NCBI GenBank assembly: GCA_003221005.1
Contig: QHTZ01000067.1
Location: 43,417-107,416, forward strand
Origin: Gemmatimonadota bacterium
GTDB lineage: Bacteria; Gemmatimonadota; Gemmatimonadetes; Gemmatimonadales; GWC2-71-9
DNA: 64,000 nucleotides
Reading direction: 5' to 3'
Translations under genes and position numbers: made by a program
Shown: piece by piece, positions 1 through 64,000 of the stretch
How the letters are laid out: each line of letters opens with the position of its first letter
Position numbering within the stretch: position 1 is the stretch's first letter
Notes under the pieces: model-generated
What the model saw: only the letters and a program-made list of their open reading frames with translations
What the model was told of the DNA's origin: nothing
Databases searched by the model: none

Positions 1-2
1 GA

Positions 3-491
3 CCCGCGGAGACCGCGGCCACGCCGGCGTTCAAGCGAGCGATGCGGTTCGCGCCGTGGATCAAGATCCTCGGCGGCGTGAAGCTCATCCGCTGGAAGAT
101 CCGCAACATGCTGATCGCATCGTCGGGGGACGCGGGCTGGGTGACGGATTCGGTGGTCCGCGGCTACACGGCCGCAGCCGCCCGAGACCTGGACGGCACC
201 CTCAAGGCCTTTCTCGCCATCGCCGTTACGCGGGAACGCATCCGCCTCGAGCCGCACCTCGGCGAAATCCGCTGCCCGGTGCGTCTGCTGATCGGTGGGA
301 GCCAGCACGAGGGCGACGTGGGTCGCGACGAGGTCGCGCTGTTGCGGCGCGCCCTGCCCCGCTTCGCGGTGGACTCGGTCCCCGGAGCCGGCCACTTCCT
401 CTACGAGGAGCAGCCCATTGCCGTCGTGGCGGCGGTACAGCGTGCCGCGGCGGCGCTCGCCGCCCGCGCGCCGGACGTCGCCGACCCGTGA
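3..491 (+). CDS. alpha/beta-fold hydrolase, C-terminal part (runs off the window start)
   Basis: Frame is open from nt 3. C-terminal 'CPVRLLIGGS...VPGAGHFLYEEQP' matches the alpha/beta hydrolase catalytic-His region. Confidence 0.8.
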   Translation, partial: PAETAATPAFKRAMRFAPWIKILGGVKLIRWKIRNMLIASSGDAGWVTDSVVRGYTAAAARDLDGTLKAFLAIAVTRERIRLEPHLGEIRCPVRLLIGGSQHEGDVGRDEVALLRRALPRFAVDSVPGAGHFLYEEQPIAVVAAVQRAAAALAARAPDVADP

Positions 492-1615
492 CGGCAGCTC
501 GCGCAAGCCTGCGCATCGCCCTCGTCGCCGAGGACTACTACCCCCAACTGGGGGGCGTCCCGGAGCACGTGCATCATCTGGCCCTCGAGCTCAACCGCCG
601 TGGCCACGCCGCCACCATCGTCACTTCGCGGATGCGCGGGCCGCAGCGCGATGCCTCGTTCGTGCGCCGCGTGGGCACGAGCGTCGTGCTCTACGCCAAC
701 GGCGGCGTGTCGCGGATCACCGTCGGGTGGCGGCTCACGCGCCGGCTGACGGAGCTGTTCCAGGCGGGCCGGTTCGACGTCGTTCACATCCACGGCGGGC
801 TCGCCCCGACCTTTGGCCTCCTCGCGCCGCTGGCCGCCTGGCGTGCCGGGATTCCGGTGGTCGCGACGTTCCATTCCTGGTTTCCGCGCTCCGCCGGCTA
901 CCGTGTTCTCAAGCGGCCGCTGCAGCGGATGCTCGACCGTCACGCGGCGCTGATCGCCGTGAGCGAGCCCGTGGTCGCCGCGATGTCGCGTTACTTCCGC
1001 GGCGCCTGGGAGATCGTGCCGAACGGCGTGGACGTGGGATACTTCCAGCCCAACGGACGCCGGCCCGGCGATGCCCTCACGCGCGGTCCCCGGCTGCTGT
1101 TCCTGGCGAGACTCGAGCCGAGGAACGGGCTTTCAACCGTGCTCGACGCGATGCCGCGGATCCTCGAGCGCTTCCCGGCGGCCGAGCTGACCGTGGCCGG
1201 CGATGGACCGTGGCGCGGCTATTACGAGCGCCGCGCGCGCTCCCTCGGACCCCGCGTGCGCTTCCTCGGCCGGGTGTTCGGGGACCGCCCGCTGCACTAC
1301 GGCACCGCAGACCTCTATCTCTGTCCAACCACGCGGGCGTCGTTCGGCGTCACCCTGCTCGAGGCGATGGCCTGCGGCACACCGCTCGTCGTATCGGACA
1401 ACGTGGGCTTCCGCGCGGTGCTCGGCGACGGCACCGAGGCCGCCATCGTCCCGAACGACGACCCAGCCGTGTGGGCCGACACAACCATCGCCCTGATCGA
1501 GGATCCGGGGCGACGCGACGCGATGAGCCGGGCCGGACTCGCGAAGGCCGCACGGTTCGCCTGGCCACGGATCGCGGACCAGACGCTCGCCATCTATCAG
1601 CGGATCCTCGCGTGA
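488..1615 (+). CDS. GT4 glycosyltransferase (PimA-like)
   Basis: GTG start overlaps the upstream TGA. Motifs 'YYPQLGGVPEHV', 'IVPNGVD', 'SFGVTLLEAMACG'. Confidence 0.9.
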   Translation: MTAARASLRIALVAEDYYPQLGGVPEHVHHLALELNRRGHAATIVTSRMRGPQRDASFVRRVGTSVVLYANGGVSRITVGWRLTRRLTELFQAGRFDVVHIHGGLAPTFGLLAPLAAWRAGIPVVATFHSWFPRSAGYRVLKRPLQRMLDRHAALIAVSEPVVAAMSRYFRGAWEIVPNGVDVGYFQPNGRRPGDALTRGPRLLFLARLEPRNGLSTVLDAMPRILERFPAAELTVAGDGPWRGYYERRARSLGPRVRFLGRVFGDRPLHYGTADLYLCPTTRASFGVTLLEAMACGTPLVVSDNVGFRAVLGDGTEAAIVPNDDPAVWADTTIALIEDPGRRDAMSRAGLAKAARFAWPRIADQTLAIYQRILA

Positions 1616-2313
1616 TTGCTGCTGCCGTCGCGGGGATCGGGGCGGCCGCCGCCGGCACGCTCGCGCTCGGCGCCTATGCTCCCAACAGCCGCGTGTTTGG
1701 GGACGTGATCGGGCGCGGTCCCCGGAGCTCCCGCACGCTCTACCTGACGTTCGACGACGGCCCGAACCCCACCGCGACGGCGAGCGTCCTGGAGACGCTC
1801 GCGCGAGAGCGCGTCGCCGCTGGGTTCTTCCTGGTCGGGGAGCACGTGCGCCGCTACCCGGAGCTCGCACGGCAGGTCGCCGCTGCCGCTCACGAGGTGG
1901 GAAATCACACGCAGCATCACGTGAAGCTCCATCTGCTCGGGCCGCGGCGCATCCGCCGGGAGCTAGAGGATGCCCACGGGGCGATCAGCGCCGCTGTGGG
2001 ACGGTCACCCCGCGCGTTCCGGGCTCCGCACGGCTACCGCAACCCGTTCGTAACGGCGGCGGCGCGCCGCCTTGGCTACCGCGTCGTCGGCTGGACGTTC
2101 GGTGTGTGGGACTCGGACCGCCCGGGGGCGGAGGAGATCCGGCGCCGGGTCCGCGTCAAGGCCAGCCCGGGCGCCATCGTCCTGCTGCACGACGGCGACG
2201 GCTACGATCCCGCCGGTGACCGCAGCCAGACCGCCGCCGCGCTCCCCGGGGTCATTCGCGACGCACGGGATGCAGGCTACTCATTCCGCCCGCTGGCGGA
2301 GCTGCTCGCGTGA
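1612..2313 (+). CDS. polysaccharide deacetylase (NodB/CE4)
   Basis: Motifs 'LTFDDGP', 'GNHTQHH', 'FRAPHG', 'IVLLHDG'. GTGA overlap with the previous gene. Confidence 0.9.
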   Translation: MIAAAVAGIGAAAAGTLALGAYAPNSRVFGDVIGRGPRSSRTLYLTFDDGPNPTATASVLETLARERVAAGFFLVGEHVRRYPELARQVAAAAHEVGNHTQHHVKLHLLGPRRIRRELEDAHGAISAAVGRSPRAFRAPHGYRNPFVTAAARRLGYRVVGWTFGVWDSDRPGAEEIRRRVRVKASPGAIVLLHDGDGYDPAGDRSQTAAALPGVIRDARDAGYSFRPLAELLA

Positions 2314-3257
2314 GGCCAGGCGTGGCGCGCTGGGCGTGGGGCGTCGCTACCCTGGCGGGGTTGGTGGCGGTGTCGGTTCTGGTGCTGCGGTTTCCCTGGC
2401 AACACACGTTCCAGGTGCTCGCCGCCGTCAACGTGGGACTGCTCGCCACGGCGCTGCTCATCAACCTGCTCTCCCCCCTCGCCAAGGGCTGGGCGTGGCA
2501 TCTGCTGCTCCAGCCGGTCGCGGCGAACCGCTGGTGGGTCGCCGAGGAGGCGAACCTGATCGGCACGGCGGTGAACAGCATCGCGGCGGGAGTGAGCGGC
2601 GAGGCCGCTCGCATTTCGCTCATCATGCGGCGCGACACGGTGCCGCTGCGGCCGGCCGTGCTGTCGGTCGTGTGGTCACGCGGCGTGGAAGCGCTGGGTC
2701 TCGGGCTGTTCCTCGTGCTCGCCCCCCTCGTGCTCGAGCTCCCGGCGCCACTGCGGGGCCTGCAGATCGGCGCCGGTGCGGCGCTCGTCGCCGCGCTGGC
2801 GCTGACGCGGGTCCGCGGCCTCGGCGACCTGATCGCCAAGCTTCCCGCGAGCCTGCGCGCCGGCGCGGCAGAGCTTGCCGAAATGAGCTGGGGCGGCCGA
2901 CTGATCGCCCCCACGGCGCTCGCCCTCGTGAGCTGGGCCGCCGAATGGGCCACGTTTCACCTCACGCTCCGGGCCGTCCACATTCCCGCGTCCTACGCCG
3001 CCTCGTTCACGGCGCTGATCGCCGTGAACGTGGGCGGTCTCATCCGAGTCACCCCCGCCAACGTTGGCGTCATGCAGGCGGCGCTCGTGGGCGCCCTGGT
3101 GCCGTTCGGCGTCGCCGCCGACCAGGCCGTCGCGGGCGGACTGGCCCTCCAGGCGATCGAGGTCCTTCCCGTGCTCGCCCTCGCCTTCGCCGTTGCGGGC
3201 TGGACGGGGCTCGTGTCCCTGATGACCGCAGCCGCCGGGCCGCGCGAAGCAACCTGA
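2310..3257 (+). CDS. lysylphosphatidylglycerol synthase TM-domain / flippase-like membrane protein (UPF0104)
   Basis: Multi-TM protein with 'GEAAR' and 'TPANVGV' motifs; translationally coupled to the deacetylase. Confidence 0.75.
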   Translation: MRPGVARWAWGVATLAGLVAVSVLVLRFPWQHTFQVLAAVNVGLLATALLINLLSPLAKGWAWHLLLQPVAANRWWVAEEANLIGTAVNSIAAGVSGEAARISLIMRRDTVPLRPAVLSVVWSRGVEALGLGLFLVLAPLVLELPAPLRGLQIGAGAALVAALALTRVRGLGDLIAKLPASLRAGAAELAEMSWGGRLIAPTALALVSWAAEWATFHLTLRAVHIPASYAASFTALIAVNVGGLIRVTPANVGVMQAALVGALVPFGVAADQAVAGGLALQAIEVLPVLALAFAVAGWTGLVSLMTAAAGPREAT

Positions 3258-3376
3258 GCCGCTCGGACGGCGCGCCACTTCCGGACGCATGTAGTGTAGA
3301 TAGTGGACGGCCTGGACCCTCACTATTTTGAACGGTGCGTTCCCGCACCGCACCCTCCACCTCCTGGGAGTGAGCC

Positions 3377-4801
3377 ATGACGCTTGAGACTCGGACGCTG
3401 TCCGTCATCGCCTTCACCGGTCTCATTGCGGCGTGTGGCGGGGGCACCGTCGGCATACCGTTCATCGGCTCGGTGAACGGCGCGGCCTCGCCAGCAGGAG
3501 CCGTCGGCGCCCAAGTGATCATCTCGGGCGTCAGTTACGGGGACGTGCAGGGGAGCAGCCAGGTGTTGTTCACGAACTCACTCGGCGGCCTCAGCGTCGC
3601 CGCCCCGATCGCACAGGCGAGCGATTGGACCAATACGTACATCATCACCACGGTGCCGGCCGGGGCGTTCAGCGGCGCACTGGTCGTACAGACCGGCGGC
3701 GGCACGAGCGGCGGCTGGCCATTCACGGTCAGCCCGAGCGTACCGAACGTGCCCCTCACTCCCTCAGCGGTGTCCTGGACCGCGGGCAGCTCGCTCCCCG
3801 TCGCTGTGAGCGGGAATGCTGCTGTGTATGCCCGCGTCCGGACAACGTACGGGACCGACACGGGGTTCGTCTACTCAATCGGCGGCGCGGACAACACGGG
3901 CACGCCGACGACCGGTGTGTACTACGCCGGTATCGGCACGAACGGCTCGCTCGAAGCGTGGAAGGCGACCGCATCGCTGCCCACGGCGCTGGCGTTCCAC
4001 GCCGCCGTCGCCGCCACTCCCCGGAACTCCCCCGTCAACACCACCGGCTATCTCTACGTGCTCGGTGGCGCGACCAATTCGTCCGGCACGGTCTACCGCG
4101 CCGCGCTGAATGCGGACGGGACGGTCGGCGCCTGGACCTCAGTCGGCACCCTTCCCGCGCTCCATTCGTTCGGCGCCATCATCCACCTCGGCTCGCTATA
4201 CGTCGTGGGAGGAGCCAACAACAGCGCGAACACCGCAGTAGCCACGGTGTACCGGAGGACGATCCAGGTGGACGGGTCCCTCACGACCCCCCCCGGAACC
4301 CAAGGGCCCCTGCCAGCGCCCCGGGCTCGCTTGGGCATCGGTGCGTACGGGCTCTATATGTACGCCGTGGGCGGCGACACGGCGACGCTCGCCCCCAACG
4401 ACGCGACGCCACCGAACTCGGGGGTCGTCGCTGTGTTCTACGGCAAGCTCAACCCTAGCTCGCACGACATCGCGACGTGGACCGCGGCCGGACAGCTCGA
4501 AACGGCTCGCTCGGCGCACACGGCCGTCATCGCGGGAGGCAACATCCTCGTCACAGGCGGGCTCTACAGCGGAGCGGCGACCGGAACGAACGAGGACAGC
4601 TATGCCGCTATCGCCGCAGACGGCACCGTGGGGAGCTTCAGCCCGGCCTCGGGCGGGACCAAGCTCACGTCCAACCTGTTCAACCACGCCGCCATCGGAT
4701 ACTTGAGCACCGGCAGCAATCCGACCTTCCACCTCGTGGTCGTGGGGGGGGACAACGTGAATGCCCCGGGAACCAAGAGTGCCCAGTCGTTCATCTACTG
4801 A
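3377..4801 (+). CDS. secreted lipoprotein with an IPT/TIG-like domain and Kelch-like repeats
   Basis: Lipobox 'IAAC'; repeated 'YxxGG' Kelch-type motifs; Thr/Gly/Ser-rich. Confidence 0.7.
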   Translation: MTLETRTLSVIAFTGLIAACGGGTVGIPFIGSVNGAASPAGAVGAQVIISGVSYGDVQGSSQVLFTNSLGGLSVAAPIAQASDWTNTYIITTVPAGAFSGALVVQTGGGTSGGWPFTVSPSVPNVPLTPSAVSWTAGSSLPVAVSGNAAVYARVRTTYGTDTGFVYSIGGADNTGTPTTGVYYAGIGTNGSLEAWKATASLPTALAFHAAVAATPRNSPVNTTGYLYVLGGATNSSGTVYRAALNADGTVGAWTSVGTLPALHSFGAIIHLGSLYVVGGANNSANTAVATVYRRTIQVDGSLTTPPGTQGPLPAPRARLGIGAYGLYMYAVGGDTATLAPNDATPPNSGVVAVFYGKLNPSSHDIATWTAAGQLETARSAHTAVIAGGNILVTGGLYSGAATGTNEDSYAAIAADGTVGSFSPASGGTKLTSNLFNHAAIGYLSTGSNPTFHLVVVGGDNVNAPGTKSAQSFIY

Positions 4802-4807
4802 GGCGTT

Positions 4808-6463
4808 CTAGCTCGTCGCTAGCTCCGCGCCCGGCAGAAACCGGGGTGGCCGGCGCGCCCGGGTCGCCTGCTCGAGCCCGTATGCCAGCTTGATGAGGAG
4901 CGGTTCGCTGTACGGCCGCCCGATGAACGACACACCGACGGGGAGCGCGAACACGTAGCCCATCGGAACGGTGATGCTCGGATACCCTGCCACGGCGGCC
5001 GGCGTCGAGCTGCCGCCCAGGAAGTGATCGCCGTTCACTAGGTCGATCGTCCAGGGCGGATTCCCCGTGGGGGCGACCACGGCGTCGAGCGCGAACTTCG
5101 CGAGCACAGCGTCGAGCCCCTGGTCCCGCGCGAGTAGCTGGTCCTTCGCCAGCGCCTTCAAATAAGCGTCCTCTGTCAGGGACCCCTTCGCCTCCGCCTT
5201 CTCGAAGAGGTCCTGATCGAAGTAGGTCAGCTCGTCGGCCTGATGCCGCTCGTTGAAATCGATCAACTCCTTGAGGGTGTGGACCGGCGCAGCGGCGCCA
5301 AGGTCGGCGAGGTAGCGGTTGAGGTCGGCCTTGAACTCGTACAGCAGGACCTCGAGCTCCGAGTCGTCGTACTCGCCGGCGTGGGGGATGTCCGCGGGGT
5401 CCACGATCACCGCGCCGAGGCGCCGCATCGTGTCCAACGCCTCCTCCACCAGGCGGTCGGTCGGGGGGTGATAGCCGAAGAACTTGGTGCGCGCGACTCC
5501 GATGCGGGCCCCCTTGAGCCCGTTCGGGTCGAGGAACGAGGCGTAGTCCGTAGAGCCCATAGCCTGGCTCCCCTGCGTGGCGGGATCGCGCGGATCGACT
5601 CCCGCGAGCACGCTGAGCAGGACGGCGGCGTCGGCCACAGTGCGGGCCATGGGGCCCGCCGTGTCCTGGCTGTGGGCGATGGGGACGATCCCGGAGCGGC
5701 TGACGAGCCCCAGCGTCGGCTTGATGCCGACGAGGGAATGCGCCGCCGACGGGCAAACGATGGAGCCGTCCGTCTCCGTCCCGACCGCGACGGCGCAGCA
5801 GCTCGCGGCGACCGCGGCAGCCGACCCCGAGCTCGATCCGCAGGGGCTGCGATCGAGGGCGTAGGGATTGCGGCACTGACCGCCCCGCGCGCTCCAGCCG
5901 CTCGAGGAGTGGCTCGAGCGGAAGTTCGCCCATTCGCTCAGGTTGGTCTTCCCGAGGATGACCGCTCCAGCGGCTCGCAAGTGCTCAGCCACGAACGCGT
6001 CGCGTGGCGCCCGGGCCCCGACCAGGGCCAGCGACCCCGCGGTCGTTGCCATGCGGTCCGCCGTCGCGACGTTGTCCTTGATCATCACGGGGACGCCGTG
6101 GAGCGGGCCCCGCGGACCCTTGGCCCGGCGCTCGGCGTCGAGCGAATCTGCGATGGCGAGGGCGTCGGGGTTGGTCTCGAGCACCGCCCGGATCGCCGGC
6201 CCCCGGCGGTCCAGGGCGTCGATGCGCGAGAGATACTGCTCGCACAGCCCTCGTGCGGTGTAGCGGCCCGACCGCATCCCCTGCTGCAGCTCCGCGACCG
6301 TAGCTTCTGCGAGATCGAACAGCGCCGGCGCGATAGGCGGGCCCGAGGGCATCGGCGCGGTCATCCGAGCGGGGGTGCGGCGGTCGACAGCCGCGGCCGC
6401 CGCGGCGAGCGTGCCGTACCGCAGGAACTCGCGGCGATCGATCGCATCCTGACGAGCGTGCAT
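4808..6463 (-). CDS. amidase-signature family enzyme, Tat-exported
   Basis: Twin-arginine 'DRREFL'; motifs 'PVMIKDN', 'GSSSGS', 'GTETDGSIVCPS'. Confidence 0.9.
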   Translation of the reverse strand: MHARQDAIDRREFLRYGTLAAAAAAVDRRTPARMTAPMPSGPPIAPALFDLAEATVAELQQGMRSGRYTARGLCEQYLSRIDALDRRGPAIRAVLETNPDALAIADSLDAERRAKGPRGPLHGVPVMIKDNVATADRMATTAGSLALVGARAPRDAFVAEHLRAAGAVILGKTNLSEWANFRSSHSSSGWSARGGQCRNPYALDRSPCGSSSGSAAAVAASCCAVAVGTETDGSIVCPSAAHSLVGIKPTLGLVSRSGIVPIAHSQDTAGPMARTVADAAVLLSVLAGVDPRDPATQGSQAMGSTDYASFLDPNGLKGARIGVARTKFFGYHPPTDRLVEEALDTMRRLGAVIVDPADIPHAGEYDDSELEVLLYEFKADLNRYLADLGAAAPVHTLKELIDFNERHQADELTYFDQDLFEKAEAKGSLTEDAYLKALAKDQLLARDQGLDAVLAKFALDAVVAPTGNPPWTIDLVNGDHFLGGSSTPAAVAGYPSITVPMGYVFALPVGVSFIGRPYSEPLLIKLAYGLEQATRARRPPRFLPGAELATS

Positions 6464-6520
6464 GTGCGGTCTCCTCGCTTGGGCGGAGGCTGAACACCAT
6501 AGATACCTTAAGGAGGTCGA

Positions 6521-6931
6521 ATGAACGCGAGCAAGGGAGTACGGTGGGCCGTGATCGGCTTGTCGGCGCTCGTCGCCGGATGCCTCGTGGCGGCCGCCGG
6601 CGCCGGCGCGGGCGGCGGCATCTACTTCACGTCGCGCGGGGCGGAGGGAGTGGTGCCTGCGTCAGTCGAGCGGGCGGCTCACGCGACGGACCAGGCGTTC
6701 GATCACTTCAAGATCAGGAAGACGAAGGTCGCGGCAGAGCGGAGCGATGAGGGCCAGAAGCAGGAGATCTCAGGGACGGCGGCCGAGCGCAAGGAGGAGG
6801 TCACCGTCACACTCCGGGCTGAAGACCCCGGGTCCACTCGGATTCAGGTCGTGGCCCGGAAGAGCGCCGTGACGTGGGACAAGAGCTTCGCGCGCGCGGT
6901 GCTGGAGCAGATCGTCACGTCCGCGCGCTGA
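6521..6931 (+). CDS. lipoprotein (DUF3568-like)
   Basis: AGGAGG RBS; 'VAGCLVAAAGAGAGGG' pattern. Confidence 0.65.
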   Translation: MNASKGVRWAVIGLSALVAGCLVAAAGAGAGGGIYFTSRGAEGVVPASVERAAHATDQAFDHFKIRKTKVAAERSDEGQKQEISGTAAERKEEVTVTLRAEDPGSTRIQVVARKSAVTWDKSFARAVLEQIVTSAR

Positions 6932-6965
6932 GGCGACCGGCGCCCCGATACCCTCACAGATCTCC

Positions 6966-7190
6966 CTACCGGGTGGGGCTGCACCTGGACGCCGCCGACT
7001 GAATTCCCGTGGCGGACGTGCAGGAATTGATCCGGTCGCTCGTGGCTGCGCCGTTTGCTTGCGCGTGAAGCGCGGGGGCACGGTACATCATCGGGTCCAT
7101 GGGGTCCATCGTAGTGCCGCCCGTACCGCTGCCGTGGCAGGCGGCCAGGAGCAGAGTCGCGAACCCCAACAGGGACACTAAGCGCATCAT
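6966..7190 (-). CDS. small lipoprotein with a Met-rich motif (74 aa)
   Basis: GGAGG RBS upstream; lipobox 'LAAC'; 'MDPMDPMM'. Confidence 0.5.
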   Translation of the reverse strand: MMRLVSLLGFATLLLAACHGSGTGGTTMDPMDPMMYRAPALHAQANGAATSDRINSCTSATGIQSAASRCSPTR

Positions 7191-7267
7191 GGAACCTCCA
7201 GCGTGCGGACGAGGGCTCGTCATCGGCGACCGGGAATTGTATGTGAGCATCGTCCCTTTTTCAACCA

Positions 7268-8653
7268 TTACACCCCGCCGTTGTTCCCCGCGAGGGCGAG
7301 CAACGCCTCGCGCGCCTTGCGCGCCTCCTCCCGCGCCGTGGCGCCGTTCGTCGCGTCGAGGCGGTGCGACTCGACTTCGTGGCGCAGCCAGCGATCGGCG
7401 TACCGGTACAGCTCGCGCGGATACCGGCCGCGCACGTCATAGTCACGATCGGTGGCCGCGGCCCAATCGCGGGTTGCAACGACGCGGTCGCCCAGCTCCC
7501 GGAAGTACGCCGTGTTCTTGATCGGGTACGCGACCGTGGTGAGGAAAACGTCGGGATCGGCGCGCCTCACGAGCGCGACCGTCTCCGCGATGTCGTCCAC
7601 GGTCTCGCCCTCGTAGCCCCACATCAGGAACATGCCGACCCGAAGCCCATGGCGCTTGGCGGCCCGGGTGGCGAAGAGCACCTGCTCCACGGTGACGCCG
7701 CGCTCCATTGCGTCCAGGATCCGCTGGCTCCCGCTCTCCGCGCCGATCCAGATGCGCCAGCAGCCCATCTCGGCCAGCGTGCGCAGAACGTCCTCCTGCA
7801 TCATGCGGTCGGCCCGGGAGATCGTTTCGAAGGGCACGCGCAGGCGCCGACGTTGCAGCTCGGCGGCATAGTCGTACAGCCAGCGATGGTGAATCGTGAA
7901 CACGTCATCCGCATACCAGACGATGTCCGGCCGGTAGCGCTGCACCAGGAACTCGAGCTCGTCGGCGACGCCGGCGACGCTGCGGCGCCGATGGGTGTAG
8001 CCGAAAACGGCGTGCGAGCACCAGCGGCAGCGATAGGGACAGCCGCGCGCCGTGATCAGGTTCACACTCCCGGTTCCGTGATGCGTGCGCCACACATCCA
8101 CATACCGCTGGACGTCGATCGCGTCGCGATCAGGCCACGGGAGGGCATCGAGGTCGCGGATCTGGGGGCGGTCCGGATTGATGACAACGGTGCCGCTCTC
8201 GTCCCGAAAGGCCGCGCCAGCCATGCCGTGCAGCCGGTGCGGCCCGCGCGCGTCGAGAGCGGGGAGCAGCTCGACCATGGTCTCCTCGCCCTCGCCGAAC
8301 ACCACGACGTCGGCACCGCGCGCCAAGTACTCTGCCGGGTAGTTGGCGGCCTCGGGGCCGCCGAGCACGACGGTCCAACCCTGTGACTTGGCCCGGGTGA
8401 CGAGGTCCAGCACCGACCCCCGCGTGATGAGATTCGTGTATACGCCGAGGACGCCGGCAGGCGCCGTTCCGAGCCGCGCGGCGAGCGCATCGCGGGTGGC
8501 AAAGGTGGTGTCGAACACCTCGACGCCCAGACCCGCGCGCCGCAGATACGCGGCGACGTAGAGCAGCCCGAGGGGCGGGTACGGCTTCATCACTTCCCGC
8601 TCCTTCGGGTCGTCGTCGAGGAAGTAGCCGTGGGTGAGGAGAATGTCGGTCAT
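7268..8653 (-). CDS. cobalamin-dependent radical SAM enzyme
   Basis: N-terminal B12-binding region ('KPYPPLGLLYVAAYL', 'VLGGP', 'GEGE'); CxxxCxxC 'CPYRCRWC'; 'GAESGS'. Confidence 0.92.
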   Translation of the reverse strand: MTDILLTHGYFLDDDPKEREVMKPYPPLGLLYVAAYLRRAGLGVEVFDTTFATRDALAARLGTAPAGVLGVYTNLITRGSVLDLVTRAKSQGWTVVLGGPEAANYPAEYLARGADVVVFGEGEETMVELLPALDARGPHRLHGMAGAAFRDESGTVVINPDRPQIRDLDALPWPDRDAIDVQRYVDVWRTHHGTGSVNLITARGCPYRCRWCSHAVFGYTHRRRSVAGVADELEFLVQRYRPDIVWYADDVFTIHHRWLYDYAAELQRRRLRVPFETISRADRMMQEDVLRTLAEMGCWRIWIGAESGSQRILDAMERGVTVEQVLFATRAAKRHGLRVGMFLMWGYEGETVDDIAETVALVRRADPDVFLTTVAYPIKNTAYFRELGDRVVATRDWAAATDRDYDVRGRYPRELYRYADRWLRHEVESHRLDATNGATAREEARKAREALLALAGNNGGV

Positions 8654-8660
8654 GAACGGC

Positions 8661-9461
8661 TCAGCGCACAACCGTTTCCCAGACGTCGAAGCGGGACGGG
8701 GGGCGGCGGCCCAGCGCACGGGCGGCAAGCGGGCGAAGCTCGTACCAAAGGGGATAGCGCACGCGGTGACGGCGCCAAGAGAGGTGGAAGGGCGCCGACG
8801 CGGCGGCGAGCCGATCCGCTGTGAGATACTCGATCATCCGCAGCGCGAGCAGGTCGGCGGCGCGATCCCCCCATTCCCGGCGTGCGGTCTCACGTTTTTC
8901 AGCGACCATCCGTTCTCCATCTACGGCACGCCCGTAGAACGGGCTGTCAAGGATAACGAGCCGGCCTCCGGGAAGGGTCGCGCGGACCGCCTCCCCGATC
9001 GTCCCGTCGAGTGACGACGTGTAATGGATGGCGGCGTTAAAGACGACGAGATCGAACGCGCGCTTCACGGGAAGCGCGTCGAAGGACGCCGCCACGCGGG
9101 ACAACGCCGGCGCGAGGTGAGCCCCGTACGCCGCGCCCGCGCCAAGGCCATCCACCGCGTCGCGCCGCCAATCGAGCGCGACGCACCGATGGCCCTGCAG
9201 CGCGAGCCGGTAGCAGAGCCAGCCGTTCCCCGCTCCCAGGTCCAGGACGTTGAGCGGTTGCGGAGCCCGGGCCCGCCTCAGTGGCGCCACCACCGCGCGC
9301 AGCAAGCACTCGTAGCTCCGGGCCCGCACGGCCCACTGACGCGCCAGCGGTCCTGTGCGGAGATACGGGAGAGCGAGGAGCTCTGCGACTCCCCTTGAAC
9401 CGCGGCCCTCGGCCTCCCGGTGCTTGGCGTAAGCCGTGCGGAATCGCGCCGACGTCGTCAT
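8661..9461 (-). CDS. class I SAM-dependent methyltransferase
   Basis: Motif I 'VLDLGAGNGW'; 'FDLVVFNAAIHY'. Confidence 0.85.
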   Translation of the reverse strand: MTTSARFRTAYAKHREAEGRGSRGVAELLALPYLRTGPLARQWAVRARSYECLLRAVVAPLRRARAPQPLNVLDLGAGNGWLCYRLALQGHRCVALDWRRDAVDGLGAGAAYGAHLAPALSRVAASFDALPVKRAFDLVVFNAAIHYTSSLDGTIGEAVRATLPGGRLVILDSPFYGRAVDGERMVAEKRETARREWGDRAADLLALRMIEYLTADRLAAASAPFHLSWRRHRVRYPLWYELRPLAARALGRRPPSRFDVWETVVR

Positions 9462-9522
9462 CGGTCGAAGGTTAGCGGGTCGCTATTGGACCCGCCAGTT
9501 CCTGGGTAGATTACCCGGTTCG

Positions 9523-10308
9523 ATGTCATCCGCCGTAGCTTTCGAGACGCTCGCGCCTGAGTACGACGCGCGCTTCACCCAGAGCATGATCGGGCGATTG
9601 CTGCGCCGAGCCGTGTGGCACTGGCTCGACCGTGCCTTCGCGCCCGGTGAACGCGTCCTCGAGCTCAACTGCGGGACCGGCGAGGACGCGATGCACCTGG
9701 CCGCTCGGGGCGTGCGCATCCTCGCAACCGACGCTTCCCCCGCGATGCTCGATCTCGCACGGGCCAAGGTCAGCGATGCGGGGCTCGGCGGCCTTATCGA
9801 AATGCGGCTGACGGCGATCGACCGTCTCGCCGACTTGCGGGGGGAACTCCGGGAGGCGCTGGACGGCGCCTGGTCGAGCTTCGGCGGCCTCAACTGCGTG
9901 GCCGACGTGCCCGGCGCAGCTCGGGGTCTCGCCCCGCTGCTCAGGCCGGGGGCGCGCGTCGTGCTGTGTGTGATGGGGCCCCTGGTGCCATGGGAATGGG
10001 CGTGGTTCCTGATGCGGGGACAGGTGCGCAGCGCCCTGCGTCGGCTCACACGGGGCGGCGTGCCGTGGCGAGGGGTGACGGTCCGGTACCCGTCCATTCG
10101 CGCGCTGCGGCGGGCGTTCGCCCCGGGTTTCGTCGTCCGGCGTGTAGGCGGGCTCGGCGTGCTCCTCCCGCCCACCTACGCGGAAGCGTGGGCGCGCCGC
10201 CATCCGCACCTGATCGCACGCCTCGACCGGTGGGAGCGCCGCATCGAGCGCTGGCCCATCGTGCCTTGGCTCGGCGATCACTGCCTGCTGGAGCTGGAGC
10301 GGCGATGA
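9523..10308 (+). CDS. class I SAM-dependent methyltransferase
   Basis: 'VLELNCGTGED', 'ATDASPAML', 'SSFGGLNC'. Confidence 0.85.
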   Translation: MSSAVAFETLAPEYDARFTQSMIGRLLRRAVWHWLDRAFAPGERVLELNCGTGEDAMHLAARGVRILATDASPAMLDLARAKVSDAGLGGLIEMRLTAIDRLADLRGELREALDGAWSSFGGLNCVADVPGAARGLAPLLRPGARVVLCVMGPLVPWEWAWFLMRGQVRSALRRLTRGGVPWRGVTVRYPSIRALRRAFAPGFVVRRVGGLGVLLPPTYAEAWARRHPHLIARLDRWERRIERWPIVPWLGDHCLLELERR

Positions 10309-11708
10309 AGCGGCGCGTCGTACTCTACAACCCAGTGGCCGCGTTCCACACCATGCCACTCGCGCTCGTCGCGATCGGCTCCCATCTCGACCGCGAGCGG
10401 TACGAGCCGCTGATCGTGGATGGGCGACTGGAGCCCGACGCAGTGGGTCGTGTGCTGCAAGCGGCTGAGGGTGCGTTGTGCGTCGGGGTCACGGTGCTCA
10501 CCGGGGAGCCGATTCGCGACGCGGTGAGGATCTCGCGCGCGGTCAAGGCACGATATCCTGATCTTCCCGTGGTCTGGGGCGGTTGGCACCCGTCGATGTT
10601 TGGCGTCCAATGCCTCGAGGAGCCAAGCGTCGACGTCACCGTGCAGGGCCAGGGCGAGGTCACGTTCCTCGAGATCGTGGATCGCCTGGCCCGCGGCGAT
10701 GCGCTCGACGGTTGTCTCGGTTGCTCCCATCGGGCGAACCACGGCGCCGTGACGCGAAACGCCTCCCGGCCGCTCGAGGACGTCAACGCCTTTCGCCCGC
10801 ACGATTACACGCTGATCGACATCGAGCGGTATTACGGGCTCAAGGGCAAGAAGCAGCTCGACTACATCGCCTCCCAGGGGTGCCGCTTCCGCTGCGCGTT
10901 CTGCGCCGATCCGTTCGTCTACCAGCGCCGCTGGGTCGGGCTCGACCCCGCCCGCGTGGGCTTCGAGATCGAGCAGTGGTGGTTCCGCTACCGCTTCACG
11001 GACGTCAACTTCCAGGACGAGACCTTCTTCACGTCGACGCCACGCGTGGTGGCAATCGCGGAGGAGTTCATCCGTCGGGGACTGCCCATCACTTGGGCCG
11101 CCACGATGCGCGCCGATCAATGTGTGCGCATGACCGATGACGCTTTCGAGGTGTGCAAACGCTCCGGACTGCGGCGGGTCCTCGTCGGCGTCGAATCTGG
11201 GTCACCAGAGATCCTCAAGCGCATCAAGAAGGACATCACGATCGAGCAGGTTCTGGAAACCGCGGCGCGCTGCCGGGCGCTGGGCCTCAGGGTGCAATTC
11301 CCGTTCATCGTTGGCTTCCCCGACGAGGACGAGGATAGCGTCTCGGCGACGCTCGCGCTTGCCAAGCGGCTGCGGGCCATGAGTCCCGACTTTGAGACGA
11401 TGATCTTCTACTTCAAGCCGTATCCCGGCTCCGCGCTGACCGAAGACGCGGTACGCCGCGGCTACGAACTGCCCCGCACGCTCGAGGCGTGGTCCACGTT
11501 CGACTACGTCGGTTCCGCGGGCCCCTGGGTCTCGCGTGAGAAGTACCGCCGCATGGAGCGATTCAAGTTCTACGAGCGGCTGGCCTGGGACCGGGTACCA
11601 GCGTGGAAGAAACCGCTCCAGAGGCTCGCGCGCTGGCGCTGCCGCCAGGATGCGTACGGGTTTCCCGTTGAGAAACTGGTACTAGGAGCGACCTCTGGAC
11701 TTCGCTGA
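10305..11708 (+). CDS. cobalamin-dependent radical SAM enzyme
   Basis: 'VLYNP...MPLAL', 'VWGGWHPS', CxxxCxxC 'CRFRCAFC', 'GVESGS'. ATGA overlap with the methyltransferase. Confidence 0.92.
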   Translation: MKRRVVLYNPVAAFHTMPLALVAIGSHLDRERYEPLIVDGRLEPDAVGRVLQAAEGALCVGVTVLTGEPIRDAVRISRAVKARYPDLPVVWGGWHPSMFGVQCLEEPSVDVTVQGQGEVTFLEIVDRLARGDALDGCLGCSHRANHGAVTRNASRPLEDVNAFRPHDYTLIDIERYYGLKGKKQLDYIASQGCRFRCAFCADPFVYQRRWVGLDPARVGFEIEQWWFRYRFTDVNFQDETFFTSTPRVVAIAEEFIRRGLPITWAATMRADQCVRMTDDAFEVCKRSGLRRVLVGVESGSPEILKRIKKDITIEQVLETAARCRALGLRVQFPFIVGFPDEDEDSVSATLALAKRLRAMSPDFETMIFYFKPYPGSALTEDAVRRGYELPRTLEAWSTFDYVGSAGPWVSREKYRRMERFKFYERLAWDRVPAWKKPLQRLARWRCRQDAYGFPVEKLVLGATSGLR

Positions 11709-11845
11709 CCACCCCCTCCCGGGGCCCACCTGAATAGAGGGTGTTCGCGTGACTCCGCGACCTACTACCATCCGCCCACACCCACCTCCCGCCCGCAGTC
11801 TTGTCGAAATCCATTCCGCAGACGCGAGTTCAGGGTGGGCTGCCT

Positions 11846-12209
11846 TGAAGCCCGTGTAGTAGGTGAATGCGGAATACAAGAGCCCCAGGGAACTGGTAAC
11901 CACCCAGCGCCGAGCGCAATTCCCGATCCAACCAAAGCTTCTGTTTGATCCCCAGCGGCCCGGCCGCTGCGAATTGGGAGAATCCGCGCGGCGCGACACC
12001 GAGAAAGGTCTCTAGAATGCGATCGAACTTCAGGATCGGCTTTTTCGTACCGCCTCGCCCAGGCAGTACTCCACGGGGCGGGCGGGGAAGCCGGCGTCGC
12101 CCTTCTTACGGGTGAACCGCTGCTCCGACGCGGCGGCGACGATCTCGCCATCGGCCAGCAGCGCGGCGGCGCTGTCGTGATAGTACGCCGAAATCCCGAG
12201 GATTCGTAC
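11846..12209 (-). pseudogene. decayed NodU/CmcH-family carbamoyltransferase
   Basis: Collinear fragments in different frames: 'RILGISAYYHDSAAALLADGEIVAAASEQRFTRKK', 'LKFDRILETFLGVAPRGF...IKQKLWLDRELR', 'SLGLLYSAFTYYTGFK'. The start codon reads GTA and the C-terminal two-thirds are absent. Confidence 0.85.
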
Positions 12210-12231
12210 GGAGCGGGCCAACCGCAACCCC

Positions 12232-13452
12232 CTAATTGGACCGATGAAAGGGGGGGCGCTCGCGGAAGTGCGCAACCAGCACCCGCGCAAGCAACAGAGA
12301 GCCGTGATCGTTAAAGTGGACGTCGTCGTACAGCGCCGTCGTGTCAGCTGGAACCACTTTTGCCGCATCCACACAGTCGAGTCCTCGTTCGCGGCAGACC
12401 TCGAGCAGGGTCCCGTTGTACCGCGCCATCGCGCGGCTCAGCGCGCGGGTCGTGAAGTACCGCGCAGACTGACGATCCTTGCCCAACCACCCGAACCATA
12501 GCAGGCGCTCCTCCGCGTCGGACATACCGTCACGCCACGCGCTGGGCTGCGTGACGAACACGAGCCGCACGCGAGCTGCCGCCGCGAGGTCCGCCATCGC
12601 GTTGAGGTTCCGTCGGTACTCGATCAGGGGCCCCTCGAGCGGCGGGAGACTGTCGATCCACTCCTTGGTGTCGTGGCGACGGAGGCGTGCCCCCTGGAGG
12701 AAGCCCGGGCCGCCGCCCCGCCACGCGAGGCTCCGGTTCCGGGCCAACCTCACCCGTCGCGCGAGTTGCCACAGCACCGTCGCTTTGTACCAGGGAACGT
12801 TGAGAGTGCGAATCGCATCTTGAATTCCGCCGGGGACACGTGCGAACGCCCGTTTTAGCTGCTCGTTTTCCGCACCGGGCTCCGTCACGAGCGCAGGAAG
12901 GCGATATCCCCATCCTTGCTGCAGGGCGGACATCATGTCGTTTACCCCGACGAGGGAGACGACGACGTCGATATGGGGATACTGCGGCAGGAGGTACTTG
13001 AGGTGCAGCACATGATCCCGGGTATTCGCGCCGCTACGGCCGACGTTCCCGACCCACACCTGTCTCCCATCCGCCGTTCGGTCGAGATCCGTCTCGAGCA
13101 GGTGGGTCCAGACGTTGGTGTCATCCAGGACCCAACACTGCGTAGTGCTTCCCCCGACGGCGAGGATGCGGTATTCGGTGCGGTCGTCTCCGAAAGGCCG
13201 CCCCCGCACGCCGAAGCGATTGACTCGGACGTGCGACACACCTTCCACGCCGTGGATCACGTCGGGCGCCGCTGTCACCGTCCAGTCCGTGCCTGGCTCG
13301 AGCACGAAGTAGCCGCGGGAGGGCGGCAGCACCTCGCGCAGCACAAGCTCCGCCGCGGCTAGGGCCACGATGACCGACACGGCTGCCAGGGCGAGGTTGG
13401 AAAGAGCCCCAGCGATGCGAGCGCGCCAAGTCGCCGGGGAGCCTGGGAGCAC
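12232..13452 (-). CDS. membrane-anchored SGNH/GDSL hydrolase or acyltransferase
   Basis: N-terminal TM helix; 'AVGGSTT', 'VGVND', 'DDVHFN'. Confidence 0.8.
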   Translation of the reverse strand: MLPGSPATWRARIAGALSNLALAAVSVIVALAAAELVLREVLPPSRGYFVLEPGTDWTVTAAPDVIHGVEGVSHVRVNRFGVRGRPFGDDRTEYRILAVGGSTTQCWVLDDTNVWTHLLETDLDRTADGRQVWVGNVGRSGANTRDHVLHLKYLLPQYPHIDVVVSLVGVNDMMSALQQGWGYRLPALVTEPGAENEQLKRAFARVPGGIQDAIRTLNVPWYKATVLWQLARRVRLARNRSLAWRGGGPGFLQGARLRRHDTKEWIDSLPPLEGPLIEYRRNLNAMADLAAAARVRLVFVTQPSAWRDGMSDAEERLLWFGWLGKDRQSARYFTTRALSRAMARYNGTLLEVCRERGLDCVDAAKVVPADTTALYDDVHFNDHGSLLLARVLVAHFRERPPFHRSN

Positions 13453-13478
13453 CGGAGCTCCGATCGTGCCGCCCAGTT

Positions 13479-14846
13479 CTACCCCACGGCCCGATTCACC
13501 GGAAGCTGTTCCGCCGAACGGTGTCCCGCTTCACGGCGTTCGAGCCCGCTCCACAGAGCATCGAACTCGCTCACCCGCGGGCCGTCTCCCGTGCGCGCAC
13601 TCACTTCCTGGTGCAGCAGGTCGCGAATCTCGCGATAGAAGTCGGTGGAGTAAGTCCCGCGGAACATCATCGCGAGATCGTCCGAGTCGGCCCAATTTGC
13701 CTTGCCCCTGAGGTCCATCCGCACCCGCTCGTAGAACGGCGTCCCCGGCAACGGATAGGCGACTGACACCCCAATATCATCGGGCGCTTCGTCCCGGATC
13801 AGATCGCGCGTCTGGAGGATCGCATTCCAATCCTCGCCGGGATACCCCAGCTGGACGAACCAGCAGGCCCGGATGCCGTGCTGCTTGAGACGTTGCGTCC
13901 CTTCGCGAATCTCGTCGACCGTGGTCCCCTTATCCATGGCCTCCAGTACATGCTGCGCCCCGGACTCGACGCCCAGCCACACCTCCTCGCAGCGCGCCTC
14001 GGCCAACGCCTCGACCGCGGTCGGCGTCATGAGGTTGACCCGGGACTGCATCGTGAACGGCAGCGCGGCGCTCCGGGACCGGACCTCTGCAGCGAACGCC
14101 TCGATCCACCGGGGCGTCAAGCCGAAGATATCGTCCGCGAACCACACGTGGTCGGGGGCCACGGCTCGCCGGAGCTGCGCGAGCTCTTCCGCCACGTTCG
14201 CCGCGCTCCGTTGCGTGTACCGCCGCCCGAAGACCGGTTTGGCACACCAGTTGCAGGCGTATGGACAGCCGCGAGACGTACAGACGTTCCAGGAGAGCCG
14301 GCCGTGCGCCGCCGTCCACGCGACGCGGTACTGCTCGACATCGATCAGATCCCACGCCGGGAACGGGAGGGCGTCCAACTCCGTGCTCGAACGACGTGCG
14401 GGCGTCCGGCGAATCGAAGACCGCGCGGCGGCGGACCCCGCAATCGCCAGTCCCGCAACCCGCGAGAGATCGGCATCGGGATCGTCGCTCCACCGGGTCG
14501 TGAGGTCGAGAAAGGTCTCCTCGGCCTCCCCCAGGATCACCGCGTCCGCGCCCACGTGCAGGTAGGCCGCCGTCTGATCGATGGCGTCCGAGCCGTTGAC
14601 CACGACCCGCGCGCCAGCCGACTTTGCCGCGCTGATCATCTCGAAGGCGGCTTCGCGCATCCGCGTCGTGCACATCTTGGTGAGGAAATTGAAATTGTCC
14701 TCGAGGATGCCGACGACCTTCGGGCGCGCGGCGTGCAACAGATCGCGGAATTCTTCCACCCCCTCCGACAGCATCGCGTCGAAGAACGTGAAGTGGCGGC
14801 GCTCGCGTCGCAGCAGCGCCGCCGCGATGAGCGTCGAAAGGCTCAC
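13479..14846 (-). CDS. cobalamin-dependent radical SAM enzyme (N-terminus apparently truncated)
   Basis: CxxxCxxC 'CPYACNWC', 'GVESGAQ'. Paralogous to 7268-8653. GTG start overlaps the upstream TGA. Confidence 0.85.
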   Translation of the reverse strand: MSLSTLIAAALLRRERRHFTFFDAMLSEGVEEFRDLLHAARPKVVGILEDNFNFLTKMCTTRMREAAFEMISAAKSAGARVVVNGSDAIDQTAAYLHVGADAVILGEAEETFLDLTTRWSDDPDADLSRVAGLAIAGSAAARSSIRRTPARRSSTELDALPFPAWDLIDVEQYRVAWTAAHGRLSWNVCTSRGCPYACNWCAKPVFGRRYTQRSAANVAEELAQLRRAVAPDHVWFADDIFGLTPRWIEAFAAEVRSRSAALPFTMQSRVNLMTPTAVEALAEARCEEVWLGVESGAQHVLEAMDKGTTVDEIREGTQRLKQHGIRACWFVQLGYPGEDWNAILQTRDLIRDEAPDDIGVSVAYPLPGTPFYERVRMDLRGKANWADSDDLAMMFRGTYSTDFYREIRDLLHQEVSARTGDGPRVSEFDALWSGLERREAGHRSAEQLPVNRAVG

Positions 14847-15835
14847 CTGGGCCTCGCGGCGCCGGGCCGGGACACCAGGTCCGTCAGCAACCCAACCGCA
14901 CCCGTGAGGTCCGCGGCGCCCGACAGACGGTAGCCACCGCTCCGGGACCAATGCGCGGCGATGTGGTCAGGCGTCCCGAACCGGTGCTCCTGCGGGATCG
15001 CACCGTGCCGGAAGTCTTCGAGGAACGTATCAGGGGCCAGGGGCTCGAGGCGCGCGCGGCTCCCATTTCGGGGACCCAGCAGCACGGTGGCGACGCGCCG
15101 GGCGCGGCGCACCGCGGGTGTGGACGAAGGGAAGAGATCGAGCCGATACTTAGCGTCCGCTCCACTGCCCGCCGCCGTGGCCGCGTCTTCGAGGGCGAGG
15201 AGTCGCGCTGCATCGGGGCGCAACGTCACGTCGCGTACGGCGGAAAGGATGTCGTCCGGGTCGCTCCGGGCAGCCAGCACGCTTTCGTCCCCCAGCACTC
15301 CCAGACCCGACCGATACGCGGCAGCGACCAGGGTGGACTTGCCCGCGCCGGCCGCACCTCGAATCACCACGGCTCCCACCGGCCCGCTCACCGCACCGGC
15401 ATGCAGCACGCAGTACCCGCGCCGAGCGAGCAGGGCCGCCGCGGGTGTCTCCAAGAGCAACCGCGCGACGAGCGAGAACTCATGCGTCACCAGTCGTGCG
15501 GAGACTCGGCCGATCAAGTACCCAGCGGCGCAGTCGATGCGAGCCCACAGGTGGTCGCCGAGGGAGAGCTCTGCGTGGTCGGTGCCGACGCCCCACCGCT
15601 CCGTGAGGGCCGCTGAAGGGCGAGCGCCATCGCTCTCCCCCTGCACGTCGATCGCAAACGCGATCGGCACCTCCGTGCGCCCAGTTGACCGCAGGCCGGG
15701 CCGGACGCGATCCCAGAGACGATCCGCCAACTCAAGGATCCGGGCGTCATTGGTCCGGATCCGGATCGCGTCACGGGGAACCACGTACCATGCTTCGCGG
15801 CGCAATCCGCCGTTCCAGCGGGACGACGTGGCCAA
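14843..15835 (-). CDS. HprK-related P-loop kinase
   Basis: 'VLHAGAV...VVIRGAAGAGKSTL...LGDE'. Start position uncertain. Confidence 0.75.
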   Translation of the reverse strand: MATSSRWNGGLRREAWYVVPRDAIRIRTNDARILELADRLWDRVRPGLRSTGRTEVPIAFAIDVQGESDGARPSAALTERWGVGTDHAELSLGDHLWARIDCAAGYLIGRVSARLVTHEFSLVARLLLETPAAALLARRGYCVLHAGAVSGPVGAVVIRGAAGAGKSTLVAAAYRSGLGVLGDESVLAARSDPDDILSAVRDVTLRPDAARLLALEDAATAAGSGADAKYRLDLFPSSTPAVRRARRVATVLLGPRNGSRARLEPLAPDTFLEDFRHGAIPQEHRFGTPDHIAAHWSRSGGYRLSGAADLTGAVGLLTDLVSRPGAARPR

Positions 15836-15989
15836 CCTCCATTCCGTGAGAAAGTCGAACGACGGGATGCTTCGGACCCACGAAAGACAGCAAGCTAACG
15901 GACTCGCCAACGCCCCGACACCCCCCGGCCACGCGTCCTCCCGTCGCGCCCGATTGACCGCCGGATTGCAACGTGTCAGCGTTCTGCGC

Positions 15990-17105
15990 ATGGTACTCGT
16001 CGATGGCCACGGGCCCCGGGTCGCTTGGGTGGGAGTACATCTCGATCCGCTGGGTCGCGGCGCCGACGCGCTGCTTGCGGGGGGCTGGCGCGGGTTCGGC
16101 CGCGCCGCGGCGGCGGCCCACCGCGCCGGGGCGCGCGTGGCGATCGTTCAGGCGGCCTGGGAGACTGCCGAACGGGAGATCGAAGGTGTGCCCTGTTACT
16201 TCGTCCGCCCACGACGGCTGCTCGAGCGCGTCGCGGCCCACGCCCCCGACCTGATCCATTTTGAGGGGCTACGCTTTCCCCGCAAGCTGCGTGCGCTCGC
16301 CGCGGCGCTTCCAGGCGTCCCCATCCTCGCGCAGGACCACGGCACAACGTGCCCGCGGGGCTGGCGGCGCTGGTGGTACCGCTGGGGGTTCGCTCCGCTC
16401 GCCGGCGTCGCGTTCACAGCGCAGTCGCAAGCCGTGCCCTTCTTCTCCGCCAGCGTTCTTCGCGTGAATCTCCCGATCTTCGAGGTGATCGGGATATCGA
16501 GCCCGTTCACGCCCGGCGACCACGGGGCGGCTCGCGTGGAGGCGGGACTGGACGGCGACCCATGTCTCCTCTGCGCGGGGAACCTCGAGCCAAACAAGGA
16601 TCCGCTCACGGTGCTTGCCGCTGTGTCGCGTGCGGCGTCTGAGTTCCCTGGCCTGCGGCTGTACATGTGCTTCCGCAACGCGCCCCTGCTCGGCGCCGTC
16701 CAAGCACGCGTGGCGGGCGATCCGGCCCTCGCTGATCGGGTACGGTTACTGGGCGAGGTGCCCTACCCCGAGATCGAAACGTATTTCCGGGCCGCGGACT
16801 TCCTCATTCAGGCGAGTCACATCGAAGCGAGCGGCGGAGCCGTCATCGAGGCGCTTGCCTGTGGGACGACACCGCTCGTCACCGATATCCCGTCATTCCG
16901 GCGGATCACCGGCGACGGGGAGTTCGGTGCACTCGTTCCCGTTGAGGACGCGGTGGCGTTCGCCGCCGCGATCCGCGACTGGAGCCGGAGGGACGGCGGC
17001 ACGCTCCGCAGGCGGGCACGCGAGCACTTCGAGCGGGATTTGTCCTTCGACGCGATCGGGGGCCAGCTGCGCGCGGCCTATGAGGCGGTCCTCGCCCGAC
17101 GATGA
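15990..17105 (+). CDS. GT4 glycosyltransferase
   Basis: 'GNLEPNKDP', 'EASGGAVIEALACG'. Confidence 0.85.
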   Translation: MVLVDGHGPRVAWVGVHLDPLGRGADALLAGGWRGFGRAAAAAHRAGARVAIVQAAWETAEREIEGVPCYFVRPRRLLERVAAHAPDLIHFEGLRFPRKLRALAAALPGVPILAQDHGTTCPRGWRRWWYRWGFAPLAGVAFTAQSQAVPFFSASVLRVNLPIFEVIGISSPFTPGDHGAARVEAGLDGDPCLLCAGNLEPNKDPLTVLAAVSRAASEFPGLRLYMCFRNAPLLGAVQARVAGDPALADRVRLLGEVPYPEIETYFRAADFLIQASHIEASGGAVIEALACGTTPLVTDIPSFRRITGDGEFGALVPVEDAVAFAAAIRDWSRRDGGTLRRRAREHFERDLSFDAIGGQLRAAYEAVLARR

Positions 17106-18157
17106 ACGCGCCGACCTGGCATGTCCGGCCGTACCGGCTGGGAGATGAGCGTGCGCTCGTCGCGCTGTGGGCCGAGGCGTTCAACCGGCCGATGACCGAA
17201 GCGCACTGGCGCTGGAAGGTGAAGGGAAGGCCCACGCCGGTAGAAAACGTCGGTATCGCCGTCGCGGCCGACGACCGACCGATCTTTCAGTTCGTGGGGA
17301 TCCCCTGCCCCGCCGTCGTGCTAGGGGCGCCGCGCACGGTGATGGTCGGGGCGGACGTCGTGACCGCCCGGGAGTTCAGACGCCGCGGCGTGTTCACGAC
17401 CGCTGCGCACCGCTTGTTCGACAGCTGGCGCGAGGCGGGCATAGCGCTGGTCCTCGGCCTGGCGAACGATCGCTGGGGCTCGCGCGCCGAAGCACTCGGC
17501 TACGAGCGCTACTTCGAGTTGCGCTGGCGGATCCGGTTCTTGCGGCCGGAGCGCATACTGGCCCGCAAGGCCCACCTCCCGGCGCTCGCCCGCCTGCGCG
17601 GACTCGGCAATCTGTGGAACCGCGCGTGGGATCTGGTGCCGCCAGGCGCGGGCGGAATTACCGTCCGGCCCCTCGTCTCCGCGGCGCCCGACATCGACAC
17701 GATCTGGGAGCGCGGGGCGAGGCACGTGGCGACCTCCCTCGTGCGCGACCGCCCCTGGGTGGAGTGGCGCTACTGCAATCCGCCGGACGGCGACTACCGT
17801 CTCACGCTAGCAGAGCGCGCGGGCTCGCCCGTCGGGTATGCGGCCTGTCGCGTGGTACAGATGGACGGCCGAACTTCCGTCCGCCTGGCCGAGATCTTCG
17901 CGCCCGGCGACCCGATGGCGCTACGCGCGCTCGTGCGGGACGTGGTCACGCGCGCTGCGGTCGAGGACGCCGACGTCGTGGTCACCCTTGCCGTTCCTGG
18001 GAGCCACATGGATCGCGAGTTACGGCGCGCCGGGTTTCTCTTTTGTCCCGGCGCGTATCGGTTGGAGGCGATCCGGCTGGACCCCACCATCCCTCCGGCG
18101 CTGCTGCGGGACCCGCGGGGGTGGTGGCTCGCTGGCGGCGACTTTGATGTCGTTTAG
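17102..18157 (+). CDS. tandem GNAT-family acyltransferase
   Basis: Acetyl-CoA motif 'FRRRGVF'; C-terminal 'GGDFDVV'. Confidence 0.75.
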   Translation: MNAPTWHVRPYRLGDERALVALWAEAFNRPMTEAHWRWKVKGRPTPVENVGIAVAADDRPIFQFVGIPCPAVVLGAPRTVMVGADVVTAREFRRRGVFTTAAHRLFDSWREAGIALVLGLANDRWGSRAEALGYERYFELRWRIRFLRPERILARKAHLPALARLRGLGNLWNRAWDLVPPGAGGITVRPLVSAAPDIDTIWERGARHVATSLVRDRPWVEWRYCNPPDGDYRLTLAERAGSPVGYAACRVVQMDGRTSVRLAEIFAPGDPMALRALVRDVVTRAAVEDADVVVTLAVPGSHMDRELRRAGFLFCPGAYRLEAIRLDPTIPPALLRDPRGWWLAGGDFDVV

Positions 18158-19031
18158 GCTCAAGCGGGCCGTCCTGGCGAGCGCGACGGCGGTTTGGTCC
18201 GGCGCCGCGCGGGCGGCCGGGCTGTGCGCGAGCGGACGGCCGGACCTCTGGCACTCCCCCGGCGGACAACGGGTGCTGGTGGTGGCACCCCACCCCGACG
18301 ACGAGATCGCGTGTGCCGGCACCCTGCTCCTCCACCGACGGGCCGGCGACGTGCTGCATGTGGCACACGCCACCGACGGTTGCGCCGCTCGGGCCGGAGG
18401 TCTCACACGGGGCGAGATGCACGACCGCCGGCGAGAAGAGGCTCGGGTGGCCGCTGACTTGCTCGGTGTCGCCGGGGCGCACTGGCTCGGCCTGCGCGAG
18501 GGCGACTGGGAGGAGGCGGCGCTCGTGCCCGCACTGCGCGACCTGGTGCGGCAGACGGCACCGCACGTCCTCTACGCCCCCTCGCGCGTCGACTTCCACC
18601 CCGAGCACGTCCGCGTCGCCAGGGGTCTCGCCGCCGCCCTGTCGGGCGACGGAGCGCTCGGGTGCACGATCCGCGTGTACGAGGTGCAGGTGCCGCTTAC
18701 GCCCGTGCTGGTCAACTTCGTGACGCCGATCGGCGCTGTGGTTGACGAGCTCATTGGGGCTATGGAGTGCTACCCGACCCAGCTCGGGAGCATCGAGCGG
18801 CTGCTGCGCATGAAGCGTTATGCCGCGTCGTTCTACGGGTTGTCGCAGCTGGCGGAGGAGTTCTGGCAGATGGATCCGGCGGCGTACCGGCGCGCGCACG
18901 CGGCGCGGGCCGCGCCCGAGGCAGACGGCGCATTCCGGGGCGTGCGGGCGCGACCGTTCACCGATCCGCTCTCATATCTCCGAGGGCTGGGCGCGAGACG
19001 GCAGCTGCGGGACGTGTCGCAGGGTCCGTGA
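18147..19031 (+). CDS. PIG-L/LmbE family deacetylase
   Basis: 'VAPHPDDE', 'RREEA', 'DFHPEH'. Confidence 0.88.
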   Translation: MSFRLKRAVLASATAVWSGAARAAGLCASGRPDLWHSPGGQRVLVVAPHPDDEIACAGTLLLHRRAGDVLHVAHATDGCAARAGGLTRGEMHDRRREEARVAADLLGVAGAHWLGLREGDWEEAALVPALRDLVRQTAPHVLYAPSRVDFHPEHVRVARGLAAALSGDGALGCTIRVYEVQVPLTPVLVNFVTPIGAVVDELIGAMECYPTQLGSIERLLRMKRYAASFYGLSQLAEEFWQMDPAAYRRAHAARAAPEADGAFRGVRARPFTDPLSYLRGLGARRQLRDVSQGP

Positions 19032-20155
19032 AGCTCGGGCTCGTGGTCCCGGGTGGCGTGGCGCGCACGTCGGAGGACGGTCGGATCCCGTGCCTGCACT
19101 GGCTCATCGAGCGGCTCGCACGGCGCCATGAGGTCCACGTCTACTCCCTCCGTGGCGCGCCGCGGCCAGACCGCTATTCCTTCCTTGGGGCGACCGTTCA
19201 TCACGCCGGTGTGCGCCCGCTGAGTCTGCGGACGCTCGCGGCGATCGTGGCGGAGCACGGCCGGAGGCCGTTCGACCTGCTGCACGCGTTCTGGGTCACG
19301 CCGCCGGGAGTCATCGCCGCGTGGGCGGGCACGATGATTCGGCGCCCTGTGTTGCTCCACGTCGGGGGGAACGAGGTGGTCGCGCTGCCTGAGATTCGCT
19401 ACGGCGGCCTGTCCACGCGGCGTGGCCGGTTCTGGGTTCGCGTCGGCCTAGCGGGCGCGACCCGGATCACGGCCGCGAGCCAGCCGATGCTCGACGTCAT
19501 CCGGGCGCGGGGGCACACGGCCGAGCGGGTGCCGCTGGGCGTCGCGCTCGAGCGGTGGTGCGTCGCGGCGCCGCGGCCGCGCCGTGCGGGAGCGACGGCG
19601 CGCCTCGTCCACGTGGCGGACCTCAATCTGGTGAAGGATCAAACCACGCTGCTCGAAGCGGCGCGACGCCTCGCCGAGCGCGGCGTCGTCTTCCAGCTTG
19701 ACATCGCGGGCCGGGACACCCTTGGGGGCGCGGTCGCCAACCTCGCCCGGCAGTGTGGCGTTGGTGACCACGTACGCTTCCACGGGCATCTGCCGCACGA
19801 ACGTCTTCACGCGCTCGTGACGGAAGCCGATCTGTTGTGGCTGTCGTCACGACACGAGGCGGGGCCGCTCGTGGTTCTCGAGGCGGCGGTTGTGGGCGTC
19901 CCTACGGTGGGGACAGCGGTGGGCCACGTGGCGGAGTGGGCGCCCGAGGCTGCAGTAGCAGTTCCCGTGTGTGATCCTGAGGCACTCGCCCGGGAGACGG
20001 TGAGACTGTTAGGAGACGAGGCGCGACGGCTGTCGCTGGCGCGCGAAGCCCAGCGCCGGGCGCTCGCGTGCGATGCCGATTGGACCGCCTGCCGCTTCGA
20101 GTCGCTGTACGACAAGATCGTCAACGGAGCCAGACCGAACGGTCGCGATCGATGA
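19028..20155 (+). CDS. GT4 glycosyltransferase
   Basis: 'VKDQTTLL', 'HEAGPLVVLEAA'. Confidence 0.85.
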   Translation: MKLGLVVPGGVARTSEDGRIPCLHWLIERLARRHEVHVYSLRGAPRPDRYSFLGATVHHAGVRPLSLRTLAAIVAEHGRRPFDLLHAFWVTPPGVIAAWAGTMIRRPVLLHVGGNEVVALPEIRYGGLSTRRGRFWVRVGLAGATRITAASQPMLDVIRARGHTAERVPLGVALERWCVAAPRPRRAGATARLVHVADLNLVKDQTTLLEAARRLAERGVVFQLDIAGRDTLGGAVANLARQCGVGDHVRFHGHLPHERLHALVTEADLLWLSSRHEAGPLVVLEAAVVGVPTVGTAVGHVAEWAPEAAVAVPVCDPEALARETVRLLGDEARRLSLAREAQRRALACDADWTACRFESLYDKIVNGARPNGRDR

Positions 20156-20294
20156 GATCGCCCGTGCGCAGGATTTCGTCTCGGTAGCAATCAGTCACCA
20201 GCCCTGGAGATGCCGCTGCAGATCGAAGGAGGACGACGTCGTGCCCGTGCTGGGAGCGCCGGCGATGATGAAGTTCGGAAGCCGCGCGGCGGGC

Positions 20295-21773
20295 TCAGAA
20301 CCCACTGGTCTCGGGTCGTTGATAGCGCACGAGTCGTTGCAGCGCTTGCAGTTCGAGCGGCAAACCGTAAAGGCGCGTCCGGTATCGCCACGCGCTCACC
20401 CCGCGGAGCACCCTGCGCCACATGCCCGTCAGATGCGCGTCGGTGGACGTCGGATAGTACGCATTGAGCACGCGCTCAAAATCGCGGACTCGCTGCCGCA
20501 GGGCGCGATTGAGCCAGGGCACCACGTCGCTGTACCGTTGCGCAAACCGTTGCCAAGGGTCGCTGATCCATTCGTCGAGCGTTTTGGGAAAATGAAAGCC
20601 CTCCGCCTGCGCTGCGTCGTACAAGTCGCCTGCGAGCGGTACTGGCGTGTAGTTGTACATGATGATCTCGCTGCGCGAATTGATCACCTTGACGCGGCGG
20701 ATGAACTCGATCGTGTGGCGCACGTCGCCTTCCGCGTCTGGCGGGTTCCCCAACACAAACGAAAATTCTGGCACGATGTCGTAGTCCTTCATCTTACCGG
20801 CTAACTCGAGCGTCTTGTCGGGCGACATCGTGCCGCCCTTGTCCATTCGCTGTAACGTCTCGAGCGATCCAGATTCCGCGCCCAGAAAAACCATCTTCAG
20901 ACCCGAATCGCGCATCAGGCGCCACGTCTTCTCGGAGTACTTCAGCAGCGTGTCAATGCGCGCCTCGCCCCACCACGCCAGCCCGAGCGGCAGGATGCGT
21001 TCGGCGAATTCCGCAGTGCGCGCCTCGTGGGTGAAGAAATTGTTGTCGTAGAATTCGATCGCGTTGATGCGCCATTCGTTCACGTACATTTGCGCAATGT
21101 CGGCCACGCGCGCCGCGGCCTGAGGCAGCCAGCGCCCGTTCACCATGTTCACCACGGCGCAAAAATTACAAAAGAAGGGACAGCCGTAGCTCGAATGATG
21201 TGGCAGAGTGCGCGACCCGAGGAAGGTCGGTCGGATGTAGCGCTGAATGTCAATCCGATGATAGGGGAACGGCGGGAGACGGTCGGGGTGCGGAATTGGC
21301 GCGAGTCCATTCTGCACTACCTGGCCGCTCGCATCCCGATATGCCAACCCTGCGATGCCACCATGATCGGAATTCTTCCCCAATGCATCCAGCAAATTCA
21401 GGAACACCGTCTCGCCGTGGCCGCGCACCGTGAAGTCGACCGCGGGGTCCTGGAGAATCACGTCTGAGTGCTGTGTCGGGAAATAGCCGCCCCACACGAT
21501 CTGCAGATGCGGAAATTCCCTCTTCAAGGCGCGCGAATGCGGCACCGCCCACGCCAGCTGCGGTCCGGGCATCACCGTGATCGCCAACAGATTCGCGCCC
21601 GCCGTGATTCGCGCTCGCAGCGTCGTCAGCGCGTCGCCTTCGCAATTCCCGTCCACCAGGGTGTACTCGTAGTTGCCTTCGAGCAGCGCGCCCAACGCGA
21701 GCAGCGACATAGGCAAGATCCGCTTACCCGAGCCGTTGCTCACGGGATTGTAGAACACAATGTTCGGCCTCAT
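20295..21773 (-). CDS. cobalamin-dependent radical SAM enzyme
   Basis: 'VFYNP...LPMSLL', 'VWGGYFPT', CxxxCxxC 'CPFFCNFC', 'GAESGS'. Confidence 0.92.
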   Translation of the reverse strand: MRPNIVFYNPVSNGSGKRILPMSLLALGALLEGNYEYTLVDGNCEGDALTTLRARITAGANLLAITVMPGPQLAWAVPHSRALKREFPHLQIVWGGYFPTQHSDVILQDPAVDFTVRGHGETVFLNLLDALGKNSDHGGIAGLAYRDASGQVVQNGLAPIPHPDRLPPFPYHRIDIQRYIRPTFLGSRTLPHHSSYGCPFFCNFCAVVNMVNGRWLPQAAARVADIAQMYVNEWRINAIEFYDNNFFTHEARTAEFAERILPLGLAWWGEARIDTLLKYSEKTWRLMRDSGLKMVFLGAESGSLETLQRMDKGGTMSPDKTLELAGKMKDYDIVPEFSFVLGNPPDAEGDVRHTIEFIRRVKVINSRSEIIMYNYTPVPLAGDLYDAAQAEGFHFPKTLDEWISDPWQRFAQRYSDVVPWLNRALRQRVRDFERVLNAYYPTSTDAHLTGMWRRVLRGVSAWRYRTRLYGLPLELQALQRLVRYQRPETSGF

Positions 21774-22465
21774 GGAGCCACGCGAATCTCGTACACGGTC
21801 AATTTCTCGTTGATCAAGTCGCGTTCGCGTACGACACGCACGCTCAGATGGGTTGCCGACCACAGCGCCGTGGCGATGTCGCCATCACTCGAGAGCACGA
21901 CGAGAGCGCGCCCCCCGGGCGTCAGGTGTGCGGGGACCTCACGCAGAAAGCGATCGAAGACATCGAGGCTCCGCCATGCGGAGTCGGAGAGGTTCCGCGG
22001 CCGGCCGCGAAAGTACGGGGGGTTGAAGAGGATCACGTCAAAGCGCTCACCGTGCACCGGCTCGAACAAATCGCCCACGCGGATTTCAATCCGCCGTTCG
22101 AGGCCGTGCGCCAGGGCGTTGAGCTGGGCACAGCGTGCCGCTTGCGGGTTAATGTCCGTCGCAATCACTTGCGCGGCGTAGCGGGCGGCAAAAATCGCAC
22201 CCAGGCCAGAGCCAGTGCCGACGTCGAGCGCGCGCGCGTCGGGTGGACAGATGTTCACATTGAGCGTCTGTGCGAGAAAGGCGCCCGTCCGCAGCTGCGC
22301 GCCGTTGAAAACGCCAGGGAGCACGACGATCCGCACCCCGCTGACGGTGTCGACGCGCAGCTGTGTATCCTCCCGCAACCGCAGCCGTCGCCACAGGCGC
22401 CAAGACCAGCGAGATACCGCGCGGGCCCAGCCCTGGCTGCCCGCGCCCCATTGCCCCAGGTTCAT
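21770..22465 (-). CDS. HemK/PrmC-like methyltransferase
   Basis: 'LDVGTGSG', 'GDLFEP', 'FNPPY'. Confidence 0.85.
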   Translation of the reverse strand: MNLGQWGAGSQGWARAVSRWSWRLWRRLRLREDTQLRVDTVSGVRIVVLPGVFNGAQLRTGAFLAQTLNVNICPPDARALDVGTGSGLGAIFAARYAAQVIATDINPQAARCAQLNALAHGLERRIEIRVGDLFEPVHGERFDVILFNPPYFRGRPRNLSDSAWRSLDVFDRFLREVPAHLTPGGRALVVLSSDGDIATALWSATHLSVRVVRERDLINEKLTVYEIRVAP

Positions 22466-22484
22466 GCGCGACCTCCGGGGCTGT

Positions 22485-23558
22485 TCATAGCGCCGTCCGC
22501 ACTCCGACCTGCAGTGTGCAGACGCAGCGGCGACAAGTCGCGTCTGCTGCAACATTCAATCCGCGCCGAAACGCGACCATCTCGTTCGCCAAGATCTCGC
22601 GCAAGCGCCTTTCGCGAATGTTGCCAACCACCGGGTGGAAATAGCACGGACGTACCGCGCCGTCGGCTTCGACCACGGCGCTTGCCCACGGCGCGTTGCA
22701 CCGTACCGAGGGAAAGTCAGCAAGCCCGCGCTGTGCGGCGTAGTACTTGGGCAACCGCCGCAACTTCTCCGGTGCCTCGGCAACAAACCGGGACTCGAAA
22801 TCCCTGGCGTGTGAGGCAATGGTGTCCTCAACCACCCGCGCGAATTCCTCGATCTCGTCCTTCTTCAGGAGCAGTCCTCGCATCGAGGACGCTGTCCGCA
22901 AGGTCCTCTCCGCTGCGGCGCCACCCGCCGTAGACGTTCGTCCGAACGCTTCGCTCGTCACGTCGGCGGCAAGAAACGAGATCCCATCGAGTCCCATGGC
23001 GTGCGCCTTGTCGATCAACTGGGACAGCTCCCCAAAGTTGTGACGATGGATGGTGCTGCGCGCCAGCACGGGCATCAGCGGCGACAAGGTCTTCAAGCGT
23101 TTCACGCCGCTCTCGATTACCCTGAGCCCGTCCACCCCGCGAATCTGGTGATACAGCGAGGCGGTGTGCCCGTCCAGGGAAATTGTCACCCGCTCAAAGT
23201 GCTCGACGACCGCCGCCGCATCACGTTCGAGAAACAAGCCGCTCGTCAGCAGATGCAATCTCACGCCGCGGGCTCGGAACAGCGCAGCAATCTGGTACAC
23301 GTCGCGCCGCAGCGTCGGCTCCCCGCCCGAGAACGTCACCAGCCGCGTCCTGAGGGCTGGCAGCTCGTCGGTCAACCCGCGAATCTCGTCGAGCGTCAAA
23401 TCGCCGGCACCATCCGCCTTCCACCAGTCGCACGACACGCAGCGGGAGTTGCAGCGCGCGGTCGGAAAAAAAATGAGGATCGGCAGGGCAAACGTGCGAT
23501 CGGTCGCGCGATTGAGCTGCACGAGCAAATTGCTCGTGACCTGCGGGAGCGTTAACAT
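22485..23558 (-). CDS. radical SAM enzyme with a SPASM/Twitch domain
   Basis: 'CNSRCVSC', 'FSGGEP'; C-terminal 'CNAPW...GAVRPC...CRRCVC'. Confidence 0.9.
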   Translation of the reverse strand: MLTLPQVTSNLLVQLNRATDRTFALPILIFFPTARCNSRCVSCDWWKADGAGDLTLDEIRGLTDELPALRTRLVTFSGGEPTLRRDVYQIAALFRARGVRLHLLTSGLFLERDAAAVVEHFERVTISLDGHTASLYHQIRGVDGLRVIESGVKRLKTLSPLMPVLARSTIHRHNFGELSQLIDKAHAMGLDGISFLAADVTSEAFGRTSTAGGAAAERTLRTASSMRGLLLKKDEIEEFARVVEDTIASHARDFESRFVAEAPEKLRRLPKYYAAQRGLADFPSVRCNAPWASAVVEADGAVRPCYFHPVVGNIRERRLREILANEMVAFRRGLNVAADATCRRCVCTLQVGVRTAL

Positions 23559-23764
23559 GGCTTTGGAGAGAGTCTATAGTAGCGTGCCTACGGAATGTCC
23601 ACACGTGGAGTGGCTCACCCTCGAGCAGCCGCACCCCAGCCCGGCGTCGCTTCCTGAGACGGCTTGCCTTTCATGAAGTCATTGCCGTTCTGGGCCTCGG
23701 GGCGCCAGTGCCGTCGGCACGTATGCGAACAGCATGAAGCCGCTGAGACAGGTATCGTTCCTCC

Positions 23765-24739
23765 GTGAACCCAGGCACGCTGATATCGATCATCATTCCC
23801 ACGTACAACCGGGCCAGGCTCCTGCGTGAAGCGGTGGAGTCGGTCCTCGCTCAAACATATCACGACTGGGAGCTGCTCGTGATTGACGACGGCTCTACCG
23901 ACGGCTCCCGCACGTACCTCGGGACGCTCGCCCACCGGCGCCTTCGCCCGGTCCTGTTGGAGCACTCCGGCAACGCAGCACGGGTTCGCAATGCGGGACT
24001 TCGCGCAGCCCGTGGCTCATACATCGCGTTCCTGGATTCGGACGATCTCTGGCACCCGGAGAAACTCGCACTTCAGATCGAGGACATGCACGCGCATCCT
24101 GAATGTGGCTGGAGCTATACTGGTCTGGCGCTTGTGGACGAGCGGGGGCAAGAGATCCCGCCGGTTGGCGGCCGCCGTGTGCCAGCTCAGCGGGGCTGGA
24201 TTCTCGAGGCCTTGATCAAGGGACAGGCTATCGCCGCCACCTCAGCAGTGCTCGTGCGGCGACAACTGCTCCAGAGGGTGGGCGACTTCGATGAATCCCT
24301 GCCCGTTTGTGAGGAGATCGATCTCTTCTTCAGATTCGCCGAGGCGAGCCCGGCGACCGTCGTGTGCCGGCCGTTGGTGTCGTGCCGTCGCCACCCGGGA
24401 AATGGGCCCTGGCCCCCCCTCGACGTCCTCGAGTGCAGGAATCGGGTTTACGACGGCCTGCTGGCCCGCACGTCGTCGCGGCGGCTGCGGCGCATCTGTC
24501 GACGGAGCAAGCTACGATTCACCGTGGCCCATCTGGGCAGGCTGCGAAGGACCGGGCTGTACGCCGAAACTCGACAGGCGCTTTCAATGTCGTTCCCGTA
24601 TGCAGGATTGCACCCGGCGTGGTGGGTCGCGTGCCTCCAGACATGGCTGCGGCGTTCGCCGGGAGGTGGGCCAGCGTCCCTCCGGCCCCCCCAAGGCCGT
24701 GCTGATCCGCCGCCAGTGGCTCGCGGTTCTTCTTCCTGA
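23765..24739 (+). CDS. GT2 glycosyltransferase
   Basis: 'SIIIPTYNR', 'IDDGSTD', 'AFLDSDD'. Confidence 0.9.
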   Translation: MNPGTLISIIIPTYNRARLLREAVESVLAQTYHDWELLVIDDGSTDGSRTYLGTLAHRRLRPVLLEHSGNAARVRNAGLRAARGSYIAFLDSDDLWHPEKLALQIEDMHAHPECGWSYTGLALVDERGQEIPPVGGRRVPAQRGWILEALIKGQAIAATSAVLVRRQLLQRVGDFDESLPVCEEIDLFFRFAEASPATVVCRPLVSCRRHPGNGPWPPLDVLECRNRVYDGLLARTSSRRLRRICRRSKLRFTVAHLGRLRRTGLYAETRQALSMSFPYAGLHPAWWVACLQTWLRRSPGGGPASLRPPQGRADPPPVARGSSS

Positions 24740-24793
24740 CAGTCAGTCATTGCGCACGCCGCGATGACGCTCAAGACGAGCCGGACCGTCCAG

Positions 24794-25786
24794 TCAGCGG
24801 AGCCACGCCGAGAGGTCGCGGCCAATGAAGTCGGCTGTGCCCAAGATCTGTTCGCGGTAGTAGTCGATGACCATGGCGCGATCGGCGGGATCCATGGTCA
24901 CGGCGGTCCGCGGTCCGCGGTACAGGCGCACGAGGAGTCGGCGGGCCGGTTCAGGGAGCCGAGTCGTCAGGGCTACCTCGCCAAGCAACCGTCGGCGCAA
25001 GGCGTGCAGGCGCGGGAACCGCGGTACGACGGGCACATTGTGCCGGCGCGATAGGTCCACTGGCACGTCGGGATCGATCTCCAGGAACTCAAAGATGTCC
25101 CGCAACACCGACCGCGCGTCCGCGCAAAAATCCTCGTATAAGTAGACGCGGAGGTGCTTTCGGGGGAACAAGGCCGCGTAGCGCTGCAGGTGGGTCGCGT
25201 ATCGCCCCACGAGCACCCTCAGACCCTTCCAGGGATCCGGTCGGTCCGCTGCCTCGAGAAACTGAGCGCGGAATGTCTGGAGGCGGGGACGACGCCACAG
25301 GTTCGCCGCATACTCTGAGAACAGTCGCTGAGCCGGGTCTCGCAGCACGAAAATTAGGCGCGCGTCCGGCACGTGCGCGTGAATCGCCTCAGCGGCGCTG
25401 GGTAACCAGACATGATCGACGCTCGCGTCACCGATGGCGGTCTCCTCGCGCACACGCTGGAAGAGCTCCAGATAGTCCTCCCACTTTGCGACGACCCACC
25501 TTCTCCCAGATACGTACTCCCACTTCGCGACTGCCCACCGTCTCTCAGGCTCCACCAGGCCCTTCCAATGCGGGTGCAAGTCTTCGAGCTCCTGCATTGA
25601 CTGGCGCACGACGCGATCACCGTTCGCGTCAGACAGGATGTCGGCCGCTCCGAAGAACGTCGGCTCCTTTGGCCAGCACATGTAAACCTGGGGATGTTGT
25701 TGCAGGTAGGCGTACAGCGAGGAGGTGCCGGCTTTGGGCACGCCCGCGAGAAAGAACGTCGGGAGCTTGCCCGTACCAGGTGTCAT
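24794..25786 (-). CDS. sulfotransferase
   Basis: 5'-PAPS loop 'PKAGTSSL'; 3'-PB motif 'LRDPAQRLFS'. Confidence 0.88.
   Translation of the reverse strand: MTPGTGKLPTFFLAGVPKAGTSSLYAYLQQHPQVYMCWPKEPTFFGAADILSDANGDRVVRQSMQELEDLHPHWKGLVEPERRWAVAKWEYVSGRRWVVAKWEDYLELFQRVREETAIGDASVDHVWLPSAAEAIHAHVPDARLIFVLRDPAQRLFSEYAANLWRRPRLQTFRAQFLEAADRPDPWKGLRVLVGRYATHLQRYAALFPRKHLRVYLYEDFCADARSVLRDIFEFLEIDPDVPVDLSRRHNVPVVPRFPRLHALRRRLLGEVALTTRLPEPARRLLVRLYRGPRTAVTMDPADRAMVIDYYREQILGTADFIGRDLSAWLR
25478..25544. repeat. 39-bp-period tandem duplication inside the sulfotransferase
   Basis: ctcccactttgcgacgacccaccttctc and ctcccacttcgcgactgcccaccgtctc, encoding RRW(A/V)VAKWE twice. Confidence 0.8.
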
Positions 25787-25919
25787 CAGATGGAACGGTA
25801 CCGCCGGCGGACGCGCACCGTCAATTGGAAGCCCTTCGGGGGCTTCAAGTTCCGGATCGACCTCCCGTCACCGAGCCTGCTCGCGACGCTGTGATCATGA
25901 GCCACGTGGACCTCGTCAT

Positions 25920-26051
25920 TCGAGCTGCGGACCTGCGGACAGTAGTGCAGGCGTCCCAGAGGGCGCACCGCCCCGTCCAGACCGGGATCGCGCACCTTCA
26001 CCGATAGACCTTGGAGAGTCGCTCCGCGACGATCACGGCGGCGTTCGCCAT
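25920..26051 (-). pseudogene. N-terminal relic of an ABC transporter ATPase
   Basis: '[17 protein letters not shown]' then a frameshift to '[15 protein letters not shown]', resembling ABC-2 ATPase N-termini. No Walker A follows. Confidence 0.5.
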
Positions 26052-26111
26052 GGGCGAACCGTGCATCGGCCCACGCGTCCCCGGGAACCGCGGGGCGGCG
26101 GGAGGCAGCCG

Positions 26112-27093
26112 CTATTCCCGCTGCGCCGCGGTCTGGAACAGTGGCAGGTACTGCGCGTACCCCTCTTCCCCCAACCGCTCCACAGGCATGACCCGCAGCC
26201 GAGCGGACTTCGGTGCGGGTCATGAACAGGCTGCGATCCGTCTTCTCTTTCACGTTCGGCGCCTCGAGCGGCCGCGTGAAACTCGGCCATCCGGTGCCGG
26301 AGTCGAACTTGTCGAATGAGCTGAAGAGCGGCTCCCCCGAGACCACGTCCACGTAGATCCCCGGATGGTGGTTGTCCCAGAAGTCGTTGTGGAACGGCCG
26401 CTCGGTGGCCTCGTGCTGCGTGACCTCATACTGCAGCGGCGTGAGCGAGCCCTTGAGCTCGGCGTCGCCCGGCTTTCGAAACTGCATGGGATTCCATCCT
26501 TTCTGACTCGCCACTCTGGATGCGTCCGCGCCCCACACTTCGCGCAGCCGCCGGTCGCGACCGCAGCCCAGGCGGTAGGCCTTGTAATACGCGGAATTCT
26601 TCCGATAGAAGTGCTGATGACGTTCCTCCGCAGGGTAGAACGCGGCCGCCGGCGCGATCAGCGTCACGATCGGCTGCCGAAACCGCCCCTCGAGGCTCCG
26701 CTTCGATTGCTCCGCGAGCCGCTGCTGCGTCGAGTCGTGGTAGAAGATCGCCGTGTGGTACTGCGGCCCGTGGTCGCAGAACTGGCCGTCGGCCTGGAGC
26801 GGATCGATGTTGTGCCAGAACGCGTCGAGTAGCGTCTCGTACGTCACCTTCCGCGGATCGTAGACGACCCGGACCGACTCGAGGTGCCCGGTGCCGCCGC
26901 TCGAGACTTCCTCGTACGTCGGATTTGCCGTGCGACCTCCAGTGAAGCCCACGGTCACCGCAGTGACGCCGTCGAGCTGGTCGAAGGGATGCTCCATTGA
27001 CCAGAAGCAGCCGCCTGCGAAGATCGCCGTGGCGCTGTCGCTCGGCGCCGCACCGGCGAGGAGCAGGCTGAGGACCGTGGACATGAAGAGCAT
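26112..27093 (-). CDS. msrAB: exported MsrA-MsrB fusion; the MsrB half is disrupted by a deletion and frameshift near 26200
   Basis: MsrA 'FAGGCFW', 'GHLESV', 'FYPAEERHQ'; MsrB '[11 protein letters not shown]', 'RTEVRS'. The tail '[21 protein letters not shown]' is in another frame and ends at TAG 26112. Confidence 0.85.
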
Positions 27094-27302
27094 CTGGCTG
27101 GCTCCGATCGGGTTGAGTCGCTTGGCGACGCTCTCAATCTCGCCACGCGAACCCGCGGAGTGAAGCACCAGGACCGTCGGTGAGAGAACTGTCATCCTTC
27201 ACTCATTCGGGAGGCGCGCAGCAGGGCACCGAACATTAGAACGGTCTCATCGGACGTCGCCGCTCGTTGCCGGCCTGGCCGGCTCCCCCGTAGCTTAGCG
27301 GC

Positions 27303-27977
27303 GTGCAGATCCTCGTGGTAGAAGACGATCGCGACCTGCGACGCTTTCTGAGCAAGGCGTTCCGCGAGGAGGGCTATGGGGTGGCCGAGACCGACTCCGG
27401 TGACCGGGCCCTCGACCGCGCTCTCGACGGCAGCTACAGCTGCATCATCCTGGACGTGATGCTGCCGGGGCGGGACGGCTTTAGCGTCGTCGCGGAGCTG
27501 CGCCAGCGCGGGGTCTTCACCCCGGTGCTGATGCTCACTGCCAAGGACGAGCTCGACGCCCGAGTGCGGGGGCTCGAAGGCGGCGCGGACGACTATCTCA
27601 CCAAACCGTTCGACTTGTCTGAGCTGATCGCGCGGGTGCACGCCATGATTCGCCGTTCCGAACTGCGCCACAAGGATGCAACGCTGAAGGTGGGCAACAT
27701 CGTCCTCGACCCGCTGACCCGCCGGGTGACGCAGGACGGGCGCGTCGTGGATCTGAGCCCGCGGGAGTTTTCCCTGCTCGAGTTCCTCATGCGCAACGCC
27801 GGCCGCACCGTGTCCCGCTCGCGCATCGCCGAGGCGGTCTGGAACTACAAGTTCGACCCGGAGACCAACGTGGTCGACGTCTACGTCAACTACCTCCGGA
27901 AGAAGCTCAGTTTCGCGGGAGCCACGGCGCCGATCCGCACGGTGCGCGGCACGGGCTACCGGCTCGAGACGCCGTGA
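27303..27977 (+). CDS. OmpR-family response regulator (CusR/CzcR-like)
   Basis: 'VVEDD', 'ILDVMLP', 'YLTKPF', 'TNVVDVYV...LRKK', 'TVRGTGY'. Confidence 0.93.
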   Translation: MQILVVEDDRDLRRFLSKAFREEGYGVAETDSGDRALDRALDGSYSCIILDVMLPGRDGFSVVAELRQRGVFTPVLMLTAKDELDARVRGLEGGADDYLTKPFDLSELIARVHAMIRRSELRHKDATLKVGNIVLDPLTRRVTQDGRVVDLSPREFSLLEFLMRNAGRTVSRSRIAEAVWNYKFDPETNVVDVYVNYLRKKLSFAGATAPIRTVRGTGYRLETP

Positions 27978-29320
27978 CCGAGGGCCGGCTCAGCGCGATC
28001 CTCACGCGGCGGTTCCGCCGCGTCGCTTGGACGGCGCTCACCGGCTACACGCTGCTCGTCGTGGCGGCGTTCGTCGTCGCGGGCGAAGCGGTGCTGCGCC
28101 GCTCCCTCGAGCACTCCGCCGACGTGATCCAATCGCTGCTGGGCGCGTACACCGACTCAACCGGGGGACCGGGGAGCGTGATGCCCGCGACGCTGGCCGA
28201 GCAGCTCGTCGGCATGGGCGGCCAGGTTGTCATCACCCGCACGCGGACCAACGCCGGCGGGATGCAGGAAGTGTACTTCCTTTCGCCGGGCATGCCCGCC
28301 AAGCGGCTCGAGGGCATCCCCGCGAGTGCCTCCCCGGAGGACGTGCGCCAGGTGTTGCTCGCGGCGATTGCGCAGCGCGCGCGCTGGCGCTACCGCGTGC
28401 TGCACCGCTCGATGGGCACCTTCGACATCTACATCGTCGCGAGCCGCGAGCCGTATCTCGTCGCGCTCGCCGCCGTGGCGGCTGCGGCCCTGCTGTTATT
28501 GCCCGGCGCCGCGCTCAGCGCCGGACGCGGCGCAGGCCAGGCCGTCGCGGCGGCGCTCGATCCCCTCGAGCGCGTGGCCGCCGAGACGCGCGCCATCGGC
28601 CCCGCCGAGCTCGGCAAACGGCTCACCAGCCCCACCGGCCAGGCGGAGGTCACGGAGCTCGCCGACAGCATCAACCGTATGCTCGAGCGCGTGGACCGGG
28701 CACACCGTGCCCTCGAGGCGTTCACCGCCGACGCGAGTCACGAGCTGCGCACGCCGCTTACCCACCTGCGCGCGCAGGTGCAGTGGGCCCTCGCCGAGGG
28801 GCGCTCCGAGCCGGAAGTGCGCGACGCGCTGATGGCGCTGGAGCGCGAGCTCGAGCGCACGACAAAGCTAGTCGAAGAGCTGCTGCTGATCGCCCGCGGG
28901 GAGAACCGCCAGCTCGCGCTCGCACACGAATCATTCGATCTTGCGACCGTGGTGGACGAGGTGCGGGAGATCACCGAAGCGATGGCGGTCGGCCGGGATC
29001 TCGTCGTACGCTCCGACGCCCTCGACCCGACGCTGGCGGTGGGCGACGCCGATCGCACCCGTCACATCCTCCTCAACCTCGCCTCCAACGCCGTGCGCTA
29101 CACGCCGCGCGGCGAGATCACCTTCTCGCTGCGGCGCAACGTCGACCGGTTCTTCCGGATTGATCAGTCCCGCAGCCGCGCGCTCGGTGGCACGGGCCTG
29201 GGCCTTGCGATCGCACGCCTGCTTGCCGAGCTCCAGGGGGGCGAGATCACAGTGGAAAGCACACTTGGCGCGGGGAGTACGTTCACGGCGTGGCTGCCGG
29301 CGGCGCGCCTCACCCCCTGA
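27974..29320 (+). CDS. HAMP sensor histidine kinase (HATPase domain lacks the G1 box)
   Basis: 'ADASHELRTPL', N box 'NLASNAVRY', G2 box 'GTGLGLAI'. The DxGxG segment is missing at ~29141. Confidence 0.85.
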   Translation: MTEGRLSAILTRRFRRVAWTALTGYTLLVVAAFVVAGEAVLRRSLEHSADVIQSLLGAYTDSTGGPGSVMPATLAEQLVGMGGQVVITRTRTNAGGMQEVYFLSPGMPAKRLEGIPASASPEDVRQVLLAAIAQRARWRYRVLHRSMGTFDIYIVASREPYLVALAAVAAAALLLLPGAALSAGRGAGQAVAAALDPLERVAAETRAIGPAELGKRLTSPTGQAEVTELADSINRMLERVDRAHRALEAFTADASHELRTPLTHLRAQVQWALAEGRSEPEVRDALMALERELERTTKLVEELLLIARGENRQLALAHESFDLATVVDEVREITEAMAVGRDLVVRSDALDPTLAVGDADRTRHILLNLASNAVRYTPRGEITFSLRRNVDRFFRIDQSRSRALGGTGLGLAIARLLAELQGGEITVESTLGAGSTFTAWLPAARLTP

Positions 29321-29382
29321 CCCCCTCTCCGCGAGGCGCAGGCCTCACCCCCTCTGGCCCCTCTCCGCAATGCGGAGAGGGG
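29308..29382. repeat. REP-like palindromic element (tandem partial copies plus a hairpin)
   Basis: cctcaccccct..cccctctccgc occurs twice (29308, 29343). Inverted repeat cccctctccgca/tgcggagagggg at 29358-29382, between convergent genes. Confidence 0.6.
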
Positions 29383-29399
29383 GAACGAGAGTGAGATGT

Positions 29400-30560
29400 C
29401 TAGCGAGCCGCGAGCCCGGCGACTGAGCCGGGCATGTTCCCGACCACGCCCAACGTGGTGAGGTGGCCGTCAGACTCCACCCGCAGCGCCGTGATCGGGC
29501 CGCTGCCGCGCAGCTGGTACAGATAGCGTCCGTTCACGCTCAGCGCCAAATCGAGGTTGCCCGGGCCCACCGTAGCAGTGACGCCGCTCGCATCGAGCAG
29601 GCTGAGGGAGCCATCCGTGCCCACAGCGAACCCGGAGATCGTACCGCTGGCCGCGTTGGCCGAGTACGCGAAACGGCCGTTCTTGGTCACGCCCACCCAG
29701 CAGGGGGCGCCCTGGTGCGTGGCTACCGCGCCACTCACCAGTGTCACTCGGCCGCTCGAACCGAGGGTGTATGACGATGCACTGCCCGTGGCGGCTTCGG
29801 AGACGATCAGCTCGTTCCGCAACCCGAACGCGAACCCGAACGGCTTGATGCCGGCGCCGGCAGGCGCCTGGGGCGTGGGACCGCTCGCCACACCATCGGG
29901 GGTGACCGAGTACACGTCGATGCTATTCGTATTCTTCTCAGTCACGACCAGCCACCGGCCATCGGGGCCGAACGCTACCTGGGCGGGGTCCACCGCTGCG
30001 CCACCGAGCGGGCGCGTCGATCCCGGAATGGGCGCGAGCGCTCCGTCCGAGCCGACGGTGAACCCGCTGACGTTCCCGCTCCCACCGCCGTTGAGGACGT
30101 AAACGATGTTGTCATGAACCGTCAGGCTGATCGGCTTCGTTCCACCCGACAAATGGCGATCGGTGAGCGAAAGGCCCGCCGGGCTCACGCGGAACGCCGA
30201 GATGTCATTGCTGCCCGCGTTGACGGTGAACAACCAGCGCCCATCGTCGCTCAAAGCGAGCGCGCCCTGCGAGCCGAGGCTGCTCCCGGTCCCCGTGCCA
30301 CCGGTTGCGACCGTGCCCGCCGCGGTGAGCGTACCGGCGGCCGAGCGCTGGAAGATCGCAACGGCATTTCCCCCATTGGCCGCGACCTGGTTCATCAGCG
30401 TGTACACCGCGCCCGGAGTGTCCTCTGCATCTGCGGCGCTCGCGGCGCTGGCGCTGAGCTCACGCCGCAGCGGTGCGGCGGGGCCTGTAATCCCGCGATC
30501 CCGCGAGCAGGCGGCGACACCGGCCACCGCCAGCGCAACGAGTGCGATTCTTTGTGCCAT
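29400..30560 (-). CDS. lactonase-family 7-bladed beta-propeller lipoprotein
   Basis: Lipobox 'VAAC'; 'LSDDGRWLFTVNAGS', 'NGRFAYSAN'. Confidence 0.8.
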   Translation of the reverse strand: MAQRIALVALAVAGVAACSRDRGITGPAAPLRRELSASAASAADAEDTPGAVYTLMNQVAANGGNAVAIFQRSAAGTLTAAGTVATGGTGTGSSLGSQGALALSDDGRWLFTVNAGSNDISAFRVSPAGLSLTDRHLSGGTKPISLTVHDNIVYVLNGGGSGNVSGFTVGSDGALAPIPGSTRPLGGAAVDPAQVAFGPDGRWLVVTEKNTNSIDVYSVTPDGVASGPTPQAPAGAGIKPFGFAFGLRNELIVSEAATGSASSYTLGSSGRVTLVSGAVATHQGAPCWVGVTKNGRFAYSANAASGTISGFAVGTDGSLSLLDASGVTATVGPGNLDLALSVNGRYLYQLRGSGPITALRVESDGHLTTLGVVGNMPGSVAGLAAR

Positions 30561-30758
30561 GGATCGAACCTCCCGAGAGAGTGTGATGCGTGCCTGCTAC
30601 GGTGCCGGAAGGTTCACTCGCGCGCCGCGTAGCGGAGCTACCCGGCGAGCGATATGAGAGGCTTCTCATGGTGTTCTCATCCACGTCGGAAAACGCAACG
30701 AGGCGCGGCTTCACTCCGCCGCGCCTCGGTCTCTCGGGCGCACCGACTGCTGGGCGCG

Positions 30759-31064
30759 TTAAGGCCGATGAATGTTCGACTGACCCAGATTTGCCGGCTT
30801 CCTCGAAGGTGAAGCGGGCACGGCGGGCGTTGCCGGCGTTGCTGGGCTAGCCGGAGCAGCCACGCCACCTACGCTCAGGGATGCAGGCGTGGCGCGCGTC
30901 GCCGGCACGGCCGCGGTCGCCGGCGTCACCGCCCGATTATCAAGCCCCACGACCTCACCCCGAAAGTGCGTCGCGCGGTGCGCGGCGACCTTCGAAACAT
31001 CCTGTGCTGCGAGCAGCGACGGAACGACCAGGCTCGCGGCGAGCAACACGACCTTGCGAAGCAT
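30759..31064 (-). CDS. small secreted Pro/Ala/Thr-repeat protein
   Basis: GGAGG RBS; signal peptide ending 'LAA-Q'; repeated PA(T/S/V) triplets. Confidence 0.6.
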   Translation of the reverse strand: MLRKVVLLAASLVVPSLLAAQDVSKVAAHRATHFRGEVVGLDNRAVTPATAAVPATRATPASLSVGGVAAPASPATPATPAVPASPSRKPANLGQSNIHRP

Positions 31065-31213
31065 GCGCTACCTCCAGCTTGGGGTGCTGCAACGGCCCCA
31101 GACGGGGGCCGCCCTGAAGACTCCCTGCAGGGCCGCCGAGTAACGCGGCGGCCCCACAAGTGGTTATTCTGACAGGAGATAGGCGCGAAAGCGCGCACGG
31201 CTTCAGCCCGCCC

Positions 31214-32428
31214 TCAGAGCTTGCCGAGGAACTTGAGCAACACCCCACGCTCCCCATCCGACAGCGCCAGGAAGCGGTCACGCGCGGCTGTGGCTTCTCC
31301 GGCGTGCAGCCTGATCGCCTCGTCGATCGTCGCCGCGCGGCCATCGTGCAGGAACGCAGTCACGAAGCGCAGTCCCATCAGTGGCTCGGTCCGGAACTCA
31401 GCAGGCTCCGCCTCGCCGAGACAGATGTCGGCGAGGTCCGGGCCCATGTCGTGTAGCAGCAGATCCGTGAACCCCGGCACGATCTTGTTGTTGAACGCTT
31501 GCACGGGATTGGGACCCGTCGTGAGCGCCGGAATGTGACATTCCGCGCACCCGATCCGCGAAAAGATTTTCCGGCCCGGCAACTGGCCGATCGCAAACGC
31601 CAGGGGCGTCGGAGCGTCGAGGAACCGCACGAACGCATCCGCGGCGTCGAGATCGTCTTGACTCAGCTCCGGATCGCGTGCCGGATCGACACCCGCGGGA
31701 AGCGGCTTCCCAGCGACCGTCAGCTCCGTGGGGAACGACGGGCTGGTGATCCCCATCTCCTGGATGAACGCCCCGGCCGTGAACTCGCTCAGCGTCGGGC
31801 TCTGCGCCTTGCGGCCGAAGCGACCCAGCCGCCCGTCGGGCGTCCGGTTGGGGCGCCCGGAGACGCCGTCGTGGCCACGAGCCTGGGCGTCCGCAAACCC
31901 CTGAATCTCGGCTTCGGGCACCGCGTCCAGCAGCCCGAACCCCAGGATGGAGGGCGAGGTGCGATGCGCCGTCGCCGTGAATCCCTCGGGCAGCGGCTCG
32001 GCGTCGATCCCCAGGGCGTCGTGCAGCGCCTGCGTCACGTGCTGCTGGACGACCGGCCCGCCCACGTCGCTCAAGTCGCTGCACGCCGGTTGGCCGCTCG
32101 GGTGGTAGGCCGTCGCGTGGACCTCCACTTCGTCGCCAGTGGCACCGACGACGGGATCTTCGTGGCATTCGGCGCAGCCGGTGGAGTTGAAGAGCGGCCC
32201 CAGCCCGGTCTCAGGAGTGAAGTCGGTCGTGAACACCACGCGGCCCCGCTTGAACTGCGCCTGCTGATGGGCGGTGAGGAACGACACCGGACGACCCAGG
32301 CTCGCCACACTCATTGCAGTAGCTCGGTCCGACAGGAACGAAGGCGCGTTGGGCGGTACCGCGTCGCAGGCTGCGACGGCGGCGAGCAGTACTGCGAACG
32401 GAATGCGGGCGCGGCTGTGGTTGGACAC
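31214..32428 (-). CDS. di-heme oxidoreductase family lipoprotein (DHOR)
   Basis: Two CxxCH motifs (both 'CAECH'); 'GLGPLFN', 'GRFGRKA', 'DLLLHDMG', 'FLHDGRA'; lipobox 'VAAC'. Confidence 0.85.
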   Translation of the reverse strand: MSNHSRARIPFAVLLAAVAACDAVPPNAPSFLSDRATAMSVASLGRPVSFLTAHQQAQFKRGRVVFTTDFTPETGLGPLFNSTGCAECHEDPVVGATGDEVEVHATAYHPSGQPACSDLSDVGGPVVQQHVTQALHDALGIDAEPLPEGFTATAHRTSPSILGFGLLDAVPEAEIQGFADAQARGHDGVSGRPNRTPDGRLGRFGRKAQSPTLSEFTAGAFIQEMGITSPSFPTELTVAGKPLPAGVDPARDPELSQDDLDAADAFVRFLDAPTPLAFAIGQLPGRKIFSRIGCAECHIPALTTGPNPVQAFNNKIVPGFTDLLLHDMGPDLADICLGEAEPAEFRTEPLMGLRFVTAFLHDGRAATIDEAIRLHAGEATAARDRFLALSDGERGVLLKFLGKL

Positions 32429-32675
32429 GGCGTCCTCCCGGTTAGTAGCAGCCATGCACCACGATGTCGCGGTCTCGAATCGGGCGGGAAACGGACCCTA
32501 GGGCGGCGAGCGTGGGTCACGTGTGTTGGCCCATATCGCCGAGCACTTCAGGGGCGCGTCTCGTCTTCGGGAAGCACGATGGCGCCGGGGGCGGGCCGCA
32601 GGCCGTGACGGGGGCCACGTTGCCGCGGGCCGCGCGCCGGCGGCGGTCACAGGAAGGTGGGGCGCGTGCCTGTTG

Positions 32676-33077
32676 TTACCGGGAGGGTCGGCCGTCGCGG
32701 GCTCTGACCGCAGCGAGACGGGCCGGATCGGCCGCGTCGAGCGTGCCGATGTTCACGTGTGCCCAGATGACGCGGGAATAGCGGAACAGCAGGGGCACGC
32801 ACGCAACGTGGACGACCACAGCGACGGCGATGGCGCCGACCAGGCCCAGGCGGGGCGCCAGCACGAACATCGCTACGAGCGCAAGCACGAACGCCTCGGC
32901 GATGCCAAGCGCGTAGCTCACGTACATCGCGCCTTGAAAAAAACCGGTCTCCCGCTCAAAGCGGTGCCCGCAGACGGGACACGCCGCGTTCATCGCGAAG
33001 ACACCACGGAACATCCTGCCCTGGAGACACACCGGGCAACGTTGCCGCAGAACGGCTCGCAGACGCGCCGTGGTCAT
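32676..33077 (-). CDS. DUF983 family membrane protein
   Basis: Two CPVC motifs, 'ERETGFFQGAMYVSY', two TM helices. Confidence 0.8.
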   Translation of the reverse strand: MTTARLRAVLRQRCPVCLQGRMFRGVFAMNAACPVCGHRFERETGFFQGAMYVSYALGIAEAFVLALVAMFVLAPRLGLVGAIAVAVVVHVACVPLLFRYSRVIWAHVNIGTLDAADPARLAAVRARDGRPSR

Positions 33078-33081
33078 CGGC

Positions 33082-33378
33082 TCAGGGAGTGTGCAGCAGG
33101 AGGTCCTGATACTCCGGGTGTCGACGGAGGTAGGCCGCGACGAAGGGACAGCGGGGCACGACCCTGAGGTGCTCTGCGCGCGCATACTCGAGCGCGGTGT
33201 GCGCCAGCTTGTCGGCGATGCCCCGGCCCCGCAGGGCGGCAGGCACTTCGGTGTGAACCAAGACGATCCTATCAGGGAAGCGCTCATACTGCAGCTCAGC
33301 CGTCTGCCCATCCACCCGCGCCACGAACCGGTTGGCCGCGGCGTCGTTCTCTACCGCGATATCGACGAGACCCGTCAC
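33082..33378 (-). CDS. small GNAT (YjdJ-like)
   Basis: 'HTEVPAALRGRGIA...VVPRCPFV'. Confidence 0.85.
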   Translation of the reverse strand: MTGLVDIAVENDAAANRFVARVDGQTAELQYERFPDRIVLVHTEVPAALRGRGIADKLAHTALEYARAEHLRVVPRCPFVAAYLRRHPEYQDLLLHTP

Positions 33379-34064
33379 GTCGACCCTTGGAACGTGGAGG
33401 GGGTGTCCAACGCCTGGGGCCTGCGCACGGCGCCGTCCTTGCGATCGCCACAGGCGCTCTCGAACCGCGCCACCGCCGCGCGACGGAGCCAGGCCCACCA
33501 CGCCACGAGCCCGGCCATGGCGAGCACGATCACCACCGCCGCGAGACTGACGCGTGTCAGAGCTTGCTCGAGCTGCGGCAGATTATGACCGAACAGATAG
33601 CCGAGGGTGCCCGTGAGGACAGCCCAGCAGACAGCGCCGAGGGCGTTGTAGAGCATGAAGGTGCCGTAAGGCATGGAGGTCGTTCCCGCGAGCACGGCCG
33701 CCCAGGTGCGCAGCAGCGCGATGAAGCGGCCGAAGAAGACCGCCTTGGGTCCGTACCGCTCGAAAAAGCGGTGCCCGCGCTCGAGGTACGATTCGTTGAG
33801 ATGGATGACGCGGCCATACCGGCGGACCAACGCGACGCCGCCGGTGCGCCCGATCCAGTAGCCGGCGTTGTCCCCCAGCACCGCCGCGGCCACGGCTACC
33901 GCGACCACCGCCGTTATGGAGAAATGCCCGAGCGCGGCCCACGCCGCGGCTGCGAGCAGAGCCGTCTCGCCCGGCACCGGGACGCCCAGGCTCTCGAGCC
34001 CCACCAGGACGAAGAGCAGCGGGTAGCCCCAGCTATCGACGAGATCCTTGACGGCGTTGTCCAT
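33375..34064 (-). CDS. DedA family membrane protein
   Basis: 'LESLGVPVPGE', 'GDNAGYWIGR', 'FFGRFIALLR'. Confidence 0.9.
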   Translation of the reverse strand: MDNAVKDLVDSWGYPLLFVLVGLESLGVPVPGETALLAAAAWAALGHFSITAVVAVAVAAAVLGDNAGYWIGRTGGVALVRRYGRVIHLNESYLERGHRFFERYGPKAVFFGRFIALLRTWAAVLAGTTSMPYGTFMLYNALGAVCWAVLTGTLGYLFGHNLPQLEQALTRVSLAAVVIVLAMAGLVAWWAWLRRAAVARFESACGDRKDGAVRRPQALDTPSTFQGST

Positions 34065-34066
34065 GG

Positions 34067-34438
34067 CTACGCCGCGCCGTCCGGGCGCCGCGGATGACTC
34101 CGCAGACGGTGCGTCGCCTGGTCCACCCGGGCGATGTAGGCACGGATCGCTTCGCTGCGCTCGCGCCGCGGCAGCACGAAGTGCGGGTCATCGGGATCCC
34201 GGCTCTTCAGGTCGTCCACCATCAGGTCCCCGCCGTGGGACTCGACCGCCGCCTCGAAGCGCTCCACCGCGTCCAGCAGGCTCGCGAGGTCACCCGGATC
34301 CTCGGCACCCGTGACGGTGACCCCGCGGTCCCGCAACCGGGCCGCCACTTCCGCGACCGCCGCATCGCGCTCCTCCTTGCGGTGCGGATCGAGCGCGCCC
34401 TCCAGCTCCTCGTAATCATCCCGTGATTCCGGTACCAT
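34067..34438 (-). CDS. hypothetical protein
   Basis: GGAGG RBS; fills the operon gap; protein-like composition. Confidence 0.65.
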   Translation of the reverse strand: MVPESRDDYEELEGALDPHRKEERDAAVAEVAARLRDRGVTVTGAEDPGDLASLLDAVERFEAAVESHGGDLMVDDLKSRDPDDPHFVLPRRERSEAIRAYIARVDQATHRLRSHPRRPDGAA

Positions 34439-34487
34439 GACTACCTCCCGTGGTCAAGCGCCGCGGCCGCGCTGCTTGTTCCCCAGT

Positions 34488-35768
34488 CTAGCGCAGCAGC
34501 ACCGAGACTGTGTGGATCAGCAGGCCGACCAGCCCCCCTACCAGCGTGCCGTTGATGCGGATGAACTGCAGGTCGCTCCCCACCGCGAGCTCGAGCCGCC
34601 GCACCGCGACCTGGGGATCCCAGGCGCTCACCGTGCGGGCGATCAGCTCGGCGATCTCGTGCCGGTGCTGCTCTACGGCGGACGCCACGATCCCCGTGAG
34701 AAAGTCGTCGAGATCGTTGAGCAGCGCCTCGTTGCCGAGCAGGGACTCCCCCGCCGCGGCGATCCCACGCTCGAGGGCTTCCTGAGAGGCGTCGTCGGGG
34801 TGCGTACGGTAGCGCACCGCGGCGCGCCGCACGGCATCCCAGAGCGAGGCCGCCAGCTCGTCCACCAGCGGGTGCGCCAGCACTTGCTCCTTCAAGGCCT
34901 CCGCCTTCGCCATCACATCCGGCGCATGCTGCAGCTTGTCGATGAACTGCTCCAGCGCCGCGTCGAACTTGCGCCGCACCGGATGACGCGGGTCGGCCCG
35001 CACGTCGAGCAGCAGCTCCTCGAGCGCGATGATGATCTTCTGGTAGATCACGTCGTCGATCACTCCGGGAACCCACCAGGGGCTGCCCTCGCGGATCTTG
35101 AGCCGAATGGCCTCCCGGTTGTCGTCGAGCGCCTGGGCGGCGAGGTTGAGCAGCGCGTTCAGGAGCTCGTGGTGGCGGTTGTCGCTCGTCACGAGCGCGA
35201 GGACGCCGCCAAGCACGGGCGCCACCCGCGTGGCCTGGAGACGGGCCACCGCGCTGTCGTGGATGAGCTCGCGGAACTCGGCCTCCGGGAGCGCCTCGAT
35301 CGTCTTCGCGACACCCGTCACCAGCTGCCTCGCCACGCGGCCGCTGTTCTCGGGGCGCGCCACCCAGCGCGCCGCCCGCTCGGACGGGCGCAGCACACGG
35401 ACTTCGGCCGCGACGACCTCCCGCGAGAGGAAATGCTTCTGCACAAAGTTCCCGAGGATGCGGCCGATCCGGTCTTTCTGCGTCGCGACGATCGCCGTGT
35501 GGGGGATCGGGAGACCGAGGGGGCGCCGGAACAGTGCGGTGACGGCGAACCAGTCGGCGAGCCCGCCCACGAGCGAGGCCTCGGCCGTAGCCCGTACGAA
35601 TCCCAGCCAGGGATGAGTGCTCTCCAAGAAGCGGGCGACGGCGAACACGACCGCGGCGAGAACCAGGAGCCCCGTCGCCCGCCGTCGCATGGTGTCGAGC
35701 CGGGCCTGCCGCGCCGCGTCATCCGGGGCGGGCGGGGGGGACGGAGGGGGCGATGGCGACGCCGTCAT
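34488..35768 (-). CDS. DUF445 family membrane protein
   Basis: 'VGGLADWFAVTALFRRPLGLPIPHTAI', 'DLQFIRINGTLVGG'. Confidence 0.9.
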   Translation of the reverse strand: MTASPSPPPSPPPAPDDAARQARLDTMRRRATGLLVLAAVVFAVARFLESTHPWLGFVRATAEASLVGGLADWFAVTALFRRPLGLPIPHTAIVATQKDRIGRILGNFVQKHFLSREVVAAEVRVLRPSERAARWVARPENSGRVARQLVTGVAKTIEALPEAEFRELIHDSAVARLQATRVAPVLGGVLALVTSDNRHHELLNALLNLAAQALDDNREAIRLKIREGSPWWVPGVIDDVIYQKIIIALEELLLDVRADPRHPVRRKFDAALEQFIDKLQHAPDVMAKAEALKEQVLAHPLVDELAASLWDAVRRAAVRYRTHPDDASQEALERGIAAAGESLLGNEALLNDLDDFLTGIVASAVEQHRHEIAELIARTVSAWDPQVAVRRLELAVGSDLQFIRINGTLVGGLVGLLIHTVSVLLR

Positions 35769-36625
35769 CGCACGAGCAGCACCAGGCTCGCCGAACCGGC
35801 CAGGGCACAGTAGACGGCGAACGGCACGAGCGTCTTCGTACGGAAGTATCGCGTCAGAAACTTCACGGACGCGTAGGCGGCGATCGCGGCGGCCACCGCG
35901 CCAAGCAGGGCGACGCTGATGGCTCCGCTCCCGCCCGAGAGCAACAACCTCGGAAGCTTCAGCGCGGCCGCCGCCCCGATGATCGGGGTCGCGAGCAGAA
36001 ACGAGTAGCGCAGCGAGTCTTCGTGGGACAGACCGACCAGCAATCCCCCCGCGAGCGTCGATCCGGTCCGCGAGAATCCGGGGATCAAGGCGATGATCTG
36101 CAGCAGGCCTACCCTGATCGCGTGCGGCCACGTGAGCTCCGTGGCGATGCGCCGATCGGGGTCGAGAAGGTGGTCCGCCCGCTTCGCCTTCCGACGCAGC
36201 CGCTCGGCGCCGAACAGCAGGACGCCGTTCATGATCAGGAAGAACGCGGCGGAGCGCGGCGAGACGAAAAGACCTCTCACCTGCTTCTCGAACAGCAGCC
36301 CGACGATTCCGGCGGGGACGGTTCCCGCGACCAGTAGCCAGCCGAGCCTTGCGTCGAGATCACCCGGCCCGAGCGCACGGTCCCGCAGCGAGCGCCCCAG
36401 ACCCGCCAGGATGCGCTTCCAGTCACTCCAGTACAGCACGAACAGCACGAGCGCGGTCGCGAAATGCGTGGCGACGAGGAACGTGAGGAATGCACCGGCA
36501 TCCTGATCCACACGCCACCGGAGCAGCCCCGGAAGCACCACGCTATGGCCGAGGCTCGATACGGGAAACAGCTCGGTCACCCCTTGGAGGAACCCGAGGG
36601 CAATCGCCTGGGAGACGGAGATCAT
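35765..36625 (-). CDS. uppP: undecaprenyl-diphosphate phosphatase
   Basis: 'QGVTELFPVSSLGH', 'PGFSRTG'. Confidence 0.92.
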   Translation of the reverse strand: MISVSQAIALGFLQGVTELFPVSSLGHSVVLPGLLRWRVDQDAGAFLTFLVATHFATALVLFVLYWSDWKRILAGLGRSLRDRALGPGDLDARLGWLLVAGTVPAGIVGLLFEKQVRGLFVSPRSAAFFLIMNGVLLFGAERLRRKAKRADHLLDPDRRIATELTWPHAIRVGLLQIIALIPGFSRTGSTLAGGLLVGLSHEDSLRYSFLLATPIIGAAAALKLPRLLLSGGSGAISVALLGAVAAAIAAYASVKFLTRYFRTKTLVPFAVYCALAGSASLVLLVR

Positions 36626-36645
36626 GCCGCTAAACTTACGGTAGG

Positions 36646-36984
36646 ATGACCGGCGTGATTGTGGTGCTGGCCAGCGTCGCCGCCTTCCTCGCGGCGGCGA
36701 AGTCGCATGGCCGTCAGGTCAGGGTCGAGCGGGAGCTCGCCGGCTACTGGGAGTGGACGATCTGGCTCCCGGCCGTGGTGTGGGCGCCCATCGTCGCGTT
36801 CGTCGCGTTCGTCGCGCTCGGCGTGGCGAGCCTGCGGCGTTTCGGCGCGGCGCTGCGCCGCGGCACTCCCCCGGGGCGAGCCACCGACGCCGCCTGGCTC
36901 CGTCGCGCCCTCGCGGGGAGCGCGGCGTGGTGGCTCGTCACCTTCGGGCTGATCGCTGCTGCGGGCTGGGCCGCCTGGCCTTAG
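36646..36984 (+). CDS. hypothetical membrane protein
   Basis: Three hydrophobic segments; Trp-rich. Confidence 0.45.
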   Translation: MTGVIVVLASVAAFLAAAKSHGRQVRVERELAGYWEWTIWLPAVVWAPIVAFVAFVALGVASLRRFGAALRRGTPPGRATDAAWLRRALAGSAAWWLVTFGLIAAAGWAAWP

Positions 36985-37577
36985 GGCTTCGGGCCCAGCG
37001 CCCTGACCTGCCCCCGGATCTCGCCGCCGGGGAAGTCTCCGGGACCGGTGTTCGTCCCGTCCACACCGTCGTTCGTGTGCACGTTCGCATACGCCGAGTC
37101 ATGGCGAATCAACCTGAGTAGATCGCTCAGCGGATGCCCGGCGAGTGGCCCGATGAGATTGCCGGCGGTGATGATGCCAGACGCCAGCACGCCGTCCGTC
37201 CGGCCGCCTCCTGCGGGCACCAGCCCGTAGAGGAAGACGACGATGGGACCGTTGATGCCTGCCGGCGCGATGTGAATGTGAGACTGGACCACGTTGTAGA
37301 TGTTGCTCGAGATGATCTTGTACTCGAGCGTGTCGCCGGCGGCGTTCAGCTGCAGCTTGAGCTCGCCCTGTCCGCGCGTATCACGCGCCGGAACCTCATC
37401 GTCGCCGCTAAGGTGCGCGTCGAAATTCTGCGCTGGGGGAGCGACCACGCTCGCGGACGGGACGGCTAGCGCCGTCGACCCGCGCAGCTCGGTGGGCACG
37501 GCGCGATCCGCAGGATTGCAGGTCGCGAGCAAGGTCACAAGGAGAAGCAGGACGCCTGTGGTGGCGAGGGGACGCAC
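36981..37577 (-). CDS. CHRD-domain secreted protein
   Basis: 'LSGDDEVP', 'SHIH', 'YANVHT', 'GGEIRGQ'. Confidence 0.88.
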   Translation of the reverse strand: MRPLATTGVLLLLVTLLATCNPADRAVPTELRGSTALAVPSASVVAPPAQNFDAHLSGDDEVPARDTRGQGELKLQLNAAGDTLEYKIISSNIYNVVQSHIHIAPAGINGPIVVFLYGLVPAGGGRTDGVLASGIITAGNLIGPLAGHPLSDLLRLIRHDSAYANVHTNDGVDGTNTGPGDFPGGEIRGQVRALGPKP

Positions 37578-37654
37578 AGGACCTCCAGCGAAGGGACGAG
37601 CGTCAACCTACCCCGCGGCAGGCGCGGCGCAAGCAGAGCTTCGAGCCGCTCGAC

Positions 37655-38641
37655 CTAGCGGTTGCGCGCGGGCCCGCGCGCGAACCCAGTGGCGCCCGTG
37701 ACCGCCGTCGCCCCGACGGCGATCAGAGCCCCCTCGCGTGACAGCGACTGCACGCCGAGCACCGTCGTGATCGGCGGGTTCGCGCCGAAGTAGGCCGCCC
37801 CGGCGTCGCGGATCGCGGCGAGCTGGCTCGGTTTGTAGTCAGCGACGTAGATCGTGAGCGCGACGACGTCCGGCGGGGAGGCACCAGTCGCGCGCAGCAC
37901 TGCCCCGAGATTGGCAAACGCCCGCAGGGCCTGGGCAGCCAAATTCCCCGCACCCACGAGTGCGCCCGCGCTGTCGAGCGGTAGCTGGCTCGAGACGTAC
38001 ACCGTGCGGCCGACGCGGACCGCCTGCGATCCCAGGTCCGGACGAGGCGTGCCGGGCGGGCTAGCGAGGAACGCCTTCTGTTCGGGGAGGGGCGCCATGC
38101 GCTCGCCGCCGAACGCCGCCTGCCGCCAGCGCAGCGCGTCCTCCCGCGCCTTCTCCTCGGCGGCGCGTTCCTGGTCCTCTTTCCAGCGGCGATAGCTCTT
38201 CGACTGATCGCCCGTCAGCAGGTGACGCAGCTGAACTTCGAATTTGTCCTGACGGTCTTTGAGGTACCTGCCGAGCTCCTGCAGGCGCTCGGCGTAGAAC
38301 AACGCAGCGGCGCGGTCACCCGAGTCGAGGCGGTCGTTCATCTTTTCGGTCACCGCGCGGGCGCTGTCGCGCTGGGGCCGGGTGGCGACCATGAAGGAAT
38401 CGTACGCCTGCCCGTACCGGGCGGCCTGCTGGTCGCTGAAATCGAGGAGCGTGCGTGCCATCGCCGAATCGGGCGGGCCGTCGAGCTCCGCCCCAGGGAG
38501 TCTCGGGGCCGCTGCCTCCCGACCGAATCCTCCGCCACCCATCCCCTGTCCGCGACCGCCGAAACCACCCCACTGCCCCCGGGCCTCGCGGGAGCTCACC
38601 GCAAACACCAGCAGAGCCGCCGTCACGAGCGTGCGTCGCAT
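37655..38641 (-). CDS. secreted protein: helical N-terminal domain plus C-terminal RidA/YjgF-like domain
   Basis: Signal peptide; 'SQAVRVGRTVYVSSQLP...AAQALRAFANLGAVL'. Confidence 0.75.
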   Translation of the reverse strand: MRRTLVTAALLVFAVSSREARGQWGGFGGRGQGMGGGGFGREAAAPRLPGAELDGPPDSAMARTLLDFSDQQAARYGQAYDSFMVATRPQRDSARAVTEKMNDRLDSGDRAAALFYAERLQELGRYLKDRQDKFEVQLRHLLTGDQSKSYRRWKEDQERAAEEKAREDALRWRQAAFGGERMAPLPEQKAFLASPPGTPRPDLGSQAVRVGRTVYVSSQLPLDSAGALVGAGNLAAQALRAFANLGAVLRATGASPPDVVALTIYVADYKPSQLAAIRDAGAAYFGANPPITTVLGVQSLSREGALIAVGATAVTGATGFARGPARNR

Positions 38642-38688
38642 GGGCGTCTTCTCCTCGCAGGAAGATCTTGGTGCTACCCCCGCCGCTG

Positions 38689-39219
38689 TCAGCCGCTCCG
38701 GAACCGCGGCCGATGCCGACCCCACCATGGGCCGTCGCGCCAGGGACCCCCCTCACCAGGCCCAGCCCCACGCCCCCGCCCCATACGCGCGAAGTGCTGG
38801 CGCATCAGCGAGAGTCGCGCGCGTTGCAGCGGGGACAGATAGCCCGCCATCTCCCGGTTCTGATCCCGCCGCAACTGGGCCAGGGCAGCCTCGTTCTGTT
38901 CTTGCGCGTCCAACAGCTTCCGCAGGCTGTCCGCGTTCGCCGCGACACCCGGCTGCAGCTGACCCCGGAGAGCCCCCCCGAGCTGGTGCTGCCGTTCCAT
39001 AATGGCGCGGCGCTGGTCACCGAAGCGCTGCTGGGTGGCCTTGAGCTTGGCCGCCTGGTCGTCGGTGAGGCGGAGCGCCTCGCGCAGCCGGGCTTCGCGC
39101 TGGCGTTGGAACTCTTCGCGGTGCTGGCGCATCCGGCCAGCGCGCCCTGTGTCGGCGGGATTTTGCGCCGGGAGTACCGGAGCCGCCGCGAAGAACAAGA
39201 GCAACGCGATCCGTTTCAT
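38689..39219 (-). CDS. Spy/CpxP-like periplasmic protein
   Basis: Signal peptide; LTxxQ-type motifs 'LTDDQ' and 'LSPLQRA'. Confidence 0.75.
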   Translation of the reverse strand: MKRIALLLFFAAAPVLPAQNPADTGRAGRMRQHREEFQRQREARLREALRLTDDQAAKLKATQQRFGDQRRAIMERQHQLGGALRGQLQPGVAANADSLRKLLDAQEQNEAALAQLRRDQNREMAGYLSPLQRARLSLMRQHFARMGRGRGAGPGEGGPWRDGPWWGRHRPRFRSG

Positions 39220-39338
39220 CTTCCCTCCAGAAGTGACGTGATAGGCGGCACACTCACACTTAAGGATAGAGTACGGAGACCTCCAAAGCGTCGCTGAACG
39301 CGTGATAAGTTGGAGGCCATCCCCCTCCAGGAGCGCCC

Positions 39339-39497
39339 ATGGCCTGGCACCTCCTCGGTACCCGCGACGAGCTGCTCACTCGAGCCCTCGACTGCTGGAA
39401 GATTCTCGACCAGAACCGGGCGATGATGGACAAGCCGATGGAGCGCGCCGGCCGCAAGGGCAACCCGCTCGAGAACCCCGAGGAGGCGCTCGTATGA
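39339..39497 (+). CDS. small hypothetical protein (52 aa)
   Basis: AGGAG RBS; stop overlaps the ATG of the next gene (ATGA). Confidence 0.45.
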   Translation: MAWHLLGTRDELLTRALDCWKILDQNRAMMDKPMERAGRKGNPLENPEEALV

Positions 39498-39955
39498 GCA
39501 GGCGGATGGAGATCGCGCGGGCTTACGAGAAGGCGCTGTTCGCGGGCGACCGCGGCGGCGTCGGTCAGCGTTTCACGGACGACATCGTGTACTGGGTGGC
39601 GGGCGCAACCGGGCGCGCCGGGCGCCCGCCCATCGGCGGCGAGTGGAAGGGCCGGGAGCGGGTGCTGGACGCGCTCTGGAACCGCGAGGCCGGCCTGGGC
39701 GCGGCCGACTGGACCTCCGAGGACACGTGGCGGGAGTGGTACGAGGCGGACGACCGCGTGATCGTCGAGATCCGCGAACGCAGCTGGCTCAAGAGCGACC
39801 TGCGCGACGTGATGGACCAGCGCACCTGCGTCGTGATCAGGTTCCGAGGCGACCGGATCTGCGAGATGCGGGAGTACACGGACAGCCACATCTACGAGGA
39901 GTTCTTGAAGCGGCACCGGAGCGAGCTGCCGAAATTCGCCGAGCGCAAGACGTAG
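39494..39955 (+). CDS. SnoaL/NTF2-like protein
   Basis: 'FTDDIVYW', 'DRICEMREYTDS'. Confidence 0.8.
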   Translation: MSRRMEIARAYEKALFAGDRGGVGQRFTDDIVYWVAGATGRAGRPPIGGEWKGRERVLDALWNREAGLGAADWTSEDTWREWYEADDRVIVEIRERSWLKSDLRDVMDQRTCVVIRFRGDRICEMREYTDSHIYEEFLKRHRSELPKFAERKT

Positions 39956-40026
39956 GAGAGGAGCATGCTCCGTTCACACGCTGAAGCGTGTGATTTGGCA
40001 GCGCGAGGTACGGGTCCTGAGCCCCG

Positions 40027-41256
40027 TTACGGGTCGAACCGGTCCAGCTTCCGGTCCCGCCGCCGCGCGAGCCAGTAGAGCGGCACGCCCAGGATCAGCG
40101 TCGCCCCTGAGGCGACCCACGCCTCAGCGATCCCCCGTGTGCGCGCGAGCCATCCCCATCCCGTCTGCCCGGCCACGCCACCCACGTTCGCGAAGAATGA
40201 ATCGAGCGAGATGATCGTGGCTCGCTGCTGCGACGGGATGTGGGCGTTGAGATAGCCCTGCTTCACCGGCATCCCCACGCCGAGTGCCATGCCATAGACG
40301 AGGTACAGCCCCACCACCACGTAGAAGTCCCGCAGCAGGCCGCACAGGACTACCGTGACCACCTGCACGACCACTGACGCGATCAGCATTCCGGTGCGCG
40401 AGCGAACGACGCGCGACAGCGGCACGACAAGCGCATTGCCGGCGATCAGCGTGAGCGACGTGAGCGCGGCGATCACCCCCGACACCCACACCGCCTCCCG
40501 CCCCAGCAGGTCCAGGAAGTAGCGCTGCCAGCTGTAGAAGCCGAAGATCATAAAGCTCATCGAGACGAGCGACCCGAGCATCAGCGGCCGGACCACCGGG
40601 TGGTGCAAGCCGTAGCGCATGCCCTCCACGAACACGCGCCGCATCTCCGCCGGCACGCGCGACAACGCGAGCGCACGCGGGGTGTAGCCGAGCTCGCGCA
40701 TCCCGAACCAGGCCAGCGCGAACAACGGCACCACGATTCCCGCCCGCACGAGGTAGGGCACGGCGAGATCGATCTGACCCAGCAAGCCGCCGGCGAGGGT
40801 ACCGACCAGCATCGCCGCGCCGAACGCCATCTGACCGCGCGCGAACACCGGCTCGAGCGGCGCGGTGTACCCCGTCGCCTTGAGAGCGTCGACCAGCCAT
40901 GCGTCCACCGCGCCGGTGTAGAACGTGTAGCCGAGTCCCAGAAACACCGACACGGCGGCGAACGGCCAGAAGCCCCACCCGAGCCGCGCGATCGCCACGT
41001 AGCAGAGTGTGGTGACGAACAAGGTGGCGAGGCACAACAGCAGCGAAATACGCCGCCCGAGGGTGTCGGCGACGACGCCGGTGGGGATCTCGAACAGGAC
41101 GTTGCCCAGCGTGAACGCGGCATTCGTGAGCATCACCTGGAAGATGTCCAACCCCGCGTGGAGCTTGAACAGCGTGTCGATGCCCCAGATCAGGGACATC
41201 GCCAGGTTGAAGAGCCCGGTGATCAGCAGGTAGACGCGGATGATCTGTGCGCTCAC
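40027..41256 (-). CDS. MFS transporter
   Basis: 'FEIPTGVVADTLGRRISL'; 12-TM pattern; overlaps the stop of the substrate-binding protein gene. Confidence 0.88.
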   Translation of the reverse strand: MSAQIIRVYLLITGLFNLAMSLIWGIDTLFKLHAGLDIFQVMLTNAAFTLGNVLFEIPTGVVADTLGRRISLLLCLATLFVTTLCYVAIARLGWGFWPFAAVSVFLGLGYTFYTGAVDAWLVDALKATGYTAPLEPVFARGQMAFGAAMLVGTLAGGLLGQIDLAVPYLVRAGIVVPLFALAWFGMRELGYTPRALALSRVPAEMRRVFVEGMRYGLHHPVVRPLMLGSLVSMSFMIFGFYSWQRYFLDLLGREAVWVSGVIAALTSLTLIAGNALVVPLSRVVRSRTGMLIASVVVQVVTVVLCGLLRDFYVVVGLYLVYGMALGVGMPVKQGYLNAHIPSQQRATIISLDSFFANVGGVAGQTGWGWLARTRGIAEAWVASGATLILGVPLYWLARRRDRKLDRFDP

Positions 41257-42122
41257 GGAACGTGCGCCTCGAGCCAGTCGTGCGCGATCGCCCGGATGTC
41301 CTGGTGCTGCACGTCGGCCAGCGCATTCAAGCGCCGCATCTCGTCGTCCGAGATCTTGCCGGTCAGCTCGCCGAGCGCGGCCGCCACCTCGGGATGGCGC
41401 CGCAACACCACTTCACGCGCGACGACCGCGGCTTCGTAGGGAGGGAAGTAATGCCGATCGTCTTCCAGGGCGACGAGATCGAGCGCGGCGATCTGACCGT
41501 CCGTCGAGTTGCCGGCGATCATGTCCACCTTTCCGTCGGCGAGCGCGCGGTAGGTGAGTCCCAAGTCCATCGCGGTCGGAGGCGCGCGGAAGGCAAGCCT
41601 GTACACCTGCGACAGCCCGGCGAATCCGTCTGCGCGCTCCAGGAACTCGTAACCGAACCCCGCCTTCCACCGCGGCGCGACGCGCGCCACGTCGGAGATC
41701 CGCGTCAGGCCATATTGCCGCGCTTCCGTCCGGCGGATCAGAATCGCGAACGTGTTGTTGAAGCCGAACGGCGCGAGCCACCGCAGGCCGAAGCGTGCCG
41801 CATAGTCGCGCGCCACGACTCGCGCCACGCTGTCCCGATCGCTCACCGGGGGGTGCTTGAGCACCGCCGTGAACGCGGTGCCCGTGTACTCGGGATAGAG
41901 ATCGATCTGTCCCGCGACGATCGCCTGATGACACACGAACGTGCCACCCAGGTGCAGGCGTCGCTCCACGGGCAGGTGCGCGCGCCGCTCGATCTGCTGC
42001 GCCACGAGCTCGGCGAGCAAGTCGGACTCCGTGAAGTTCTTGGCGCCCACGACGATCCGGTCGTGCCGGGCACACGAACTTGCTGCGGAGAGCGCGAGCA
42101 CCGCGGCGAGCAACGCGAGCAT
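41253..42122 (-). CDS. betaine/QAC-type ABC substrate-binding lipoprotein (OpuC/OsmF/EgtU family)
   Basis: 'VGAKNFTES', 'YPEYTGT', 'GFNNTFA', 'EFLERADG', 'FPPYEA'. Alternative start at 42224. Confidence 0.9.
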   Translation of the reverse strand: MLALLAAVLALSAASSCARHDRIVVGAKNFTESDLLAELVAQQIERRAHLPVERRLHLGGTFVCHQAIVAGQIDLYPEYTGTAFTAVLKHPPVSDRDSVARVVARDYAARFGLRWLAPFGFNNTFAILIRRTEARQYGLTRISDVARVAPRWKAGFGYEFLERADGFAGLSQVYRLAFRAPPTAMDLGLTYRALADGKVDMIAGNSTDGQIAALDLVALEDDRHYFPPYEAAVVAREVVLRRHPEVAAALGELTGKISDDEMRRLNALADVQHQDIRAIAHDWLEAHVP

Positions 42123-42249
42123 GCCGGCCCGGCGTTTCCCGTGCCCTGAAGGGCCGGCTCGGCGTAAACGCGCGTCTTTAAAGACGCGACCTCGGCCGAG
42201 CCGGCGTTTCAACGCACGGACCACACGTGAGGCCAGGTGGGAGTCCTGC

Positions 42250-42879
42250 TCACCTTGCCCGCCACACCAGCCGCCGCTCGAGCAGCGCGAACAGGCCGTC
42301 CGCCGCCAGCGCCATCAGCGCCGCCGGGATCGCGCCCGCGAGGATCAAGGTGTCGTCCACCACCGCCACGCCGCGGAAGACGTAGACGCCGAGCCCGCCC
42401 GCGCCGATCGCGGCGCCGATCGTAGCCACGCCCACGCTCACGACCGTCGCGACGCGCACACCCGCGAGAATGACCGCCGCAGCGAGGGGCAGCTCCACCA
42501 GCCGCAGCAGCTCGGCGTCCGTCATCCCCATGCCGCGACCGGCTTCGCGGATGGCTGGGTCCACGCCCGCGATTCCCGTGTAGGTGTTGCGCACGATGGG
42601 GAGTAGCGCGTACACGATCAGCGCGGTGATCGCCGTCCAGAACCCGATGCCGAAGATCGGAATGAGGATCCCGAAGAGCGCGAGGCTCGGGATCGTCTGG
42701 AACACCCCCGCGAGCCCGAGCACGGGGGGCCGCCACGCGGGTCGGCGGGTGAGCACCACGCCGAGGGGAATCCCCACGAGTGCCGCGGCACCGGTCGAGA
42801 GTACCACCAAGACGAGGTGCTGACCGACGAGACCGAGTGCCTCATGGGCGTTGCGCGCGAAGAACGCTACCAACCTCAT
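42250..42879 (-). CDS. betaine-type ABC permease
   Basis: 'FQTIPSLAL', EAA loop 'REAGRGMGMT', 'GAGGLG'. Confidence 0.92.
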   Translation of the reverse strand: MRLVAFFARNAHEALGLVGQHLVLVVLSTGAAALVGIPLGVVLTRRPAWRPPVLGLAGVFQTIPSLALFGILIPIFGIGFWTAITALIVYALLPIVRNTYTGIAGVDPAIREAGRGMGMTDAELLRLVELPLAAAVILAGVRVATVVSVGVATIGAAIGAGGLGVYVFRGVAVVDDTLILAGAIPAALMALAADGLFALLERRLVWRAR

Positions 42880-43628
42880 GCCGCCTCCAGGAAGCGGCGG
42901 ACCTCGGGGTGCTCGTTGCGACGGAATTCGTCGGGGGTACCGAGGAACAGCAGCCGTCCCGCATGCATCAACCCGATGCGCGTCCCCAGGAGCAGCCCCT
43001 CCCGCACGTCGTGGGTCACGAACACCATGCCCTTTCCCAGCCGCCCCTCGAGGGCGCGGAATTCCTGCTGCAGTTCGAAGCGCGTAATGGGATCGAGTGC
43101 GCCGAACGGCTCGTCCAGGAGCAGCAGCGGCGGGTCGGCAGCGAGCGCGCGCGCCACCCCGACCCGCTGCCGCTGACCGCCCGAGAGCTGGTGCGGATAG
43201 CGTCCACCGAACGCCTCCGGGTCGAGCCCCACGAGCGCGAGCAGCTCGCGCACCCGGGCCGCGATCCGCTCTGGAGGCCAGCGTTCGAGCCGCGGCACGA
43301 GTCCCGCGTTCTCGGCCACCGTGAAATGCGGCAGCAGACCCACCTCCTGAATCACGTAGCCGATCCGCCGCCGCAGCGACGTGGGCTCGAGCGCCGCGGT
43401 CCGCTGCCCCGCCACCAACACCTCCCCCACCGAAGGCTCGAGCAGACGGTTGATGAGCTTAAGTGTGGTCGTCTTCCCAGAGCCGCTGCGGCCGAGGAGC
43501 ACGAGGGTCTCTCCTGCACCCACAGTGAAGGACACGTCCCGGACGATCGGCAGGACCCGTCCCTCCTCCCCCGTCCCTCTTCCCGGCAACGTATAGCCGA
43601 GTCCCCGGACCTCGAGCACGGCGCTCAT
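42876..43628 (-). CDS. betaine-type ABC ATPase
   Basis: Walker A 'GRSGSGKT'; 'LSGGQRQR'; 'LLDEPFGALD'. Confidence 0.93.
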   Translation of the reverse strand: MSAVLEVRGLGYTLPGRGTGEEGRVLPIVRDVSFTVGAGETLVLLGRSGSGKTTTLKLINRLLEPSVGEVLVAGQRTAALEPTSLRRRIGYVIQEVGLLPHFTVAENAGLVPRLERWPPERIAARVRELLALVGLDPEAFGGRYPHQLSGGQRQRVGVARALAADPPLLLLDEPFGALDPITRFELQQEFRALEGRLGKGMVFVTHDVREGLLLGTRIGLMHAGRLLFLGTPDEFRRNEHPEVRRFLEAA

Positions 43629-44578
43629 TGCGCCCCCGCCCCCACCAGCACCATTTGAAAGCGGCCGTCTTCGCTCGTCCCGCGCCAGCGCTGCCCGAGG
43701 CCGGCATCTCGCAGGATTCGCAGGAACGTGTCGGCGTCGTACTTGTACGAGTGGTTCATTTCCAGCCGCTCGCCGGCACCGAGGGTCAGGGACTCTCCGC
43801 CGAGCCGGGCGGCGACGTCGCGGGTCGCCCGGAAGTGCTTGGTGAGGGGATGCAGCCCGGGGACGCGCGCGTCCTCGCGGTCCTCGAACACGAGCTCGCC
43901 GTCGGCCTCGGTGATCCCGACGGCGTGGAGCGGCGCCCACGCGAAGCGCCGGTTCAGGGGGTTGTCATAGCCAGCGACGGTGGCCTGGGCGGCGTAGATC
44001 TCGCCGTCCACGAGGAGCAGGTCGTCCCCGCGGAGCAGTTTCCGCAGGGCCCGCGTCTCGACCAGCGGATCGAATGCGCCGAGGGTGTTGCCCAGGAGCA
44101 AAATCAGGCGCGGCGGCGTTTCGGGATTAGGCGCCAGTGCAGTGAGGTGGTCGGTCCGTGTGAAGTCGGCCTTGACGCCCTGGGCGGGGAGCCCCGCGGC
44201 GACGGCGCCCTGACACGCGAGCTCGAGCAACGCCTGGCTCGTGTCTACGGGCGTGTAGGAGACGCGGATCCCGTGGGGTCGCAGCGCTTCGATGAGAAGC
44301 AGGTCCTTGTCCCCCTGCCCCGAGCCCAGGCTCAGGACCTCGAGCGGGCCGGGGGGTATGTAGCCAGCGAGGTCGGCGGCGGACCGAGCGATGAGCGAGC
44401 GCGACCGCACGTAGTTCCGGTAGGCGCCGTCCGAGCAGAGGGCGAGCCAGGCTCGGACGGACAGCGGAAACCAATAGAAGAATTTCTCCGGGAGCCGACG
44501 CGCGCGAAACGCGGCGACGAACTCGTCGGCGAGCGCGGTCTCGGTAAGTAGCGTGTGAGTGACGATCACGGAGTTCAA
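43625..44578 (-). CDS. EgtD-family (Methyltransf_33) SAM-dependent methyltransferase, divergent
   Basis: 'LPEKFFY', 'SLGSGQGDK', 'YTPVDTS', 'LGNTLG', 'GYDNP', 'GERLEMNHSYKY' are collinear with EgtD motifs. Confidence 0.8.
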   Translation of the reverse strand: MNSVIVTHTLLTETALADEFVAAFRARRLPEKFFYWFPLSVRAWLALCSDGAYRNYVRSRSLIARSAADLAGYIPPGPLEVLSLGSGQGDKDLLLIEALRPHGIRVSYTPVDTSQALLELACQGAVAAGLPAQGVKADFTRTDHLTALAPNPETPPRLILLLGNTLGAFDPLVETRALRKLLRGDDLLLVDGEIYAAQATVAGYDNPLNRRFAWAPLHAVGITEADGELVFEDREDARVPGLHPLTKHFRATRDVAARLGGESLTLGAGERLEMNHSYKYDADTFLRILRDAGLGQRWRGTSEDGRFQMVLVGAGAQ

Positions 44579-44588
44579 GAGTTACCGG

Positions 44589-44617
44589 TTGACGGGTCTG
44601 GCGGCAACCCGTATGCT
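44589..44617 (+). promoter_or_regulatory. sigma70-type promoter of the precursor peptide gene
   Basis: TTGACG-N17-TATGCT, about 50 nt upstream of ATG 44669; GGAGG RBS at 44656-44660. Confidence 0.7.
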
Positions 44618-44668
44618 ACGTTTCGTCTGCCGTCGTCTGATTTCCACGTAAAGACGGAGGATATTCGC

Positions 44669-44761
44669 ATGCAGATCGTCGAGACGCAGGAGCTCGTGCC
44701 CACCTGTCATCGGCCTGAGGTCGTGGAGACGAGCGAGCTGCAGCCAACCTGTCACTCCTGA
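44669..44761 (+). CDS. putative RiPP precursor peptide, 30 aa: MQIVETQELVPTCHRPEVVETSELQPTCHS
   Basis: Strong RBS and promoter; two 15-aa-period repeats (I/V)VETxELxPTCH; lies immediately upstream of the AKR-RRE, MNIO and partner genes. Confidence 0.85.
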   Translation: MQIVETQELVPTCHRPEVVETSELQPTCHS

Positions 44762-44775
44762 CGCAGGGCGGCTGG

Positions 44776-45900
44776 ATGCAAGAGGGGGCCCGGACCGATT
44801 TCGGGCCCCTTTCGCGTTTCCTGGGCACGGAGGCGCGACTGGGGTTCGGGGGCTGGGCGGTGGGCGGCGCGGGCTGGGGGACGCCAGACGACACGCACGA
44901 GCGCGAGGCCGCGATCCGGCGCGCCGTCGAGCGGGGCGTCACGTTCTTCGACACCGCGCCGACGTACGGTGACGGCGAGTCCGAGCGACTGCTGGGCCGC
45001 GCGCTCGGAACCGTGCGCGAGCGGGTGGCGATCGCCACCAAGGTCGGCCCGCGCGACGATCCACGCGCCTCACTCGAAGCGTCGCTGCGCCGCCTCACCA
45101 CGGACTGCGTGGACCTGGTGCAGCTGCACGAAGCGCTCGAACGGTGGGAATGGCAACTCGAAGCGCTCTATCGGCTGCAGCTCGAGGGAAAGGCCCTCGC
45201 GATCGGGCTCTGCAACGCCACTCACCTGCAGGTCGCGCGGGCGCTGACCATCGCTCCCCTGGCGACGTATCAGGGCACCTACAACCTGTTCGATCGCGAC
45301 GTAGAAGAGCGCGAGCTGCCACTGTGCCGCGAACGTGGCCTCGCGTTCCTGGCATTCCGGCCGCTCGCCGCAGGCCTGCTCACCGGCAAGTACCGGGAGC
45401 CTCCCGCCTTCCCGGACGATGACCACCGCCGCAAGGTCTATTGGTTCAAGGGGAAGGAGTTCGAGCGCCGCCAGCGGACGATCGAGCGGCTGCGGCGCGT
45501 TGCGCGCCGGGAGGGCGTGTCGCTGCTCGAGCTCGCCCTGGGGTGGCTGCGCGCGCGGCCGGGGGTGAACATGGTCCTGGTGGGCGCGAGAAACCGGTCG
45601 CAGGTCGAGGAGGCGTTCGTCCCGGGCGTCGGGCCGCTGACAGCGGACACGGTGAACGAGATCGACCTCATAGTCCGCGAGGTCTTCCGCCCGGGCCGCG
45701 GCACGGCGCAACTCGAGCGGGCGGCCGCGACGTGGGGAGAGCGCGAGCGCTTCATCGCGGCGCGGCTCGACGGGAAGACTCGCTACGAAGCGATCGCCGC
45801 CGAGTGGACCGACCGCGGCGAACAGCCGATGATCGCGGCGCAGATCAAGGTGTTCGTGGACCAGTTGGCTGAGCAACGGTTGGTTGACGCCGACGGCTGA
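44776..45900 (+). CDS. aldo/keto reductase with a C-terminal PqqD/RRE-like extension
   Basis: 'LGFGGWAVGG', 'FFDTAPTYG', 'IATKVG', 'DLVQLH', 'PLAAGLLTGKY'. Tail 'FIAARLDGKTRYEAIAAEW...IKVFVDQLAEQRLV'. Confidence 0.88.
   Translation: MQEGARTDFGPLSRFLGTEARLGFGGWAVGGAGWGTPDDTHEREAAIRRAVERGVTFFDTAPTYGDGESERLLGRALGTVRERVAIATKVGPRDDPRASLEASLRRLTTDCVDLVQLHEALERWEWQLEALYRLQLEGKALAIGLCNATHLQVARALTIAPLATYQGTYNLFDRDVEERELPLCRERGLAFLAFRPLAAGLLTGKYREPPAFPDDDHRRKVYWFKGKEFERRQRTIERLRRVARREGVSLLELALGWLRARPGVNMVLVGARNRSQVEEAFVPGVGPLTADTVNEIDLIVREVFRPGRGTAQLERAAATWGERERFIAARLDGKTRYEAIAAEWTDRGEQPMIAAQIKVFVDQLAEQRLVDADG
44782..44812 (+). terminator. stem-loop just downstream of the precursor gene (attenuator or mRNA stabiliser)
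   Basis: gagggggcccgga-ccgat-ttcgggccccttt: 13 bp including G-U pairs, followed by a weak U tract. Confidence 0.45.
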
Positions 45901-45906
45901 CCGCTG

Positions 45907-46692
45907 ATGGCTCTCATGGTCGGGGCGTTCTACAACCCTCAGCTCGGCGCTGAGCTCGCTGCGGCGAAGGGCATCGACCACCTCGCCATGGCCGACCCGC
46001 CGGCAGCACACGATGCGCACTGGCCCACCATCCGCGAGCGCTACACGCTGCTGCTCCACGACTACCTCGGCCAGCTCTCCGAGCCGCTCGATGAACGCTC
46101 GATCGAGCGTGCCCGCTCCCTCGCTACGTTGTACCGCACACCGTGGATCGCCGAGCATTTCCAGTGCCTGCACACGGAAGACGGGCGCTACAACATCAAC
46201 TACGTGTTCCCGCCGCTCTACACCGACGAGTTTCTGGAGCGTTTCGTCGCCAACGCACGCGCGCTCCAGGCGCGGCTCGAGCAGCCGCTCGTGATGGAGA
46301 ACATCCCCGGCTTCTTCGACGTCAAGGCGAGCCAGCTCCCGGAGCCTGTCTGGCTCGCGCGTTTCTTCGACGCGACCGAGGTCGGCTTTCTGCTCGACCT
46401 GCCGCACGTTTGGCTCGAGGCCCACTACCGCGGCATGAAGCCTGAAGCGTGGCTCGCGCAATTCCCGCTCGAGCACGTAGTCGAGCTGCACGTGGCCGGC
46501 GTCGAGGAGGACGAGGACCTGCGAGGTCCCTGGATCGCGCCCACCGCCCCGTCGGAGGCCATGCTCGCGTTTCTGGCGCACGCCGTCACTCGCTGTCCCC
46601 GGGCCAAGGCTGTCACGTTCGACGCATTTTCGCCGTCGCTCACCGCCGACGTGCTGTTCCGGAGCGTTGAACGGATCCGGGGGGCGCTGTGA
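45907..46692 (+). CDS. DUF692 / multinuclear non-heme iron oxidative enzyme (MNIO)
   Basis: 'WIAEHF', 'PPLYTDEFLERFVANARALQARLEQPLVMENI', 'FLLDLPH', 'VVELHVAG'. Confidence 0.85.
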   Translation: MALMVGAFYNPQLGAELAAAKGIDHLAMADPPAAHDAHWPTIRERYTLLLHDYLGQLSEPLDERSIERARSLATLYRTPWIAEHFQCLHTEDGRYNINYVFPPLYTDEFLERFVANARALQARLEQPLVMENIPGFFDVKASQLPEPVWLARFFDATEVGFLLDLPHVWLEAHYRGMKPEAWLAQFPLEHVVELHVAGVEEDEDLRGPWIAPTAPSEAMLAFLAHAVTRCPRAKAVTFDAFSPSLTADVLFRSVERIRGAL

Positions 46693-47459
46693 CCGACCGG
46701 GCACTCCAGGACCTGGTGCTGCGCGCGCTGGCCGACGCCTCGTTCCGGGCGTCATCCGCCTGGCGGCAGCGTGCGCTCGCGGACCCCGCGAAGGTGGAGC
46801 GGTTCGCACGCTTCCTCGCGCGGCACTTCTACTACGAGCGGATCGTGCACTTCTTCAAGTACTCGGGGGCGCTGGCGCGTGTGACCGGCCGGCGACCAGA
46901 GGGGACGCTCCGCGGTGCCGAATTCGAAGCGCTGCTCCCCGTGGTCGTACTCGGCAGTCGGCAGACGGCTCGCGCGGTCGCCGATCTCGTCGTGCGCGAA
47001 GTGAAGGGCGGCGCCCCCGTGGCCTCGATCCCATATCGCGACGACTTGCTGCGCTACGAGGCGGCGATGATGGTCGCGGAGGCGGGGCCGAGGGTGTGGC
47101 GAGAGAACGGGAAGGGGGAAGAGGGAAGAGGAACGGGTGTCCCGGAAACCGCTGAAGGAACAGTGCTGCTGGATCTCGCCTACGACCTACCGGCGGTCCT
47201 GCCGCAGCTGCTCCAGCCGTGGACCGAGGTGCCGCAGGCGCCGCCGCGACCGGTGCGACTCCTCGTCGCGCGCTCGCCCCGCGGCCGGGTCGCGGTCGCT
47301 CGCACCGACAGCGCGGTGGCGCGCGTGGTCGAGCTCGCGGACGGCCGCCGCACCCTCGAAGAGCTCGCACGCGCGGCCGGGTTGCCGCGGAACGAGCTCG
47401 AGGCCACGCTCGCCGGGCTCACCGACCTCGGCGCCGTTCGCTTCGGGACGGGCAGCTGA
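46689..47459 (+). CDS. MNIO partner protein (DUF2063/HvfC-like N-terminus, RRE/wHTH C-terminus)
   Basis: 'DLLRYEAA'; C-terminal 'VVELADGRRTLEELARAAG...LAGLTDLGAV'. GTGA overlap with the MNIO gene. Confidence 0.7.
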   Translation: MTDRALQDLVLRALADASFRASSAWRQRALADPAKVERFARFLARHFYYERIVHFFKYSGALARVTGRRPEGTLRGAEFEALLPVVVLGSRQTARAVADLVVREVKGGAPVASIPYRDDLLRYEAAMMVAEAGPRVWRENGKGEEGRGTGVPETAEGTVLLDLAYDLPAVLPQLLQPWTEVPQAPPRPVRLLVARSPRGRVAVARTDSAVARVVELADGRRTLEELARAAGLPRNELEATLAGLTDLGAVRFGTGS

Positions 47460-47470
47460 GCGCCGTGGCG

Positions 47471-48292
47471 TTACGCGGGCTTTCGCGCGCGCACGAACGC
47501 GCCCATGATCCTGCCGCTCACCTCGCGCGCCAGGACATCGACGTCGAGCCCGGCCCCAGCCAGCACGGCCCGCGCATCCTCGAAGCTGTAGATCCGGGTC
47601 GGCTCGATCCCGACGTTTTCGAAGCCGTTCGCGCTAAGCAGCGCCTTGAACTCTTCCTCCTCGAGGGCGCCGGCCACGCATCCCACCCACAGCTCCATGC
47701 TGCGGCGCACCTCACGCGGGATCTCCCCCCGCACCACGACGTCGGAGACGGCGAACCGGCCACCGGGCTTGAGCACGCGAAACGCCTCGGCCAGCACCCG
47801 CCGCTTATCGGCGGCGAGGTTGATGACGCAGTTCGAGATGATGACGTCCACCGACGCGTCCGGAAGAGGAATGCGCTCGATGTCCCCTTTCAAGAACTCG
47901 ACGTTCTCGACCCCGGCCTTCCGCTGGTTTTCGCGCGCCAGGGCGAGCATCTCGTCGGTCATGTCGAGCCCGTACGCCTTGCCGGTCGGCCCCACGCGCC
48001 GGGCGGAGAGCAGCACGTCGATGCCCCCGCCGGAGCCGAGGTCGAGCACCACTTCTCCCGGGAGCAGCTCGGCGAGCGCAGTTGGGTTGCCGCAGCCGAG
48101 CGAAGCGAGCACGGCTTGCTCGGGGAGGGACGCGGTCTCAGCAGCCTCGTACAGGTTGGATGTGACGGGATCGCAGCCGCCGCTCGCTGCGGCGCCGCCG
48201 CAACACGAGCTTCCCTGCCCGTGCAGCACGCGCAGCGCCGCCTCTCCGTACTTCGCCCGTACGGTGTCCTTGATCACGGTGTCGTCGGTCAT
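47471..48292 (-). CDS. arsM: arsenite methyltransferase
   Basis: 'SCCG', 'SLGCGNP', 'LDLGSGGGID', 'ISNCVINL', 'WVGCVAGAL'. Confidence 0.9.
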   Translation of the reverse strand: MTDDTVIKDTVRAKYGEAALRVLHGQGSSCCGGAAASGGCDPVTSNLYEAAETASLPEQAVLASLGCGNPTALAELLPGEVVLDLGSGGGIDVLLSARRVGPTGKAYGLDMTDEMLALARENQRKAGVENVEFLKGDIERIPLPDASVDVIISNCVINLAADKRRVLAEAFRVLKPGGRFAVSDVVVRGEIPREVRRSMELWVGCVAGALEEEEFKALLSANGFENVGIEPTRIYSFEDARAVLAGAGLDVDVLAREVSGRIMGAFVRARKPA

Positions 48293-48329
48293 CTGTCCTC
48301 CTGAACAAACGTCAATGGGTCAACCACGG

Positions 48330-48358
48330 TTGACAAGAGGGGTACCCCTGGCGATACT
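48330..48358 (+). promoter_or_regulatory. sigma70 promoter for rpsU-csp, overlapped by an inverted repeat
   Basis: TTGACA-N17-GATACT; gtcaacc-ac-ggttgac palindrome at 48319-48334. Confidence 0.65.
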
Positions 48359-48455
48359 GTGCGCGAGCGCAATGAACCAGAGACTGTTCCGAGGACCTGG
48401 GCTTCGCCCGTGGTCCTCGTTCGTTTCTGGAGGCTTTCACTGGAAGCGAGGCCGC

Positions 48456-48653
48456 ATGCAGGTGACGCTGGGCGAGAACGACCGACTGGACTTCGTCCTG
48501 AAGAAGTTTCGCCGTCAGATCGCCAAGGCCGGGCTGTTCCAGGACATGAAGCGCAAGCGCTTCTTCGAGGGCCCGCGCGCTCAGCGACGGCGGAAGGACA
48601 AGGCAGCGGCCCGCCGCAAGGCGAAATCCGCGCACCGTCGCGAACACCAATAA
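48456..48653 (+). CDS. rpsU: 30S ribosomal protein bS21
   Basis: '[26 protein letters not shown]...RRRK'; 65 aa and basic. Confidence 0.85.
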
Positions 48654-48670
48654 GTAAGGAGTGGCATCAG

Positions 48671-48880
48671 ATGGCACGCATCACCGGTACCGTGAAGTGG
48701 TTCAACGACGCGAAGGGCTTCGGCTTCATCACGCCCGAGAACGGCGAAAAGGACTGCTTCGTGCATCACACCGCGATCCAGGCGGAAGGTTTCAAGACAC
48801 TGGCTGAAGGTCAGCGCGTCGAGTTCGACGTCGTGCAGGGGCAAAAGGGCCCAGCGGCGCAGAACGTCGTCAAGCTCTAA
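48671..48880 (+). CDS. cspA: cold-shock protein
   Basis: '[15 protein letters not shown]', 'DCFVHH', 'KGPAAQNV'. Confidence 0.95.
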
Positions 48881-48903
48881 GCCCGACCCGGTACCAGAAA
48901 ACG

Positions 48904-48933
48904 AACGGCGCCATCCGTGAGGACGGCGCCGTT
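48904..48933. terminator. intrinsic terminator hairpin between convergent genes
   Basis: aacggcgcc..tcc-gtga-gga..ggcgccgtt with a preceding A-run. Confidence 0.7.
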
Positions 48934-48953
48934 GGTGCTTTAGGGAACAACCC

Positions 48954-50585
48954 CTAGCTCACCATCTGCGCGGTGGCATGGGGGATGACCTTCAGGAACG
49001 CCGCCACGACGCGTTCGGACCACCACGCCCGGCAGTTCATGATCTCCTCGAGCGCGCGCTCCGCGCTCACGGCCGCATGCTCCGTGCGCGAGTTTGTGAG
49101 CGAATCGTAGACATCCAGGATGCCGACGATCTGCGCGGACAGCGGGATCTCGTCTCCCTTGAGCCGATCGGGATACCCGCTCCCGTCGCAACGCTCATGA
49201 TGCCAGCGGATGATGGGCTTCAGGTCCCACGGAAACTCGACGTTCCCGAGCAGCTCGATCCCCCAGATAGGATGCATCTGCAAGAGTTCGCGCTCGGCGC
49301 GGGTGAGCGGCCCGGGCTTGTGGAGAATCTCGTGGGGGACGCGTACCTTGCCGACGTCATGGAGATAGGCGCCGAGCAGAATGGTCGTCTCCTCCTGGTC
49401 GTTTAGCCCGAGGGCCCGCGCCACGGCGACCGCGTTTTGCGCCACGCGCTCGCAATGACCGAACGTGCAGCCGTCGCTCGATTCGATCGACTGGCCCCAC
49501 GCGCGCACCACCGCCAGATACGTGGCTTCGAGCTCGGCCAACTTGCCGCCTACGTAGACCAGGTCCGCTCGGGCGTCCAGTTGGCGGAATAGGCCGTGGG
49601 CAACGTTGAGCACCCCGAGCGCGTCCTGGTTCCGGCCCATCGCCTGATGCAGGATGGCCAATTCGCGGGAGGCCTCCGCCTCGCCGAGGACGGAGCCCGC
49701 CGCGACGGCCAGCTCGATCGCCGCCAGGAACCGCGCCTCCGCGAGCGCCGGACGGCCCGTCTCGCGGTACACCATCCCGAGCACCCGATAAGCCCCGGCC
49801 TTGGGCCCACGCGCCCCGAGGTGATCGAACACGGCGAGCGCTTCCTCGGCCTTCTGGCGCGCGTCCTCGAACCGCTGGCGCATCACGTCCACCTCGGCGT
49901 GATTGACGAGACAGAGTCCGCGCAGATGGAGGTCGCCGACCCGCTCGGCGAGGGACCGGGCCTCGCGGAAATAGCAGTCTGCCGCATGGAACCGTCCCCG
50001 ATCCGCGCTCACCATCCCCAGGTTGTGGTACGCGATCGCGCACCCCTGCGCGTCACCGGAGCCGCGGTACGCCTCGAGGGACCGCTCGTAGCGCGCGATG
50101 GCCTCGCGCAGCTCGCCCTGGATGTTCGCGAGGATGCCGAGATTCTGCTCGACGCGAGCGCGCAGCTCCTTCCTCGATCCGCCGAGCTCGAGCGCCTCGA
50201 GAAACGTCAGCCGGGCGTCCTCGACCTTCCCGGCAGCCAGGTGGAGGCCGCCCAACGTATTCAACGCTTCCGCGGCAAGTAGCTCGTTGCCGATCTGCCG
50301 CGCGATCTCGTAGCTCCTGCGGCACAACGCGTGGGCCTGACCGGACTCATTCCCGTGGTGCCTGAGGATCGCAAGCCGCCGCAGCGCTTCGGCCAGCACC
50401 GTGTGCTCCCCGGCCTGCTCCGCGGCGGCGATGGCGGATCCGAAGCGCGCAATCGCTTCGGGGATCCGTCCCGCGCGCTCCTGCTGCCGCGCCTCGTGCA
50501 GCAGGTCCGCGCTGCGACGCATCACGCCGAGGGAGCGGCGCGGGGTCGCCCGGTCGGACACCCAGCCCTCACCAGGCGATGGCAT
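48954..50585 (-). CDS. TPR-repeat HD-GYP phosphodiesterase
   Basis: Multiple TPRs; 'GHCERVA', 'LHDVGK', 'HHERCDGSGYP'. Confidence 0.9.
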   Translation of the reverse strand: MPSPGEGWVSDRATPRRSLGVMRRSADLLHEARQQERAGRIPEAIARFGSAIAAAEQAGEHTVLAEALRRLAILRHHGNESGQAHALCRRSYEIARQIGNELLAAEALNTLGGLHLAAGKVEDARLTFLEALELGGSRKELRARVEQNLGILANIQGELREAIARYERSLEAYRGSGDAQGCAIAYHNLGMVSADRGRFHAADCYFREARSLAERVGDLHLRGLCLVNHAEVDVMRQRFEDARQKAEEALAVFDHLGARGPKAGAYRVLGMVYRETGRPALAEARFLAAIELAVAAGSVLGEAEASRELAILHQAMGRNQDALGVLNVAHGLFRQLDARADLVYVGGKLAELEATYLAVVRAWGQSIESSDGCTFGHCERVAQNAVAVARALGLNDQEETTILLGAYLHDVGKVRVPHEILHKPGPLTRAERELLQMHPIWGIELLGNVEFPWDLKPIIRWHHERCDGSGYPDRLKGDEIPLSAQIVGILDVYDSLTNSRTEHAAVSAERALEEIMNCRAWWSERVVAAFLKVIPHATAQMVS

Positions 50586-51105
50586 AGTCGGAAAAGTGAC
50601 TGAGGTTGGCGGTGACCGCCTGAGCCGACGGGTCGTCGACCGACGGTAGGTACTCCAGGATGGACCCGGAGGCGTTCAAGTAGGCGATCCGCTTCGCGGC
50701 GCTGATCGCGCTGCAGTTGGCGTAGCTCATGGTCAGCGACGCCGGCTGCTGGAACGTGAGGCCTTCAGGTTGGAAGACGACCCGGTTGAGGGTGTCCGAC
50801 GGCGCTACCGCCGTGATGCTTACGGAGTCGCTCAGGGCACCCGGCGGGACCGAGAGTGTCTGCCCCCCCACCACGAGCGCTCCGCCCGCGGGACCGATCG
50901 TCTGCGTGACCGAATCGGCGGCGATGGGGGAGCACCTGAGCAGGCCCGCGCTCTGCTGGGCGGTTTGCACCAGCGAGTCGAGGAGGTCTCCCTGTATCGT
51001 CGGCGCTCGGGCATTCACGCCGAGGGGCGAGCGATCTCCACAGCTCAGGACGAGCACGGTGGCACCGCCGAGCAGCGCGGAGCGCACGAAGGCAGGGACG
51101 TTCAT
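50569..51105 (-). CDS. lipoprotein (ZU5-like beta domain)
   Basis: Lipobox 'VLSC'; 'IGPAGG...VPPGAL...HFSDYA'. Confidence 0.7.
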   Translation of the reverse strand: MNVPAFVRSALLGGATVLVLSCGDRSPLGVNARAPTIQGDLLDSLVQTAQQSAGLLRCSPIAADSVTQTIGPAGGALVVGGQTLSVPPGALSDSVSITAVAPSDTLNRVVFQPEGLTFQQPASLTMSYANCSAISAAKRIAYLNASGSILEYLPSVDDPSAQAVTANLSHFSDYAIAW

Positions 51106-52058
51106 CGAATGGTTCTCCTGTTCTCAAGCACGAAGCCGGGCGGCGTGGTGCGCGGCACGGACGCGCCGTCACCCCCAGGCACCGCAGTCACCTCGAAGCG
51201 ACGCACCCACGGGCAGTCCGGCTCCGCCTGGCCGACCCGCACGGCAGCCATCGCGCGAGCGAGCAGCTCGGCCGGATCAATCGGCGAATAGCCCAGGTTG
51301 CCGACCGCGTCGTAGCCGGCGCGCAGCGTTGCCCCGGGAATGAGGACCGCCCCGCCAACGGTGTGGCAAAGGACGGTGCCGACCCGCTGCGCGAGCTTCA
51401 CGGCACCAGCATGGTTGGTCGCGGGCGCGAGCAGTGCGAACTCGCTCGAGCTCATCACCCCGACCACGTCGGACAATCGTGCGGCGTAAGCCAGGAGGGA
51501 TCCGGCCTTGGGAACCGGGAGGTCGCTCGACAGCGCGAACACGACGCACGCCAGCGCCCCGTGCTCCCGGGCCATCAGCGCCCCGAGCTCCCGCGCCCGC
51601 CGGGCGAGCGCCGACCGACTGTGGAGGCCGGTCGCCGGGTCAACCAGACCTGCCGCCAACGCGACATCGACACTCCGCTTCGCCTGGACGTACGCTTCGA
51701 GATTGAGCGACAGCTCCCCGGCAGTGGGCGGAGCGCGGAGAAAGTCCCAGGCACCAGCGCGCAAGGCCGCCACGCGCTGCTCGGGTGTCGGTTTATCAGG
51801 AGCGACGATGAGGATCGGCACCGTTTGAGCCACTCGCGCATCGGCGTGCAGCAGCCGGCACGCGTCGATCCCCGACATATCAGGAAGCTCAGCCTCGAGC
51901 AGGATGGCGTCCGGGGCGAACTCACGCGCGCGCTCGAGTACCTCCGCGCCCGTGTGCACCTCAGTCACCGCGTACTCATTGCGGCCGAGCAGGGGCGCAA
52001 GAGAGTGCTCCGCGGCAGTCGCGATCAGGACGACGGGCGGTGCGCCGGTGGTGGCCAT
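51102..52058 (-). CDS. response regulator fused to a degenerate GGDEF domain
   Basis: Receiver 'ILLEAELPDMSGI' has Glu at the phospho-Asp position; 'DPATGLHSR'; GGDEF position reads 'SSSEF'. Confidence 0.75.
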   Translation of the reverse strand: MATTGAPPVVLIATAAEHSLAPLLGRNEYAVTEVHTGAEVLERAREFAPDAILLEAELPDMSGIDACRLLHADARVAQTVPILIVAPDKPTPEQRVAALRAGAWDFLRAPPTAGELSLNLEAYVQAKRSVDVALAAGLVDPATGLHSRSALARRARELGALMAREHGALACVVFALSSDLPVPKAGSLLAYAARLSDVVGVMSSSEFALLAPATNHAGAVKLAQRVGTVLCHTVGGAVLIPGATLRAGYDAVGNLGYSPIDPAELLARAMAAVRVGQAEPDCPWVRRFEVTAVPGGDGASVPRTTPPGFVLENRRTIR

Positions 52059-52230
52059 AGGATCGTGTGGCCTCCCTGCAACGAGCGCGCCGCGCGCGCA
52101 CAGCACGGGGAGCCTCAGGTTCGCGCGAGGGCGGCACCATTCTGAGGCCGGGGGTCGGTCGGCTTGCCTCAACTCGCGGCGCGCGGCGATTGCCGGGCGC
52201 TGCACGGTGTTGCGCGAGGGCCACAGCACG

Positions 52231-52737
52231 TCATGACTTCCGCCAAGGGTGCAATCTCGGAACCCAGCGCGGCACATTGGCGCAGAACGCGTCGTATTCG
52301 GCGCCGAACGTCGCGCGCAACGTCGGCTCCTCGTACAGCAGGACAAAGCCGTGAAACGCGAGCCAGAGCAGCGCTGCATACCCGAGCAGCGGAGCGCTGC
52401 CCAGCACCAGGCCCTGACCGACAATCAGCGCCACCAGAGCCACGTACATAGGGTTTCGGACGTAGCGATAGAAACCGCGGACGACCAGGTGGCGGGTGGG
52501 AAATACCGGTGCCGGCGTGCCGAGGCCTTCGAGCGCGAAGCGCCGGAATGCGTCCAGCAACACTGGAAGTCCGGCGGCGATTAGCGCGCCGCCGGCGATC
52601 CGGATCGCGGGGACACCCAACAGCGGCGCCTGTACGCGCCATCCCGAGATCCACCACGGCACGAGTCCGGCGACCGTGCCGGGCGCGATCACCAGGAACA
52701 CCGCGGATCCCAGCACCGCGAACACGCGCCGCGTCAT
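52231..52737 (-). CDS. ICMT/PEMT-family membrane methyltransferase
   Basis: 'GTPAPVFPT..LVVRGFYRYVRNPMY', 'EEPTL..FG..Y'. Confidence 0.85.
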   Translation of the reverse strand: MTRRVFAVLGSAVFLVIAPGTVAGLVPWWISGWRVQAPLLGVPAIRIAGGALIAAGLPVLLDAFRRFALEGLGTPAPVFPTRHLVVRGFYRYVRNPMYVALVALIVGQGLVLGSAPLLGYAALLWLAFHGFVLLYEEPTLRATFGAEYDAFCANVPRWVPRLHPWRKS

Positions 52738-52742
52738 CGTCA

Positions 52743-53135
52743 CTACAGCACGACGAGTTTCCCGCCGCCGGTGAGCAAGATCACGAGATTCATCACGAGC
52801 AGCATCAGGTCGTAATGCCAGCCGTACGCCCTGCCACCCCAGAACCCGGTCCTCCACACGAAGACCTTTTTCTGTATCGCCCCGAGCATGATGAGGATCA
52901 GCCCGATCGCCGCGAGCTGGGTCAAGATGCCGAGCGCCACACCGATACTTCCGAGCACTTCGGCCGATCCGAGGAAGACCGTGAATCCGGTGCTCGCCCC
53001 GATGCTGTGTGATCGTGCGGCCGGGTCCCTGAGATGACTCAGCCCGCTCGAGAAGAACACCGTCGCGACCATCAGTCTCAAGAGGAGCAGCCCGACGTCG
53101 CTGAACCGCAGCAGCGCCGGAAACAGGACGTGCAT
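52743..53135 (-). CDS. DoxX family membrane protein
   Basis: 'LLLLRLMVATVFFSSG', 'AEVLG', 'GWHYDL'. Confidence 0.85.
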   Translation of the reverse strand: MHVLFPALLRFSDVGLLLLRLMVATVFFSSGLSHLRDPAARSHSIGASTGFTVFLGSAEVLGSIGVALGILTQLAAIGLILIMLGAIQKKVFVWRTGFWGGRAYGWHYDLMLLVMNLVILLTGGGKLVVL

Positions 53136-53647
53136 CAGCCCCGCTCGTGCGCCGCCACCGCCCGGTCCGCGTGGGCTTCCACAAACCACAGCCACTTGTC
53201 GACCCCGCGGGAAATCTCGGTGCAGATGTCGGTCGCGTCCGCGTCCCCCAGATCGTCCGTCTCGTCGATGGTCCGGCGGATGCGCTCGCCGAAGCGGGCC
53301 AGGGCGTTGGACAACGCCCACACGTGTTGTTCGCCGCTCGACAGGTTGAGCGGGTACTGAGGGAGCTCGGAGCGCTCGGCGACGATCGCGCCAGTCCCTT
53401 CGGCCACGCCCCCGAGCTGGACGATGCGCTCCGCGAGGAGGTCAACGTAGTCCTCCACGGCTCCGTAGATCTCGTCGAACAGTTTATGAAGCGCGATGAA
53501 TTGCGGCCCCTTCACGTTCCAGTGCGCCTGTTTCGCCTGCAACTGGAGGTCGATAGCGTCGGCCAACCGTTGATTCAACAGGTCGATCACCTGAGCCCGG
53601 GTCGATTCCGGGATGTCGTTCAGTGTCTCGTGCGTAGCGCCAGCCAT
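53135..53647 (-). CDS. dps: DNA starvation/stationary phase protection protein
   Basis: 'AHWNVKGPQFIALHKLFDE', 'DLLAERIVQLGG', 'DKWLWFVEAH'. Confidence 0.95.
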   Translation of the reverse strand: MAGATHETLNDIPESTRAQVIDLLNQRLADAIDLQLQAKQAHWNVKGPQFIALHKLFDEIYGAVEDYVDLLAERIVQLGGVAEGTGAIVAERSELPQYPLNLSSGEQHVWALSNALARFGERIRRTIDETDDLGDADATDICTEISRGVDKWLWFVEAHADRAVAAHERG

Positions 53648-53999
53648 GGGCGAGCTCCAGTCTGTCGTGGAGTGAGTGGTGGAGTGGAATAGTAGCGTCG
53701 ATTCCAGCGGCCTGGTCCGCCGGTACGACTCAGCAATCATCTGTCTCGAAGGAAAGTTCCCCGCCCAGGGCTCCGGGGCGGCGCCGCCGCGCGCTCGAGG
53801 CACGGCTCCCGCGCGAGCCCTTTCCGGTTTATCTTTGCGGTGGCGCGCGCGGCCTTCACCGCCCACGCCCCCTGTCGGGAGCGGTCCATCATCTCCGGTG
53901 GACCGAGGCGTTGCCCAAACGGCCCCCTGGCAGCGGTACCACACACCAATGGGAGCGTCGCATGTCCTGCCAAGGCACCAAGGGCTCCGACACGCCGCT

Positions 54000-55511
54000 G
54001 TGAGCGCGGTGCACACCGCGCGCCCCGTCATCATCGGGTCCGGCCTCGCCGGCCTGTGGACCGCGTGGCGGATGGCGGTAGCGGGTCGCGCCTGTCTCCT
54101 CGTGACCAAGCGCAGCCTGGCTGACAGTGCCAGTGCCTGGGCGCAAGGCGGCATCGCGGCGGCTCTCGGCCCCGGAGACAGCCCGGCCCTGCACGCCGCC
54201 GACACGCTGGCGGCGAGCGACGGGCTCGCGGACCCCGAGGCGGTCCGCATCCTCACGAGCGAAGGGCCCGAGCGCATCCGGCAGCTGGTAGCGTTGGGCG
54301 CGACGTTCGATCGCGGGCCCGATGGGCGCCTCGCGTTCGGCCTCGAGGCCGCACACAGCCGGCCGCGGATCCTGCACGCCGGCGGCGACCGGACGGGGGC
54401 GATGCTGGTGCATTGCCTGGCTCGGATCGTGGCCGATCACCCCCAAATCGAGATTCGGGAGCACACGGAAGTCGCCCGCTTGTTGCTCGCCGATGGCCGC
54501 GTGGTGGGGGTGGTAGCGGTCGTGGCGGGCGGCGGCGTGCTGACGCTACCGGCTCCGGCGGTCGTTCTGGCGACGGGCGGCGTGGGACAGCTCTACGCCC
54601 TCACGACCAATCCTCTCGTGGCGACGGGCGATGGCTGGGCGCTGGCGCACCACGTGGGCGCCGAGCTGCGCGACATCGAGTTCCTGCAGTTCCATCCCAC
54701 CGCGCTCAAGCTCGCGGGCGTGAACCCCGCGCCCCTCATCTCGGAAGCGGTCCGGGGTGCGGGCGCGACCCTGGTGGACCAGCACGGTCGCCGGTTCTTG
54801 GTCGAGGTGGATCCCCGCGCGGAGCTGGCACCACGGCATGTCGTGGCGCGCGCCGTCGCCGCCGCCGACCGCGCGGGCGGAGCGTGGCTGGACGCGCGCC
54901 GCGTGAAGGGCTTCGCTGCGCACTTCCCCTCCATCAGGGCGATGCTCGCGGGCCACGGCCTCGATCCCGCGCGCGATCTCATCCCCGTGGCGCCAGCGAT
55001 GCACTACGCCATGGGCGGGATCGCGACCGATCTGGCCGGGCGCTCGAGCGTCCCCGGGCTCTGGGCCGTGGGCGAGGTGGCCTGCACCGGCGTCCACGGC
55101 GCGAACCGCCTGGCATCGAACTCGCTGCTCGAGGGGCTGGTGTTCGCCGATCGCGCGGGGCGCGCACTCGCCGCGCTGCCCGCACGGCGGCCGCCCGCGG
55201 CGTCGCCGGAAGCGTCCGGGTGGCCACCCGATCGCGACGCCGACGCGGAATGCGAGGCGCTGCGCCGCCAGCTGCGGCTGGTGATGACGGCCGACGTGGG
55301 AATCGAGCGCAGCGAGTCGTCGCTGCTGCGTGCTGCGCGCGCCTTGGCCGAGCTCCTCGCGGCGGCCCCGCCGTCGGCATGGCGTACGCGTAACCAGATC
55401 ACCGTAGCGCTGCTCATCACGGAGGCCGCGCGGCGACGGCGCGAGACGCGGGGCGGCCACGCCCGGCTCGACTACCCGCGGCGGGCCGGCGTGCCGGCGG
55501 TCGCATCATGA
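54000..55511 (+). CDS. nadB: L-aspartate oxidase
   Basis: 'IIGSGLAGL', 'WAQGGIAA', 'QFHPT', 'HGANRLASNSLLE'. Confidence 0.92.
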   Translation: MSAVHTARPVIIGSGLAGLWTAWRMAVAGRACLLVTKRSLADSASAWAQGGIAAALGPGDSPALHAADTLAASDGLADPEAVRILTSEGPERIRQLVALGATFDRGPDGRLAFGLEAAHSRPRILHAGGDRTGAMLVHCLARIVADHPQIEIREHTEVARLLLADGRVVGVVAVVAGGGVLTLPAPAVVLATGGVGQLYALTTNPLVATGDGWALAHHVGAELRDIEFLQFHPTALKLAGVNPAPLISEAVRGAGATLVDQHGRRFLVEVDPRAELAPRHVVARAVAAADRAGGAWLDARRVKGFAAHFPSIRAMLAGHGLDPARDLIPVAPAMHYAMGGIATDLAGRSSVPGLWAVGEVACTGVHGANRLASNSLLEGLVFADRAGRALAALPARRPPAASPEASGWPPDRDADAECEALRRQLRLVMTADVGIERSESSLLRAARALAELLAAAPPSAWRTRNQITVALLITEAARRRRETRGGHARLDYPRRAGVPAVAS

Positions 55512-56449
55512 CCGACTTAGTCACCGAGATCCGGGCGCTCAAGGTCGCGCGGCGCGCGGCGATCATCGCGCACAACTACCAGCGCCCCGAGATCCAGGAC
55601 CTGGCCGACGTAGTGGCCGACTCGCTCACCATGGCACGGCGCGCGATCGCCATCGACGCGTCCGTGATCGTCATTTGCGGGGTGCACTTCATGGCCGAGA
55701 CCGCCGCGATTGCAAACCCCGACAAGCGGGTGCTCATCCCGGACCCCGGTGCCGGGTGCTCCCTCGCGGCGACCATCCAGGCCGCAGACGTGCGCGCCTG
55801 GCGGGCCGCCCACCCCGATGGCGTCGTGGTCGCCTACGTGAACACGAGCGCGGCGGTGAAGGCGGAGGTCGACTACTGTTGCACTTCGGGGAACGCAGTC
55901 GCCGTGATTAACGCGCTCCCGCCCGACGTGCCGGTCCTGTTTCTTCCGGATTTCTTCCTCGGGAGCTACCTGCGGCGCGTGACCGGCCGGCCGCTCGACG
56001 TCTGGATGGGGGAATGCCACGTACACGCGGCCTTGACGCCAGACGTACTCGAAGCAAAGCGCCGCGAGCATCCGGACGCGGAATTCCTGGTCCATCCCGA
56101 GTGCGGCTGCGTCACGAGCGCGATGTACTACGCCGAGGTGGATGGCGACGTCGCCGCCGGCCGGACGCGCATCGTTTCGACCGAGCAGATGATGCGGCGC
56201 GCGCGCGCCTCGAGCGCCAGGGAGTTCGTGGTGGCGACGGAAACGGGCGTGCTGCACCGCCTGCGGCGTGAGAACCCCGAGAAGCAGTTCTCCGCGCTCG
56301 CCGAGTCAGCGGAGTGCCGCTACATGAAGATGATCACGCTGGAGAACCTCCGGGACGCGCTCCGCGACCTGAAATACGAGGTGACGGTGCCGCCCGAGAC
56401 GGCGGCGCGGGCGCGGCGCGCCATCGAGCGGATGCTCGCGATTGGCTGA
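55508..56449 (+). CDS. nadA: quinolinate synthase
   Basis: 'AHNYQ', 'CGVHFMAET', 'GCSLA', 'HPEC'. Confidence 0.95.
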   Translation: MTDLVTEIRALKVARRAAIIAHNYQRPEIQDLADVVADSLTMARRAIAIDASVIVICGVHFMAETAAIANPDKRVLIPDPGAGCSLAATIQAADVRAWRAAHPDGVVVAYVNTSAAVKAEVDYCCTSGNAVAVINALPPDVPVLFLPDFFLGSYLRRVTGRPLDVWMGECHVHAALTPDVLEAKRREHPDAEFLVHPECGCVTSAMYYAEVDGDVAAGRTRIVSTEQMMRRARASSAREFVVATETGVLHRLRRENPEKQFSALAESAECRYMKMITLENLRDALRDLKYEVTVPPETAARARRAIERMLAIG

Positions 56450-57290
56450 CGCGCGCGGCCGGAACGAGGTGGGCCGGGCGCTGGCGGAGGACCGGGCGAC
56501 GCACGACGTGACCACCCAGCTCCTCGGACCCGCCGCGGAGCGCCCCGCCTACGCCGACTTCGTCGCCGAAGCGCGGTTCGTGCTCGCCGGGATCCCGGTC
56601 GTCGCTAGCGTCTTTGCGGAGCTCGAGCCGACGGCGCGGGTCGATGCGCGGTGCAAGGAGGGAGACTGGGTCGCGGCCGGCACAGTGCTCGCCCGCGTGC
56701 GAGCCCGCGCCGGCACGCTCCTCGCCGGCGAGCGCGTCGCACTGAATTTCCTGCAGCGGTTGTCGGGGGTCGCCACCCTGACGCGCCGGGCGGTGGACGC
56801 GGTGGCCGGGACCGGCGCACGGATCACACACACGCGCAAGACGACGCCCGGCCTCCGGGCGCTCGAGCGTTACGCCGTCACCGTGGGGGGTGGGGTTGCG
56901 AACCGGGGATCACTCGCCGAGGCGGTCTTCTGGAAGGACAACCACTGGGCGCTCCTCGGCGACCGCGACCTGGCCGCGACGCTGGCTGCCGCGCCCGCGG
57001 GGGCGCCCGTGGTCGTCGAGGTGGAGAACGACGCCCAGCTCGAGCAGGCGCTCGGCGCCGGCGTGAGGTACATCCTGGCCGATAACCAGTCGCCCGAGCG
57101 CGTGGCAGCGTGGGTGCGGCGCGTGGGTCCGGGCGTCGCCGTCCAGGCCTCGGGCGGCATCACGCCGGAGACGGCTCGGGCTTACGCGGAGGCGGGAGCG
57201 ACGCTGATCTCGATCGGCGCGCTCACCCACTCGGCGCCCGCCGCGCCGATCCGGTGCGACATTGGAACGGTACCACCCTCTCCCAGTTGA
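56442..57290 (+). CDS. nadC: quinolinate phosphoribosyltransferase
   Basis: 'TRKTTPGLR', 'KDNH', 'VEVEN', 'ASGGIT', 'SIGALTHS'. Confidence 0.93.
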   Translation: MADARGRNEVGRALAEDRATHDVTTQLLGPAAERPAYADFVAEARFVLAGIPVVASVFAELEPTARVDARCKEGDWVAAGTVLARVRARAGTLLAGERVALNFLQRLSGVATLTRRAVDAVAGTGARITHTRKTTPGLRALERYAVTVGGGVANRGSLAEAVFWKDNHWALLGDRDLAATLAAAPAGAPVVVEVENDAQLEQALGAGVRYILADNQSPERVAAWVRRVGPGVAVQASGGITPETARAYAEAGATLISIGALTHSAPAAPIRCDIGTVPPSPS

Positions 57291-57332
57291 CTTCCAACGC
57301 ATCCGGAACCCTGCGAGATTGTTTCGGGGTTC

Positions 57333-58502
57333 ATGAGCAAGTTCTCCTCGGGAGGGGCCGTGAAAATCCTTGACAGTCAGTGGCGAAGGAGGGTGCGCGT
57401 CGGCGCCACGGCGGCGCTCGCCCTGTTCTTGGGCGCGTGCGGCCGCAGGGGGCAAGCGCCGGCGTTCCCGCCTCCAGAAGTGGCGGTGGTGGTCGTACAG
57501 CCGAGCACGGTCCCCGAGTCCTACGAGTTCAGCGCCGAGGTGGCGCCGTACCGTCGTGTCGAGGTTCGCGCCCGGGTGGATGGCATCATCCAGGAGCGGG
57601 CCTTCACCGAGGGAGCCGTTGTCGAGCCGGGACAGGTGCTCTACCGCCTGGATCGCGTTCGCTACGACGCGTCATACCGAGCCGCGCTGGCACGGTTCGC
57701 GAACGCCAAGCGGACGCTCGAGCGGCTCGAGCCGCTGCTGGGGCAGCACGCGGTCGCGCAGCAGGACGTGGACAATGCACGGTCCGAGTACGAAGCGTCC
57801 CAGGCCGCCCTGGAGCAGGTGAAGAAGGACCTCGACGACACCGACGTGCGCGCCGAGATCCCGGGGCGTGTGGGGCGGACCGAGCTCGACGTCGGCGCCC
57901 GGGTGACCGGACCGGCCGACCTGCTGACGACGATCGACCGGCTGGATCCCGTCTACGTGTCCTTCCGGCCGTCTTCCGCGCAGCTCCTCGCCTGGCATCA
58001 GAACGTCCGAGCACGCGCCCTGATCCACCCGGGGAGTGCGCTCGCGGTGCAGGTCGAGTTACCCGACGGCTCGGTGCTGCCGCGGACCGGCCGGCTCGAC
58101 TTCGTCGCGCCGGCGCTCGACCCCGCCACGGGGACGCAGGAATTCCGGGCCCTCTTCTCGAACCCCGATCGGCTCCTCATGCCGGGGCAGTTCGTGCGGG
58201 CCGTGCTGGTGGGCTTCGCGCGGGAGAGCGCGCTCGCCGTGCCGCTGCGCGCGGTGCAATCGGGCCTCGGCCGGCAATTCGTGTACGTGGTGGGTGTGGG
58301 GGACACGGCCAAGATGCGAGACGTCCAGCCGGGGCCCTGGAGCGGGCGCCTCTGGATCATCGATCGGGGGTTGAACGCGGGCGATCGCGTGGTGGTCGAT
58401 GGCGTCCAGAAGGTGATCCCCGGGCGCCCGGTGCGGCCCGTGCCGCTCGCGGACTCGGCGTCAGCCGCATCGCGGGCGCAGCCCCCGGGGCCCGGGCGAT
58501 GA
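57333..58502 (+). CDS. RND efflux periplasmic adaptor (AcrA/MexA-like)
   Basis: Lipobox 'LGAC'; 'VEVRARVDG'; 'LMPGQFVR'. Confidence 0.92.
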   Translation: MSKFSSGGAVKILDSQWRRRVRVGATAALALFLGACGRRGQAPAFPPPEVAVVVVQPSTVPESYEFSAEVAPYRRVEVRARVDGIIQERAFTEGAVVEPGQVLYRLDRVRYDASYRAALARFANAKRTLERLEPLLGQHAVAQQDVDNARSEYEASQAALEQVKKDLDDTDVRAEIPGRVGRTELDVGARVTGPADLLTTIDRLDPVYVSFRPSSAQLLAWHQNVRARALIHPGSALAVQVELPDGSVLPRTGRLDFVAPALDPATGTQEFRALFSNPDRLLMPGQFVRAVLVGFARESALAVPLRAVQSGLGRQFVYVVGVGDTAKMRDVQPGPWSGRLWIIDRGLNAGDRVVVDGVQKVIPGRPVRPVPLADSASAASRAQPPGPGR

Positions 58503-61500
58503 GCGCCGCGCCGCCGCCCGCCGGGCCGCCGCCCGAGATCCGGTACCTCTTCATCCGCCGGCCCGTGCTTGCCGGCGTGATCTCCATCGTCATCACGCTG
58601 CTCGGGGGCTTCGCGATCCGGCTCCTGCCCCTGTCGCGGTATCCGCAAATCGCGCCTCCCGCGGTCCAGGTCGCGGCGGCGTATCCGGGCGCGACGGCCC
58701 AGGACGTCGCCGACGCCGTCGCGGCACCAATCGAAGAGCAGCTCTCCGGGTTACAGGGACTGCTGTACTACTCGTCGGCCAACGCGAGCGACGGCACCAT
58801 GGGTCTCGCGATCTCCTTCGACGTGACCCGCAGCCAGGACCTGGCGGCGGTGGACGTGCAAAACGCCGTCCAGGTCGCCGTCCCCCAGCTGCCCGACGCG
58901 GTGCGGCAGAACGGCGTCGTGATCCTCAAGGCCAACACGGACATCCTGGCGGTCGTGGCGCTCTCGTCCAGCGATCCCCGGTACGATGCGTCGTACCTCA
59001 CGAACTACCTGAAGCTCTTCGTCGAGGACGAGCTCAAGCGCGTCCCGGGAATCGGGAACGCGCTGACGTTCGGCGGGCTCCAGTTCTCGATGCTGCTGCA
59101 GCTCGATCCGGCGCGCATGGCGAAGCTGGGCGTCACGGTCGGCGACGTGGCGACCGCCGTGCGGGAGCAGAACGCGACGAACCCCGCCGGGCGCATCGGG
59201 CGCGAGCCCGCGCCCCCCGGTACCGAGTTGACGATCCCGGTGACGACGCTGGGCCGGCTCCAGACGCCCGACCAGTTCAACGACATCGTGGTGCGCGCCA
59301 AGGCGGACGGCTCGCTCCTGCGCGTGCGGGACATCGGGCGAGCGGTGCTCGGCGCGCAGAGCTATGACTTCGCCGGCCGGCTCAATGGCAAGCCGACCGC
59401 CTTCATGCTGCTGTACCTGCGGCCGGGGGCGAACGCGATCGCCGTGCGGAACGCCGTGCAACGGCGCCTGGACGAGCTGTCACGCGGTTTCCCGCCCGGG
59501 ATCAGCGCGGTCATTCCGTTCGACACCACACCGTTCGTGACGGCGTCGATCAAGGAGGTCGTCTTCACGCTGCTCGAGGCGATGGCGCTCGTGTCCCTCG
59601 TCGTCTTCGTCTTCCTCCAGAGCTGGCGCGCCACGCTCATCCCGATGCTCGCGGTGCCGGTGAGCGTGATCGGCACCTTCCTCGGATTGCTCGTGATCGG
59701 CTTCTCAATCAACGTGCTCACCCTCTTCGCGCTCGTGCTGGCGATCGGAATCGTGGTGGACGACGCGATCGTGGTGATCGAGAACGTCGAGCGCATCATG
59801 GCGACCGAGGACGTACCTGCGCGGATCGCGGCGGATCGCGCGATTCGACAGGTCGCCGGGGCGCTGATCGCCATCGTGCTCTCCCTCGTCGCCGTGTTCG
59901 TACCGGTGGCGTTCACCGGCGGCGTCACCGGGGAGATGTTCAAGCAGTTCGCGATCACGATCGTCATCGCCGTGGTGTTGTCGGGCCTCGTGGCCCTGAC
60001 GCTGACGCCCGCGCTGTGCGCCCTGCTCCTCAAGGAGGCGGTGGAGGCCCACACGGGCGGCTTCTTCGGCGCATTCAACCGCTGGTTCGCGCGGGTGACC
60101 GGAGGCTATGTCGGCGCCGTGGATCGCGTGCTCGGCCGCCCCCGCGCCTGGCTCGGCGCCGTGGCCGTCCTCGTGATCCTCGCGGGAGTGTTGTGGCGCC
60201 GGGTCCCGACCGCGTTCATTCCCAGCGAGGACAAGGGCTACTTCGCCATGGCGCTGCAGCTCCCCGACGCGGCCTCGTTACAGCGGACCCAGGCGGTGAT
60301 CGAGCGCGTGGAGGGGTTCCTGCGACAGGAGCCCGCGATTCGAAACATCGTCGCGCTCGCCGGCTTCGACCTCTTGAGCCGGGCGAGCCAGCCCAACAGC
60401 GCCACCATCTTCGTCAACGTAAGGCCGTGGGAGGAGCGCGGCCCCGGCCAGTCGATCGACGCCATCACCGGCCGCATCAACGGCCGCCTCTTCGGCATGC
60501 GGGACGCGATGGGCTTCGCCTTCAACCTCCCCGAGATCCCCGGCCTCGGCGCCACCTCCGGGGTCGAGGCGCAGCTCCAGAATCGTGGCGGCCTCCCGGT
60601 GCAGGACTTCGCGCGCGAGGTGCAGGCGTTCGTCCAGGCGGCGAACCAGCTTCCCGCGGTGCTGGGCGTGAACGCCAATTTCCGGGCTAACGTGCCGCAG
60701 CTGTACGTGGACGTGGACCGCGCCGCCGCCAAAGCACGCGGCGTGAAGCTGGGCGACGTCTTCGGAACGCTCCAGGCGCTCATGTCCACCCTCTATGTCA
60801 ACGACTTCAACCTCTACGGCCGGACGTATCGCGTGCAGATCGAGGCGCAGGCACCCTACCGCCAGACCCCGGAGGACCTGGGGCAGCTGTACGTGCGTGG
60901 CAGCAACGACGCCATGATGCCGATCTCGGCGCTCACGCGCACGCAGTTCAAGAGCGGCCCCACCGTGCTCACCCGGTTCAACGGCTTCACGTCCGCCCTG
61001 ATCACCGGCGTGCCGCGGCCGGGCCACAGCTCGGGTGAGATGATGAACCAGCTCGACGGCCTGATCCGCAGCCGCTTTGCGGCGGAGGGGCTCGGCATTT
61101 CCTACTCCGGGCAGTCGTACCAGGAGCGGGCTTCGAGCGGCGCGGCGGGGCTCGTGTTTGCGCTCGGGCTCGTCATCGTGTTCCTGGTGCTCGCGGCGCA
61201 GTACGAGAGCTGGTCGCTCCCGTTCGCCGTGCTGTTCGGCGTTCCCTTCGGCGTGCTGGGCGCGTTCCTCGGGATCTGGCTGCGGGGCCAGCCGAGCGAC
61301 ATCTACTTCCAGGTCGGCCTCATCACGGTGGTGGGGCTGGCTGCGAAAAACGCGATCTTGATCGTGGAATTCGCGACCGAGCTCCGCAGTCAGGGGGTCC
61401 CCATCCGCCAGGCGGCCGTCCAGGCGGCGCGACAGCGGCTGCGCCCGATTCTGATGACCTCCTTCGCCTTCATCCTCGGCGTGTCGCCGCTGGTGGTGGC

Positions 61501-61672
61501 GGGGGGCGCCGGCGCCGCCAGCCGCCACTCGATCGGCACCACGGTGTTCTCAGGGATGCTCATCGCCACGACGGTCGGGATCTTCTTCATCCCGCTGTTC
61601 TTCACGCTGATCCGCCGCCTCGCCGAGCGCGGCCGCGCGGAGACGCCGAGCGCCGTGGAGGGGAGACCATGA
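58499..61672 (+). CDS. RND efflux permease (AcrB/MexB-like, HAE1)
   Basis: 'FIRRPVLA', 'GIVVDDAIVVIENVER', 'KNAILIVEFA', 'RLRPILMTS'. Confidence 0.95.
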   Translation: MSAAPPPAGPPPEIRYLFIRRPVLAGVISIVITLLGGFAIRLLPLSRYPQIAPPAVQVAAAYPGATAQDVADAVAAPIEEQLSGLQGLLYYSSANASDGTMGLAISFDVTRSQDLAAVDVQNAVQVAVPQLPDAVRQNGVVILKANTDILAVVALSSSDPRYDASYLTNYLKLFVEDELKRVPGIGNALTFGGLQFSMLLQLDPARMAKLGVTVGDVATAVREQNATNPAGRIGREPAPPGTELTIPVTTLGRLQTPDQFNDIVVRAKADGSLLRVRDIGRAVLGAQSYDFAGRLNGKPTAFMLLYLRPGANAIAVRNAVQRRLDELSRGFPPGISAVIPFDTTPFVTASIKEVVFTLLEAMALVSLVVFVFLQSWRATLIPMLAVPVSVIGTFLGLLVIGFSINVLTLFALVLAIGIVVDDAIVVIENVERIMATEDVPARIAADRAIRQVAGALIAIVLSLVAVFVPVAFTGGVTGEMFKQFAITIVIAVVLSGLVALTLTPALCALLLKEAVEAHTGGFFGAFNRWFARVTGGYVGAVDRVLGRPRAWLGAVAVLVILAGVLWRRVPTAFIPSEDKGYFAMALQLPDAASLQRTQAVIERVEGFLRQEPAIRNIVALAGFDLLSRASQPNSATIFVNVRPWEERGPGQSIDAITGRINGRLFGMRDAMGFAFNLPEIPGLGATSGVEAQLQNRGGLPVQDFAREVQAFVQAANQLPAVLGVNANFRANVPQLYVDVDRAAAKARGVKLGDVFGTLQALMSTLYVNDFNLYGRTYRVQIEAQAPYRQTPEDLGQLYVRGSNDAMMPISALTRTQFKSGPTVLTRFNGFTSALITGVPRPGHSSGEMMNQLDGLIRSRFAAEGLGISYSGQSYQERASSGAAGLVFALGLVIVFLVLAAQYESWSLPFAVLFGVPFGVLGAFLGIWLRGQPSDIYFQVGLITVVGLAAKNAILIVEFATELRSQGVPIRQAAVQAARQRLRPILMTSFAFILGVSPLVVAGGAGAASRHSIGTTVFSGMLIATTVGIFFIPLFFTLIRRLAERGRAETPSAVEGRP

Positions 61673-63165
61673 AGCCGCGCATCGCCGCCGTGGCGTTTAC
61701 CCTGGGACTCGCCGGCTGCGCGGTGGGGCCCGGCTATCACCCGGCGCAGGTCGTGCCCGCGACGACCCGGGTGGGTGCCGGGAGTCGCTCGGACTCGGCG
61801 CGCGCGTTCTTCGACTCGCTCGCAGCCGCCCGCGCGGCGGACAGCGCGCGGCCCGTGCCCCCCGCCCTCCCACCGCGAGCCCTGGCGACGGATTCGATCG
61901 CGGACCTCGCCTGGCTCGACATCCTGCGCGACTCGGCCCTCACCCGCCTCGTGGCAACCGCGCTCCGGCAGAACCGCGACCTGGCGCTCGCCCGCGCGCG
62001 CATCCGCGAGTACCGCGCCGCAGCGGGCGTGGCGCGCAGCCCCCTGTTCCCGAGCCTCGCGCTCAACGGGAGCACCAGCACGAACAAGATCGCGCTCGGC
62101 TCGTTCGCACCGGTCTCGTATCACGCGTGGCGCGTCACGGCCGATGTCGCGTGGGAGCTCGACTTCTGGGGCGGAACGCGGCGCGGCCTGCAGGCGGCGC
62201 AGGCGGACCTGAGCGCGCAGGAGGCGGCGGCGCGGGCGGTCGTCCTGTCCCTCGTGAGCGACGTGGCGAGCGGATACCTCCAGCTGCTGGAGCTGGACCA
62301 AGAGCGGGCGGTGGCGGAGCGCACACTCGCGACTCGCGGGGTGACCCTGGACCTCGCGCGGCAGCGATACGCGCGTGGCGTGATTTCCGAGCTCGACGTG
62401 CGGCAGTTCGAGGCGCAGGTCGCCGTCCCGGCGGCGCGGCTCGCCCAGGTCGAGCAGCAGCGCGCCCAGGAGGAGCACGCGCTCAATGTGCTGCTCGGCG
62501 CCGCGCCGGCGACGATCGTGCGGGGCACGTCGCTCGCCCAGGCGGTGCGCGCGGTGATCGTGCCTGACTCGCTTCCGGGGACGCTGCTCGAGCGGCGGCC
62601 GGACGTGCGGGAAGCGGAGCGGGCATATGCGGCGGCGACCGCCCGCGTCGGCGTCGCGGACGCGGCACGGCTCCCGAAGATCACGATCATCGGCTCCTCG
62701 GGCTCGCAGGCTGCCACCAGCGGCGGCCTGTTCACCTCGCAGACCGACGTTTATCAGCTTCAGGCAGGGGTCTCGATCCCGCTGTTCACCGGGGGCAAGC
62801 TGATCAACGTGGCGCGGGCGGCGCGTGCGCGGGCGGAGGAGGCTCGGGCGGCGTACGAGCAGACGGCCCTCACGGCCCTGCGTGAGGCGGGTGACGCGCT
62901 CGCCGGCGTGCGCGCGGCGCGGGATCAGGTGGCGGCGCAGGACACCCAGGCCAAGGCGCTGCGACGCGCGTTGCAGCTCGCCGAGGCGCGCTATCGGGCC
63001 GGCGTCGCCAACTATCTCGAAGTCCTCGACTCGCAGCGCAGCCTGTTCGAGGCCGAGCTGGCGCTGAGCCAGGCGCAGCTGCTGCAACTCACCGCCGCCG
63101 TGCAGCTGTACAAGGCCCTGGGCGGCAGCTGGTCCGGCGACGGGGAGGGGGCGGAAACCCGCTGA
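61669..63165 (+). CDS. RND outer-membrane factor (OprM/NodT-like)
   Basis: 'GCAVGPGY', 'WELDFWG', 'LYKALGGSW'. Confidence 0.93.
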   Translation: MKPRIAAVAFTLGLAGCAVGPGYHPAQVVPATTRVGAGSRSDSARAFFDSLAAARAADSARPVPPALPPRALATDSIADLAWLDILRDSALTRLVATALRQNRDLALARARIREYRAAAGVARSPLFPSLALNGSTSTNKIALGSFAPVSYHAWRVTADVAWELDFWGGTRRGLQAAQADLSAQEAAARAVVLSLVSDVASGYLQLLELDQERAVAERTLATRGVTLDLARQRYARGVISELDVRQFEAQVAVPAARLAQVEQQRAQEEHALNVLLGAAPATIVRGTSLAQAVRAVIVPDSLPGTLLERRPDVREAERAYAAATARVGVADAARLPKITIIGSSGSQAATSGGLFTSQTDVYQLQAGVSIPLFTGGKLINVARAARARAEEARAAYEQTALTALREAGDALAGVRAARDQVAAQDTQAKALRRALQLAEARYRAGVANYLEVLDSQRSLFEAELALSQAQLLQLTAAVQLYKALGGSWSGDGEGAETR

Positions 63166-63250
63166 CCGTGCGGTCGCGCGCTCTATTGGGTGCGACCTGT
63201 TAGATTGGCTCATCAGCCGGTCGCAGCCAACCTCCGTGGAAGGATCCCGA

Positions 63251-63973
63251 ATGACGTCGTCGCTGCCCTCGAAACAACCCTCCAGCGTCGGTGAGCTGCT
63301 GCGCCGGCGTCTCCGGGAGGTCAACCGCTCGCGGGATGAACTCGCCGAGGTCCTCGAAGTCCCCGGGGCGTACCTCGACGACCTGATCAGCGGCGCCCGC
63401 CGACCACCGCTGCCCGGACGCACGGACATCTACCAGAAGATGACATCCTTTCTGCGGCTCGGTCGCAACGATCTCGCCGCGTGCGCGCACGCGGAACGCG
63501 CCGACGCGACGCGGGGAGAGGCGCCCGCTCCTGAGCCCGGGGTCCGGCGCCTGTTGCTGGAACTGTGTGAGCCCGGGACGGCGCAGGTGCTCGAGCGGCG
63601 CCGGGTGCGGCAGGGGAGCGCCGAGCTCGCCGGCTTCATTCAGCGCCTCCTCGACGTGACCCAGGGAGCCGTACGGCGGCTGCTCGATGATCAGATCACG
63701 CTGCGCCTGGCAGCCGGCGCGCGCGGTACCACCTACCTGGAGCTGCGCCTCAACGTGCTCGAGTTCCTGGACGCCACGCCCGACACGCTCACGACTGACG
63801 ACCTGACTGAGTTCGTCCAGCCGCGGATCGCGCGCTGGGACGTGAACCTCGAGACCGGCGTCTTGTGGGTGGCGCTGCGCGGGCACGAGCCGCGGGAACG
63901 CGGGCGCGGCCGCGCGCCGGGGCGCAGGGCGACCGGCGGCTCGCCGGCAGGGGATGATGGACTAGGCCCATGA
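63251..63973 (+). CDS. hypothetical protein with an N-terminal XRE-like HTH
   Basis: 'SRDELAEVLEVPGAYLDDLISGARRPP'. Confidence 0.6.
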   Translation: MTSSLPSKQPSSVGELLRRRLREVNRSRDELAEVLEVPGAYLDDLISGARRPPLPGRTDIYQKMTSFLRLGRNDLAACAHAERADATRGEAPAPEPGVRRLLLELCEPGTAQVLERRRVRQGSAELAGFIQRLLDVTQGAVRRLLDDQITLRLAAGARGTTYLELRLNVLEFLDATPDTLTTDDLTEFVQPRIARWDVNLETGVLWVALRGHEPRERGRGRAPGRRATGGSPAGDDGLGP

Positions 63974-64000
63974 CCGCTGTGGCTGGCGACTTTCGGACCC

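What the first reader, a model, noticed from the sequence alone, without database searches (positions are those of the whole stretch)
40027..47459. Candidate new RiPP system: PTCH-repeat precursor, AKR-RRE, MNIO and partner, divergent from an EgtD-like methyltransferase, betaine-type ABC transporter and MFS
Seen: two tightly packed operons share a 90-bp divergent intergenic region (44579-44668). Rightward are a 30-aa Cys-His repeat peptide, an aldo-keto reductase with an RRE-like tail, a DUF692 enzyme and a partner protein. Leftward are an EgtD-family methyltransferase, a betaine/QAC ABC ATPase, permease and binding protein, and an MFS transporter. Known: DUF692/MNIO enzymes (MbnB, TglH, ChrH, HvfB, ApyH) oxidatively remodel residues, most often Cys, in ribosomal peptides with an RRE-bearing partner. 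EgtD trimethylates histidine for ergothioneine, and the ergothioneine importer EgtUV belongs to this QAC ABC family. Inference: a pathway that converts peptide Cys-His units by MNIO oxidation, NADPH-dependent reduction and N-methylation into a modified peptide or an excised thio-histidine/betaine-like metabolite, with dedicated transport. I know of no characterised cluster combining MNIO, AKR and EgtD-like enzymes.
Basis: partly seen in the sequence, partly recalled or inferred. Interest (0 to 1): 0.95.

Follow-up and report, generated by a model that had tools for sequence, protein, structure and literature searches.

The report
New Cys/Sec-His peptide-modifying gene cluster
A soil bacterium carries a conserved gene cluster in which a tiny repeat peptide with Cys-His units sits beside an iron oxidase, its helper protein and a histidine-methyltransferase-like enzyme, a combination not found in print that may make a new sulfur- or selenium-containing metabolite.

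Summary
All ten genes are present at the stated coordinates, in two tightly packed divergent operons.

The conserved core is the repeat peptide, the MNIO, a TglI/DUF2063-type partner and the EgtD-like methyltransferase. It recurs in Gemmatimonadota and in two Acidobacteriota lineages:
- The peptide is in 74 of 80 related loci.
- The methyltransferase is adjacent in 67 of 68 loci with enough flank.
- It is in 19 of 19 sampled MNIO-bearing genomes of the phylum.

The reductase is an add-on found only in Gemmatimonadota-type loci. The methyltransferase forms its own module with the betaine-type ABC importer.

Two Acidobacteriota genomes carry a one-unit precursor with TGA in place of the Cys codon. 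A SECIS-like hairpin follows it and SelB is present, so it is probably selenocysteine.

Cluster-bearing genomes that I checked lack EgtB (0 of 6).

The chemistry is untested. My best reading (0.38) is that the Cys/Sec-His unit becomes a small methylated betaine-type product. A peptidic thio(seleno)oxazole-His metal binder is nearly as likely (0.30).

My searches found no paper describing this combination.

The parts
40027..41256 (-). MFS transporter (efflux-type), last gene of the leftward operon
   Evidence: PF07690, 72.8 bits. Weak Tet(40)/TetA(P)-like NCBIfam matches, far below cut-off. Present in 41 of 42 Gemmatimonadales-type loci with at least 7 kb of upstream flank, and in no other lineage.
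41253..42224 (-). Substrate-binding protein of a quaternary-amine (OpuAC-type) ABC importer
   Evidence: PF04069, 203.5 bits. Solved relatives: OpuBC-derived sensors 197 bits, OpuCC/OpuBC 176 bits, ergothioneine-binding EgtUC 165 bits. Overlaps the MFS gene by 4 nt.
42250..42879 (-). ABC permease
   Evidence: PF00528. Its best NCBIfam matches are the choline and ProW permeases, both below cut-off.
42876..43628 (-). ABC ATPase (betaine/proline/choline type, no extra domain)
   Evidence: PF00005. TIGR01186 proV, 258.7 bits against a cut-off of 326.6. The ATG at 43628-43626 overlaps the methyltransferase stop (ATGA).
43625..44569 (-). EgtD-fold (Methyltransf_33) methyltransferase of a distinct subfamily
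   Evidence: PF10017, 85.6 bits. egtD equivalog TIGR03438 scores only 61.6 bits against a cut-off of 290.9. EgtD structures match at E=1e-7. Subfamily invariants come from alignment A3. The start at GTG 44569 is inferred from orthologues. It is the only PF10017 gene in the genome.
44589..44617 (+). Promoter-like site for the rightward operon
   Evidence: TTGACG-17-TATGCT, 9 of 12 matches. Two sites were found in 8.5 kb against 0.5 expected. This is a consensus match only.
44669..44761 (+). Precursor peptide, two repeats of (I/V)VExxELxP(T/S)CH
   Evidence: Sequence and Shine-Dalgarno site. Homologous peptides occur in 74 of 80 loci with 2, 3 or 4 repeats. One-repeat Sec variants occur in G522 and G807.
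44776..45900 (+). Aldo-keto reductase with a conserved C-terminal helical tail (about residues 305-374, nt 45688-45897)
   Evidence: PF00248, 202 bits. D59, Y64, K89 and H118 are invariant in 32 orthologues. Model pLDDT 90. The tail has a weak PqqD match and HH P=3e-4 to the partner's RRE domain.
45907..46692 (+). MNIO (DUF692) enzyme
   Evidence: PF05114, 94.3 bits. NCBIfam scores are ApyH 105, BufB 86 and HvfB 51 bits, all far below their cut-offs. Solved relatives are 3bww and TglH 8hci_D. Invariant His/Asp/Glu residues come from alignment A5.
46689..47459 (+). MNIO partner: N-terminal helical domain plus C-terminal RRE-type winged helix
   Evidence: Model pLDDT 92. Foldseek matches TglI 8hi7_A (E=2.4e-5, TM 0.53) and NGO1945 3dee (E=4e-4). 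Weak NGO1945_C and ApyI sequence matches. GTGA overlap with the MNIO gene.

Best explanation
This is a two-module pathway that works on the Cys-His (in some relatives Sec-His) unit of a small ribosomal peptide.

Module A is the peptide, the MNIO and its partner.
- The partner's RRE-type domain holds the (I/V)VExxEL part of each repeat.
- The iron enzyme then oxidises the Cys or Sec of P(T/S)(C/U)H, and the sulfur or selenium atom is kept.
- In Gemmatimonadota-type loci, the reductase then reduces a carbonyl left by that oxidation.

Module B is the EgtD-fold methyltransferase, translationally coupled to a quaternary-amine ABC importer.
- A small His-containing unit is released from each repeat.
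- The methyltransferase N-methylates its amine to a betaine-type product.
- The MFS transporter can export this product, and the importer can take it (or the same compound made by neighbours) back up.

Shown: gene identities, the conserved synteny and co-occurrence, the repeat and Cys/Sec pattern, the folds, and an intact reductase catalytic tetrad.

Inferred: every chemical step, the release of a small unit, what the methyltransferase acts on, and what the importer binds.
For: 1. Core conservation.
- The peptide is in 74 of 80 loci. Five of the six without it have too little upstream contig. The sixth is an assembly split, and its peptide lies on another contig of the same genome.
- The methyltransferase is adjacent in 67 of 68 loci with at least 2.5 kb of upstream flank.
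- In a 401-genome phylum sample, all 19 other MNIO-orthologue genomes carry the methyltransferase orthologue, 18 of them on the same contig.
- Where the two are unlinked (G401, G807), the methyltransferase is still in the genome.

2. The methyltransferase-ATPase-permease-SBP module is kept in Gemmatimonadales-type loci (53 of 54), in G522, and in G807, where it lies on a different contig from module A. In the window the methyltransferase and ATPase genes share an ATGA overlap.

3. The binding protein belongs to the small-ligand OpuBC/OpuCC/EgtUC group.

4. The methyltransferase has the same length and fold family as EgtD and no extra peptide-binding domain. Its pocket positions differ from EgtD.

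5. The unit number varies from 1 to 4. The Sec variants have a single unit, so each unit seems to work alone.

6. Cys is replaced by in-frame TGA in 2 of 2 cluster genomes of one order. A conserved SECIS-like hairpin follows and SelB is present. So the chalcogen atom matters to the product.

7. EgtB is over cut-off in 0 of 6 cluster genomes and in 5 of 5 picked relatives that have a canonical-type EgtD. No cluster genome has a second PF10017 hit (0 of 21), against 137 of the other 380 genomes.

8. G522 has an amino-acid permease and an MFS gene in the peptide operon.

9. The reductase tetrad is invariant, and its closest named families reduce aldehydes or 2-oxoaldehydes.
Against: - No protease or C-S lyase is conserved in the core, so how a small unit would be released is unexplained.
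- None of the MNIO reactions tabulated in PMC12452194 (passage) moves sulfur onto a neighbouring residue or releases a small His unit.
- The 7 Terriglobales loci have no ABC importer nearby.
- The methyltransferase scores far below the EgtD equivalog cut-off, and its target atom is unknown. It could methylate the peptide itself.
- The importer is no closer to the ergothioneine binder (165 bits) than to the choline/carnitine binders (176-197 bits).
- The EgtB/EgtD exclusivity rests on related genomes (8 genera) and on 5+5 genomes that I picked, so it is only a hint.
- Sec-bearing precursors are also known for peptidic thio(seleno)oxazole RiPPs (PMC11002830). The Sec variant therefore does not favour a small product.
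Confidence: 0.38

Rival explanations
1. The product is a peptidic metal binder. The MNIO converts each Cys or Sec into a thio(seleno)oxazole or an oxazolone-thioamide next to His. That gives one N,S(Se),imidazole metal site per repeat, as in bufferins and methanobactins. The methyltransferase and the reductase tailor the peptide. The MFS transporter exports it.
For: - BufB is the second-best NCBIfam match of the MNIO, at 86 bits.
- Most characterised MNIOs that act on Cys make such heterocycles (table passage of PMC12452194).
- The partner is of the TglI/DUF2063 type.
- Cys/Sec alternation has a precedent in thio(seleno)oxazole RiPPs made by the radical SAM enzyme SbtM (PMC11002830 section 14).
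- No protease is needed.
- Cys-His is a typical metal-binding pair (general knowledge).
Against: - All MNIO equivalog scores are far below their cut-offs.
- The precursor has no signal peptide, and no DoxX gene was seen, unlike bufferin clusters (passage).
- One-unit precursors would offer only one site.
- This reading does not explain why an EgtD-fold enzyme is tied to a small-quaternary-amine importer even when that module is unlinked from the peptide genes.
- The OpuAC-type binding proteins solved so far hold small ligands (names).
Confidence: 0.3
2. The peptide is a sacrificial sulfur or selenium donor. The methyltransferase or the importer supplies a histidine betaine (hercynine). The MNIO joins the peptide's Cys or Sec to it, as EgtB does with gamma-glutamylcysteine. 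The neighbouring His serves only in catalysis or binding.
For: - The methyltransferase-importer module would supply a betaine.
- EgtB is not found over cut-off in 6 of 6 cluster genomes checked.
- Cys/Sec alternation would give ergothioneine- and selenoneine-type products.
Against: - The EgtD positions that I recall as holding the histidine ring are changed in this subfamily, so hercynine synthesis is doubtful.
- The invariant His next to every Cys or Sec is more simply read as part of the product.
- No C-S lyase is present.
- None of the MNIO reactions tabulated in PMC12452194 (passage) is an intermolecular coupling.
Confidence: 0.07
3. The two arms are unrelated neighbours. The left arm is an ordinary osmoprotectant (betaine) uptake operon with a stray methyltransferase. 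The right arm is an independent MNIO peptide cluster.
For: - The ABC genes resemble osmoprotectant importers.
- In G401 and G807 the methyltransferase is on another contig.
- The Terriglobales loci lack the ABC genes.
Against: - The methyltransferase orthologue is in 19 of 19 MNIO-orthologue genomes of the phylum sample. It was found without a detectable MNIO in only 1 of 20 (G042).
- Adjacency is kept across two phyla with otherwise different flanks.
- This methyltransferase subfamily is sharply separated from other PF10017 genes: at least 51% identity within it, against at most 36% to the others.
Confidence: 0.05
4. The small ORF is not a substrate. It is a leader or regulatory peptide, or a chance ORF, and the MNIO acts on something else.
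For: No mass-spectrometric evidence exists. The complex prediction gave no answer, so it does not count either way.
Against: - The amino-acid sequence is conserved while the DNA and the flanks diverge.
- A Shine-Dalgarno site lies before every copy listed.
- The repeat number varies while the P(T/S)CH core is kept.
- The codons after the in-frame TGA are conserved.
- The ORF always sits directly upstream of the enzyme genes.
Confidence: 0.03

Closest known systems
Pearlin pathway (TglA / TglHI) of Pseudomonas syringae
   Same: An MNIO works with a TglI-type partner. Foldseek's best match of the partner is TglI (8hi7_A, E=2.4e-5), and TglH is among the two best solved relatives of the MNIO (8hci_D). 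The peptide serves as a scaffold on which a Cys is oxidised to give a small thia-amino acid (table passage of PMC12452194). That is the precedent for a small excised product.
   Different: In the pearlin pathway the Cys is added to the C-terminus of the scaffold (recalled). Here the Cys or Sec is genetically encoded in 1-4 internal repeats and is always followed by His. No PEARL ligase or dedicated protease is present. The EgtD-like methyltransferase, the reductase and the importer have no counterpart.
Aminopyruvatide system (ApyA / ApyHI)
   Same: ApyH is the best NCBIfam match of the MNIO (105 bits) and ApyI the best match of the partner (25.5 bits, E=7e-6). The precursor has no signal peptide.
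   Different: Both scores are far below the equivalog cut-offs of 400 and 200. ApyH acts on a C-terminal Asp (passage). Here the C-terminal residue varies (S, T, A, I, R, V, L or none) and the invariant residues are Cys/Sec-His. No P450 gene is present.
Bufferins (BufA / BufBC) and oxazolins (HvfA / HvfBC)
   Same: An MNIO and a DUF2063-like partner act on Cys. HvfA also has repeated Cys motifs (passage). BufB scores 86 bits and HvfB 51 bits.
   Different: Both scores are below the cut-offs of 310 and 360. Bufferin precursors carry Sec signal peptides and their clusters include DoxX (passages). Neither is present here. The methyltransferase, reductase and importer are absent from those clusters as described.
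Ergothioneine biosynthesis and uptake (EgtD, EgtB; EgtUV)
   Same: The methyltransferase belongs to the EgtD Pfam family and matches EgtD structures. The binding protein matches EgtUC at E=2e-47. A Cys sulfur lies beside a His.
   Different: The methyltransferase scores 61.6 bits against the egtD cut-off of 290.9. The pocket positions equivalent to EgtD N166, T213 and E282 read A/G, R and N/S (their roles are recalled). EgtB is not found over cut-off. His and Cys are residues of a ribosomal peptide, not free amino acids.
Thio(seleno)oxazole RiPPs (SbtA / radical SAM SbtM)
   Same: A RiPP precursor in which Cys alternates with TGA-encoded selenocysteine, with a SECIS element directly after the TGA (PMC11002830 section 14 passage).
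   Different: The modifying enzyme there is a radical SAM/SPASM protein, not an MNIO. No methyltransferase-importer module is described in the passage I saw.

Membership tests
MNIO (PF05114, MbnB_TglH_ChrH) RiPP-modifying enzymes | Sequence match above the Pfam gathering score | tested here: met
   94.3 bits against a cut-off of 25. Solved relatives are 3bww and TglH 8hci_D.
MNIO (PF05114, MbnB_TglH_ChrH) RiPP-modifying enzymes | Conserved His/Asp/Glu metal ligands | tested here: inconclusive
   H25, H51, D52, E83, H84, H89, E131, D164, H167, E193, H195 and D239 are invariant in 32 orthologues. I did not map them onto a solved iron site, so their role as ligands is assumed from recall.
MNIO (PF05114, MbnB_TglH_ChrH) RiPP-modifying enzymes | [quoted passage not shown] | tested here: met
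   Model pLDDT 92.2 with a helical N-domain, beta-strands and three helices. Foldseek matches TglI (E=2.4e-5) and NGO1945 (E=4e-4).
MNIO (PF05114, MbnB_TglH_ChrH) RiPP-modifying enzymes | Adjacent small precursor peptide that the enzyme modifies | tested here: inconclusive
   A conserved adjacent peptide is present in 74 of 80 loci. Whether it is modified cannot be tested here.
Aminopyruvatide ApyH/ApyI equivalogs | NCBIfam equivalog score over cut-off, and a precursor ending in Asp | tested here: not met
   ApyH 105.2 bits against 400, ApyI 25.5 bits against 200. No precursor ends in Asp.
Bufferin BufB/BufC system | BufB equivalog score over cut-off, a Sec signal peptide on the precursor, and a DoxX gene in the cluster | tested here: not met
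   86.3 bits against 310. The precursor starts directly with the repeat and has no signal peptide. No DoxX is among the conserved neighbours.
EgtD, L-histidine N-alpha-methyltransferase (TIGR03438) | Equivalog score over cut-off | tested here: not met
   61.6 bits against 290.9. The Pfam family PF10017 is met at 85.6 bits.
EgtD, L-histidine N-alpha-methyltransferase (TIGR03438) | Histidine-binding pocket residues (N166, T213, E282, M252; roles recalled) | tested here: not met
   The HMMER alignment to 4uy6_A puts A, R, N and K at these positions. The subfamily alignment keeps A/G, R and N/S. The equivalents of Y206 and S284 are invariant.
EgtD, L-histidine N-alpha-methyltransferase (TIGR03438) | Works with EgtB in the same genome | tested here: not met
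   EgtB is over cut-off in 0 of 6 cluster genomes. It is over cut-off in 5 of 5 picked genomes with a canonical-type hit, and adjacent to that hit in 3 of them.
Quaternary-amine (OpuAC-type) ABC importer; EgtUV ergothioneine importer | OpuAC-fold binding protein with permease and ATPase | tested here: met
   PF04069, 203.5 bits, together with PF00528 and PF00005.
Quaternary-amine (OpuAC-type) ABC importer; EgtUV ergothioneine importer | Specific likeness to the ergothioneine binder EgtUC rather than to the choline or carnitine binders | tested here: inconclusive
   EgtUC 165 bits, OpuCC/OpuBC 176 bits, OpuBC-derived sensors 197 bits. Ligand-contact residues were not compared.
Aldo-keto reductase superfamily | Pfam match and the Asp-Tyr-Lys-His catalytic tetrad (role recalled) | tested here: met
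   202 bits. D59, Y64, K89 and H118 are invariant in 32 sequences.
RiPP recognition element (PqqD-like) in the reductase tail | PqqD match over cut-off, and a three-strand plus three-helix winged-helix fold | tested here: inconclusive
   PqqD 16.8 bits against 23.4, covering profile positions 21-67 only. HH P=3e-4 to the partner's RRE domain. The model shows helices 311-317, 322-329, 337-346 and 354-366 and no sheet.
Bacterial selenoprotein gene (for the G522 and G807 precursors) | In-frame TGA at the position of a conserved Cys in homologues | tested here: met
   TGA replaces the Cys codon in both genomes. The following His and Asn codons are conserved.
Bacterial selenoprotein gene (for the G522 and G807 precursors) | bSECIS model: loop of 3-9 nt, stem of 4-16 bp, G in the first two loop positions, 16-37 nt from UGA to the loop, MFE at most -7.5 kcal/mol (PMC13188914 Fig. 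2 legend) | tested here: met
   CCUCCG-GUU-CGGAGG starts 12 nt after the UGA, so the loop starts 18 nt after it. It has a 6-bp stem and the loop GUU, and it is identical in both genomes. The 47-nt folds give -13.5 and -15.4 kcal/mol. No Rfam family matched.
Bacterial selenoprotein gene (for the G522 and G807 precursors) | Sec-decoding machinery in the genome | tested here: met
   SelB scores 320 and 322 bits against a cut-off of 242. tRNA-Sec is present in G522 (77 bits, and ARAGORN finds anticodon tca). tRNA-Sec was not found in the G807 assembly.

The most novel reading that the evidence does not exclude
The cluster is a ribosomal route to a thio- or seleno-histidine betaine, an ergothioneine/selenoneine-type metabolite. 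The MNIO moves the sulfur or selenium of the encoded Cys or Sec onto the imidazole of the neighbouring His. The unit is cut out. The reductase, where present, deals with the keto-acyl stub. The EgtD-like enzyme has a pocket re-shaped for the chalcogen-bearing ring and trimethylates the freed amine. The EgtUV-like importer salvages the same compound. This would replace the EgtB/EgtD pathway, which was not found in the cluster-bearing genomes I checked.
Probability: 0.15. Interest if true: 0.97.

Novelty: new variant of a known kind. Interest (0 to 1): 0.82.

Why it matters
MNIO enzymes are a fast-growing source of new peptide chemistry. This family adds a substrate motif (Cys/Sec-His repeats) that I did not find in print. 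It also adds an enzyme set not reported with MNIOs in the library I searched: an EgtD-fold methyltransferase, a reductase with a recognition-like tail, and a quaternary-amine importer.

The system is common in soil Gemmatimonadales (855 related proteins). Its four core genes are small enough to express in E. coli, so the chemistry can be tested directly.

The natural Cys-to-selenocysteine swap at the modified residue would be, as far as my searches show, the first Sec-bearing MNIO substrate. It also gives a built-in probe for following the chalcogen atom.

If the product is a thio- or seleno-histidine betaine, this would be a new ribosomal origin for a major class of antioxidants. If it is a thio(seleno)oxazole-His peptide, it would be a new class of metal binder from two abundant and poorly known soil phyla.

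Tried and rejected
1. Complex prediction with the reductase (alignment A1) and the peptide (alignment A4) returned 'no answer', score 0.01. It is not evidence for or against binding.

2. I first read L024 as a reductase-MNIO fusion, from a 637-aa ORF. That was an artefact of my ORF extension. A TGA separates the two genes.

3. L043 seemed to lack the peptide and the methyltransferase. It is an assembly split, and the missing arm lies on another contig of the same genome (L084).

4. Two metagenome scans for more TGA-variant precursors found nothing. Rfam gave no SECIS or other relevant match on the two Sec loci. The Sec variant therefore rests on two genomes of one order.

5. RNA evidence is a weak hint only.
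- Two soil metatranscriptome runs of one study hold contigs over the peptide ORF, starting at its ATG. They are 90-93% alike to the window and have depths of 69 and 66.
- They also hold contigs over the methyltransferase gene that are 99-100% alike, with depths of 2-3.
- These are contigs from relatives, DNA carry-over is possible, and the tool warns against ranking genes by depth.
- The parts of the stretch without RNA cover say nothing.

6. The arsenite-methyltransferase-like gene downstream of the window cluster also occurs beside 3 of 7 Terriglobales loci, and about 7.5 kb from the G807 locus. It is in none of the other 73 of the 80 loci, so I treat it as a neighbour and not as a part.

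7. The genes inserted in the operon in some loci (LssY_C, alpha/beta hydrolase, beta-propeller, a membrane protein) are variable and are absent from the window. I did not count them as core.

8. The sequence search of the partner against solved structures gave nothing. Only the fold search did.

9. Literature searches found no paper on this cluster.
- For the MNIO survey PMC12452194 I saw passages and the whole of section 17.
- Its figures (Fig. 5b lists Pfam names per cluster) and its supplements were not visible. They could mention this family.

Full report
**What is in the window**

The region 40027-47459 holds two divergent, tightly packed operons in DNA of about 68-70% G+C, with no compositional break.

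The leftward operon has five genes.
- The first is a Methyltransf_33 (EgtD-family) methyltransferase. Its ORF runs 43625-44578, and the start is probably GTG 44569 by alignment with orthologues.
- It is followed by a betaine-type ABC ATPase, whose ATG at 43628 forms an ATGA overlap with the methyltransferase stop.
- Then come a permease, an OpuAC-type binding protein and an MFS transporter.
- The ATPase/permease and SBP/MFS gene pairs each overlap by 4 nt.

The rightward operon follows a promoter-like site at 44589-44617.
- It starts with a 30-residue peptide at 44669-44761, preceded by GGAGGA.
- Then come an aldo-keto reductase, an MNIO (PF05114) and a partner protein that overlaps the MNIO by GTGA.

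The flanks hold SnoaL-like, RidA-like, arsenite-methyltransferase-like, cold-shock and HD/TPR genes. They look unrelated.

The organism is a Gemmatimonadales MAG, judged from the names of close relatives. Its genome is 93.9% complete.

**The peptide**

The peptide consists of two copies of (I/V)VExxELxP(T/S)CH.
- Homologous peptides lie directly upstream of the enzyme genes in 74 of 80 related loci.
- Five of the six loci without one have less upstream contig than the distance at which the peptide lies in their relatives.
- The sixth, L043, is an assembly split. Its missing arm, peptide included, is on another contig of the same genome.
- Repeat number is 2 in the Gemmatimonadales-type loci, 3 in Terriglobales and in one Actinomycetota-labelled MAG, and 4 in Gemmatimonadaceae and in a second Actinomycetota-labelled MAG.
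- Invariant within the 2-repeat set are E5, T6, L9, P11, C13 and H14 and their repeat-2 equivalents.
- The residue after His varies, and the Terriglobales peptides end exactly at His.

**The enzymes of the peptide arm**

The MNIO is a clear family member, at 94 bits against a cut-off of 25. It is no equivalog of any named subfamily: ApyH 105/400, BufB 86/310, HvfB 51/360 and ChrH 17/600 bits. Many His, Asp and Glu residues are invariant in 32 orthologues.

The partner model has pLDDT 92. It shows an N-terminal helical domain followed by strands and three helices. Its best structural matches are TglI of the TglHI holoenzyme and the DUF2063 protein NGO1945. These are the two proteins that the MNIO survey PMC12452194 names as typical partners (passage).

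The reductase keeps D59, Y64, K89 and H118 in all 32 aligned orthologues. I recall these as the catalytic tetrad. It also carries a conserved 70-residue tail.
- The tail matches PqqD weakly, at E=0.0086 and below the cut-off.
- It matches the partner's RRE domain at P=3e-4, against control values of 0.83 and 0.057.
- It is modelled as four helices without a sheet.
- So it is RRE-like at best in its helical half.

**Which genes belong together**

I counted tblastn hits of at least 35% identity within 9 kb of the MNIO, using only loci with enough flank.

In the 67 Gemmatimonadales-type loci:
- methyltransferase 57 of 57
- reductase 59 of 60
- ATPase 53 of 54
- permease 52 of 52
- binding protein 50 of 50
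- MFS 41 of 42
- partner 45 of 45

The reductase is missing in L047 and in L013. L013 has a short flank, but its peptide sits directly before the MNIO. In L022 the reductase matches in two overlapping pieces, which suggests a frameshift.

In Gemmatimonadaceae the methyltransferase is present in 3 of 3 loci. The reductase is intact in 3 of 4 and is an internal-deletion remnant in L073.

In the 7 Terriglobales loci, the only genes conserved among the loci are the methyltransferase (6 of 7), the peptide, the MNIO and the partner. The partner hits there have only 30-38% identity, so my 35% filter missed them.
- These loci have no reductase and no full set of ABC genes. One locus, L080, has a lone ATPase-like hit at 41% identity.
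- The seventh locus, L081, has unrelated genes upstream. Its genome carries the methyltransferase on another contig.

In a sample of 401 genomes of the phylum:
- MNIO orthologues (at least 64% identity) occur in 19 genomes besides the window's own.
- Methyltransferase orthologues (at least 51% identity) occur in 20.
- All 19 MNIO genomes are among those 20, 18 of them with both genes on one contig.
- The remaining 137 genomes with a hit have only 24-36% identical, canonical-type genes.
- The distribution is patchy: 11 of 11 genomes in one genus, 3 of 3 in another, and 0 of 2 in the window's own genus. That pattern is usual for accessory biosynthetic clusters.

**A second Acidobacteriota lineage, and selenocysteine**

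Among 401 sampled Acidobacteriota genomes, only G403 (a Terriglobales example) and G522 have an orthologue. A search of G522's order found one more, G807 (2 of 10 genomes).

G522 has partner, MNIO and a small ORF on one strand, preceded by an amino-acid permease and an MFS gene. The methyltransferase-ATPase-permease-SBP module lies divergently.

The small ORF has a single repeat unit in which the Cys codon is TGA. Read with TGA as U, it gives MMKDLLLEQVATEELVPTUHN. G807 has MEKLELEVVVTEELVPTUHN.

The evidence for selenocysteine rather than a broken gene is as follows.
- The two loci differ at synonymous sites and in the N-terminal half. They share the TGA, the following CAC AAC codons and a 16-nt identical hairpin.
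- The hairpin is CCUCCG-GUU-CGGAGG and starts 12 nt after the TGA. A second, terminator-like hairpin follows.
- The first hairpin meets all four constraints of the bacterial SECIS model as quoted in the Fig. 2 legend of PMC13188914 (passage; folds).
- Both genomes encode SelB over its cut-off.
- G522 has tRNA-Sec. None was found in the G807 assembly.

I therefore read the TGA as selenocysteine with fair confidence, about 0.75. The alternative is two independent or inherited nonsense mutations in otherwise intact clusters. More examples were not found.

In G807 the methyltransferase-ABC module lies on another contig but is intact and in the same gene order.

**The methyltransferase**

The methyltransferase has the length of EgtD and matches EgtD structures only distantly, at E about 1e-7. 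It scores 61.6 bits against the egtD cut-off of 290.9.

In the printed alignment, the positions equivalent to EgtD N166, T213, M252 and E282 read A, R, K and N. The equivalents of Y206 and S284 are kept. The numbering comes from the alignment; the roles of these residues are recalled, not tested. The subfamily alignment shows that the A/G, the R and the invariant Y, S and K are kept across both phyla.

So this is an EgtD-fold enzyme with a different pocket. The window genome has no other PF10017 gene and no EgtB.
- EgtB is over its cut-off in 0 of 5 further cluster genomes and in 5 of 5 relatives that have a canonical-type hit.
- I picked those five relatives as the best-scoring distant hits. 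In 3 of them EgtB is adjacent to that hit.
- This points to mutual exclusion. The genomes are related and few, so it is only a hint.

**The importer**

The binding protein is about equally similar to choline/carnitine binders and to the ergothioneine binder EgtUC. All of these hold small quaternary amines. I did not compare ligand-contact residues.

**How it most likely works**

Gene identities, synteny, folds and the Cys/Sec pattern are shown. All of the chemistry is inferred.

I commit to a two-module reading at confidence 0.38.
- The partner binds each repeat.
- The MNIO oxidises Cys or Sec and retains the chalcogen.
- A reductase handles a carbonyl where it is present.
- A small His-containing unit is released and N-methylated by the EgtD-fold enzyme to a betaine-type product.
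- The coupled importer recognises that product.

Four observations favour this over the peptidic metal-binder rival (0.30).
- The methyltransferase and the importer stay linked even when unlinked from the peptide arm.
- The methyltransferase has no extra domain for binding a peptide.
- The unit number varies from 1 to 4.
- An amino-acid permease sits in the G522 operon.

Three observations favour the rival.
- No conserved protease or lyase is present.
- The MNIO reactions on Cys tabulated in the survey I saw are mostly heterocycle-forming.
- Sec-bearing precursors are known in thio(seleno)oxazole RiPPs (PMC11002830 section 14, passage).

The boldest reading is a ribosomal route to ergothioneine- or selenoneine-type compounds. 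I put it at about 0.15.

**Novelty**

None of my ten literature searches found a paper that combines an MNIO with an EgtD-like enzyme, a reductase or Gemmatimonadota, or that reports a Sec-bearing MNIO substrate.

The MNIO survey's text has no matching family. Its figures and supplements were not visible.

I file this as a new variant of a known kind, an MNIO peptide-modification system.

Noticed in passing
L085 (G522:C6) about 9327-9389 (-); L088 (G807:C1) 1334-1393 (+): One-unit precursors in which the conserved Cys codon is TGA. A 16-nt hairpin, identical in both genomes, follows 12 nt downstream, and SelB is present in both. This is probably a selenocysteine-containing MNIO substrate.
   Followed up: yes
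window 47471-48292 (-): An arsenite-methyltransferase-like gene (NCBIfam 365.8 bits against a cut-off of 263) is convergent with the partner gene. Similar genes, with a MarR regulator, lie beside 3 of 7 Terriglobales loci and about 7.5 kb from the G807 locus, but in none of the other 73 of the 80 loci. It could be chance or a loose link to chalcogen or metalloid methylation.
   Followed up: partly
L030 10780-11979; L049 8825-9973; L062 10791-11819; L004 10782-11477: Genes for apparently exported proteins are inserted inside the operon in many relatives: LssY_C between MNIO and partner in 24 loci, a beta-propeller there in 6, and a membrane protein in 1. An alpha/beta hydrolase lies between reductase and MNIO in 12 loci, and about 4 kb downstream in 15 of the LssY_C loci. 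None of them is in the window. The recurring hydrolase may be a processing enzyme.
   Followed up: partly
L073 2117-2320; L022 9029-9985: The reductase is decaying in some loci. In L073 it is an internal-deletion remnant that joins the N-terminal 70 residues or so to the last 15. In L022 it matches in two overlapping pieces, suggesting a frameshift.
   Followed up: partly
L036 12769-15146: Downstream of the partner in the LssY_C-type loci lie an ArsC/Spx-like gene, a DinB-like gene and the alpha/beta hydrolase. I named the first two from their sequence by eye and did not scan them.
   Followed up: no
G000:C36:4016-4105: The window's own genome has a tRNA-Sec gene (82.5 bits), although its precursor uses Cys.
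   Followed up: no
G316:C25, G370:C10, G135:C16: Other Gemmatimonadota carry a canonical EgtB next to a canonical-type EgtD. So the standard ergothioneine pathway is common in the phylum (137 of 380 sampled genomes have a canonical-type EgtD hit), but it was not seen in the cluster-bearing genomes.
   Followed up: partly
window 44669-44739, RNA runs X19 and X20: Soil metatranscriptome contigs from relatives start exactly at the peptide's ATG and have the highest depth of all RNA contigs laid on the stretch (69 and 66, against 2-3 over the methyltransferase gene). This is contig data only.
   Followed up: partly
L003 and L008: In two relatives the ABC genes lie downstream of the partner on the opposite strand, not behind the methyltransferase. 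L005 has none within 10 kb downstream. The module can move or be lost.
   Followed up: no

What the first reader, a model, noticed from the sequence alone, without database searches (positions are those of the whole stretch)
44669..44761. Unannotated 30-aa precursor made of two 15-aa units ending in Pro-Thr-Cys-His
Seen: IVETQELVPTCH and VVETSELQPTCH, with E5/E20, C13/C28 and H14/H29 exactly 15 residues apart. Several conserved residues use different synonymous codons (gtc/gtg, ctc/ctg, ccc/cca, cat/cac), suggesting selection at the protein level. The gene has a GGAGG RBS 8 nt upstream and a TTGACG-N17-TATGCT promoter. The ORF track shows it only as the tail of a 68-aa ORF. Inference: each unit is a recognition sequence (VETxEL) plus core (PTCH), so the peptide is a multi-core substrate with no signal peptide or long leader.
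Basis: partly seen in the sequence, partly recalled or inferred. Interest (0 to 1): 0.9.

Follow-up and report, generated by a model that had tools for sequence, protein, structure and literature searches.

The report
Tandem Cys-His RiPP precursor peptide
A real, conserved but almost never annotated 30-residue gene encodes two copies of a short unit ending in Pro-Thr/Ser-Cys-His, and it is most likely the substrate of a neighbouring iron oxidase and a histidine-methyltransferase-like enzyme, forming a peptide natural-product pathway not found described in the papers searched.

Summary
ORF 44669-44761 (+) encodes MQIVETQELVPTCHRPEVVETSELQPTCHS, with GGAGG 8 nt upstream and a sigma-70-like promoter.

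It is a real gene:
- 74 of 80 loci retrieved only through the downstream MNIO enzyme carry it at the same place, with 2, 3 or 4 units.
- Codon positions 1/2/3 vary by 0.18/0.17/0.52 bits, against 1.4-1.8 in the flanks. The stop codon alternates TAA/TGA/TAG.

The conserved core is a divergent EgtD-like methyltransferase (MT33), the peptide, the MNIO and a TglI/NGO1945-like partner. An aldo-keto reductase and a betaine-type ABC importer plus MFS are clade-specific. Some genomes also carry an orphan second copy.

Best reading: a leaderless multi-core RiPP precursor. The chemistry is unknown.

Unexpected result: none of 53 peptide-carrying genomes in the family sample has the ergothioneine enzyme EgtB, against 104 of the other 348. 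This keeps open a ribosomal route to a thiohistidine or betaine-like product.

My literature searches found no description. I rate it a new variant of a known kind, interest about 0.75.

The parts
44589..44617 (+). Sigma-70-like promoter TTGACG-N17-TATGCT for the peptide gene. An inverted repeat ACGGGT/ACCCGT (44592-44597 and 44607-44612) lies in its spacer.
   Evidence: the only such site in 44300-45100 (shuffle mean 0.1). TTGACG-N17/18-TAnnnT is found 41-51 nt before the ATG in 56 of 73 distinct upstream regions. The inverted repeat was read and not tested.
44656..44660 (+). Ribosome-binding site GGAGG, 8 nt before the ATG
   Evidence: GGAGG in 71 of 73 distinct upstream regions, GAGG in the other 2.
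44669..44761 (+). 30-aa precursor peptide gene. Unit 1 is residues 3-14 (44675-44710) and unit 2 is residues 18-29 (44720-44755).
44782..44812 (+). GC-rich hairpin (13 pairs, 5-nt loop) followed by TTTCGCGTTT, starting 21 nt after the peptide stop and lying inside the first codons of the AKR gene. Proposed attenuator or mRNA-stabilising stem.
   Evidence: fold; a stem-loop follows the stop in the 73 distinct downstream segments, with different sequences in other phyla; 41 of 73 have z < -2; it does not meet the strict terminator pattern.
44776..45900 (+). Aldo/keto reductase, an accessory tailoring enzyme
   Evidence: PF00248, 1.2e-59; present in 66 of 80 loci; absent in Terriglobales, L012 and L046.
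45907..46692 (+). MNIO (DUF692) oxidase
   Evidence: PF05114, 94.3 bits against cut-off 25; best named model ApyH, 105 bits against cut-off 400; invariant His/Asp/Glu set.
46689..47459 (+). MNIO partner protein (TglI/NGO1945-like, with a C-terminal winged-helix/RRE-like domain). Its start overlaps the MNIO stop by 4 nt.
   Evidence: pLDDT 91.5. Foldseek top hits are chain A of TglHI entries 8hi7 and 8hci (which I take to be the partner TglI) and NGO1945 3dee. ApyI, 7e-6.
43625..44578 (-). Divergently transcribed EgtD-like SAM methyltransferase (MT33). The start codon is uncertain.
   Evidence: PF10017, 4e-24. EgtD model 61.6 bits against cut-off 290.9; present within 1 kb in 68 of 69 loci with enough flank; active-site comparison.
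42876..43628 (-). ABC ATPase. Its ATG overlaps the MT33 stop (ATGA).
42250..42879 (-). ABC permease
   Evidence: PF00528
41253..42224 (-). OpuAC-type substrate-binding protein for quaternary amines
   Evidence: PF04069, 5.7e-60; best solved relatives are the binding-protein scaffolds of the iAChSnFR/iNicSnFR sensors (to 3.9e-57), then OpuCC/OpuBC and the ergothioneine binder EgtUC (2e-47).
40027..41256 (-). MFS transporter (MFS_1/MFS_3), last gene of the MT33 operon
   Evidence: 37 of 80 loci

Best explanation
The ORF is a genuine, translated, leaderless multi-core RiPP precursor.

Each 12-16-residue unit has two halves:
- an acidic, strand-like recognition half (hydrophobic-hydrophobic-E-T/A-x-E-L);
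- a core P-T/S-C-H.

Proposed mechanism, all inferred:
1. The partner protein binds the recognition half.
2. The partner presents the Cys-His core to the multinuclear iron oxidase. The oxidase uses O2 to carry out an oxidation anchored on the Cys thiolate. My split for this step is about 45% Cys converted to a thio-heterocycle or thioamide as in most MNIOs, about 20% Cys as iron anchor with the neighbouring His or backbone oxidised as in ApyH, and about 20% Cys-to-His sulfur chemistry.
3. The aldo-keto reductase, where present, reduces a carbonyl made in that step.
4. The EgtD-like methyltransferase keeps EgtD's three carboxylate-binding residues but not its alpha-amine ligand. It methylates a His-containing product that has a free carboxylate.
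5. The hairpin after the stop codon keeps the precursor in excess over the enzymes.
6. In Gemmatimonadales, an MFS exporter and a quaternary-amine-type ABC importer co-transcribed with the methyltransferase traffic the product.

Shown: the gene is real and under protein-level selection; it is linked to these enzymes across three phyla; repeat number varies. Inferred: every chemical step and the trafficking.
For: Linkage and conservation:
- Linkage that does not depend on the motif: 74 of 80 MNIO-seeded loci have at least two P[TS]CH at 12-16-aa spacing on the MNIO strand, just upstream.
- Coding signature across 60 distinct sequences: entropy at codon positions 1/2/3 is 0.18/0.17/0.52 bits against 1.4-1.8 in the flanks. 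The ATG is invariant. The stop is TAA 17, TGA 40, TAG 3.
- Repeat number is 2 (Gemmatimonadales), 3 (Actinomycetota, Terriglobales) and 4 (Gemmatimonadaceae).
- RBS and promoter are conserved. A hairpin follows the stop in all lineages, with differing sequences.

Neighbouring enzymes:
- MNIO is above the Pfam cut-off.
- The partner model (pLDDT 91.5) best matches chain A of the TglHI entries and NGO1945.
- MT33 lies within 1 kb in 68 of 69 loci. It is the only PF10017 gene in the genome.
- Its Y53/Y204/S277 align with EgtD Y56/Y206/S284 and are invariant. EgtD N166 aligns with Ala and E282 with Ser/Asn.

Reciprocal searches:
- All 20 MNIO-positive genomes of a 401-genome phylum sample also have the peptide DNA.
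- Genomes with an orphan second copy also have a cluster-linked copy in 3 of 4 cases.

Weak hint of transcription: metatranscriptome contigs from relatives cover the ORF start at word depth 66-69, against 2-3 on MT33.
Against: - There is no direct evidence of translation or modification.
- The RNA evidence comes from contigs of relatives, and DNA runs also pile up at the same conserved spot.
- No peptidase is conserved in the core cluster.
- The nearest named MNIO, ApyH, modifies a C-terminal Asp and leaves its essential Cys unmodified (passages of PMC10635010). Cys modification is therefore not assured.
- 24 of 65 peptide-seeded metagenome loci with enough upstream flank lack MT33. 14 of 38 with enough downstream flank lack MNIO. 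The peptide can therefore sit away from the enzymes.
- L042 has 1,712 nt upstream of MNIO and no motif. L080 lacks MT33.
- The motif-based extraction of peptides makes the invariance of T/S-C-H partly circular.
Confidence: 0.82

Rival explanations
1. The peptide is a sacrificial scaffold. Each Cys-His unit is converted by the MNIO into a small sulfur-imidazole compound (a thiohistidine, ergothioneine-like or other betaine). This compound is released, N-methylated by the EgtD-like enzyme, and moved by the MFS and the OpuC/EgtU-type ABC system. This is a variant of the main reading that differs in the nature of the product.
For: - In one 401-genome family sample, 0 of 53 peptide-carrying genomes have EgtB above its cut-off, against 104 of the other 348. 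Fisher p = 4e-8, which is overstated because kin are not independent.
- Within the window's own genus, G034, G139, G503 and G524 have EgtB and no peptide, while G000 has the peptide and no EgtB.
- G034 has a canonical egtD-egtB pair.
- 0 of 10 carriers in other lineages have EgtB above the cut-off.
- 0 of 5 carriers have a canonical EgtD.
- MT33 keeps EgtD's carboxylate-binding triad.
- MT33 is translationally coupled to an ABC system whose binding protein belongs to the quaternary-amine/EgtUC group.
Against: - His in a peptide has no free alpha-amine.
- EgtD's amine ligand N166 is Ala here.
- No peptidase or C-S lyase is conserved in the cluster.
- The transporter genes are absent from the Terriglobales and Actinomycetota loci.
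- Strict conservation of Pro and Thr/Ser before Cys-His is not needed for a thiohistidine product.
- The mutual exclusion could be a clade effect. The g3 contrast rests on an unpublished genome.
Confidence: 0.2
2. The ORF is a regulatory leader peptide. Translation through Cys and His codons, coupled to the hairpin right after the stop, attenuates transcription of the AKR-MNIO-partner operon.
For: A hairpin follows the stop codon in all lineages. The ORF is short and lies directly upstream of the operon.
Against: - Attenuator leaders conserve runs of the sensed codons, not whole 12-residue units.
- Here E, E, L, P, T/S, C and H are conserved across three phyla, and the unit is repeated 2-4 times.
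- Orphan copies keep the ORF and hairpin with no operon behind them.
- MNIO-partner pairs need a peptide substrate, and no other candidate is seen in the cluster.
Confidence: 0.03
3. The peptide is translated but works unmodified, for example as a small Cys-His metal-binding peptide. The MNIO acts on another substrate.
For: Cys-His pairs bind metals. Orphan copies exist away from the enzymes.
Against: - Linkage to MNIO, partner and MT33 is near-universal in MNIO-seeded loci.
- Genomes with orphans also carry the cluster in 3 of 4 cases.
- The acidic strand-like half-unit has no obvious role in metal binding.
Confidence: 0.05
4. The ORF is a chance ORF or a conserved non-coding element.
For: High-GC genomes hold many spurious ORFs. 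Third codon positions are also fairly conserved.
Against: - Variation shows three-base periodicity.
- The ATG is invariant.
- The stop codon varies among all three types at a fixed position.
- An RBS is conserved.
- Synonymous differences separate the units.
- Repeat number changes occur in whole units.
Confidence: 0.01

Closest known systems
Aminopyruvatide system ApyA/ApyH/ApyI (MNIO plus RRE partner)
   Same: ApyH is the best-scoring named MNIO model (105 bits) and ApyI is the only named partner model hit. The precursor has no signal peptide. A conserved Cys lies close to the modified C-terminal residue (passages of PMC10635010).
   Different: Scores are far below the equivalog cut-offs (400 and 200). 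There is no C-terminal Asp, no P450 and no B12-rSAM. The precursor here is made of tandem units, and an EgtD-like methyltransferase is linked instead of ApyS.
Bufferins and oxazolins (BufA/BufB; EGKCG-repeat proteins with HvfB/HvfC)
   Same: These are MNIO plus partner systems acting on Cys. Oxazolin precursors carry many repeated Cys motifs (passages of PMC12452194).
   Different: Those precursors have Sec signal peptides and DUF2063-type partners, and DoxX genes are common. Here there is no signal peptide. BufB scores 86 bits against cut-off 310 and HvfB 51 against 360. The motif is P-T/S-C-H.
Methanobactin (MbnA/MbnB/MbnC)
   Same: A small Cys-containing precursor is modified by an MNIO-partner pair. 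Export and import genes sit nearby in Gemmatimonadales, as in metallophore loci. The comparison with mbn transport genes is from recall.
   Different: There is a single core behind a leader, not tandem units. No MbnC model hit was found for the partner. No TonB-dependent receptor is seen.
Ergothioneine pathway EgtD/EgtB
   Same: It combines a PF10017 methyltransferase, an O2-dependent iron enzyme, Cys and His. MT33 keeps EgtD's Y56/Y206/S284 equivalents. The cluster and EgtB are mutually exclusive in the genomes sampled.
   Different: MT33 scores 61.6 bits against cut-off 290.9. N166 is Ala and E282 is Ser/Asn. The iron enzyme is an MNIO, not a DinB/FGE-type sulfoxide synthase. Cys and His are supplied as adjacent residues of a ribosomal peptide.
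Pearlin/3-thiaglutamate system (TglA/TglH/TglI)
   Same: The partner's predicted fold is closest to chain A of TglHI entries 8hi7/8hci, which I take to be TglI. TglH is one of two solved MNIOs found by sequence. In that system a peptide serves as a scaffold for a small product (abstract of PMC9016710 in the listing).
   Different: No tRNA-dependent Cys-adding enzyme is seen. Cys is genetically encoded and internal, and there are several units per peptide.

Membership tests
MNIO-dependent RiPP systems | MNIO (PF05114) enzyme scoring above the curated cut-off | tested here: met
   94.3 bits against cut-off 25; invariant His/Asp/Glu columns across 36 sequences.
MNIO-dependent RiPP systems | Adjacent partner protein of the DUF2063/TglI/NGO1945 type with a peptide-binding domain | tested here: met
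   Model pLDDT 91.5. Foldseek: 8hi7_A 1.1e-5, 8hci_A 3.3e-5, 3dee 1.7e-4. Sequence-level hits are only weak.
MNIO-dependent RiPP systems | Small precursor gene with a conserved Cys motif next to the enzyme genes | tested here: met
   74 of 80 MNIO-seeded loci.
MNIO-dependent RiPP systems | Enzyme-dependent modification of the peptide | not testable with these tools
   This needs co-expression and mass spectrometry.
Bufferins (BufA/BufB) | Sec signal peptide on the precursor, and a BufB equivalog | tested here: not met
   The 30-aa peptide starts MQIVETQEL and has no hydrophobic N-terminal segment. NF050167 scores 86.3 bits against cut-off 310.
Aminopyruvatides (ApyA/ApyH) | ApyH equivalog and a C-terminal Asp on the precursor | tested here: not met
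   NF050151 scores 105.2 bits against cut-off 400. C-termini are CH followed by S, T, A, V, R, I, L or nothing.
Oxazolins (HvfA-like) | EGKCG repeats and an HvfB equivalog | tested here: not met
   The motif is P-T/S-C-H. NF003818 scores 51.5 bits against cut-off 360.
EgtD (L-histidine N-alpha-methyltransferase) | TIGR03438 score above the cut-off | tested here: not met
   61.6 bits against cut-off 290.9. A true EgtD from congeneric G034 scores 316.6.
EgtD (L-histidine N-alpha-methyltransferase) | Substrate-binding residues Y56, N166, Y206, E282 and S284 (M. tuberculosis numbering; passages of PMC8593015) | tested here: not met
   Y56, Y206 and S284 are kept and invariant. N166 is Ala and E282 is Ser/Asn.
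Methyltransf_33 superfamily (PF10017) | Pfam score above the gathering cut-off | tested here: met
   85.6 bits against cut-off 23.

The most novel reading that the evidence does not exclude
The tandem Cys-His peptide is the substrate of a ribosomal alternative to the EgtB/EgtD pathway. The MNIO would join or transfer the Cys sulfur to the neighbouring His imidazole. The unit would then be released and methylated by the EgtD-like enzyme into an ergothioneine-like thiohistidine betaine. An MFS and an EgtU/OpuC-type ABC system would handle it. Each peptide would yield 2-4 molecules.
Probability: 0.2. Interest if true: 0.95.

Novelty: new variant of a known kind. Interest (0 to 1): 0.75.

Why it matters
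MNIO enzymes are a fast-growing source of unusual peptide chemistry, and most of their minor clades still lack an identified substrate. Here the substrate is identified with strong comparative support. It has an unusual design: no leader, and 2-4 self-contained recognition-plus-core units ending in Cys-His. It is also linked to a histidine-methyltransferase-like enzyme that none of the papers I searched connects with RiPPs.

The system is common in uncultured soil Gemmatimonadales and also occurs in Terriglobales and Actinomycetota. It never co-occurs with EgtB in the 63 carrier genomes examined. That gives a concrete, testable hypothesis: these bacteria make a thiol-histidine-type protectant or metal binder from a ribosomal peptide.

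The case also shows that gene callers miss such genes or mis-extend them.

Tried and rejected
Complex prediction. I submitted MNIO, partner and peptide together. The verdict was "no answer", so it counts neither for nor against binding.

"X400". I first treated 40124-41326 (-) as a conserved unknown protein. Its translation looks like an off-frame read. The real gene is the MFS in 40027-41256. I dropped the X400 label and redid the counts.

A fungal RiPP precedent for PF10017 (UstM/PhomM, a lead from recall). One search found no paper linking them to EgtD/EasF, so I make no such claim.

RNA evidence.
- Only contigs were available, not raw reads.
- The two metatranscriptome runs come from the same study as the best DNA holder.
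- Parts of the stretch without RNA cover say nothing.
- The 66-69 depth at the ORF start comes from relatives (5-7 mismatches), and DNA runs also peak there.
- I treat it as a weak hint only.

Terminator. The strict scan finds none. The hairpin has an interrupted T-run, so I call it an attenuator or stabiliser, not a proven terminator.

Solved-structure sequence search with the partner found nothing significant.

Terriglobales neighbours outside the four core genes are unrelated and variable.

The EgtB locus of G034 shares no synteny with the window.

Literature.
- Six searches found no paper describing this system.
- Of the MNIO landscape paper PMC12452194, I read the outline, section 17 and find-passages. 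It does not mention Gemmatimonadota, histidine or a methyltransferase.
- Its supplementary alignments and tables, and those of other MNIO surveys, were closed. They could list this clade as an uncharacterised cluster.

Circularity. Peptides were extracted with a P/A-T/S-C-H pattern, so the invariance of those positions is partly by construction. The non-circular evidence is (loci chosen by MNIO alone; profile and DNA searches).
Full report
**1. The observation**

The + strand at 44669-44761 reads ATG...TGA and translates to MQIVETQELVPTCHRPEVVETSELQPTCHS.

- The two units, IVETQELVPTCH and VVETSELQPTCH, are 15 residues apart.
- GGAGG lies at 44656-44660, 8 nt before the ATG.
- TTGACG-N17-TATGCT at 44589-44617 is the only promoter-like match in 44300-45100. 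Shuffles give a mean of 0.1.
- The mechanical ORF list shows the region only as the end of a 68-aa GTG ORF.
- Across six frames of the whole 2.79-Mb genome, P[TS]CH occurs 29 times. A pair 6-14 residues apart occurs once, here, where about 0.0014 are expected.

**2. Surroundings**

Downstream on the same strand, tightly packed:
- an aldo/keto reductase, 44776-45900 (PF00248, 1e-59);
- an MNIO/DUF692 enzyme, 45907-46692 (PF05114, 94 bits against cut-off 25);
- a 256-aa protein, 46689-47459, whose start overlaps the MNIO stop.

That 256-aa protein has only faint sequence signals (NGO1945_C 1.4e-3; ApyI 7e-6). Its AlphaFold model is confident (pLDDT 91.5). Its best structural matches are chain A of the TglHI entries 8hi7 and 8hci, which I take to be the partner TglI, and NGO1945, the classic MNIO partner.

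Upstream and divergent is a PF10017 (EgtD-type) methyltransferase, here called MT33, at 43625-44578. Its stop overlaps the ATG of an ABC ATPase as ATGA. A permease, an OpuAC-type binding protein and an MFS transporter follow. The binding protein's solved relatives are, best first, the binding-protein scaffolds of the iAChSnFR/iNicSnFR sensors (E down to 3.9e-57), then choline, carnitine and betaine binders (about 1e-50), and the ergothioneine binder EgtUC (2e-47).

**3. Is the small ORF conserved next to homologous enzymes?**

I searched one genome per species with the MNIO protein alone. 162 stretches matched a pattern, 110 encode a relative, and the best 80 were kept. They are mostly Gemmatimonadales, plus 4 Gemmatimonadaceae, 2 Actinomycetota and 7 Terriglobales/Acidobacteriales.

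74 of the 80 carry, on the MNIO strand and just upstream, an ORF with at least two P[TS]CH at 36-48-nt spacing.

The six without it have only 445-1,712 nt of upstream sequence:
- For L001, L041, L047 and L064 this is too short.
- L050 (1,143 nt) may be too short.
- L042 (1,712 nt, truncated AKR) may be a true absence.

Repeat number differs by lineage:

| Lineage | Units per peptide |
|---|---|
| Gemmatimonadales | 2 |
| Actinomycetota | 3 |
| Terriglobales | 3 |
| Gemmatimonadaceae | 4 |

Unit spacing is 15 aa in 74 unit pairs, 16 in 12, 12 in 2 and 14 in 1. The shortest unit is 12 residues, as in VVEADTLEPTCH of L067. In the seven Terriglobales loci the peptide ends exactly at Cys-His. Elsewhere one residue follows.

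**4. Is it coding?**

I compared 60 distinct 213-nt rows from two-unit loci.

| Region | Mean column entropy (bits) |
|---|---|
| Codon position 1 | 0.18 |
| Codon position 2 | 0.17 |
| Codon position 3 | 0.52 |
| Upstream flank | 1.77 |
| Downstream flank | 1.36 |

- The ATG is invariant.
- The stop is TAA in 17 rows, TGA in 40 and TAG in 3, at a fixed position.
- GGAGG precedes the ATG in 71 of 73 distinct upstream regions.
- The TTGACG-N17/18-TAnnnT promoter sits 41-51 nt upstream in 56 of 73.

These are signatures of a translated gene. One caveat applies. Peptides were pulled out with a motif pattern, so the invariance of T/S-C-H is partly circular. The following positions are not fixed by that pattern:
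- Pro at -3: 57 of 58 distinct units.
- Acidic residue at -9: 58 of 58.
- Glu at -6: 51 of 58.
- Hydrophobic residue at -5, -10 and -11: 58 of 58.

**5. Independent and reciprocal searches**

- A profile of 22 peptides, run against 1.84 billion representative proteins, found 38 hits at E <= 1e-3. At least three of these (P0016, P0038, P0042) look like unrelated long repetitive proteins. Only P0038's sequence was fetched and seen; the other two are judged from their length and many short matched stretches.
- Most of the other hits appear to be longer, mis-called ORFs ending in the peptide, as seen in 9 of the 11 fetched. New variants also appear, for example three 12-residue units, or P-N-C-H.
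- A word-based search found 13 relatives, all unnamed or "hypothetical protein".
- NCBIfam has no model for the peptide.
- In a 401-genome sample of the phylum, 20 genomes have an MNIO orthologue. All 20 also match the 93-nt ORF. One more, G042, has the ORF followed by the AKR at a contig end.
- The system is patchy: 7 of 147 genera in that sample. It is fixed in some genera (g9 11/11, g16 3/3) and not found in the other two sampled genomes of the window's own genus.

**6. Core and accessory genes**

- Of 69 MNIO-seeded loci with the peptide and at least 1,200 nt upstream, 68 have a divergent MT33 within 1 kb. L080 does not.
- This holds in Terriglobales and Actinomycetota, where the AKR or the transporters are missing.
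- The conserved core is therefore MT33, the peptide, the MNIO and the partner.
- The AKR is present in 66 of 80 loci. It is missing in Terriglobales and in L012 and L046, where its first codons and the hairpin remain.
- The ABC and MFS genes are confined to Gemmatimonadota. In L002 and L007 they have moved but stay in the neighbourhood.
- Some loci insert an LssY_C protein, an S33-like alpha/beta hydrolase or a beta-propeller.
- No peptidase is conserved across the family.

**7. The hairpin**

A 13-pair GC-rich stem (44782-44812) begins 21 nt after the stop, inside the first codons of the AKR. A stem-loop follows the stop in the 73 distinct downstream segments examined. This includes other phyla, where its sequence is unrelated. 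41 of 73 have z < -2 against shuffles.

I read it as an attenuator or stabiliser that keeps the precursor in excess, as is common in RiPP operons (general knowledge). The strict terminator scan does not call it.

**8. Orphan copies**

I also seeded a search with the peptide alone, in metagenome contigs. 324 relatives were found and 80 kept.

- Only 41 of 65 loci with enough upstream flank have MT33.
- Only 24 of 38 with enough downstream flank have the MNIO.
- The rest are stand-alone cassettes of RBS, ORF and hairpin. They are bracketed by a direct repeat containing GCATTATAGC, about 254 nt apart, among unrelated housekeeping genes.
- That repeat is absent from all 80 MNIO-seeded loci and from the window.
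- In held genomes, G511, G402 and G456 have two copies each, and the MNIO lies beside one of them. In G511 and G402 the other copy matches the repeat-flanked cassette over nearly its full length. In G456 the second copy matches only the ORF-hairpin part. In G427 only an unlinked copy was found, in an 86%-complete assembly.

Extra precursor genes in trans fit a RiPP substrate. They argue against a purely cis-regulatory leader.

**9. What the enzymes suggest**

The MNIO matches no named equivalog:

| Model | Bits | Cut-off |
|---|---|---|
| ApyH | 105 | 400 |
| BufB | 86 | 310 |
| HvfB | 51 | 360 |

ApyH oxidises a C-terminal Asp, while an essential nearby Cys stays unmodified (passages of PMC10635010). 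Cys may therefore be the target, as in most MNIOs, or an iron anchor for chemistry on its neighbour.

MT33 is not an EgtD: it scores 61.6 bits against cut-off 290.9. A profile alignment to M. tuberculosis EgtD shows the following (residue roles from passages of PMC8593015):
- The three carboxylate-binding residues Y56, Y206 and S284 align with the invariant Y53, Y204 and S277.
- The alpha-amine ligand N166 is Ala.
- E282 is Ser or Asn.

I infer that MT33 binds a His-like residue with a free carboxylate but meets a different group at the methyl-transfer site. This fits a C-terminal His, as in the Terriglobales peptides, or a released product.

**10. An unexpected pattern**

- The window's genome (94% complete) has one PF10017 gene, one MNIO and no EgtB.
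- In one 401-genome sample of the family, 53 genomes carry the peptide cassette and 104 carry EgtB above its cut-off.
- No genome has both. Six carriers have only weak hits of about 80 bits to part of the model.
- Fisher p is 4e-8, but kin are not independent, so it overstates.

By genus:

| Genus | Peptide | EgtB |
|---|---|---|
| g40 | 6/6 | 0/6 |
| g149 | 3/3 | 0/3 |
| g4 | 0/17 | 17/17 matches |
| g6 | 0/5 | 5/5 |

- In the window's own genus, four genomes have EgtB and no peptide. G000 has the reverse.
- G034 has a canonical egtD-egtB pair at an unrelated locus.
- In g3, G598 has the peptide and G627 has EgtB. G627 is an unpublished genome.
- Ten carriers from Actinomycetota, Gemmatimonadaceae and Terriglobales have no EgtB above the cut-off.
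- Five carriers have no canonical EgtD, only the cluster's MT33.
- Unpublished genomes G182, G457, G627, G057 and G523 are included in these tallies.

The pattern fits functional overlap between this cluster and ergothioneine synthesis. It could also be a clade effect.

**11. Mechanism I commit to**

The peptide is a leaderless multi-core RiPP precursor (confidence about 0.8).

1. The partner binds the acidic strand-like half of each unit.
2. The MNIO oxidises the Cys-His core.
3. The AKR, where present, reduces a resulting carbonyl.
4. MT33 methylates a His-containing, carboxylate-bearing product.
5. The hairpin and the extra orphan copies raise the precursor supply.
6. In Gemmatimonadales an MFS and a quaternary-amine-type ABC system move the product.

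All chemical steps are inference.

The boldest reading still open (about 0.2) is that each unit yields a small thiohistidine or betaine compound that replaces ergothioneine.

**12. Known or new?**

Six literature searches returned no paper describing the system:
- MNIO with aldo-keto reductase;
- MNIO with Gemmatimonad;
- MNIO, RiPP and EgtD;
- MNIO with thiohistidine;
- PF10017 or Methyltransf_33 with RiPP or DUF692;
- EgtD with "precursor peptide".

In the MNIO landscape paper, the sections and passages I read do not mention it. Supplements were closed and might list the clade as an unnamed cluster.

I rate it a new variant of a known kind: an MNIO RiPP family with a new precursor design and a new enzyme partner. 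Interest is about 0.75.

Noticed in passing
L150:3905-4195 and 20 or more other metagenome loci among L083-L162; G511:C66:14355-14645: Stand-alone copies of the precursor gene (RBS, ORF and hairpin) are bracketed by a direct repeat containing GCATTATAGC about 254 nt apart. They sit among housekeeping genes far from any MNIO. This looks like a small duplicated or mobile cassette, or a pair of regulatory sites.
   Followed up: partly
window 44587-44612: An inverted repeat (ACGGGT ... ACCCGT, extending to GGTTGAC/GGCAACC) fills the spacer of the peptide promoter and recurs in relatives' upstream regions. It may be an operator in the 90-nt region shared with the divergent methyltransferase.
   Followed up: no
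L012 and L046, just after the peptide stop: In the two Gemmatimonadales loci without the AKR, the first codons of the AKR and the hairpin are still present. The hairpin seems to be kept for its own sake.
   Followed up: no
L016:6438-7979, L048:4825-5976, L057:6783-7730, L050:1761-2873: Variable extra genes are inserted in the operon: an LssY_C protein between MNIO and partner, an S33-like alpha/beta hydrolase between AKR and MNIO, and a beta-propeller (Vgb-lyase/NHL-like). The hydrolase could be a processing peptidase.
   Followed up: partly
window 44669-44761 and homologues: Third codon positions of the peptide gene vary far less (0.52 bits) than the flanking non-coding DNA (1.4-1.8 bits). 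Several codons are nearly fixed, for example CCC, AGC, CAT and CGT. There may be an additional constraint at the mRNA level.
   Followed up: no
L184 (G034:C11) 9331-11677: A species of the same genus carries a canonical egtD-egtB pair (316.6 and 582 bits) at an unrelated locus and lacks the peptide cluster.
   Followed up: yes
window 40124-41326 (-): A long arginine- and alanine-rich ORF overlaps the MFS gene in another frame and even gives 43-61% tblastn matches in relatives. This is a reminder that off-frame ORFs in high-GC DNA can look conserved.
   Followed up: yes
window 43625-43628: The methyltransferase stop and the ABC ATPase start overlap as ATGA, which implies translational coupling of a SAM methyltransferase with a betaine-type ABC transporter.
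   Followed up: partly

Follow-up and report, generated by a model that had tools for sequence, protein, structure and literature searches.

Background

RiPP tailoring enzymes are known to occur fused to recognition domains, and the peptide cleft of these domains (RREs) is formed by strand 3 and helix 3. Reduction of a peptide carbonyl is known from lanthipeptides, where ElxO carries out the NADPH-dependent conversion of an N-terminal pyruvyl ketone to a lactyl group. ElxO belongs to the short-chain dehydrogenases and not to the aldo-keto reductases (AKRs), its carbonyl comes from hydrolysis of a dehydro amino acid and not from an MNIO, and it is not known to carry a fused RRE. AKRs pass hydride to a carbonyl and do not feed electrons into iron centres. 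In other MNIO systems, proteins of the partner type bind the precursor, and we know of no MNIO product on cysteine with an obvious need for an AKR.

One of the closest described systems is the ApyHI aminopyruvatide pathway of B. thailandensis, in which the MNIO is reported to make a keto group on the peptide (PMC11117315). The same source describes all known RREs as having a three-stranded sheet to which the peptide binds as a fourth strand (PMC11117315). The word "reductase" is absent from the main text of that paper (PMC11117315), and a search of about 8.4 million full texts found no report that an AKR carries a recognition domain or takes part in an MNIO pathway.

Here, we analyse an AKR gene and its surroundings in a window of 64,000 nucleotides, by which we mean the whole stretch of DNA under study. 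Because its tail resembles peptide-binding domains and its neighbours constantly include a precursor and an iron oxidase, this AKR probably represents a type of peptide-tailoring enzyme that is new.

Results

A compact cluster around the AKR gene

The cluster spans 6.2 kb and comprises eight genes, encoding the precursor, the AKR, the MNIO, its partner, a methyltransferase and a three-gene ABC importer (Table 1), and it has the features of MNIO-dependent RiPP clusters, namely a PF05114 protein, a partner and a short Cys-containing precursor. Spacers of 14 nt (precursor to AKR) and 6 nt (AKR to MNIO) separate the first genes, and the MNIO and partner genes overlap. The EgtD-like methyltransferase gene is transcribed divergently from the precursor and occurs in 16/16 genome loci; the window's genome has no other Methyltransf_33 gene, and its product scores 61.6 bits against NCBIfam EgtD, below the cut-off of 290.9. 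The OpuAC importer gene was found in 14 of the 16 genome loci, contig ends cutting the other two, and also in a divergent cluster (G104). The ABC ATPase likely starts at the ATG at 43628, which overlaps the methyltransferase stop (M105 of a 354-aa ORF reaching 43940), and its homologues align from M105 onward. Some relatives (L003, L004, L011, L012, L013 and L015) have lineage-specific genes inserted on one or the other side of the MNIO gene, towards the AKR or towards the partner. An ArsM-like methyltransferase gene (47471-48292, minus strand) was considered as a cluster member and rejected, as it is matched in 0/16 genome loci.

Table 1 Features of the predicted cluster, with positions in the window
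Feature	Position	Strand	Basis
OpuAC-domain substrate-binding protein, glycine-betaine-type ABC importer	41253..42224	-	Pfam OpuAC E 5.7e-60
ABC permease	42250..42879	-	Pfam BPD_transp_1 E 3.8e-20; syntenic in genome loci and G104
ABC ATPase	42876..43628	-	Pfam ABC_tran E 2.1e-35
EgtD-like SAM methyltransferase (Methyltransf_33)	43625..44578	-	Pfam PF10017 E 4.2e-24
Precursor peptide, 30 aa, MQIVETQELVPTCHRPEVVETSELQPTCHS	44669..44761	+	Direct translation, conservation
AKR (alpha/beta)8 barrel, residues 1-299	44776..45672	+	Pfam, invariant tetrad, Foldseek 1pyf
AKR C-terminal extension, residues 300-374	45673..45897	+	PqqD profile matches, hhalign, AlphaFold model
PqqD-like three-helix core of AKR tail, residues 322-371	45739-45888	+	Sequence and model
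MNIO (DUF692) iron oxidase, uncharacterised subfamily	45907..46692	+	Pfam PF05114 E 1e-26
MNIO partner protein, start overlapping MNIO stop	46689..47459	+	NCBIfam ApyI match below cut-off; weak NGO1945_C and HTH_20 matches

Precursor, MNIO and partner

Two (I/V)VE-x-x-EL-x-P-[ST]-C-H repeats occur in the 30-aa precursor, whose ribosome-binding site, GGAGGA, lies 8 nt upstream. The precursor is kept in 17/17 genomes with a mean column identity of 92% (variable sites per codon position, 10/5/21); the invariant residues, including C13 and C28, are those of the Cys-His pairs, and the C-terminal residue is Ser, Ala or Thr, with Leu in G104. The MNIO, encoded by the only such gene in the window's genome, scores 94.3 bits against PF05114 (cut-off 25), and among NCBIfam models it comes closest to ApyH, with 105 bits where the cut-off is 400, so it is not an ApyH orthologue. 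Its partner, conserved in every genome locus that extends that far, reaches 25.5 bits against NCBIfam ApyI (cut-off 200). The original prediction had drawn on ApyH and its aminopyruvate product to suggest a substrate for the AKR; this analogy does not transfer directly, because the MNIO is no ApyH orthologue and the precursor lacks a C-terminal Asp.

A complete AKR barrel followed by a conserved extension

The ORF at 44776-45900 on the plus strand encodes an AKR of 374 aa with a complete barrel, an intact catalytic tetrad and a predicted NAD(P)H-dependent activity. Residues 21-299 match Pfam Aldo_ket_red (PF00248) over profile positions 1-289 of 291 (E 1.2e-59; 202 bits, cut-off 24), and the AlphaFold2 model shows alternating strands and helices. 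The columns of D59 and Y64 (within FFDTAPTYG), K89 (within ATKVG) and H118 (within QLHE), which from known AKR motifs we take to be the catalytic tetrad, are invariant across 114 homologue sequences. The nearest solved AKRs by Foldseek, AKR11A (1pyf, E 4.5e-24) and AKR11B (1pz1), are 311-333 aa long and align to the query with a query-normalised TM-score of 0.69-0.70; since these closest structures align over ~300 columns only, no solved AKR reaches the tail. A full barrel with additional C-terminal residues, as had been predicted, was thus confirmed, residues 300-374 forming an extension that is conserved across >110 homologue clusters at a full-length identity of 64-78%.

The tail resembles PqqD in profile comparisons

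The string ERERFIAARLDGKTRYEAIAAEW...QIKVFVDQLAEQRLV, in which a PqqD/RRE-like pattern had been noticed, corresponds to AKR residues 322-371. Among the 114 sequences, the invariant tail residues are W320, G321, R323, L331, G333, A342, W344, A355, Q356 and D362, and conservation is strongest in WG-x-RER, at the position of strand 3 and helix 1, and in PM-x-AAQ-x-KV of helix 3; strand 3 and helix 3 are the elements of the RRE peptide cleft. Pfam PqqD (PF05402) was the top family in 17/17 orthologous tails (best E 7e-5), with every match below threshold (16.4-16.7 bits for the window's tail against a Pfam cut-off of 23.4); the NCBIfam models ScmD and PqqD matched 10/17 and 8/17 tails, and TIGR03859 scored 14 bits against a cut-off of 46. 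Profile alignment by hhalign to 30 bona fide Gemmatimonadota PqqD domains gave a probability of 73.7-76.9% (P 2-3e-5, 47-48 columns), with controls at 0.1% for the reversed profile and at most 1.9% for 20 column-shuffled profiles (best P 0.026). The PqqD-like pattern of the tail is thus measurably above chance by these profile comparisons, yet under the curated Pfam threshold, and it covers profile positions 21-67 only, the helical two thirds of PqqD. The cluster's partner protein reached 3.3% against PqqD in hhalign, compared with 74-77% for the tail. Descent of the tail as a recent copy of the partner's domain was rejected because hhalign gave a probability of only 3.8% between the two. The tail profile returned one spurious 13-bit match only from the PDB sequences, and an ESM Atlas look-up with the tail yielded no usable match.

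The predicted fold is a shortened winged helix

The tail is predicted to fold as a winged helix, in agreement with the original prediction, and its structural matches include PqqD and RRE structures. In the AlphaFold2 models, its pLDDT is ~95 within the full-length protein (pTM 0.89) and 82 when folded alone; helices span residues 322-329, 337-346 and 354-366, with a short helix at 311-317, and the strands, two residues each (308-309, 332 and 370-371), form no three-stranded sheet. VIA-align matched the tail to PqqD 3g2b (Z 6.8, rmsd 2.4, 57 residues aligned), lasso B1 with leader 6jx3 (Z 6.5, 68 aligned), TbiB1 5v1u (Z 6.0) and, each at Z 5.2, PqqD 5sxy, the PbtF RRE 8t19 and TigE 8vpo, while the top match, at Z 7.5, was the winged helix of a methyltransferase (8hkr), many winged helices that bind DNA scored 5-6, and those of Lrp/AsnC, Fur and sigma region-4 fell at Z 4.5-6; all of these values are below 8, a range in which the tool warns that a match may mirror a common helical arrangement. 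Foldseek, which had been suggested as a check on the tail, found nothing in the PDB at E <= 0.001, though its weak list includes LynD 4v1t, TbiB1 5v1u and TruD 4bs9.

Compared with rare long-form relatives, the short-form tail has a gap of ~20 residues where PqqD has strands 1 and 2. Pfam searches with the C-terminal parts of four long-form relatives gave PqqD in two (E 0.0019 and 0.15) and no match in the other two, the strand region being unrecovered. Complex prediction of the full-length AKR with the precursor gave a score of 0.01 twice, against a mark of 0.32, and is counted for neither side. The original prediction is partly supported. The tail is PqqD/RRE-like by a top-ranking PqqD profile in all orthologous tails, by the hhalign probabilities and by a predicted three-helix fold, whereas the family matches are sub-threshold and the model shows no three-stranded sheet.

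The tailed AKR occurs with the cluster

The AKR clade is strictly linked genetically to the cluster. In species-representative genomes, precursor and tailed AKR were clustered in 16/16 cases, the AKR gene being placed between precursor and MNIO (precursor 16/16, MNIO 15/16, the contig of the 16th ending first). Among the best 80 of 293 metagenome tail matches, with loci that had room for the gene as denominators, the barrel was present in 63/63, the MNIO in 64/64 and the precursor in 59/60 by scan, the remaining one being found by eye. No tail outside the cluster was seen in the 16 genome loci and the best 80 of 293 metagenome loci, so that the same tail on AKRs unlinked to precursor peptides, an occurrence that would have refuted the original prediction, did not turn up there. 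Scanning 1.84 billion representative proteins with a tail profile gave 33 matches; seven of the 11 that were Pfam-scanned have an AKR domain, three (P0139, P0142 and P0147) have unrelated domains, and P0137 matched no family.

Generic AKRs at 32-41% identity are without the tail. The distribution is patchy, with presence in 13/301 genomes of the phylum. The divergent cluster G104 (37-63% identity) has all eight genes in a different order, a precursor with four repeats and an AKR with a longer tail; in L010 and G104, the methyltransferase and betaine-type importer remain despite the changed gene order.

Discussion

We propose that this AKR, with a shortened RRE-type tail, acts as the peptide-tailoring reductase of an MNIO-type RiPP cluster in Gemmatimonadota that has not been described before and to which it constantly belongs. 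The 55-75 residues at its end would form a shortened PqqD/RRE-type winged helix in which the strand-3 position and helices 1-3 are kept. We consider this explanation, taken as a whole, to stand at about even chances. The MNIO and its partner would oxidise the cysteines of the P-[ST]-C-H units in the precursor; the tail would hold the AKR on the same precursor, probably via the acidic (I/V)VE-x-x-EL segment before each core; and the AKR would then reduce an aldehyde or ketone that remains where the residue was oxidised, adding 2 Da. Binding of the peptide by the tail, the peptide-borne nature of the substrate and the identity of the carbonyl are what we infer here. A role for the AKR as electron donor to the MNIO was considered and dropped, because AKRs give hydride to carbonyls.

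The tail model, with only two-residue strands and not the three-stranded sheet of known RREs, speaks against this proposal, as do the sub-threshold profile matches, the Z scores below 8, the lack of a significant Foldseek match and the lack of a known cysteine product of an MNIO with an obvious need for an AKR. Alternatively, the tail, whose short form lacks the residues at the place of PqqD strands 1 and 2, may be a winged helix that serves for docking or structure: it would fix the AKR to the MNIO-partner complex, or would stabilise or oligomerise the AKR, and the partner alone would bind the precursor. Because the cluster already has its own partner protein, a second precursor binder is not strictly needed; the higher pLDDT in the full-length model than for the tail alone suggests that the tail packs firmly on the barrel; and its Z scores are of the size that winged helices in general reach. 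Three independent HMMs and hhalign nevertheless point to PqqD-type peptide chaperones, not to other winged-helix families, and the tail scores higher against PqqD than does the partner, to which this reading would assign all binding, so we regard a docking or structural role as somewhat unlikely. The Lrp/AsnC, Fur and sigma region-4 matches would also allow a DNA-binding winged helix through which the enzyme regulates its operon, but the tails match no DNA-binding HTH family at E <= 1 save for one LuxT_C match, and the domain sits at the C-terminal end of what is a metabolic enzyme, which makes this reading barely credible. That the resemblance arose by chance, the tail being an elongated C-terminus in a single AKR subfamily and unrelated to RiPP genes, would fit the sub-threshold family matches and the lack of significance in Foldseek; it is already disfavoured, and very improbable, given the far lower hhalign controls, the restriction of the tail to the cluster in the 16 genome loci and best 80 of 293 metagenome loci, the tailless generic AKRs, and a patchy presence in the phylum as expected of an accessory cluster.

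The substrate may also be a small molecule, either a fragment after its release or an aldehyde of betaine type on which the methyltransferase and OpuAC importer would also act, with the tail as a lid or ligand-binding module. The nearest solved relatives are AKR11 small-molecule aldehyde/ketone reductases, and because the methyltransferase and importer are retained across the gene-order changes of L010 and G104, a small quaternary-amine substrate or product may well occur somewhere in the pathway. Still, we find this role for the AKR unlikely, as its gene lies tightly spaced between precursor and MNIO, and the PqqD family is known to bind peptides and not small ligands (PMC11117315).

A bolder version of the peptide-tailoring proposal, which we consider a long shot, is that the cluster produces, on a ribosomally made template, a small sulfur/His-derived betaine, ergothioneine- or ovothiol-like. 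Each EL-x-P-[ST]-C-H repeat (two here, four in G104) would be one production unit; the MNIO would join or transfer the Cys sulfur oxidatively to the adjacent His, the peptide-anchored AKR would reduce an aldehyde or ketone on the former cysteine, and quaternisation of the unit after its release would fall to the genome's sole EgtD-like methyltransferase, with the OpuAC-type transporter handling the product. On this reading, the AKR-RRE fusion, if true, would be the first peptide-directed aldo-keto reductase. More generally, if the peptide-tailoring proposal is true, NAD(P)H-dependent carbonyl reduction would join the MNIO toolbox, a reducible carbonyl left by an MNIO on a Cys-His unit would be a new MNIO outcome, and the tail would be a natural minimal RRE that lacks strands 1 and 2, bearing on which parts of the fold are needed for peptide recognition. 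Compact, and with a near-invariant multi-repeat precursor and a pair of betaine-type methyltransferase and importer, the cluster lends itself to direct testing by heterologous expression.

Comparison with described systems places the locus as follows. ElxO-type reduction shows by precedent that a RiPP tailoring step can reduce a carbonyl on the peptide. With the AKR11 enzymes (B. subtilis AKR11A/IolS, 1pyf, and AKR11B/YhdN, 1pz1; G. oxydans AKR11B4, 3n2t), the window's AKR shares the barrel (31-34% identity, E 4.5e-24 to 1.4e-22) and the catalytic tetrad motif, whereas those enzymes, at 311-333 aa, are stand-alone, act on small molecules and have neither a winged-helix tail nor a RiPP cluster. 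ApyH and ApyI are the best NCBIfam matches of the MNIO and its partner, and the keto group reported for ApyHI is of a kind that an AKR could reduce; the scores are nonetheless far below the equivalog cut-offs (105 of 400 and 25.5 of 200 bits), and ApyA ends in Asp, unlike this precursor with its Ser, Ala, Thr or Leu. With PqqD and RREs (PF05402; 3g2b, 6jx3, 5v1u), the predicted tail shares the three-helix winged-helix core, the LDG-x-x-T turn that joins helices 1 and 2, a hydrophobic helix 3 followed by GLV, and a place in a RiPP cluster as part of a putative tailoring enzyme; it differs from them as a short form that has no N-terminal beta-hairpin and matches profile positions 21-67 only, at sub-threshold bits.

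An intact reductase genetically linked to a Cys-His precursor gene and an MNIO

The window encodes an intact aldo-keto reductase (AKR) that bears a PqqD-like tail. Its gene is strictly linked to those of a Cys-His precursor and of an MNIO (DUF692 iron oxidase), and the tailed AKR is both real and conserved. Its reductase domain is complete (residues 21-299; Pfam, spanning positions 1-289 of the 291 in the profile, E 1.2e-59), and the catalytic tetrad motif residues D59 and Y64 (FFDTAPTYG), K89 (ATKVG) and H118 (QLHE) were invariant in a 114-homologue alignment, on which a full-length AlphaFold2 model was built (mean pLDDT 90.1, pTM 0.89). Named AKRs were matched only below threshold (best YdjG, 124.6 bits versus a cut-off of 550; NCBIfam), so it is orthologous to none of them.

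Features of the operon, its surroundings and related loci (window positions unless a locus or contig is named)
Feature	Position	Strand	Remarks
Methyltransferase and OpuAC-type importer	41253-44578	-	glycine-betaine family importer
Precursor	44669-44761	+	GGAGGA ribosome-binding site upstream; 14 nt to AKR
Tailed AKR	44776-45900	+	374 residues; 6 nt to MNIO
MNIO	45907-46692	+	start/stop overlap with partner
Partner	46689-47459	+	start overlapping the MNIO stop
ArsM/UbiE-like SAM methyltransferase	47471-48292	-	Methyltransf_31, E 3.9e-37; directly beyond partner
Methyltransferase and importer, divergent cluster	L194:2441-6623		
Precursor, divergent cluster	L194:6748-6942		MANTTIQMIERSHLAPTCHRPSVVEESELAPTCHRPLIVEAGELAPSCHVQVVETNELAPTCHL
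Inserted between MNIO and partner	L003:9850-11106; L013:4402-5655		~418 aa, LssY-like by eye
Inserted between AKR and MNIO	L012:7302-8405; L015:8951-10048		~367 aa, alpha/beta-hydrolase-like by eye, signal-like N-terminus
Inserted repeat-rich protein	L015:10802-11830		~343 aa
PqqD-domain ORF (L081)	G000:C113:429-629	-	67.5 bits
PqqD-domain ORF (L082)	G000:C110:1852-2052	-	66.2 bits

Among named families, the MNIO came nearest to ApyH (105 of the 400 bits required) and BufB (86 of 310), and the partner to ApyI (25.5 of 200; all NCBIfam); these sub-threshold scores point to a new MNIO subfamily. Divergent from the operon lie an EgtD-like methyltransferase gene (PF10017, E 4.2e-24) and the OpuAC-type ABC importer genes. 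This pair stays with the RiPP genes even where the order is rearranged (related locus L010 and the divergent cluster L194), a hint of a quaternary amine as substrate or product. The window's genome (94% complete) holds a single Methyltransf_33 gene and a single MNIO, namely these two. The ArsM/UbiE-like methyltransferase gene was conserved in 0 of 16 related genome loci.

The precursor (MQIVETQELVPTCHRPEVVETSELQPTCHS) consists of two copies of (I/V)VE-x-x-EL-x-P-[ST]-C-H. Over 17 genomes its mean column identity was 92%, above that of the enzymes, with M1, E5, E8, L9, V10, P11, C13, H14, R15, P16, E17, E20, T21, E23, L24, P26, C28 and H29 invariant. The residue after the final Cys-His varies (S/A/T, and L in the divergent cluster). 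Variable DNA sites fell mainly at third codon positions (10/5/21 by position), so the precursor is a real and strongly constrained coding sequence.

Distribution and linkage

Among one-genome-per-species contigs, the tailed AKR occurred in 16 loci, all labelled Gemmatimonadota (59-78% identity, covering residues 1 to 364-374); the remaining 64 loci, among the matches listed, held AKRs of 32-41% identity that carry no tail. An EgtD-like gene upstream and a precursor immediately 5' of the AKR were present in all 16, the MNIO followed in 15 (the contig of L014 stops short of it) and the partner in 14 (L009 and L014 likewise end too early). Scanning metagenomes with two tail-specific patterns yielded 293 relatives; among the best 80, where the locus had room, the barrel preceded the tail in 63/63 and the MNIO lay downstream in 64/64, and a precursor was found in 59/60, the single miss (L138) holding one on inspection. 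Tails on AKRs unlinked to a precursor, which would have counted against the original prediction, were found neither among the 16 genome loci nor among the best 80 of the 293 metagenome relatives.

Within the phylum, the tail was present in 13 of 301 sampled genomes (a count that takes in G182, flagged unpublished, which gave no sequences to alignments), including 8/8 in one genus and 0/2 other genomes of the window's genus, a patchy spread of the kind expected of an accessory biosynthetic cluster. In genome G104, the divergent cluster keeps the full set of eight genes (37-63% identity), the transporter genes being reordered and reoriented, and its precursor has four EL-A-P-[ST]-C-H repeats; this variable repeat number suggests that the repeats serve as individual cores or production units. 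In some relatives, genes are inserted inside the operon (Table).

The tail as a probable shortened PqqD/RRE-type domain

The extra string on which the original prediction was based corresponds to AKR residues 322-371, beyond the complete barrel. Following the last barrel helix (290-303), the segment was confidently modelled (block pLDDT 93-97) as a short helix (311-317), three further helices (322-329, 337-346 and 354-366) and strands of one or two residues each (308-309, 332 and 370-371), elements that were kept when the tail was folded by itself with 17 orthologues (pLDDT 82, pTM 0.70).

Against Pfam PqqD, the window tail reached E 0.009-0.012 (16.4-16.7 bits, cut-off 23.4; profile positions 21-67 of 67), and PqqD was the top family for 17/17 orthologous tails (best E 7e-5), two of which also touched a PaaA-like N-terminal domain. 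Below threshold, NCBIfam's independent models of two PqqD-type chaperones matched too (ScmD 10/17, PqqD 8/17). Aligned by hhalign to 30 bona fide PqqD domains from Gemmatimonadota genomes (63-76 bits; the survey counts G057 and G097, flagged unpublished, neither of which gave sequences to alignments), the tail scored Prob 73.7-76.9% (P 2-3e-5, 47-48 columns), compared with 0.1% for the reversed PqqD alignment, <=1.9% for 20 column-shuffled versions and 3.3% for the cluster's own partner. Exhaustive VIA-align comparison matched PqqD (3g2b, Z 6.8, rmsd 2.4, 57 aligned; 5sxy, Z 5.2), leader-bound lasso B1 (6jx3, Z 6.5, 68 aligned), TbiB1 (5v1u, Z 6.0), the PbtF RRE (8t19, Z 5.2) and TigE (8vpo, Z 5.2), interspersed with generic winged helices and headed by that of a methyltransferase (8hkr, Z 7.5); all Z values were below 8, where, according to the tool, scores may reflect merely a common arrangement. 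Separately, two full-length PqqD-domain ORFs, each in a 161-aa open frame on a small contig, occur elsewhere in the window's genome and may come from another RiPP cluster or a duplicated contig.

According to PMC11117315, all known RREs combine three helices with a three-stranded sheet, to which the peptide adds as a fourth strand. The predicted PqqD/RRE likeness was seen in profile, hhalign and VIA-align comparisons, but family-model scores were sub-threshold, the model has no such sheet and Foldseek of the tail gave no significant match. A rarer long form exists: four AKR matches (P0138, P0143, P0149 and P0151) and one genome copy (G104) carry ~20 additional residues immediately ahead of the WG-x-RER-equivalent position, which look strand-like from an alternating pattern read by eye, and the long form's hhalign match to PqqD widened to template columns 16-74, strand 3 included (Prob 70%). 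The window's AKR is therefore a short form, deleted where strands 1 and 2 would stand. We consider homology to the PqqD/RRE class likely, the domain being incomplete.

Among 1.84 billion representative proteins, the tail-profile HMM picked up only 33; of 11 of these scanned with Pfam, 7 were AKRs, three (P0139, P0142 and P0147) had unrelated domains and P0137 matched no family. The last (111 aa, beginning MLFFFFFFNDTATTEIY...) seems from its sequence to be a piece of the same tail amid low-complexity junk, more an artefact of assembly or translation than a separate architecture. Seeding with the long-form tail gave 7 proteins, all AKRs, the sole organism-named one from Gemmatimonadaceae.

Putative function and alternatives

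The MNIO and partner would oxidise precursor cysteines, as does every Cys-acting MNIO in Table 1 of the landscape paper (PMC12452194). The AKR, tethered via its tail to the acidic repeat, would then reduce a carbonyl remaining on the product. We hold the chances of this two-step reading to be even. The C-terminal loop of AKRs caps the substrate pocket; an extra domain at that point would lie over the mouth of the active site. The best-conserved tail segments, WG-x-RER and PM-x-AAQ-x-KV on helix 3, lie where RREs form their peptide groove.

These segments could equally be a barrel-packing surface, and generic winged helices share the structural list with PqqD and RREs; that the tail is a docking or structural winged helix is a less likely reading. 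Action on a small molecule, as by the AKR11 enzymes, is unlikely for a reductase encoded between precursor and MNIO. Chance resemblance to PqqD, to be judged from sub-threshold scores on one side and the low control values on the other, appears very improbable, and a DNA-binding regulator, a role to which winged helices lend themselves, scarcely credible for a tail that follows a reductase barrel throughout. A peptide-directed reductase is plausible as the putative function.

Comparison with known systems

Across about 8.4 million full texts, outside subscription papers and bioRxiv supplements, no relevant report paired an MNIO with an aldo-keto reductase and no MNIO work mentioned Gemmatimonad; 'RiPP recognition element' and aldo-keto reductase co-occurred only in a review, EgtD and RiPP only in unrelated work, and nothing relevant appeared, among the papers listed, on DUF692 RiPP reductases (titles and abstracts) or NADPH in MNIO RiPP pathways. 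The landscape paper's main text lacks 'aldo' and 'Gemmatimon', and its two supplementary files, one available in part, held no PF00248 or PF10017 entry. The tailed enzyme can best be regarded as a fusion of an AKR with a shortened PqqD/RRE-type domain, encoded in a new MNIO RiPP cluster. Its nearest solved structures, AKR11A, AKR11B and AKR11B4 (31-34% identity), align over ~300 columns that leave the C-terminus uncovered: the barrel is alike, whereas the tail has no counterpart in the aligned columns.
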